DNA of 12,248 nt from a bacterium (lineage in GTDB: Bacteria > UBA10199 > 2-02-FULL-44-16 > DYJF01). The stretch spans positions 1-12,248 of the forward strand of contig JBGSNL010000081.1 of assembly GCA_041739675.1 (NCBI GenBank), given 5' to 3'. The notes beneath the pieces are model-generated. The model was not told the DNA's origin. It ran no database searches and worked only from the letters and a program-made list of their open reading frames with translations. A program made the translations under genes and the position numbers. Positions 1 through 12,248 of this stretch are shown piece after piece; position 1 is the stretch's first letter; each line of letters opens with the position of its first letter.

Positions 1-13
1 TGCGTGGATTTTT
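1..13 (-). promoter_or_regulatory. Truncated upstream (-35) part of a fifth copy of the array promoter
   Basis: The window begins tgcgtggattttt, matching gttgcgtgga(a/t)tttt at 2038 and 9850. It lies just past the gene A terminator, in the same arrangement as the other units. Confidence 0.7.
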
Positions 14-20
14 GGAGGTG

Positions 21-64
21 AAAAAAGAGACCGGATTCGAGGAAATCTCCAATCCGGTCTCTTT
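21..64 (-). terminator. Rho-independent terminator of gene A
   Basis: Stem aaagagaccggatt (24-37) pairs with aatccggtctcttt (51-64). The A-run at 21-26 gives a U-tract on the minus strand. It lies 26 nt past the stop codon. Confidence 0.88.
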
Positions 65-90
65 ATGACTTGTCTCTAGCTTAATCTCAA

Positions 91-474
91 TTACAGCCTG
101 CCAAGCGTGCTCCTGATGGGAGCCATAGCAGGAGTTACTACCGGCAAGCTGGCATGCGCTCTCGTTTGCACCATTGTCCGCGCGCCCGCGACTTGCCGCT
201 GGGCGACTCTCTGGTGCGAGGTTCCAGTTCCACCGGCACCCGCAAGCTGCCCCGCACCGCCCTCAAACGCACCGCCCGATGTTTCGCCTGTGTCTTCCAC
301 CATACCGGTGACGGTCGAATCTGTTGACGGGCCGCTGCGATAAAACGGACGGTTGGTGGAGCTGGACGCGCCGCCGACGAGACCGACTGCGTCGATCCCC
401 GCCCTGAATGCATCTATACTCGTAGGATCATCCGCCATCGTCATATGCGCCGACGCTGGATTCTCGAAGAAATG
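91..474 (-). repeat. Terminal linker + conserved tail, copy in gene A
   Basis: HFFENPASAHMTMADD...AFRAGIDAVGLVGG...RPFYRS...GETSGGAFEGGAGQLAGA...VAGARTMVQTRAHASLPVVTPAMAPIRSTLGRL. Highly similar in DNA to 8028-8402. Confidence 0.92.
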
Positions 475-1977
475 AGCGCTCGCTGGGCCCGATCCTTGCC
501 CACCGCTTCCGGAAGCGCTCGCGACTTTCAGCAAAAGGAATTTTCTCGCGTAATCTTTGAATGCGGCTACAAAATCGGCTGGCGTTCCGACGGTTTCATC
601 AATAAAACCCTCCAGCACACGGTTGAACAGTCCATACTCGTGACCGATGCCGAGCTCATCTCGAATTCGAGCACATACTAACACCAGCTGCGCATCAACT
701 ATTCTATCCATTTGAATTCCAAACTTTTCGCTCATAGTTTCAAGCAACCCATAACTTTTCGGAAAGTCTTCAGCAATCGCGTCCATTTCTCCTGGATTAA
801 TATCGTCATCGTGCCATGAGCCGTCGCTGTAAAAGAAAGGACGCTGTGCGCCCGAACCCGTGACATCCCACACCGAGCGCATATTGCGTATTGCCTCAAG
901 CGTTCCGTCTGAAGATGAATCGGACATGCTTCGGGGTTCCTTCCCAAAATCAAAATAACGAACCGGTTCCTGTCCGCCCGATCCGGCAGCGGTGTGATCG
1001 ACCGTACGGGCCAGATCTTCCGCTTTCTTCTTTTCGGCGGCAATCTGATGCTTGAGCAACTTCACAACAATGATACCGAGAACATCGATGAATGTCTCAG
1101 TCTCGCGGCTAAGGACGTCATAATGTCCGAGGGCACCTTGAAGGATATACCGCTCTCTGCGGACGCTGTCATCATCGGGCATCGCTGATCCCAAGGCCCG
1201 CGACCGTTCGGCCTGACGGTTCAGAAACGACACGCTCTCCCCCAGAACAGTTCTCAGCCGTGCGAGCCTGTTGTCTAGCTCGTCCGCGAATCGTCTCGCC
1301 TGGCGGACACGCAACTCATGCGCCTGATCCTCAGGCCGTCCGCCGCCCGACGCGCCGTCGCTGTAAAAGAACGGACGCCGTGCACCGGAACCGGTGACGT
1401 CCCACACCGAGCGCATGGTGCGAATCGCCTCAAGCGTCCTGTCCGAAGATGCATCGCCCATGCTTGGAGGCACGCGGAACGGTTCATAATATTTGACTCC
1501 CGAGAGGATGCGCATTTCGGCGCTGCCGGGCGACAATAAGACACCGATAGCGGTTCTGACGCGATGTTCGATCATCCTGATTTCATCCTTGCTTAAGGAC
1601 GATCGTCTTGCCCTATCAGCGATTGCGTTGAAGGCCGCTCTGATTTCTTCAATCCGGGTCTTTGTTTTTTGACGGGCACCGGTATTGACCGGGGACCTCA
1701 GCGACTGAAGCAGACGACTCAATTCGGTCTCCAGCTCCCTGATCTCCGAATACACATCCGCAGCATTGGCTGCGGGTGGTTCAGCAGGACCGGTGCGATA
1801 AAACGGCGCGTTAGCCCCGAAACCCATGACATCCCACACCGACGGCTGCCGGCTCATGAGCTCATATGAAGTGTCGGAAGATACAGGGCTCATGCGATAG
1901 AAACCCTCCGCTCGATTCCATGAATGGAGATTATGATAATGAAGTGACGGCAGTTCGGTTCTGGCGCCGGATAACAT
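91..1977 (-). CDS. Gene A: hypothetical modular protein (628 aa) with 4 linker motifs and the conserved C-terminal tail
   Basis: Long ORF. Start reassigned from 2025 to ATG 1977 (MLSGARTE), because this matches the N-termini of C and D, has an AAGGA SD, and ATG 2025 falls inside the promoter motif. Confidence 0.85.
   Translation of the reverse strand: MLSGARTELPSLHYHNLHSWNRAEGFYRMSPVSSDTSYELMSRQPSVWDVMGFGANAPFYRTGPAEPPAANAADVYSEIRELETELSRLLQSLRSPVNTGARQKTKTRIEEIRAAFNAIADRARRSSLSKDEIRMIEHRVRTAIGVLLSPGSAEMRILSGVKYYEPFRVPPSMGDASSDRTLEAIRTMRSVWDVTGSGARRPFFYSDGASGGGRPEDQAHELRVRQARRFADELDNRLARLRTVLGESVSFLNRQAERSRALGSAMPDDDSVRRERYILQGALGHYDVLSRETETFIDVLGIIVVKLLKHQIAAEKKKAEDLARTVDHTAAGSGGQEPVRYFDFGKEPRSMSDSSSDGTLEAIRNMRSVWDVTGSGAQRPFFYSDGSWHDDDINPGEMDAIAEDFPKSYGLLETMSEKFGIQMDRIVDAQLVLVCARIRDELGIGHEYGLFNRVLEGFIDETVGTPADFVAAFKDYARKFLLLKVASASGSGGQGSGPASAHFFENPASAHMTMADDPTSIDAFRAGIDAVGLVGGASSSTNRPFYRSGPSTDSTVTGMVEDTGETSGGAFEGGAGQLAGAGGTGTSHQRVAQRQVAGARTMVQTRAHASLPVVTPAMAPIRSTLGRL
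820..957 (-). repeat. Internal SVWDV-type linker copy in gene A
   Basis: YFDFGKEPRSMSDSSSDGTLEAIRNMRSVWDVTGSGAQRPFFYSDG (46 aa), a near-duplicate of 1354-1491. Confidence 0.9.
1354..1491 (-). repeat. Internal SVWDV-type linker copy in gene A
   Basis: YYEPFRVPPSMGDASSDRTLEAIRTMRSVWDVTGSGARRPFFYSDG (46 aa). Confidence 0.9.
1798..1938 (-). repeat. N-terminal SVWDV-type linker copy in gene A
   Basis: YHNLHSW...MSPVSSDTSYELMSRQPSVWDVMGFGANAPFY. Homologous to the gene D N-terminus. Bases 1814-1852 are identical to 2400-2438. Confidence 0.88.
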
Positions 1978-2015
1978 AATATTTCCTTTTCTTTCCCAGA
2001 CCTCCCCTAGCCGTT

Positions 2016-2042
2016 TTGTCGGCATCTTCTCAAAAAGGTTGC
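2016..2042 (-). promoter_or_regulatory. Sigma28/FliA-like promoter of gene A
   Basis: Minus strand GCAAC-ctttttgagaagat-GCCGACAA. The same motif with a 14-nt spacer precedes all four genes. Confidence 0.75.
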
Positions 2043-2068
2043 GTGGAATTTTTGGCGAAAAAGAGACG

Positions 2069-2107
2069 AAAAAAAGACCGGATTCGAGGAAAACTCCAAT
2101 CCGGTCT
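2069..2107 (-). terminator. Rho-independent terminator of gene B
   Basis: Stem agaccggatt (2075-2084) / aatccggtct (2098-2107), with an A-run at 2069-2075. Confidence 0.88.
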
Positions 2108-2143
2108 CTCGTTACTTGTTATTTGTCTCTAGCTTAATCTCAA

Positions 2144-2509
2144 TTACAGCCTGCCAAGCGTGGTCCTGATGGGAGCCATGGCCGGGGTAACCACCGGCAA
2201 GCTGGCATGTAACCTTGTTTGCACCATTATACGCGCGCCGGCAACTTGCTGCCGGGCGACTCTCTGGTGCGAGGCTCCAGTTCCACCGGCACCCGCAAGC
2301 TGCCCTGCACTGCCCTCAAACGCGCCACCGGAGGTCTCGCCTGTGTCTTCCACGATCCCGGCGACGGTCGATGGAGTGCTGCGGTAAAATGGCGCATTCG
2401 CCCCGAAACCCATGACATCCCACACCGACGGCTGCCGGTTCATCGCGACTGTGCCGTCTGAAGATGCCTCGGCCATGCTTGGAGGTACGCGGGCAGGATC
2501 ATAATACCG
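2144..2509 (-). repeat. Terminal linker (SVWDV-type) + conserved tail, copy in gene B
   Basis: RYYDPARVPPSMAEASSDGTVAMNRQPSVWDVMGFGANAPFYRSTPSTVAG...APIRTTLGRL. Confidence 0.92.
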
Positions 2510-5413
2510 CGCAGCCATAGGGCCCGGCACATTGCCGCCGCCGTTACCGCGCGGTGTCGCGGGCTCCTCGCCGTAATCGAACTCATAAAGAAGGCGCGAC
2601 TGTTCGTTCACACCGTTTTCAGCGGGCCCGCCTTCCAACGCATCTTTATTCCATTCAAAGAGCTCTTCAATCCGCGCCAGGCCCTCTTCGATATCGGGGT
2701 CCATCTCTATCATCTGGCCGCGCTGTCCCGCATAATAGTCCAGAACGGTTTTCAATATTCTCACCGCTTCGCGGCGCGACCCCACAGGATCGGCGGCACC
2801 GTTGAGACCGGCCGCCTCGAGTCTTGTCGCCACATCTCCCGGCACCCGCGCCAAAATGTGTGAGGAGCTGAAACGAACGATGAACGATATCTCCTGCGCG
2901 TTGTAGATAGTTCGGGCTACAGTCTCGGCGGATTCGGGCAGGACTTCTGTATTGGCGACGGAGGCGCCCTTCCGACCCTGCATCTCGATTAAACGCGCAG
3001 CGTCTATGCCGAAATCGGGAATATTTTCTTCGGCGGTCATCGATGACACTCCCAGGAGGCGTGAAATCGACGTCGAGGCAAAGCGCCTGATGCGCGCCGT
3101 CTCAAAGTTGATGAGCTGGCCAAGGAGCCGCGCCCTCTCGGGATACGAAGCGGCGACGGAGAGAATCATGCTCTCGGAGAAACGGACGACGGCCTCCCTC
3201 AACATATAGCCCAAGCGCGGCCAGCCGCCTCCTTTTTGAATCCACTTCAAAACAATTTGATCGATGTCGTCCGGCTCAAACGGCCAAGCCGCCGTTTCGT
3301 GCGCAACTTCCCTTGCCAACAACGGACTCTCGCCCGTGAGTTGCTCTAAAAAGACGGGATTACTGGAATATGCCTTTGCAAATATCTCAATCGCCTTTTC
3401 AATTCTTGCGCGTTGATACGCGTCGGCCGACGGCGAATCGTATCTCAAGCTAAGGTTCATCAATTGCGCGTTGAGGCCTTCTATCTCTTTCTCGTGGGAA
3501 AAGTTTCCATCATGCATCAATGCCCGCACGGTCGCCATTATGTACCCCTTCACGTTACGGAATGGAACGGAACCAAAACCCACGATTCTTCCCGCCATCT
3601 CCCAAACTGCAGGCATGACGCCCTCAATTTGCGCATCGAGAAGGTCCAAAACTCTGTCCACATCTTCCGCCTTAACGTGGTGCTGCCAAAACAGATATTT
3701 CGCCTGATTTACGATATTTGCGGCAAGATAGACCGCGAAATCCTGTTCGTCCAAAAAGCTTTCGCGGTTGTATCGCTTAACTTCGCCGGGCCACGGTTGA
3801 AAAAGAAGCTGGCGAATATTCAGTTGTAAAAACGATATGATCTCTGATCGGGCCTTGACCTCCTCAACGAAACTTTTCATGGCCCTTCTCTGGCTGTCGA
3901 CGCCGGCGCCCGCGCTCAAGGCCTCTTCCCACGCAAGCCTTCGAAGGCCCTCAATTGTGCCCTGCTCAAGGGTAGCGGTGAAATCGTCTGACGGATCACG
4001 ACTGCCATCCTCTTCTTCTCCTCGTCCTTCAGTCAGCTTGAGCTCGAAGCCCAATTCCCTCCAGATTTCGCTGTCCGCCTTCGCGAGCTTTAAGATGCCG
4101 TCTATCTCCATTCCGAATATCGGATCGGACATCACCTCTTTCTCATAGGGCTTGCCCGCGACCGCTTCCGCAACGGTTGCTTTCAGCTCCGCCATGAATT
4201 TTTTGAAAAGTTCTTTTTTGACGTCGTGGCCGAGATTTTTCATCTCAAGCAAACCGTCATCCATCTCCTGACTCACGACGCCCAGAGATGCAAACATTGC
4301 GACCCGCACAGCGACGGCAATGCTTTTCGCGTCCGCTTTTTCCTCTTTCACCGCATCGACCAGCGCCGTGCCGACATCGCTCAATGCGCGGTTGAAAAAG
4401 GCGTCCATCTGCTCAAAAATCGTAATGTACTTTATCCATTTGGCGACTTTTTTGCCGATGAGGGCCAGATCTTCCTGATCGACTCCCTTATACAATTGTC
4501 TTAGTTCCGGCGGCATCCTGAAACCGTCCGCGAGCGCGCGCGCCGCCCGCATCGATGCGTCCTCCGGCGGCGGCAAATCCGCCTCAAAGGCCTCGCTTGA
4601 AACGTTGATGTGCTCCTCTTTAAGCTGACCTTCCATCATGTCTTTCAACCTGTAGACCACAACATCGCGAAATTTCACAAGGGCGCGGGCCTTGAGAAAT
4701 TTCAGGTACTCGTCCAGAATTCCCATATGTTTTGCGACGGCAAATTCCAGAAGCGTGGCCTGATGATGATCGCCGAAGATGCTTTCGCCGTACTCATGCA
4801 CGCCGACAAGGGTGAGAAACGCGAGCCTTGTGCTCTCATCGAGGTCGACGAAGAAATCCTCGACGACGAATGCGTGGCCGTGGACCATGATGCCCGGTGA
4901 ACCCATTTCGACAAGCTCGGGAAGATCGGAACGGCTCACGAGGGCAACCTCAAATTCAAGTCCCAGCGATTCGTCTTTGAAGCGAAGCTTGCGCGCAACC
5001 GCGTAGAGCTCATCATATTTCTCGCTTGAAAGCGGGTTGCGAAGGGTCATCTGAAATGTTTGGGACAGATGGAGCGAAAGCGTCTGCGAACATATGAGAC
5101 TCATTCCGTACGCGCAGGACCCTGCGGGGACCGCGCCGCCGGCCATATGGATTGCGCCTGCGACGATCGCGGAGCCGATGTCCATCGTTTCTTGCTGAGG
5201 TTGCCACCCTGTCACGGTCGATTCACGCAACGCGCTGGGAGTGAAGAAAAAAGGACCGGTCCCGAATCTTGACCGGTATTGTTCAGCAAGTAGACGCTCA
5301 TCTTCAGGCGTCATCTCGCTCCGGGCGACTCTTTCCCTGAACTCGTCCGCCTGTTGCATGACCAGATCGTACAAGCGGTGAAGCTCACCATATAGCTCAG
5401 CTATGATGGGCAT
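2144..5413 (-). CDS. Gene B: hypothetical modular protein (1089 aa) with an HExxE motif and the conserved C-terminal tail
   Basis: 3.27-kb ORF with an AAGGGA SD before ATG 5413. C-terminal linker and tail are shared with A, C and D. Contains VHEYGESIFGDHHQA at about aa 205-219. Confidence 0.88.
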   Translation of the reverse strand: MPIIAELYGELHRLYDLVMQQADEFRERVARSEMTPEDERLLAEQYRSRFGTGPFFFTPSALRESTVTGWQPQQETMDIGSAIVAGAIHMAGGAVPAGSCAYGMSLICSQTLSLHLSQTFQMTLRNPLSSEKYDELYAVARKLRFKDESLGLEFEVALVSRSDLPELVEMGSPGIMVHGHAFVVEDFFVDLDESTRLAFLTLVGVHEYGESIFGDHHQATLLEFAVAKHMGILDEYLKFLKARALVKFRDVVVYRLKDMMEGQLKEEHINVSSEAFEADLPPPEDASMRAARALADGFRMPPELRQLYKGVDQEDLALIGKKVAKWIKYITIFEQMDAFFNRALSDVGTALVDAVKEEKADAKSIAVAVRVAMFASLGVVSQEMDDGLLEMKNLGHDVKKELFKKFMAELKATVAEAVAGKPYEKEVMSDPIFGMEIDGILKLAKADSEIWRELGFELKLTEGRGEEEDGSRDPSDDFTATLEQGTIEGLRRLAWEEALSAGAGVDSQRRAMKSFVEEVKARSEIISFLQLNIRQLLFQPWPGEVKRYNRESFLDEQDFAVYLAANIVNQAKYLFWQHHVKAEDVDRVLDLLDAQIEGVMPAVWEMAGRIVGFGSVPFRNVKGYIMATVRALMHDGNFSHEKEIEGLNAQLMNLSLRYDSPSADAYQRARIEKAIEIFAKAYSSNPVFLEQLTGESPLLAREVAHETAAWPFEPDDIDQIVLKWIQKGGGWPRLGYMLREAVVRFSESMILSVAASYPERARLLGQLINFETARIRRFASTSISRLLGVSSMTAEENIPDFGIDAARLIEMQGRKGASVANTEVLPESAETVARTIYNAQEISFIVRFSSSHILARVPGDVATRLEAAGLNGAADPVGSRREAVRILKTVLDYYAGQRGQMIEMDPDIEEGLARIEELFEWNKDALEGGPAENGVNEQSRLLYEFDYGEEPATPRGNGGGNVPGPMAARYYDPARVPPSMAEASSDGTVAMNRQPSVWDVMGFGANAPFYRSTPSTVAGIVEDTGETSGGAFEGSAGQLAGAGGTGASHQRVARQQVAGARIMVQTRLHASLPVVTPAMAPIRTTLGRL

Positions 5414-5476
5414 ATAATACTTCCCTTATGTCGGCGGAATCGCTTGCGCTGCCCCACGATTTCCCCTTTCGCCCCT

Positions 5477-5503
5477 TTATCGGCGGATATTCAGAATAGT
5501 TGC
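5477..5503 (-). promoter_or_regulatory. Sigma28/FliA-like promoter of gene B
   Basis: Minus strand GCAAC-tattctgaatatcc-GCCGATAA, with a perfect FliA -10 element. Confidence 0.75.
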
Positions 5504-5517
5504 GCGTTTTTTGGAGG

Positions 5518-5549
5518 AAAAAAAGACCGGATTCGGGGGAATCCGGCCT
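5518..5549 (-). terminator. Rho-independent terminator of gene C
   Basis: Stem agaccggattc / gaatccggcct with an A-run at 5518-5524. The single A.C mismatch becomes a G-U pair in the minus-strand RNA. Confidence 0.88.
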
Positions 5550-5576
5550 CTGATCACTTTATTATTTCGATCCAAT

Positions 5577-5948
5577 TTACGGCACAAGGACCTGGGTTCT
5601 GACAGCGGCCAGGGCCGCTACCGGTGTTCTCACCGGTGTTCTTGTTTGCGTCATGACACGGGCGCCGGCAACGTGTTGCCCCACCCTATGCTGCGAGCTT
5701 CCAGCTTGAGAAGCTCCAGCCAAATGTTCTGCACCAGCTTCAAACGCACCGCCTGATGTTTCGCCTGTCTCAACATCCGACATGAGACCCGCGACGGTCG
5801 ACGGAGTGCTGCGGTAAAACGGACGGCTGATGGAACTGAATGCGCCGCCCACAAGACCGACTGCGTCGATTCCCGCCCTAAATGCATCTAAACTCGCAGG
5901 ACCGTCCGCCATCGTCATATATTCCGAGCCGGGAAATTCATAATACCG
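5577..5948 (-). repeat. Terminal linker + divergent tail, copy in gene C
   Basis: The linker is almost identical to gene D (RYYEFPGSEYMTMADG.ASLDAFRAGIDAVGLVGGAFSSISRPFYRSTPSTVAGL). The distal tail has diverged (...VAGARVMTQTRTPVRTPVAALAAVRTQVLVP). Confidence 0.9.
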
Positions 5949-7862
5949 CGCGCTTCCTGAAGGTGATGGGCTCCCGCCGCCTCCGCCGCGAGTTCTCCTC
6001 CTTCCCGTCCTCCCGACATTATCCATTCCCTGACTCGCCAACCAATCCTCCGTCGACATATTCGCCCTTGCCCTGCCGATAGCTTCCCAATCTCTGATTC
6101 CACCCGGCCTCGTTGGCGATTTCTCCAGTTCGGCATCTCTTATTCGCCCGGGAGCTGATTCGTCTCCACCCGCTTCACGTCGTCTCCTGGTTCCTGTTCT
6201 TGCAGTGCCCGAGCTTGTCACCCGTTGCCCGGCTGCCAAGGCATCCTCCACGTAAACGGCCTCGAACTCCCTCCGACCTGTCTGAATAAAGTAAGTGCCG
6301 GGAGGCAACGTCTTAAGTTCTTCGGAAAACTTTCCAAAAATCTCTTCAAGTCTCTCATCGGTGTAAGGCAGCGGAACGGCGCGGGCACTGCTGCGGCTGA
6401 TCGGTGCAAAATATCTCGTGGCCAGAGGAATAAATTTATCGAGCAGCGCGGTCATCCTGTCGGCAACAGGTTGGGATTCAGCCACTGGCCCCGCAAAATA
6501 GTTTCCAAGGACATAGATGAGATCGGCTGTATGACGTCCAATAAGAGTGCCGTAAAGACTGCTTTGGAGATACCTATTGGCCAGCCTTAAAATATCGCTT
6601 TTCGCGACAGTCGGAATACCGCTTGTGATCCTCAAAACGGTATCGATGACTTTTCTTTTAAGATCGTCGATGGGATTATTTCCCAGAGCGATAAAAGTCT
6701 CCATGAATTCGGCGACATCATTAGGATGCATAAATGAATATGAAGCCACGATGAACGCGCCCGAGGCAAGTTTCGTTTCGCCTCTATTTAAAAGGACAAG
6801 CAGCGTCTCAAAGAAAGCGTCTTCCGTGGTATTTTCCGGATCGGTGGTCATCTCAGGCGATCTGGGATCGAAACCCATATCCAAGCGGTGAAGCAACGAA
6901 TCGAAGCTGACAGGAAGTTCCGTGAGCCGAGGGCTAAGCACACTTAAAGCCACGTTGAGCAGACCCATCGCTAAGGGGCGGTTGGTTTTGGCTATCTCAC
7001 CGATCCTCGTCAGGCTGTTAGCGTCCTTCTCGGTGAATTGGCCCAGCTCCAGTTTCTTAATGAAACTCTCGAACCGGCTGTCCGTGGAAATCAGACGCCT
7101 GATTGCCTCCAGCGCCCTGCCATTAGCTGTATAAGCAGGAGAATTTCCATAAGGACCTCTTCTAAGATAATACGGCTCAAGTCCTCCCACGCCGTCGGCG
7201 CCTCCAAACCAGCGAGTTGCAGTGCGTCCCAGTGTTTCACGCGTAGACGCGAGCGAGTCGGATGAATTGGGATCAACCGCCCCGACACCCTGCCACGAGG
7301 ATTCGTAATAACGCGCGGTCCCTGAACGTCGGATACGTCTACCCGACTTCGGTCTCTCAGGAAGGAAATCGAGAAGACCGTTTTTCGAAGCAACGCCGTA
7401 GATTTCATCGATTACTCGAGAGATTGCGGGCGAACGATGTCCTCTCTGGACTATGCCGCCCAAGGCCTTGGCGACCATTTTCAAAATCATCCCTTTCGGG
7501 GTTCCGGCAAATGAAGGATGAAGTTCTTCTGCCGCAAGGGTCACTACATGATGCGCAATGCCGGCGACTGCGTCATCGCTCAGACGCTCGCTCATCATGG
7601 ACAAATTGTTGGCCACTACGCTGAGATGCTGATATAAGACGCTGCTGAAGATTTGAGGCTGGTGAACGACTTCGGTAAAATTGTACCTGCTTACTTCAAC
7701 TTTGCCGTCTAGCCAGTCTATAACCCAGGCCTGCCCTCTCGCAACATCCCCCGAAATTATTACCCTCAACTCCCTGCTCGACTGTTCGTATTCCGAGATC
7801 GGGACTACACGAGTTGTTCCCGCCGGTCTCGATGGACCTTCCGTTCTTGCTCCTGATAACAT
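5577..7862 (-). CDS. Gene C: hypothetical modular protein (761 aa) with a divergent version of the conserved tail
   Basis: Starts MLSGARTEGPS with a GGGGA SD. Has an internal SGTARYYE linker and a C-terminal SGSARYYEFPGSEYMTMADG... linker plus tail. Confidence 0.88.
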   Translation of the reverse strand: MLSGARTEGPSRPAGTTRVVPISEYEQSSRELRVIISGDVARGQAWVIDWLDGKVEVSRYNFTEVVHQPQIFSSVLYQHLSVVANNLSMMSERLSDDAVAGIAHHVVTLAAEELHPSFAGTPKGMILKMVAKALGGIVQRGHRSPAISRVIDEIYGVASKNGLLDFLPERPKSGRRIRRSGTARYYESSWQGVGAVDPNSSDSLASTRETLGRTATRWFGGADGVGGLEPYYLRRGPYGNSPAYTANGRALEAIRRLISTDSRFESFIKKLELGQFTEKDANSLTRIGEIAKTNRPLAMGLLNVALSVLSPRLTELPVSFDSLLHRLDMGFDPRSPEMTTDPENTTEDAFFETLLVLLNRGETKLASGAFIVASYSFMHPNDVAEFMETFIALGNNPIDDLKRKVIDTVLRITSGIPTVAKSDILRLANRYLQSSLYGTLIGRHTADLIYVLGNYFAGPVAESQPVADRMTALLDKFIPLATRYFAPISRSSARAVPLPYTDERLEEIFGKFSEELKTLPPGTYFIQTGRREFEAVYVEDALAAGQRVTSSGTARTGTRRRREAGGDESAPGRIRDAELEKSPTRPGGIRDWEAIGRARANMSTEDWLASQGMDNVGRTGRRRTRGGGGGSPSPSGSARYYEFPGSEYMTMADGPASLDAFRAGIDAVGLVGGAFSSISRPFYRSTPSTVAGLMSDVETGETSGGAFEAGAEHLAGASQAGSSQHRVGQHVAGARVMTQTRTPVRTPVAALAAVRTQVLVP
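7167..7313 (-). repeat. Degenerate internal linker copy in gene C
   Basis: (SGTA)RYYESSWQGVGAVDPNSSDSLASTRETL...FGGADGVGGLEPYY keeps RYYE, SSD and the terminal P-aromatic-aromatic at similar spacing. Confidence 0.65.
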
Positions 7863-7904
7863 ATACTATTCCCCTTTCTTACCCCAGTTGTCCCTTTAGC
7901 CTCT

Positions 7905-7931
7905 TTGTCGGCACCCTGTCAAAAAGGTTGC
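7905..7931 (-). promoter_or_regulatory. Sigma28/FliA-like promoter of gene C
   Basis: Minus strand GCAAC-ctttttgacagggt-GCCGACAA, 43 nt before the ATG (same distance as in gene D). Confidence 0.75.
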
Positions 7932-7957
7932 GCGGTTTTTTTGGGGAAAAAGAGACG

Positions 7958-8001
7958 AAAAAAAGAGACCGGATTCGAGGAAATCTCCAATCCGGTCTCT
8001 T
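7958..8001 (-). terminator. Rho-independent terminator of gene D
   Basis: aaaaaaagagaccggattcgaggaaatctccaatccggtctctt, essentially identical to 21-64. Confidence 0.88.
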
Positions 8002-8027
8002 GTAACTTGTCTCTAGCTTAATCTCAA

Positions 8028-8402
8028 TTACAGCCTGCCAATCGTGGTTCTGATGGGGGCCATGGCCGGGGTTACTACCGGCAAGCTGGCATGTGCTCTC
8101 GTTTGCACCATTGTCCGCGCGCCCGCGACTTGCCGTTGGGCGACTCTCTGATGCGAGGCTCCAGTTCTAGCAGCGCCCGCTAGCTGCCCCGCACCGCCCT
8201 CAAACGCACCGCCCGATGTCTCACCTGTTTCCTCCACGAGACCCGCAACAGTCGACGGAGTGCTGCGGTAAAATGGACGACTGATGGAACTGAACGCGCC
8301 GCCGACGAGACCGACTGCGTCGATCCCCGCCCTGAACGCATCCAAACTCGCGGAACCGTCCGCCATTGTCATATATTCCGAGCCGGGGAATTCGTAGTAT
8401 CG
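8028..8402 (-). repeat. Terminal linker + conserved tail, copy in gene D
   Basis: RYYEFPGSEYMTMADGSASLDAFRAGIDAVGLVGG...APIRTTIGRL. Confidence 0.92.
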
Positions 8403-9785
8403 TGCACCTCCCGAAGATGTCACGCTGCCGCCGCCTGATTGGCTGCTTTGCAGTTGCACGATCTTTTCGTCGACAACTCTCCTTATTCGTCTCAGATAAT
8501 CACCCGTCAAACCATCGTATTCAGCCTTCAAAGCTACGCTCTGAAGTCCTTTTATCGCGCGTGTCACAGCGCTACCTGCATCGTGCCAACTCCCCGCCAG
8601 CGCCCCTTCCACGGCCTCACCACGATGGAATGACTCTGGGTGCCTCATTCTTTCCACATACGCCAATATCCCATCAATCTGCACCGATAGATCGGCTGAA
8701 TCGGCGACCTGCCTAACTTGGAATTGGAGCCGCGTATCATAGCCCCCTCTTTTGAGCACATCAAAGAGTTTGGACTTCGTCTCACTTACAACCCTGGATG
8801 CAGTGGACAGCGCTGAACGCCACTCCAACAGTGTGCCTTCATCTTCAGTGACGTAGTATAGATTTCTTATCGCTTCCGCTTCAATAAGCCGGCGCATCTC
8901 AAGAAGTCTGCCCAACCTAGAAACCTCCGATGACAGCTCTTCAAGCATGTTTCCTTCACCCACAGGAACTGTAGGTGCGGGCCCTGATACCCCCTCATCC
9001 GACAAGAGCTCGGTGACGTCAGGATCTGCGCGGGCGGCGTCTTGGAGGCCTTCGATTGCTTCGGCAGCCTCCGCCTTTATTCGTTCCAAATAATCACCGG
9101 TCAGACCTAAGTATTCAGCTCTTAAAACGACACCCCGAAGTCCGCTTATCGTGCGGGTCACAGCGCTACCTGCATCGCCCCACGTCCTCTCCATTACCCC
9201 TTGCGCAACCTCTCCGTGCTCGTACAATTCGGGGTGCCTCATCCTTTGCACATACGCCAATATTATTTCAATTTCCACGTCCAGGATGGAAAAATCAATG
9301 ATCTGCCTGACCTGGGTTTTGAGTAGCTCTACCTCGTCAGGCGCCAACCCGGAAACTTCTGCCATCATGGCCATTTCCCAAAGTTTGGACTCCATCTCTC
9401 TTCGCCTCTCATATCCAGCGTCCGCTTCGGAAGTCCACTCCGCTATTTTGCGTTTGTCATCCGGAATGGCGCCGAAAAAAAGATTTATCTCCGCTTCCGC
9501 CGCGGCAGTCTTTTGCTCTCTAAGAAGCTCGCCCAATCTTGAAATCTCCTCTGACAGCAGGTCAAAACTTGACCCGCTCTCAGCGCCGCTGGAGCCGCCG
9601 CCAAAATATGGAAAGTTGATACCTGCGCCGGTCATAATATCCCACACCGACGGCTTCCGGCTAATCAATTCATATGTGCCGTCTGGAGACACCGGGCTCA
9701 TTTCAGGTAAGCCTTGCGACACTCTCCATGCATTCAAGTCATAATAATGTAGTGATGGACCTTCGACTTTTGCTCCCGATAACAT
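8028..9785 (-). CDS. Gene D: hypothetical modular protein (585 aa) with a duplicated helical domain and the conserved tail
   Basis: Starts MLSGAKVEGPS with a GGGGA SD. N-terminal linker, two ~170-aa repeats, then C-terminal linker plus tail. Confidence 0.88.
   Translation of the reverse strand: MLSGAKVEGPSLHYYDLNAWRVSQGLPEMSPVSPDGTYELISRKPSVWDIMTGAGINFPYFGGGSSGAESGSSFDLLSEEISRLGELLREQKTAAAEAEINLFFGAIPDDKRKIAEWTSEADAGYERRREMESKLWEMAMMAEVSGLAPDEVELLKTQVRQIIDFSILDVEIEIILAYVQRMRHPELYEHGEVAQGVMERTWGDAGSAVTRTISGLRGVVLRAEYLGLTGDYLERIKAEAAEAIEGLQDAARADPDVTELLSDEGVSGPAPTVPVGEGNMLEELSSEVSRLGRLLEMRRLIEAEAIRNLYYVTEDEGTLLEWRSALSTASRVVSETKSKLFDVLKRGGYDTRLQFQVRQVADSADLSVQIDGILAYVERMRHPESFHRGEAVEGALAGSWHDAGSAVTRAIKGLQSVALKAEYDGLTGDYLRRIRRVVDEKIVQLQSSQSGGGSVTSSGGARYYEFPGSEYMTMADGSASLDAFRAGIDAVGLVGGAFSSISRPFYRSTPSTVAGLVEETGETSGGAFEGGAGQLAGAARTGASHQRVAQRQVAGARTMVQTRAHASLPVVTPAMAPIRTTIGRL
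8448..9563 (-). repeat. Two-copy internal domain duplication in gene D (about 9042-9563 and 8448-8946)
   Basis: ILAYVQRMRHPE...DAGSAVTRTISGL...AEYLGLTGDYLERI versus ILAYVERMRHPE...DAGSAVTRAIKGL...AEYDGLTGDYLRRI. The 21-mer gtcacagcgctacctgcatcg occurs at 8563 and 9157 (594-bp offset). Confidence 0.9.
9603..9749 (-). repeat. N-terminal SVWD-type linker copy in gene D
   Basis: HYYDLNAW...MSPVSPDGTYELISRKPSVWDIMTGAGINFPYF. Confidence 0.85.
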
Positions 9786-9827
9786 ACAACTTCCCCTTTC
9801 TTCCCCCTGATACGCCTCTTAGCTGCT

Positions 9828-9854
9828 TTGTCGGCTGGTTGTCAAAGAAGTTGC
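9828..9854 (-). promoter_or_regulatory. Sigma28/FliA-like promoter of gene D
   Basis: Minus strand GCAAC-ttctttgacaacca-GCCGACAA. Confidence 0.75.
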
Positions 9855-9873
9855 GTGGATTTTTTTCAGGTAA

Positions 9874-10200
9874 GTGTCACAGGAGGCTGTGCGTGCGGCG
9901 CATTGCCGGGAGACGGCGGGGGCCCCATCGCGGCAAGCGGGCGGTGGAAACCTCGGCAGAATTGCGGTGTCAAAACGCGATTTGAAGATCAGGGGACACT
10001 TCTCGCTTCAGAAGAGGGGACGTTTCTCATTTTCACATGAGCTGCACGCGAACAGGAGAAACGTCCCCTCCTTGAGAAGTGTCCCCCATCAAATCGCAGT
10101 TTTGACTCGCAATTTGAGCGAGGAGGGTTTGCCGCCCGCGAGACCGCGAAAGGGGAGCCGCCGGAGGCAGAAGCGCCGCACGCACAGCCTCCCGTGACAC
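9874..10200. repeat. 327-bp nested imperfect inverted repeat (MITE/REPIN-like element or rod-shaped RNA)
   Basis: Terminal arms 9874-9901 and 10173-10200 match at 27/28. Pairing continues inward with internal loops. Perfect inner IRs at 9992-10004/10074-10086 and 10014-10028/10056-10070. Confidence 0.85.
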
Positions 10201-10206
10201 CTTCTA

Positions 10207-10235
10207 TTGATTTTTCCTGCCGAACCGCGTACTTT
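10207..10235 (+). promoter_or_regulatory. Putative sigma70 promoter of the kinase gene
   Basis: TTGATT (10207-10212), 17-nt spacer, TACTTT (10230-10235). The ATG follows 7 nt later with no SD. Confidence 0.55.
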
Positions 10236-10242
10236 GTCCGCC

Positions 10243-12248
10243 ATGTCACCTGACGAGACAAGCGGATCCACAAAGCAACCCAAGGCAAATGTCGGCCAAT
10301 ACTATCTCATGGAGAAGATCGCCCAAGGGGGAATGGCCGAAATTTACAAGGGACTCTCCTACGATCTTCACGGCCTCAAGAAGACCGTCGTCATAAAAAA
10401 GATTCTGCCCCACATCTCGGCATCCAAAGAATTCATTGATTCGCTTATAGATGAAGCAAAGATCGCGGTTTCACTTTCGCACGGCAACATCGCGCAGATC
10501 TACGATCTGGGGAAAGTTGGCGAGGACTATTTCATGGTGATGGAATATGTCGAAGGAAAATCGCTCTCGCTCATCCACAAGAAGTGCATGGCGCAGGGAC
10601 GCCTCATCCCCATCGCCTATCTTTGCCACTTCATGAGCGAGGCCCTTGCGGGGCTGGACTACATGCACAGAAGGACGGACGAGAAAGGCCGCCCGCTCCA
10701 CATCATCCACCGCGATATCAGCCCGCAAAACCTCGTCGTCACATATTCGGGAACGGTCAAGATCATCGATTTCGGGATCGCAAAATCGGCGATCAAAATA
10801 GGAACAACCGATTCCGGCATCTTAAAAGGAAAATTTTCGTACATGTCGCCCGAACAGGCGCGCGGCGATTCGATAGATCACAGAAGCGATATTTTTTCGC
10901 TGGGAATTATCTTTCACGAGATGCTCACGGGCAAGCGCCTCTTCAAGACCGATGACACGCGCGAAACTTTGCGAAACGTGAGACGCGCGAAAGTCGATCC
11001 GCCCTCCACCTTCCGCGGCGATCTGGCCGACGAGCTGGACCGCATCGTCATGAAAGCGCTCTCAAAGGACCGCCGCCACCGCTACGCATTCGCGTCCGAC
11101 ATGCACGACGATCTCATAAAATTTATCTCCACTGCATATCCCGAATTCCAATCCTCAGAGGCGGGGGATTTTGTGCGCGAGATATTTGAAGACGAGATAT
11201 CAAAGGCCTCTGAAGAGGAGGAGATGAAAACTCCTCAGATGATAATCGATCACACCTCGTCCGCGCTCACGGATGAAAGCCAGATGGAAGTCACCGGCCA
11301 GGCCAAGGCCCCTCTCGATATGAAGGATTTCCTGCTTGAGGAGGAGGAAGAGCCGCGCGAGGAAACCGAAGGCGAGACACCTGCGAGACACATACCCGAG
11401 ATCGCGGTGATTGAGGACGAATCCGAATTCATGAAGGTGAAGCATAAGGCCCCTTCGCGCCTTCTCAAAAAATATCTGGGCGCGATCTTGGGCGGGATAA
11501 GCATCGTTTTTCTTCTCATCTCCATCTTCTCGTCTTTCAAGGTGTGGAAGAGCGAGCCCGCAGGGCCCGGCGCGGCGAAGGCGGAGATACTGGTGACCAC
11601 AAATCCGCCCGATGCATCCATAATTTTTGACGACAAACACATCGGCACAGGCTCGCCCATCGCCATCCACGATATAAAAATCGATGAGGAGCACACGATC
11701 ACCGCGCAGCGCGAGGGATACGTCCCGCAAACTCAAAAGGTGAAGCTCAGAGAGGACGAATTCAAGAGCCTTGAGATCACGCTCACGAAGGCCGTGAGCA
11801 CAAAGTGCACGGTCATCGTGTCGTCCACGCCTCCCGGCGCCACGGTTTTTGTCGATGACGTTGAAACTCCGCACCGCACACCCGCGACCATAAAGGATAT
11901 CGAGACGGGCAAGCGCCATACGCTGGGCCTGTTCATGAGCGGATACCAGTTCTGGAGCAAGAATTTTGAAGCACACGAGGGTGAGACGCAGAATTTCGAC
12001 GTGGGGCTCGTGAAAAATTTCGGCTCGCTTTCCATCGATTCGTCGCCCGTCGGAGCGCTCGTGATGTTAAACGATCTTCCGTCGGGACAAACACCGTTTA
12101 TTCTGGACAACATCGAGCCGCAGAAGGTGTACCGCGTAGAGGTCTGGCTTGAAGGATACGAGCCCTATCTTCAGGAAGTACAAATAGATGCCGGTAAAAA
12201 ACAGGAACTGCACGTGACGCTAAAAAAATTGCCGATGATACCCGTTCC
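10243..12248 (+). CDS. Hanks-type Ser/Thr protein kinase with TM helix and at least 3 PEGA-like repeats (3' end truncated by the window)
   Basis: Translated by hand and open to the window end. Kinase motifs: IAQGGMAEIY, VVIKK, HGNIAQIYD, HRDISPQN, DFG, GKFSYMSPEQ, RSDIFSLG. Then an acidic linker, TM YLGAILGGISIVFLLISIFSSF (about 11473-11538), and repeats ILVTTNPPDASI..EGY, VIVSSTPPGATVFVD..SGY, LSIDSSPVGALVMLN..EGY. Confidence 0.95.
   Translation, partial: MSPDETSGSTKQPKANVGQYYLMEKIAQGGMAEIYKGLSYDLHGLKKTVVIKKILPHISASKEFIDSLIDEAKIAVSLSHGNIAQIYDLGKVGEDYFMVMEYVEGKSLSLIHKKCMAQGRLIPIAYLCHFMSEALAGLDYMHRRTDEKGRPLHIIHRDISPQNLVVTYSGTVKIIDFGIAKSAIKIGTTDSGILKGKFSYMSPEQARGDSIDHRSDIFSLGIIFHEMLTGKRLFKTDDTRETLRNVRRAKVDPPSTFRGDLADELDRIVMKALSKDRRHRYAFASDMHDDLIKFISTAYPEFQSSEAGDFVREIFEDEISKASEEEEMKTPQMIIDHTSSALTDESQMEVTGQAKAPLDMKDFLLEEEEEPREETEGETPARHIPEIAVIEDESEFMKVKHKAPSRLLKKYLGAILGGISIVFLLISIFSSFKVWKSEPAGPGAAKAEILVTTNPPDASIIFDDKHIGTGSPIAIHDIKIDEEHTITAQREGYVPQTQKVKLREDEFKSLEITLTKAVSTKCTVIVSSTPPGATVFVDDVETPHRTPATIKDIETGKRHTLGLFMSGYQFWSKNFEAHEGETQNFDVGLVKNFGSLSIDSSPVGALVMLNDLPSGQTPFILDNIEPQKVYRVEVWLEGYEPYLQEVQIDAGKKQELHVTLKKLPMIPV

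Follow-up and report, generated by a model that had tools for sequence, protein, structure and literature searches.

We have found that a 12,248-nucleotide stretch of DNA from an uncultured hot-spring bacterium (the window, an entire contig) carries a tandem array of four gene cassettes, whose otherwise diverse protein products end in a common tail of roughly 75 residues. The tail marks 26 proteins across the 1.9-Mb metagenome-assembled genome (94.6% complete). The cassette promoters are, by their sequence, of the sigma-28 (FliA) type, and the genome encodes a flagellum-derived T3SS with a FliA-like sigma gene inside its gene cluster. Our tentative proposal, which we regard as plausible though short of probable, is that the cassette proteins are sigma-28-class late substrates of this needle-less T3SS, with the tail as their likely export address.

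Architecture and integrity of the array

The four ORFs are co-oriented on the minus strand (Table 1), which corrects the orientation given in a first reading of this DNA. That earlier note had described four co-oriented units running from promoter to terminator, and four ORFs, four promoters and four terminators were indeed found. Three of its periods (3461, 2428 and 1923 bp) are the distances between promoter matches, and the fourth (2039 bp) fits a promoter truncated at base 1, where the note had placed a fifth promoter and where the minus strand of the window terminates in ...TCCACGCA. The array also continues, as the note had expected, into contig C37, whose first bases fall in the 5' UTR and N-terminus of a paralogous gene. 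Synteny in relatives supports a join between base 1 of the window and base 1 of C37, and together the two contigs hold at least eight array genes and a ParE toxin-antitoxin pair. Gene A probably starts at 1977 (MLSGA...), because the ATG at 2025 falls within its own promoter. A U-run accompanies all four terminator hairpins (energies -20 to -28 kcal/mol, z-scores -4.3 to -5.7).

The linker, tail, 3' UTR, terminator and promoter that the note had listed as shared resolve into one conserved junction block of roughly 0.5 kb, comprising tail-coding DNA, 3' UTR, terminator, promoter, 5' UTR and first codons; linker and tail occur in all four proteins. The linker HMM recovers 15 copies, all within six proteins of this single array. 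The claim that the middle regions are largely unrelated holds for B and C, which have unique bodies, and fails for A and D, which have repeated units in common; D additionally carries a duplication within its helical body (8483-8729 versus 9077-9323). The suggestion of module shuffling by recombination is strengthened by the junction block and by segments matching gene 2 of C37: residues 187-572 of A match its residues 27-435 in a shifted register, and residues 815-1089 of B match its residues 624-913.

Inserted between the PEGA kinase gene and sctU/flhB, the array is specific to this species. Kinase and sctU genes abut directly in all four relatives examined (G001, G002, G004 and G005); thus, the array is a recent insertion, and its adjacency to sctU may be chance.

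Concern that the repeats are an assembly artefact is answered by the tail copies, which differ synonymously (dS 0.34-1.15 in 21 of 21 pairs); the array itself is confirmed. One sequencing run, X1, DNA from a hot-spring metagenome, contains the window, and no RNA run was listed for it; X1 is probably the source sample and hence not independent. In this run, unique parts have a read depth of 8-10 and shared parts a greater one, which is what real repeats should give. Logan contigs of the run cover the whole window, yet are broken at the repeats, and thus the cassette order rests on the original assembly.

Table 1. Features of the window (linker DNA coordinates were calculated from residue ranges)
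Feature	Position	Strand	Basis
Gene A, 644 aa as longest ORF (628 aa from the probable start); three repeated units, then linker and tail	91..2025	-	ORF list, linker HMM
Gene B, 1089 aa; about 960 aa unique body, one linker module, tail	2144..5413	-	ORF list, linker HMM
Gene C, 761 aa; about 630 aa unique body, linker, second-type tail	5577..7862	-	ORF list, linker HMM
Gene D, 585 aa; N-terminal module, duplicated helical body, linker, tail	8028..9785	-	ORF list, linker HMM
Linker module 'YY...SVWDV...PFY', about 50 aa, directly ahead of A tail	334..498	-	local HMM
Other linker copies in A	826-975, 1360-1500, 1792-1947	-	local HMM
Linker copy in B	2378-2530	-	local HMM
Linker copy in C	5808-5969	-	local HMM
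Linker copies in D	8262-8423, 9600-9755	-	local HMM
Tail of A	94..327	-	profile match, E 9e-31
Tail of B	2147..2380	-	profile match, E 5.9e-31
Tail of C, second type	5580..5810	-	profile match, E 1e-28
Tail of D	8031..8264	-	profile match, E 1.5e-30
Predicted sigma-28-type promoter of A	2016..2042	-	pattern match
Predicted sigma-28-type promoter of B	5477..5503	-	pattern match
Predicted sigma-28-type promoter of C	7905..7931	-	pattern match
Predicted sigma-28-type promoter of D, first cassette of the array	9828..9854	-	pattern match
Predicted fifth cassette promoter, start only, truncated by contig end	1..16	-	minus strand terminates in ...CCAAAAATCCACGCA
Terminator 3' of gene A	12..70	-	-28.1 kcal/mol, z -5.72, then U-run
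Terminator 3' of gene B	2059..2117	-	-26.9 kcal/mol, z -4.61
Terminator 3' of gene C, second 3'-end type	5508..5566	-	-20 kcal/mol, z -4.28
Terminator 3' of gene D	7950..8008	-	-27.3 kcal/mol, z -5.15
Insertion boundary: nested palindromic stretch with REP-like element (about 10014-10068)	9855..10206	.	sequence
Context gene at the flank: Ser/Thr protein kinase, PEGA domains, truncated at contig end	10207..12246	+	orthologue abuts sctU in relatives

The tail and its family

The tail forms the extreme C-terminus of all four window proteins, and each of the 26 genomic profile matches has this same position. All ORFs of the family are intact and range from 343 to 2014 aa, with HD_4, HATPase_c and SNF2 domains among their bodies. 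Distant members on other contigs have only the tail in common (24-36% identity), and in many members it follows a long Pro/Ala-rich spacer. An acidic TGETSGG box, a variable spacer, a basic helix and a Pro-rich end succeed one another along the tail. Among 25 family ORFs scanned, the first 35 tail residues are net acidic in 20 (range -6 to +1) and the last 40 are basic in all (+5 to +11). AlphaFold2 predicts the tail of D to be disordered, with one helix (pLDDT 55.5, pTM 0.14). The 25 tails contain no hydrophobic stretch (maximum 19-aa Kyte-Doolittle mean 1.08), none of the 25 ORFs has a stretch of membrane-helix height, and N-termini are not signal-like in 24 of them, a member on contig C24 being borderline for a signal peptide. 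Across 21 of 21 pairs the tail is under purifying selection (dN/dS 0.12-0.50). The family's loci yielded no common partner gene, and the window holds no small immunity ORFs.

The earlier note had not recognised the family, and database searches agree: Pfam and NCBIfam are empty for tail and linker, and no homologue was found beyond this genome. Searches of the four window proteins against Pfam, NCBIfam and PADLOC gave nothing or sub-threshold matches only (E 0.03-0.06, below curated cut-offs). The tail profile matched none of 60 relatives and no PDB sequence at E below 0.3. Among 1.84 billion representative proteins it gave 14 matches, 13 of them from this genome; the fourteenth (P0014) is a Gram-positive adhesin repeat and was rejected as a family member. 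All five matches of a word-indexed search with D residues 440-585 came from this genome, and neither protein A nor the 2014-aa member matched in any of five relatives. With protein B, a PDB sequence search returned nothing credible, and the best ESM Atlas score (0.76) was below the level of more than a lead. Within the reach of these searches, the family is confined to this genome.

Promoters, sigma factor and secretion machinery

The promoter pattern GCAACYWY-N11-GCCGAYAA has four minus-strand matches in the window against 0.00 expected (200 shuffles), and its -10 element is identical to the published sigma-28 consensus, GCCGATAA (PMC12784957). One promoter class stands ahead of every cassette, which lends sequence support to the earlier idea of co-regulation. 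A sigma-70 scan gave 12 matches, none within the four gaps; sigma-54 promoters were weighed by eye only and dropped. The strict pattern has 19 sites in this genome, and 20 of 21 genomes from the order contain it (reversed-pattern control, 0-1 matches); nine of the 34 relaxed matches precede tail genes. Four stretches of three relatives that contain such sites hold no tail-tagged arrays. Promoters of this class likewise lie ahead of SMC- and RecN-like genes (assigned from N-termini only), and thus the class is not secretion-specific.

The FliA-like sigma gene within the T3SS cluster is split across the ends of contigs C5 and C87. Its intact same-genus orthologue scores best as FliA/WhiG (130.8 bits, below the cut-off of 189.6), and in that relative the gene sits between sctJ and a FliG-like gene. 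All 21 genomes of the order have the sigma factor. We infer that it reads the cassette promoters. A promoter-like site ahead of a T3SS-cluster ORF, at C5:16725, has a 13-nt spacer rather than 11.

As to co-occurrence with secretion systems, proposed earlier as a check, this genome has a flagellum-derived T3SS; VirB4 (T4SS; no family matches in the genome) and TssC (T6SS) were not found. The T3SS set comprises SctV, SctU, SctJ, SctN, SctO, FliH/SctL, FliP, FliQ and FliR (SctR, S, T) and a TPR protein, with FliG-, FliM- and FliK-like genes alongside. Searches of the genome found no flagellin (PF00669), rod proteins, dedicated T3SS secretin or needle; its only secretins lie in T2SS and PilMNO contexts, and it encodes both T2SS and type IV pilus systems. 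Order-wide, SctV occurs in 20 of 21 genomes and flagellin and rod proteins in one, which also has a second FlhA.

Several other candidate classes do not fit the family. For T1SS substrates, whose C-terminal signal often follows RTX repeats, no HlyD-type adaptor exceeded the cut-off (TIGR01843, best 36 bits versus 208) and no RTX or other Pfam repeats occur in the window proteins; one stand-alone ABC exporter lies on contig C33 with no adaptor gene alongside. T4SS effectors addressed through the C-terminus (XVIPCD, BID, Dot/Icm types) were dropped since VirB4 is absent and the window proteins have no Pfam match at E up to 0.1, and encapsulin cargo since PF04454 has no match in the genome at its estimated completeness. 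Sortase, exosortase or T9SS sorting pairs an N-terminal signal peptide with a C-terminal motif, membrane helix and basic cluster, or with a folded beta-sandwich domain, and does not fit a disordered tail without a hydrophobic stretch, N-termini that are mostly not signal-like and window proteins without an NCBIfam match. Flagellin-like proteins fail on the lack of Pfam matches to Flagellin_N or Flagellin_C and of PF00669 in the genome, where no FliS-type chaperone was found either.

Readings of the tail

We infer that the tail is a targeting signal read by the T3SS, so that the export or processing machine postulated in the earlier note would narrow to a flagellum-derived T3SS. The T3SS-linked sigma would switch the cassettes on, as sigma-28 does late flagellar substrates. 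A flexible linker would keep the tail exposed, and a receptor or chaperone belonging to the export gate would bind it. Recombination between conserved junction blocks (tail, terminator, promoter, N-terminus) would swap and multiply the bodies. A fuller version, which we consider possible and rather doubtful, makes the tail a new C-terminal export signal of an order-wide needle-less T3SS with FliA/FliK/FlhB switching, and the 26 proteins its first candidate cargo, with SNF2, GHKL and HD bodies acting in prey or host.

Several observations weigh against T3SS export. The T3SS and the sigma factor are nearly universal in the order, and the tail is absent from all 60 relatives. Known T3SS signals are N-terminal, and we know of no C-terminal T3SS address of this kind. 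The sctU neighbourhood is not conserved, kinase and sctU being adjacent in relatives; the 13-nt spacer and the breadth of the promoter class also count against it. No secretin or needle was found, and thus no outer-membrane route was identified. The genome lacks a FliS-type chaperone and the family loci a shared partner gene, and the SNF2, GHKL and HD bodies could equally work inside the cell.

On a rival reading, the tail would direct the proteins to a different export route: an ABC exporter resembling that of a T1SS, vesicles, a hand-over coupled to a pilus or T2SS as proposed for Myxococcus, or an undescribed machine. Sigma-28-type control would then provide common timing and no more. Substrates of T1SS and T4SS, rather than of T3SS, typically bear C-terminal signals that are unstructured and not cleaved off, and T4SS signals are basic at the end, as the tail is in 25 of 25 members. 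The ABC exporter, T2SS and type IV pilus systems offer possible machines, and the needle-less T3SS of Myxococcus xanthus is itself thought to work with a Tad pilus (PMC12075869, PMC12428579). Against these points stand the absence of VirB4, of an HlyD-type adaptor above cut-off and of an adaptor gene next to the ABC exporter, as well as the lack of repeats in the window proteins and of a partner gene common to the loci; we judge such a route unlikely.

We consider it similarly unlikely that the tail works inside the cell, as a degron for a stage-specific set, a basic anchor for nucleic acids or other polyanions, or a FlgM-like, sigma-binding feedback peptide. Helicase (SNF2), ATPase (GHKL) and hydrolase (HD) domains such as those in the bodies are normally cytoplasmic, the tail has a single basic helix in an otherwise disordered prediction and is strongly positive over its last 40 residues, and the regulon includes the SMC- and RecN-like genes. 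FlgM is likewise disordered, and its C-terminal half binds sigma-28. A sigma-28-FlgM structure is described in PMC12784957. However, the four window proteins have no Pfam or NCBIfam match, FlgM (PF04316) included, at E up to 0.1, and the tail profile found nothing among PDB sequences below E 0.3. A 26-fold, fast-turnover, species-specific and body-swapping family would be more typical of secreted or surface repertoires, and the Pro/Ala-rich spacers suggest an accessible tag.

We give far less weight to a selfish or decaying family of repeats, or to mis-assembled paralogues, without common function and with ends kept alike by DNA-level homogenisation: restriction to one metagenome-assembled genome and one run, contigs that break at repeats, the ParE pair and the flanking REP-like palindromes would fit it, but the ORFs are all intact, the tails diverge at synonymous sites yet dN/dS indicates protein-level selection rather than mere conversion, distant members are alike in the tail only, and read depth is that of real repeats.

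Export by the T3SS can be set beside several known systems. Late substrates of the flagellum bind chaperones through their C-terminal region. The cassette proteins resemble this late class (class 3: flagellin, hook-associated proteins, FlgM) in their disordered termini, in a sigma gene tied to a T3SS export apparatus that retains FlhB and a FliK-like switch protein, and in a sigma-28-type promoter with the same -10 element (PMC12784957). They differ in having no Pfam match to flagellin or FlgM families, in a genome without flagellin, rod proteins or FliS, and in numbering 26 members, whose bodies are unrelated and as long as 2014 aa. Among T4SS effectors, Xanthomonas X-Tfe (XVIPCD) and Bartonella Beps (BID plus basic tail) are families that each have their own shared C-terminal recognition part. 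Variable N-terminal bodies, one conserved C-terminal address with a basic end and many paralogues per genome recur here, whereas VirB4 and Pfam matches are lacking and the tail is about 75 aa and predicted disordered rather than a folded domain. Polymorphic toxin and cassette arrays likewise consist of paralogues in tandem whose ends are conserved and whose middles are swapped, with conserved junctions as the sites of recombination. Classical polymorphic toxins carry the trafficking part N-terminally and the variable part C-terminally; here this order is reversed, small immunity ORFs are missing from the window, and no cassette is silent, unlike in cassette-type arrays, since every one comes with a promoter and a terminator.

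The machinery itself resembles the needle-less Myxococcus xanthus T3SS* and the non-flagellar T3SS of the ancestral 'Myxo' type (Abby and Rocha 2012). Common to them are an inner-membrane export gate and sorting platform, the lack of secretin, needle and translocon, and occurrence in a 'deltaproteobacterial' lineage; effectors are not identified in these sources (PMC12075869, PMC12428579, PMC3459982). The likeness is one of gene content, and unlike T3SS*, FliG-, FliM-, FliK- and FliA-like genes are retained here.

Needle-less, flagellum-like T3SSs are thought to be an evolutionary bridge between flagella and injectisomes, and the Myxococcus system is needed for prey lysis, its substrates not being identified in these sources (PMC3459982, PMC12075869). 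This genome offers a candidate cargo set that one tail and one promoter class suffice to recognise, and with it a hypothesis for the timing and choice of cargo. Were the tail a degron or anti-sigma peptide instead, it would nonetheless be a new regulatory tag carried by the whole family. Additionally, the array is a model of rapid repertoire building by a bacterium, in which the junction block would act as a movable adaptor, for recombination as well as expression, that can link any protein bodies.

A co-regulated protein family with one strictly C-terminal tag

We have found in the genome studied a family of proteins that is co-regulated, recombines and turns over quickly, and whose members carry a single selected, apparently disordered and strictly C-terminal tag. 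A profile built from 15 copies of this tail (about 75 aa) matched 26 places in the genome (1.91 Mb in 88 contigs; completeness 94.6%, contamination 1.9%), and in each case the match closes the C-terminal end of the reading frame. These matches represent 25 ORFs, which are 117-2014 aa long and add up to 18,522 aa, and one fragment at a contig start. Outside the array described below, members have the tail alone in common (24-36% identity to gene D). Recognisable bodies are few, namely HD_4 (third tail gene of contig C37), HATPase_c (2014-aa member) and an SNF2 helicase (1644-aa member); for the last two, giant neighbours on contig C30, PADLOC returned generic SNF2 matches only.

The tail runs from a Pro/Ala-rich spacer, present in many members, through a V-T-G-L...T-G-E-T-S-G-G box, a variable stretch and a basic segment to a Pro-rich end. 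Over its first 35 residues the net charge ranges from -6 to +1 and is negative in 20 of the 25 members; over its last 40 it is +5 to +11 in all of them. Scans of the 25 ORFs found no hydrophobic stretch in the tail, and one borderline case only of a signal-peptide-like N-terminus. AlphaFold2, given a 25-row alignment, placed one helix over the basic segment (pLDDT 55.5, pTM 0.14), which suggests a disordered tag rather than a domain. Among the seven closest copies, dS was 0.34-1.15 and dN/dS 0.12-0.50 in 21/21 pairs, values that show the peptide to be maintained by selection and exclude assembly duplication as the origin of the copies.

Relatives were found neither in Pfam, NCBIfam, PADLOC and PDB sequences nor in the Atlas. 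All five matches of a word-indexed search came from the studied genome, as did 13 of the 14 obtained when 1.84 billion representatives were searched exhaustively with a profile; the remaining one was rejected as a false repeat match. The tail profile matched none of 60 related genomes, one of the same genus (83% completeness) among them, and neither protein A nor the 2014-aa member had a counterpart in five relatives.

Anatomy and setting of the array

The four minus-strand genes of the window lie head-to-tail, each followed by a hairpin and U-run of -20 to -28 kcal/mol (0/200 shuffles fold equally well) and each preceded, about 40-65 nt upstream of the start codon, by GCAACYWY-N11-GCCGAYAA (four matches in the window against none expected). 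The periods of 3461, 2428 and 1923 bp read from the sequence in the earlier note are identical to the spacings of these promoters, and its 2039-bp period is consistent with a promoter truncated at base 1. Because the ATG at 2025 falls within gene A's own promoter, the true start is probably 1977, which would give A the MLSGA... N-terminus also found in C and D.

Alignment of five gene-to-gene junctions revealed a conserved block of about 0.5 kb, comprising linker and tail DNA, stop codon, 3' UTR, terminator, promoter, 5' UTR and the next gene's first 10-20 codons, between which the bodies are dissimilar. There are two types of 3' end, the tail variant co-varying with the terminator variant. 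All four proteins end in linker and tail. The linker (about 50 aa; an aromatic YY pair, an S-V-W-D-V core, then P-F-Y) has 15 copies, confined to six proteins of the array on the window and C37, at the N-terminus, between repeated units or ahead of the tail. The earlier note's largely unrelated middles hold for B and C, whose bodies (about 960 and 630 aa) are unique, but not for A and D, which, like two C37 genes, consist partly of related 150-270-aa units beginning with the linker. Residues 187-572 of A match residues 27-435 of C37 gene 2 at 45% identity in shifted register, and residues 815-1089 of B align to its residues 624-913; these matches are mosaic, so that bodies have been duplicated as well as swapped. 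Gene D also holds an internal direct duplication (8483-8729 and 9077-9323, 72% DNA identity), which yields a pair of helical modules, each about 200 aa long.

C37 starts within the 5' UTR of another tail paralogue and carries four consecutive tail genes, then sctU/flhB (PF01312, E 4e-117). The orthologous kinase and sctU are adjoining and divergent in four relatives (G001, of the same genus, G002, G004 and G005), which indicates that base 1 of the window joins base 1 of C37 and that the array, of at least eight genes, is a species-specific insertion between the two. Its closeness to sctU may, on this placement, be accidental. Only one sequencing run, probably of the source sample, contains the window DNA; its contigs end at the repeats.

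The kinase-side border is a nested palindrome (9855-10206) enclosing a REP-like element, of which one pair of copies lies directly ahead of the 1644-aa tail gene. This 350-bp stretch has terminal inverted repeats and resembles a small mobile element. Two tail-gene arrays each adjoin a Ser/Thr kinase gene (the other at C14 5841-6973) with the same N-terminal kinase motif, perhaps by chance.

Features of the array, the tail family and associated loci (window coordinates unless a contig is named)
Feature	Location	Strand	Basis or remark
Gene A	91-2025	minus	ORF
Gene B	2144-5413	minus	ORF
Gene C	5577-7862	minus	ORF
Gene D	8028-9785	minus	ORF
Ser/Thr kinase with PEGA domains	10207-12246	plus	ORF and domain match
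Sigma-28-type promoters ahead of A-D	2016-2042, 5477-5503, 7905-7931, 9828-9854	minus	pattern match
M-x-[S/G]-G-[G/A] starts, window	9771-9785, 7848-7862, 1963-1977
M-x-[S/G]-G-[G/A] starts, elsewhere	C8:11504, C24:2666, C53:9716, C59:34850, C32:14618, C6 (three)
REP-like palindromic element	about 10014-10068		about 55 nt; 19 pattern matches in genome
DUF6290 antitoxin-like gene	C37 2219-2443		between fifth and sixth cassettes (first two C37 tail genes)
ParE toxin gene	C37 2443-2715		between the same cassettes
GHKL-type ATPase, 2014 aa	C30 8347-14391	minus	giant tail gene
SNF2 helicase, 1644 aa	C30 14532-19466	minus	adjoining giant tail gene
Tail genes	window (C36) and C37		8
Tail genes	C54 and C14		6, provided that the C14 fragment completes a further ORF truncated where C54 ends
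Tail genes	C15		at least 4
Tail genes	C30		2 giants
Tail genes	C24, C59, C60, C61, C82, C86		one each
T3SS genes	C5 16273-20291; C87 371-9482; C31 11465-13624; C37 10367-11434

Promoter class and secretion genes

The cassette promoters contain an upstream element, GCAACTTT, 11 nt from the -10 element, in the place of the enterobacterial TAAAGTTT. The -10 element itself is the published sigma-28 consensus GCCGATAA (PMC12784957). The strict pattern GCAACTTT-N11-GCCGATAA has 19 sites in the genome, and among 21 genomes of the order 20 contain it, with 0-1 matches to a reversed-pattern control. A relaxed pattern has 34 sites, nine ahead of tail genes; the others precede unknown ORFs, two exported proteins, and SMC-like (C17) and RecN-like (C31) genes, both named from their N-termini. 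This promoter class thus marks a general, conserved regulon, with about ten unknown ORFs in it. Additionally, 11 of 16 plausible gene starts that fit M-x-[S/G]-G-[G/A] have a sigma-28-type promoter; this form of start may reflect a signal, a translation feature or processing. The best sigma candidate is interrupted, one part standing at a contig end of C5 and the other at one of C87. In a relative of the same genus the orthologous gene is intact and is flanked, on the same strand, by sctJ and a FliG-like gene; FliA/WhiG is its top match at 130.8 bits, below the curated cut-off of 189.6.

The genome encodes SctV, SctU, SctJ, a TPR protein, a FliG-like protein, FliH/SctL, SctN, SctO, FliP, FliQ, FliR, a FliK-like switch protein and a FliM-like protein. 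Flagellin, rod proteins, VirB4, TssC, an HlyD-type adaptor, encapsulin and FliS were not found in it, nor was a T3SS secretin, its two secretins accompanying T2SS and PilMNO genes. Of 21 genomes from the order, 20 have SctV and all have the sigma factor, whereas flagellin and rod/hook proteins occur in one, which has a second FlhA. This T3SS is thus order-wide and non-flagellar, yet very flagellum-like.

Possible roles of the tag

We tentatively read the tag as an address and the T3SS as its machine, by analogy with flagella, where genes of the sigma-28 class encode late export substrates whose C-terminal regions are held by chaperones. Several points count against this: known T3SS signals are N-terminal, relatives that keep the T3SS are without the tail, the association with sctU is not shared by relatives, the regulon extends beyond secretion and an outer-membrane route is not visible in the genome. 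Full-text literature searches turned up neither a C-terminal T3SS address nor a tail family like this one, which is no proof that none is in print.

The tag could instead be a signal for another export route, which we think unlikely. An intracellular tag, whether a degron, a polyanion anchor or a FlgM-like anti-sigma peptide, we regard as similarly doubtful. That the family has no common function, or is an artefact, is highly improbable given selection on the tail.

The order-wide T3SS resembles the needle-less T3SS* described in Myxococcus as well as the ancestral 'Myxo' type, neither of which has identified effectors (PMC12075869, PMC12428579, PMC3459982). It could be a new form, intermediate between the flagellum and the injectisome.

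Follow-up and report, generated by a model that had tools for sequence, protein, structure and literature searches.

Why does one segment of 42-50 residues return along the proteins of a single gene array, at their starts, between their domains and ahead of their C-termini, and what could it do there? The window (the whole stretch of DNA analysed, 12,248 nucleotides) comes from an uncultured bacterium in which seven similar genes, A to G, carry this segment, hereafter the joint. All nine copies claimed for the window by the original prediction were confirmed, each on the minus strand, although the span quoted for them (820-9749) leaves out joint A4 (337-471). Ten further copies lie in sister genes E, F and G on contig C37, giving n = 19 in seven genes; these sister genes probably continue the window's array, the join between contigs C36 and C37 having been deduced from relatives. 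The array genes of the window are as follows.

8028..9785, minus strand: gene D, 585 aa, with MLSGAK tag, joint D1, two duplicated helical domains, joint D2 and tail; no Pfam match
5577..7862, minus strand: gene C, 761 aa, with MLSGAR tag, cargo, joint C1, cargo, joint C2 and tail
2144..5413, minus strand: gene B, 1089 aa, with 969-aa cargo, joint B1 and tail
91..1977, minus strand: gene A, 628 aa from its MLSGAR start, with four joints, three helical cargo modules and tail

The open frame of gene A extends to 2025, and gene B has no start tag. The joints within these genes are:

9600..9746, minus strand: D1, type I, gene D residues 14-62
8265..8399, minus strand: D2, type II, gene D residues 463-507, immediately 5' of the tail
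7161..7310, minus strand: C1, divergent copy, gene C residues 185-234
5811..5945, minus strand: C2, type II, gene C residues 640-684, before the tail
2381..2506, minus strand: B1, type I, gene B residues 970-1011, before the tail
1795..1938, minus strand: A1, type I, gene A residues 14-61
1363..1491, minus strand: A2, type I, gene A residues 163-205
829..957, minus strand: A3, type I, gene A residues 341-383
337..471, minus strand: A4, type II, gene A residues 503-547

We propose, with a probability of roughly 45%, that the joint serves as an uncleaved docking segment in modular proteins, predicted type III substrates, and at the same time as a recombination joint. In eight of the nine window copies its two forms agree with the subtypes previously proposed, type I (SVWD) comprising A1, A2, A3, B1 and D1 and type II (DAFRAG) comprising A4, C2 and D2; C1 fits neither, with a leave-one-out E of 0.004 against E <1e-14 for the other eight (1,449 proteins). 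C1 can still be assigned to the joint family because the foreign protein P0016 fuses a C1-like first half (YESSWQ) with a type I second half. The two types are weakly alike (hhalign probability 24%, E 8e-4; the type I profile matches 3/7 type II copies at E <0.01) and are connected mainly via the hybrid copies G1, G2 and G3 and P0016.

The joint motif is not a chance pattern. Its conserved part, [HRK]-aromatic-aromatic-[DEN], is present in 19/19 copies, in line with the aromatic pair that had been said to open the motif; written as [HRK][YFH][YFH][DEN], it occurs at all 19 joints and 0 times elsewhere in the 5,680 residues of genes A-G, with ~1.8 occurrences expected from the proteome rate. 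The suggested proteome-wide HMM search, using a 19-copy profile, matched these copies (which are also its training set) at E <1e-10, with the next native match at E 0.9 and the best reversed-proteome decoy at E 0.63. The proposed Gly/Ser-rich surroundings were also borne out, G, S and P making up 54% of the 14 residues ahead of internal copies vs 22% overall. The entry motif fared worse: strict SGxAR stands ahead of C1, C2 and D2 only (3/19), SGxAR|YYE as a common site likewise applies to 3/19 copies, and MLSGA[RK], which the entry motif was thought to echo, sits seven residues from the aromatic pair. EF-hand calcium loops follow the consensus D-x-[DNS]-x-[DNS]-G-x-apolar-x-x-x-E, and some joint copies carry DxSxDG(T)LE, which satisfies this consensus up to position nine; position 12 is not acidic and Pfam gave no match, and this candidate was rejected.

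Judged from sequence comparison, the 42-50-residue joint is a separator of swappable cargo modules in the seven-gene family. The expectation that joints lie at domain boundaries held, since cargo homology starts or stops at joints: residues 384-502 of A match residues 268-381 of F from joint to joint (64%), residues 206-320 of A match residues 62-180 of E starting at the joint, the HD domain of gene G lies between joints G2 and G3, and the joint of P0016 stands between a D-like domain and a module present joint-free in C15:1808. Furthermore, in a single-sequence model of A (mean pLDDT 42; 31-39 in the third block), the joints, modelled as low-confidence coil with a single short helix, separate helical blocks at 72-158, 215-331 and 395-488; pLDDT is low for residues 1-67.

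In D, A, E and F the cargo is enclosed by joints, and in 6/7 genes a joint lies directly ahead of the tail, an arrangement that also suits a processed polyprotein in which the joint would be a protease recognition or self-cleavage module freeing each cargo from leader, neighbours and tail. A cut could fall, for example, C-terminal to the near-invariant Asp of SSD/MAD or to the basic residue that precedes the aromatic pair; Asp, Gly and Pro are conserved in at least 90% of 21 copies, the basic residue is present in 19/19 and the flanks are rich in G/S/P. Processing of this kind has a precedent in MARTX toxins, which are cleaved between effector domains (PMC6315884). We nevertheless consider it rather unlikely here. 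The two duplicated domains of D have no intervening joint, B contains 969 joint-free residues, and SGxAR occurs in 3/19 copies. A protease site usually needs far fewer than ~45 conserved residues, and the joint conserves about that many in two diverged types. Furthermore, no Pfam peptidase was found in array proteins A-H, nor the MARTX-type protease PF11713 in the genome, where the control was also silent.

The joint copies are 70-92% identical in DNA and are mosaics that probably arose through crossovers inside the joint, the DNA of which appears to serve as a crossover point. A1 is E1-like in its 5' part (86% nt) and B1-like in its 3' part (92% nt), and the nearest neighbours of the copies change block by block. 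D2 is C2-like, yet the tail of D is A-like; similarly, the joint before the tail of F is type II, although the tails of B and F are 90% nt identical and B1 is type I. Among type I triplets, the best 12 of 252 reached p ≤1e-4 in MaxChi (minimum 5e-5, or 0.013 with Bonferroni correction); the breakpoints fall behind SSD, close to SVW and at PF. Contigs of X1 cover 30/30 bins; the A1/B1 junction is not independently bridged by them because they break at a short repeat common to A1 and B1. Further listed joints look like paralogue cross-mapping and were set aside.

Mosaic, closely related copies, in a duplicated unit that includes promoter and hairpin, would also be left if joints were remnants of duplicated gene starts, homogenised by gene conversion and devoid of a protein role. 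The codon pattern largely refutes such an origin, which we regard as very improbable, and indicates that the joint is under protein-level purifying selection. Purifying selection across homologues, a point on which the original prediction had staked itself, is seen in D2 vs C2, where silent changes far outnumber replacements (~14 in 34 sites vs 1 in 101; Fisher p 5e-9), and in the joint being twice as conserved as cargo between species. Specifically, the joints of foreign protein P0015 are 58% and 69% identical to those of gene E, against 31% for the intervening cargo and 29% for the tail, and P0016 is 63% identical over its joint and 29% over the next domain. Pooled pairwise dN/dS, from pairs that are not independent, is 0.24 for type II, 0.42 and 0.48 for type I and 0.37 for tails; three cargo comparisons gave 0.33, 0.64 and 0.73, the lowest of which is within the joint range.

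Genes A to D each end in a tail and are accompanied by a predicted promoter and a hairpin:

8031..8255, minus strand: tail of D, STVxGL..TGETSGG, Arg-rich, with an apolar end
5580..5801, minus strand: tail of C
2147..2371, minus strand: tail of B, 90% nt identical to that of F
94..318, minus strand: tail of A
9829..9854, minus strand: predicted sigma28-like promoter of D, GCAAC-N14-GCCGACA
7906..7931, minus strand: predicted sigma28-like promoter before C, same pattern
5478..5503, minus strand: predicted sigma28-like promoter before B, same pattern
2017..2042, minus strand: predicted sigma28-like promoter before A, same pattern
7967..7997, minus strand: terminator-like hairpin after D
5522..5551, minus strand: terminator-like hairpin after C
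2076..2106, minus strand: terminator-like hairpin after B
29..59, minus strand: terminator-like hairpin after A

The intergenic gaps of 128-170 bp each contain one hairpin and usually one promoter, and no small ORF resembling an immunity gene was found in them; the E-F gap (702 bp) contains a RelBE-like pair. The C-terminal tail of ~70 aa seen in D is common to ~38 proteins of the genome, the genes outside the array being spread over ~16 contigs, and ~31/38 of these proteins, including H of the same array, have no joint. The promoter pattern, which was derived from the array itself, is found upstream of 12/38 tail genes vs 29/1,411 others, and at 6/30 tail genes with the array excluded (p 5e-5). 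It also precedes C5:16686, the first gene of the SctJ cluster, and occurs 14-42 times in each of five relatives, with 0 matches in reversed controls. The pattern is not type III specific, because it also precedes smc-like and recN-like genes (by their N-termini) and many signal-peptide genes; a sigma-70 scan gave nothing informative. An M-x-[SAG]-G-[GA] start is present in 10/38 tail proteins vs 9/1,411 others, and a joint follows the start tag at residues 14-61 in 5/7 genes and in C25:17613, the remaining 14/19 copies being internal or pre-tail.

The array lies between a kinase gene and sctU, which are adjacent in 4/5 relatives. The kinase gene marks one edge of the insertion site:

10243..12248, plus strand: Ser/Thr kinase with PEGA domains, left flank of the array insertion site

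SctR, SctN and SctV score above NCBIfam cut-offs, SctU reaches 356 of 358, and SctJ is present; with no flagellin found in the genome, these point to a non-flagellar type III apparatus. SctT and SctL fall below the cut-off, and a FliK-like domain is present. CesT-type chaperones (PF05932) were not found in 41 genomes, where the control was also without a match, and two SycD-like genes score below cut-off and adjoin other, translocator-like genes. We consider it quite improbable that the proteins stay in the cell or leave through a type II, Tad or other contact system and that the vicinity of sctU is incidental. The genome does contain a type II-like cluster and a second secretin, and both the scatter of the remaining tail genes and the breadth of the promoter would suit such a route; against it, no hydrophobic signal peptide is visible by eye at the starts, start tag and promoter recur at genes that belong to the type III cluster or encode type III-like substrates, and a VirD4-type coupling protein (PF02534), expected for type IV substrates with a basic C-terminal signal and present in 1/22 genomes of the order, was not found in this genome (94.6% complete).

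If the joint is a docking segment, each gene would be transcribed singly from the sigma28-like promoter, which would also head the type III operon, and the M-x-S-G-[GA] start would be the export tag. The joint at residues 14-61 would then occupy the place typical of chaperone-binding domains, and internal and pre-tail joints would equip every further module with a separate handle to which a chaperone or the export platform could bind, presumably keeping long multi-module chains exportable. Since each handle doubles as a repeat in the DNA, modules and tails could be added, removed or swapped in frame by recombination from one handle to another. A point against this reading is that the joint cannot be a general requirement of export, because ~31/38 tail proteins and the homologues of the B cargo (P0012 and P0013, which also have no B-type tail) do without it.

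The joint might instead act on the target side, where it would bind a membrane, further joints or some component of prey or host and gather the cargo at one place after delivery. Up to four joints per chain provide multivalency, 15% of joint residues are aromatic, and the joint alone gave no confident structure (pLDDT 57, pTM 0.17), being apparently unfolded apart from a short central helix. Between species the joint persists and a different tail takes over, which would fit a partner of the joint other than the lineage-specific export label, and most tail proteins have no joint. We still consider this role unlikely, since the copy behind the start tag matches the position of an export-related domain and no structural or family match to a known binding motif was found.

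The docking reading can be set against known effectors, which are expected to begin with 20-25 unstructured residues as their signal, to be free of a Sec peptide, and to have a binding domain at ~15-140 and a cognate class I chaperone. SptP (35-139) and YopE (17-85) have chaperone-binding domains behind an N-terminal signal, and Tir has a second, C-terminal CesT site, so that one effector has two sites (PMC13466201, PMC6114900). The N-terminal copy of the joint resembles these domains in following directly on a putative short tag, in being apparently extended when unbound and in occurring in a genome with non-flagellar type III secretion. Unlike SptP, YopE and Tir, the present proteins have up to four homologous copies per chain, before most modules and before the conserved 70-aa tail. 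The shared sequence of the joint copies would seem to run against docking, since known chaperone-binding domains share none (PMC13466201); the class I chaperone was not found among the 41 genomes, with a silent control, and binding by the joint is a prediction.

Terminal reassortment of type III effectors was reportedly described by Stavrinides in 2006. Chimeric effectors arise there by exchange of parts between genes with common export elements (PMC6460904), and the array is similar in this respect; unlike in terminal reassortment, the exchange points here are internal coding joints that recur along the genes, and both tails and leaders are swapped. MARTX toxins likewise have several effector modules per chain, the content of which is altered by recombination (PMC6315884); unlike them, the proteins here are 585-1089 aa rather than thousands of residues, and neither a cysteine protease domain nor RTX repeats were found in them. 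In polymorphic toxin cassettes (CDI, Rhs and T6SS effector-immunity arrays), conserved coding stretches provide homology for swaps of variable domains. The array likewise has a conserved homology block for exchange, with breakpoints in the conserved blocks of the joint, but it differs in having several internal modules, a conserved tail in place of a variable C-terminal toxin, and no immunity genes. To our knowledge, the sites between MARTX domains do not form a conserved 45-aa family, and we know of no long conserved C-terminal tail as a type III feature.

The joint is known from this genome and two foreign protein clusters only, and this rarity limits its generality. No match was found in NCBIfam (0 families), PDB (0 sequences) or 92 other genomes of the phylum, no usable one in the Atlas, and none in Pfam beyond a weak DUF1965 hit in 2/21 members (best E 0.0045). 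In G001, G003 and G007, no joint was present among 799 ORFs that follow the promoter (17 to 20 regions per genome), Foldseek with the model of A returned nothing at E 0.001, and a literature search by concept and phylum name found no paper on motif or locus. Weak signals also came from G056 (a tail match) and from P0018, which has 0 matched stretches. Several candidates were rejected: a Cys-His-Asp protease in B, the Cys of which is missing in P0012 and P0013 and the Atlas matches of which (scores 0.79-0.82) are within the chance range; weak tail matches in G007 and G037, which fall on no tail-bearing protein; a metagenome match (L105), due to chance in another reading frame; and P0017 and P0019, which are unrelated repeat proteins.

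A coding repeat kept for its protein role that also permits in-frame reshuffling of modules would be a compact means of diversifying multi-domain proteins. More speculatively, and with no great likelihood, the 45-residue peptide could be export handle, release point and recombination joint of every module, in what would be a novel combinatorial platform for effectors in a lineage that is probably predatory; it would work together with a tag at the N-terminus, the 70-residue tail specific to the lineage and a sigma28-type promoter of its own. If so, the marks of joint, tag, tail and promoter together would list the effectors that type III systems direct at bacteria. For predatory delta-type bacteria, type III effectors and their export signals have so far stayed hypothetical, including those of Myxococcus T3SS*, an apparatus of a delta-type lineage to which the present one is comparable (PMC12075869, PMC12428579). 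The locus offers sequence marks for such effectors in its start tag, repeated joint, promoter and the tail on ~38 proteins. Finally, the -10 box CCGATA here matches the FliA box of the Bdellovibrio attack-phase regulon (PMC3627812), whereas the -35 box is GCAAC here rather than TTAAG, and no flagellin was found in this genome.

The joint, a conserved segment of 42-50 residues whose copies are named by gene and number, was recovered in all nine copies claimed for the window, and ten more lie in genes E, F and G of the sister contig (C37). Its core consists, in order, of [HRK]-aromatic-aromatic-[DEN], [SA][SAM]D, a short helix, [WI]D[VA]xG and P-aromatic-aromatic, and the first element is present at 19/19 joints and nowhere else among 5,680 residues. 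SGxAR, which the original prediction took as a common entry motif, fails as such, the strict form being present at only three of the 19 joints. The two proposed subtypes, I and II, resemble each other only weakly in direct comparison, but hybrid copies bridge them. G1 is type I in its first half and type II-like in its second, and a hybrid in the foreign protein P0016 resembles C1 in its first half and type I in its second. A diverged joint (pairwise E 6e-5 against the N-terminus of D; E 0.014 with the type I profile) starts a protein elsewhere in the genome:

C25:17613-21593 (L133:2613-6593): protein of 1,303 residues, beginning MFAGART with a diverged joint

This protein also contains a D-like domain, and motifs resembling the tail head (STVYGRVD) occur twice in its interior; its C-terminal region is long and apolar. 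It is without the tail, the ~70-residue C-terminal segment that ends the array proteins, and has a GGSHGNG spacer in common with P0016.

The window corresponds to contig C36 of a genome of 1.9 Mb (94.6% complete). On it, genes D, C, B and A are transcribed away from a Ser/Thr kinase gene, and every one of them has an upstream element and a downstream hairpin to itself; a Pfam scan of the four gave zero matches above the cut-off.

91-1977, minus strand: gene A
2144-5413, minus strand: gene B
5577-7862, minus strand: gene C
8028-9785, minus strand: gene D
2017-2042, 5478-5503, 7906-7931 and 9829-9854: predicted promoter, GCAAC-N13-16-GCCGATAA

C37 opens with genes E, F and G, built like A-D, which are followed by H, carrying the tail only, and then by sctU. 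Because the kinase gene and sctU are adjacent in four of five relatives, with ~100-200 bp between them (in G003 they lie on different contigs), we infer that the two contigs are halves of a single array of >20 kb inserted at the kinase-sctU site. A 327-bp palindromic, MITE- or REP-like element (9874-10200) with 28-bp terminal inverted repeats separates the array from the kinase gene. The element recurs in full once, on C35 (82%), and shorter copies of its central part are numerous across the genome. The E-F gap holds a RelBE-like toxin-antitoxin pair (L018:2110-2812, on C37), named by eye from the translation.

Joints had been predicted to mark domain boundaries, and several do, although there is no strict rule. 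An all-against-all comparison of 16 cargo segments (the modules between joints) gave two matching pairs: A384-502 matches F268-381 over the whole stretch between two joints, and A206-320 matches E62-180 starting at the joint. In P0016, the joint sits between a module present joint-free in C15:1808 and a D-like domain. A low-confidence single-sequence model of A (mean pLDDT 42) has helical blocks between all its joints. On the other side, no joint separates the two duplicated domains of D (8483-8729 and 9077-9323, 72-76% nucleotide identity), B runs for 969 residues without a joint, C does not begin with one and H contains none at all. Gene G (L018:5725-8751) carries an HD_4 (SpoT-like hydrolase) cargo between G2 and G3 and resembles C41:6642-8864. 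Residues ~100-260 of B hold a HEYGE...HH...E motif, conserved in B and its homologues P0012 and P0013, which may possibly be a metal site; it is preceded by an L-x-L-S-Q repeat, reminiscent of sigma54 region I.

The joints are mosaic. Of 252 type I triplets, the 12 best, picked in an initial screen that used 500 permutations, gave MaxChi p <=1e-4; their breakpoints lie behind SSD, close to SVW and at PF. The front of A1 is E1-like (86% nucleotide identity) and its back B1-like (92%); this A1/B1 junction is not bridged independently, and most mosaics do not rest on it. In B, a type I joint meets an F-like tail (90%) at PFYR, and in D, the C2-like D2 is combined with an A-like tail. Uneven selection could contribute to these signals. 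We consider it probable (roughly 85%) that the joint serves as a recombination joint, which would hold alike whether the segment docks a partner, is cleaved, acts on the target side or is a relic.

By the Nei-Gojobori method, type II joints had a pooled dN/dS of 0.24 and type I joints had values of 0.42 and 0.48; tails gave 0.37, and three cargo pairs gave 0.64, 0.73 and 0.33. The pairs are not independent, and the cargo pair at 0.33 approaches saturation. Between D2 and C2 there are ~14 silent changes and one replacement (p 5e-9). The foreign protein P0015 has the unit of gene E (joint I, cargo, joint II); identity to E is 58% and 69% in the two joints, 31% in the cargo and 29% in the tail, which differs in kind. 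Both comparisons bear out the expected purifying selection. Because P0015 keeps its joints while cargo and tail diverge, and given the codon pattern, we conclude from sequence that the joint has a protein-level role independent of the array tail. The codon pattern contradicts the idea of a pure DNA relic, to which we give almost no credence.

A 19-copy joint profile gave zero matches in the other 92 of the phylum's 93 genomes, which fall in one class, and in 1.84 billion representatives it matched 11 proteins, ten of which were assessed: six from this genome, two repeat proteins, which were dropped, and the true foreign matches P0015 (known from one protein, on a contig of 1.4 kb) and P0016 (four cluster members). 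A second search found only P0015 beyond the genome's own proteins. This rarity limits the reach of the finding.

The tail is common to 38 ORFs (36 whole or nearly so, the rest at contig edges) and two fragments, by a profile iterated on the tail-bearing ORFs it found. A plain pattern for its head matches 36 times across 1,449 genes, and 31 of these matches fall in tail proteins, at a distance of 64-74 residues from the C-terminus.

C2, C14, C15, C18, C20, C24, C30, C47, C54, C59, C60, C61, C71, C72, C82 and C86: ~30 further tail proteins with unrelated cargoes

Pfam gave no match at E 0.01 for 29 of the 34 tail proteins scanned; the cargoes that received a name are HD, SNF2 helicase, HATPase and, as a weak match, a B12-binding domain. 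The profile found no convincing tail in the 92 other genomes of the phylum, nor outside this genome among 5.8 billion proteins (7,997 candidates scored); same-genus G001 has diverged but visibly related tails. P0012, a homologue of B, has another, Met/Pro-rich tail, and the tail is also replaced in P0015 and P0016. An M-x-[SAG]-G-[GA] start occurs in 10/38 tail proteins, a count that includes five array paralogues, versus 9/1,411 others, counted on automatic gene starts, which missed A. Together, these comparisons demonstrate, at the sequence level, that a joint which is mosaic and under selection marks many module boundaries, in genes with the tail, a promoter-like element and mostly the start tag in common.

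This element, GCAAC-N13-16-GCCGA[TC]A, lies upstream of 6/8 array genes (the upstream region of E is cut off, and H is without it), and of 6/30 other tail genes versus 29/1,411 others, these 29 including the first gene in the SctJ cluster. That type III cluster contains a FliA-like sigma factor, whose gene is split over the ends of C5 and C87, and the -10 box of the element agrees with the FliA box of Bdellovibrio as given in PMC3627812. Each of five relatives (G001-G004, G007) has 14-42 exact copies, with zero control matches. We predict an order-wide sigma28-type promoter with an unusual -35 box. The genome encodes a non-flagellar type III apparatus and two secretins; neither flagellin nor VirD4 was found in it.

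The array proteins may be exported by this system, with the joint as a putative docking segment. We prefer docking because the N-terminal joint lies where the chaperone-binding domains of type III effectors lie, as placed in PMC13466201, and because Tir, as described in PMC6114900, shows that a second chaperone site can matter. The large conserved length and our finding no protease also favour docking; a cleavage site appears unlikely. Counting against docking, most tail proteins are without a joint, and no docking partner was found. Target-side binding or self-assembly appears slightly less likely still than cleavage. Under the preferred docking reading, the array proteins would work like modular type III effectors, as outlined in PMC6460904, and cassette-exchange toxin systems; type III systems of predatory delta-type bacteria, whose effectors are still hypothetical according to PMC12075869 and PMC12428579, were also compared. 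On the features tested, the array proteins fall outside MARTX toxins (as characterised in PMC6315884), polymorphic toxins and type IV substrates. Set beside classical chaperone-binding domains, the joint has the expected N-terminal place, residues 14-61, in five of the seven joint-bearing genes, and the remaining 14 of 19 copies are internal or stand before the tail. The joint appears to be an uncatalogued motif, for which the evolutionary evidence is solid and the biochemical role putative. Two SycD-like TPR genes (L132:432-2313 and L108:3-1075) each adjoin a helical translocator-like gene, and these pairs are candidates for the translocon of the type III system.
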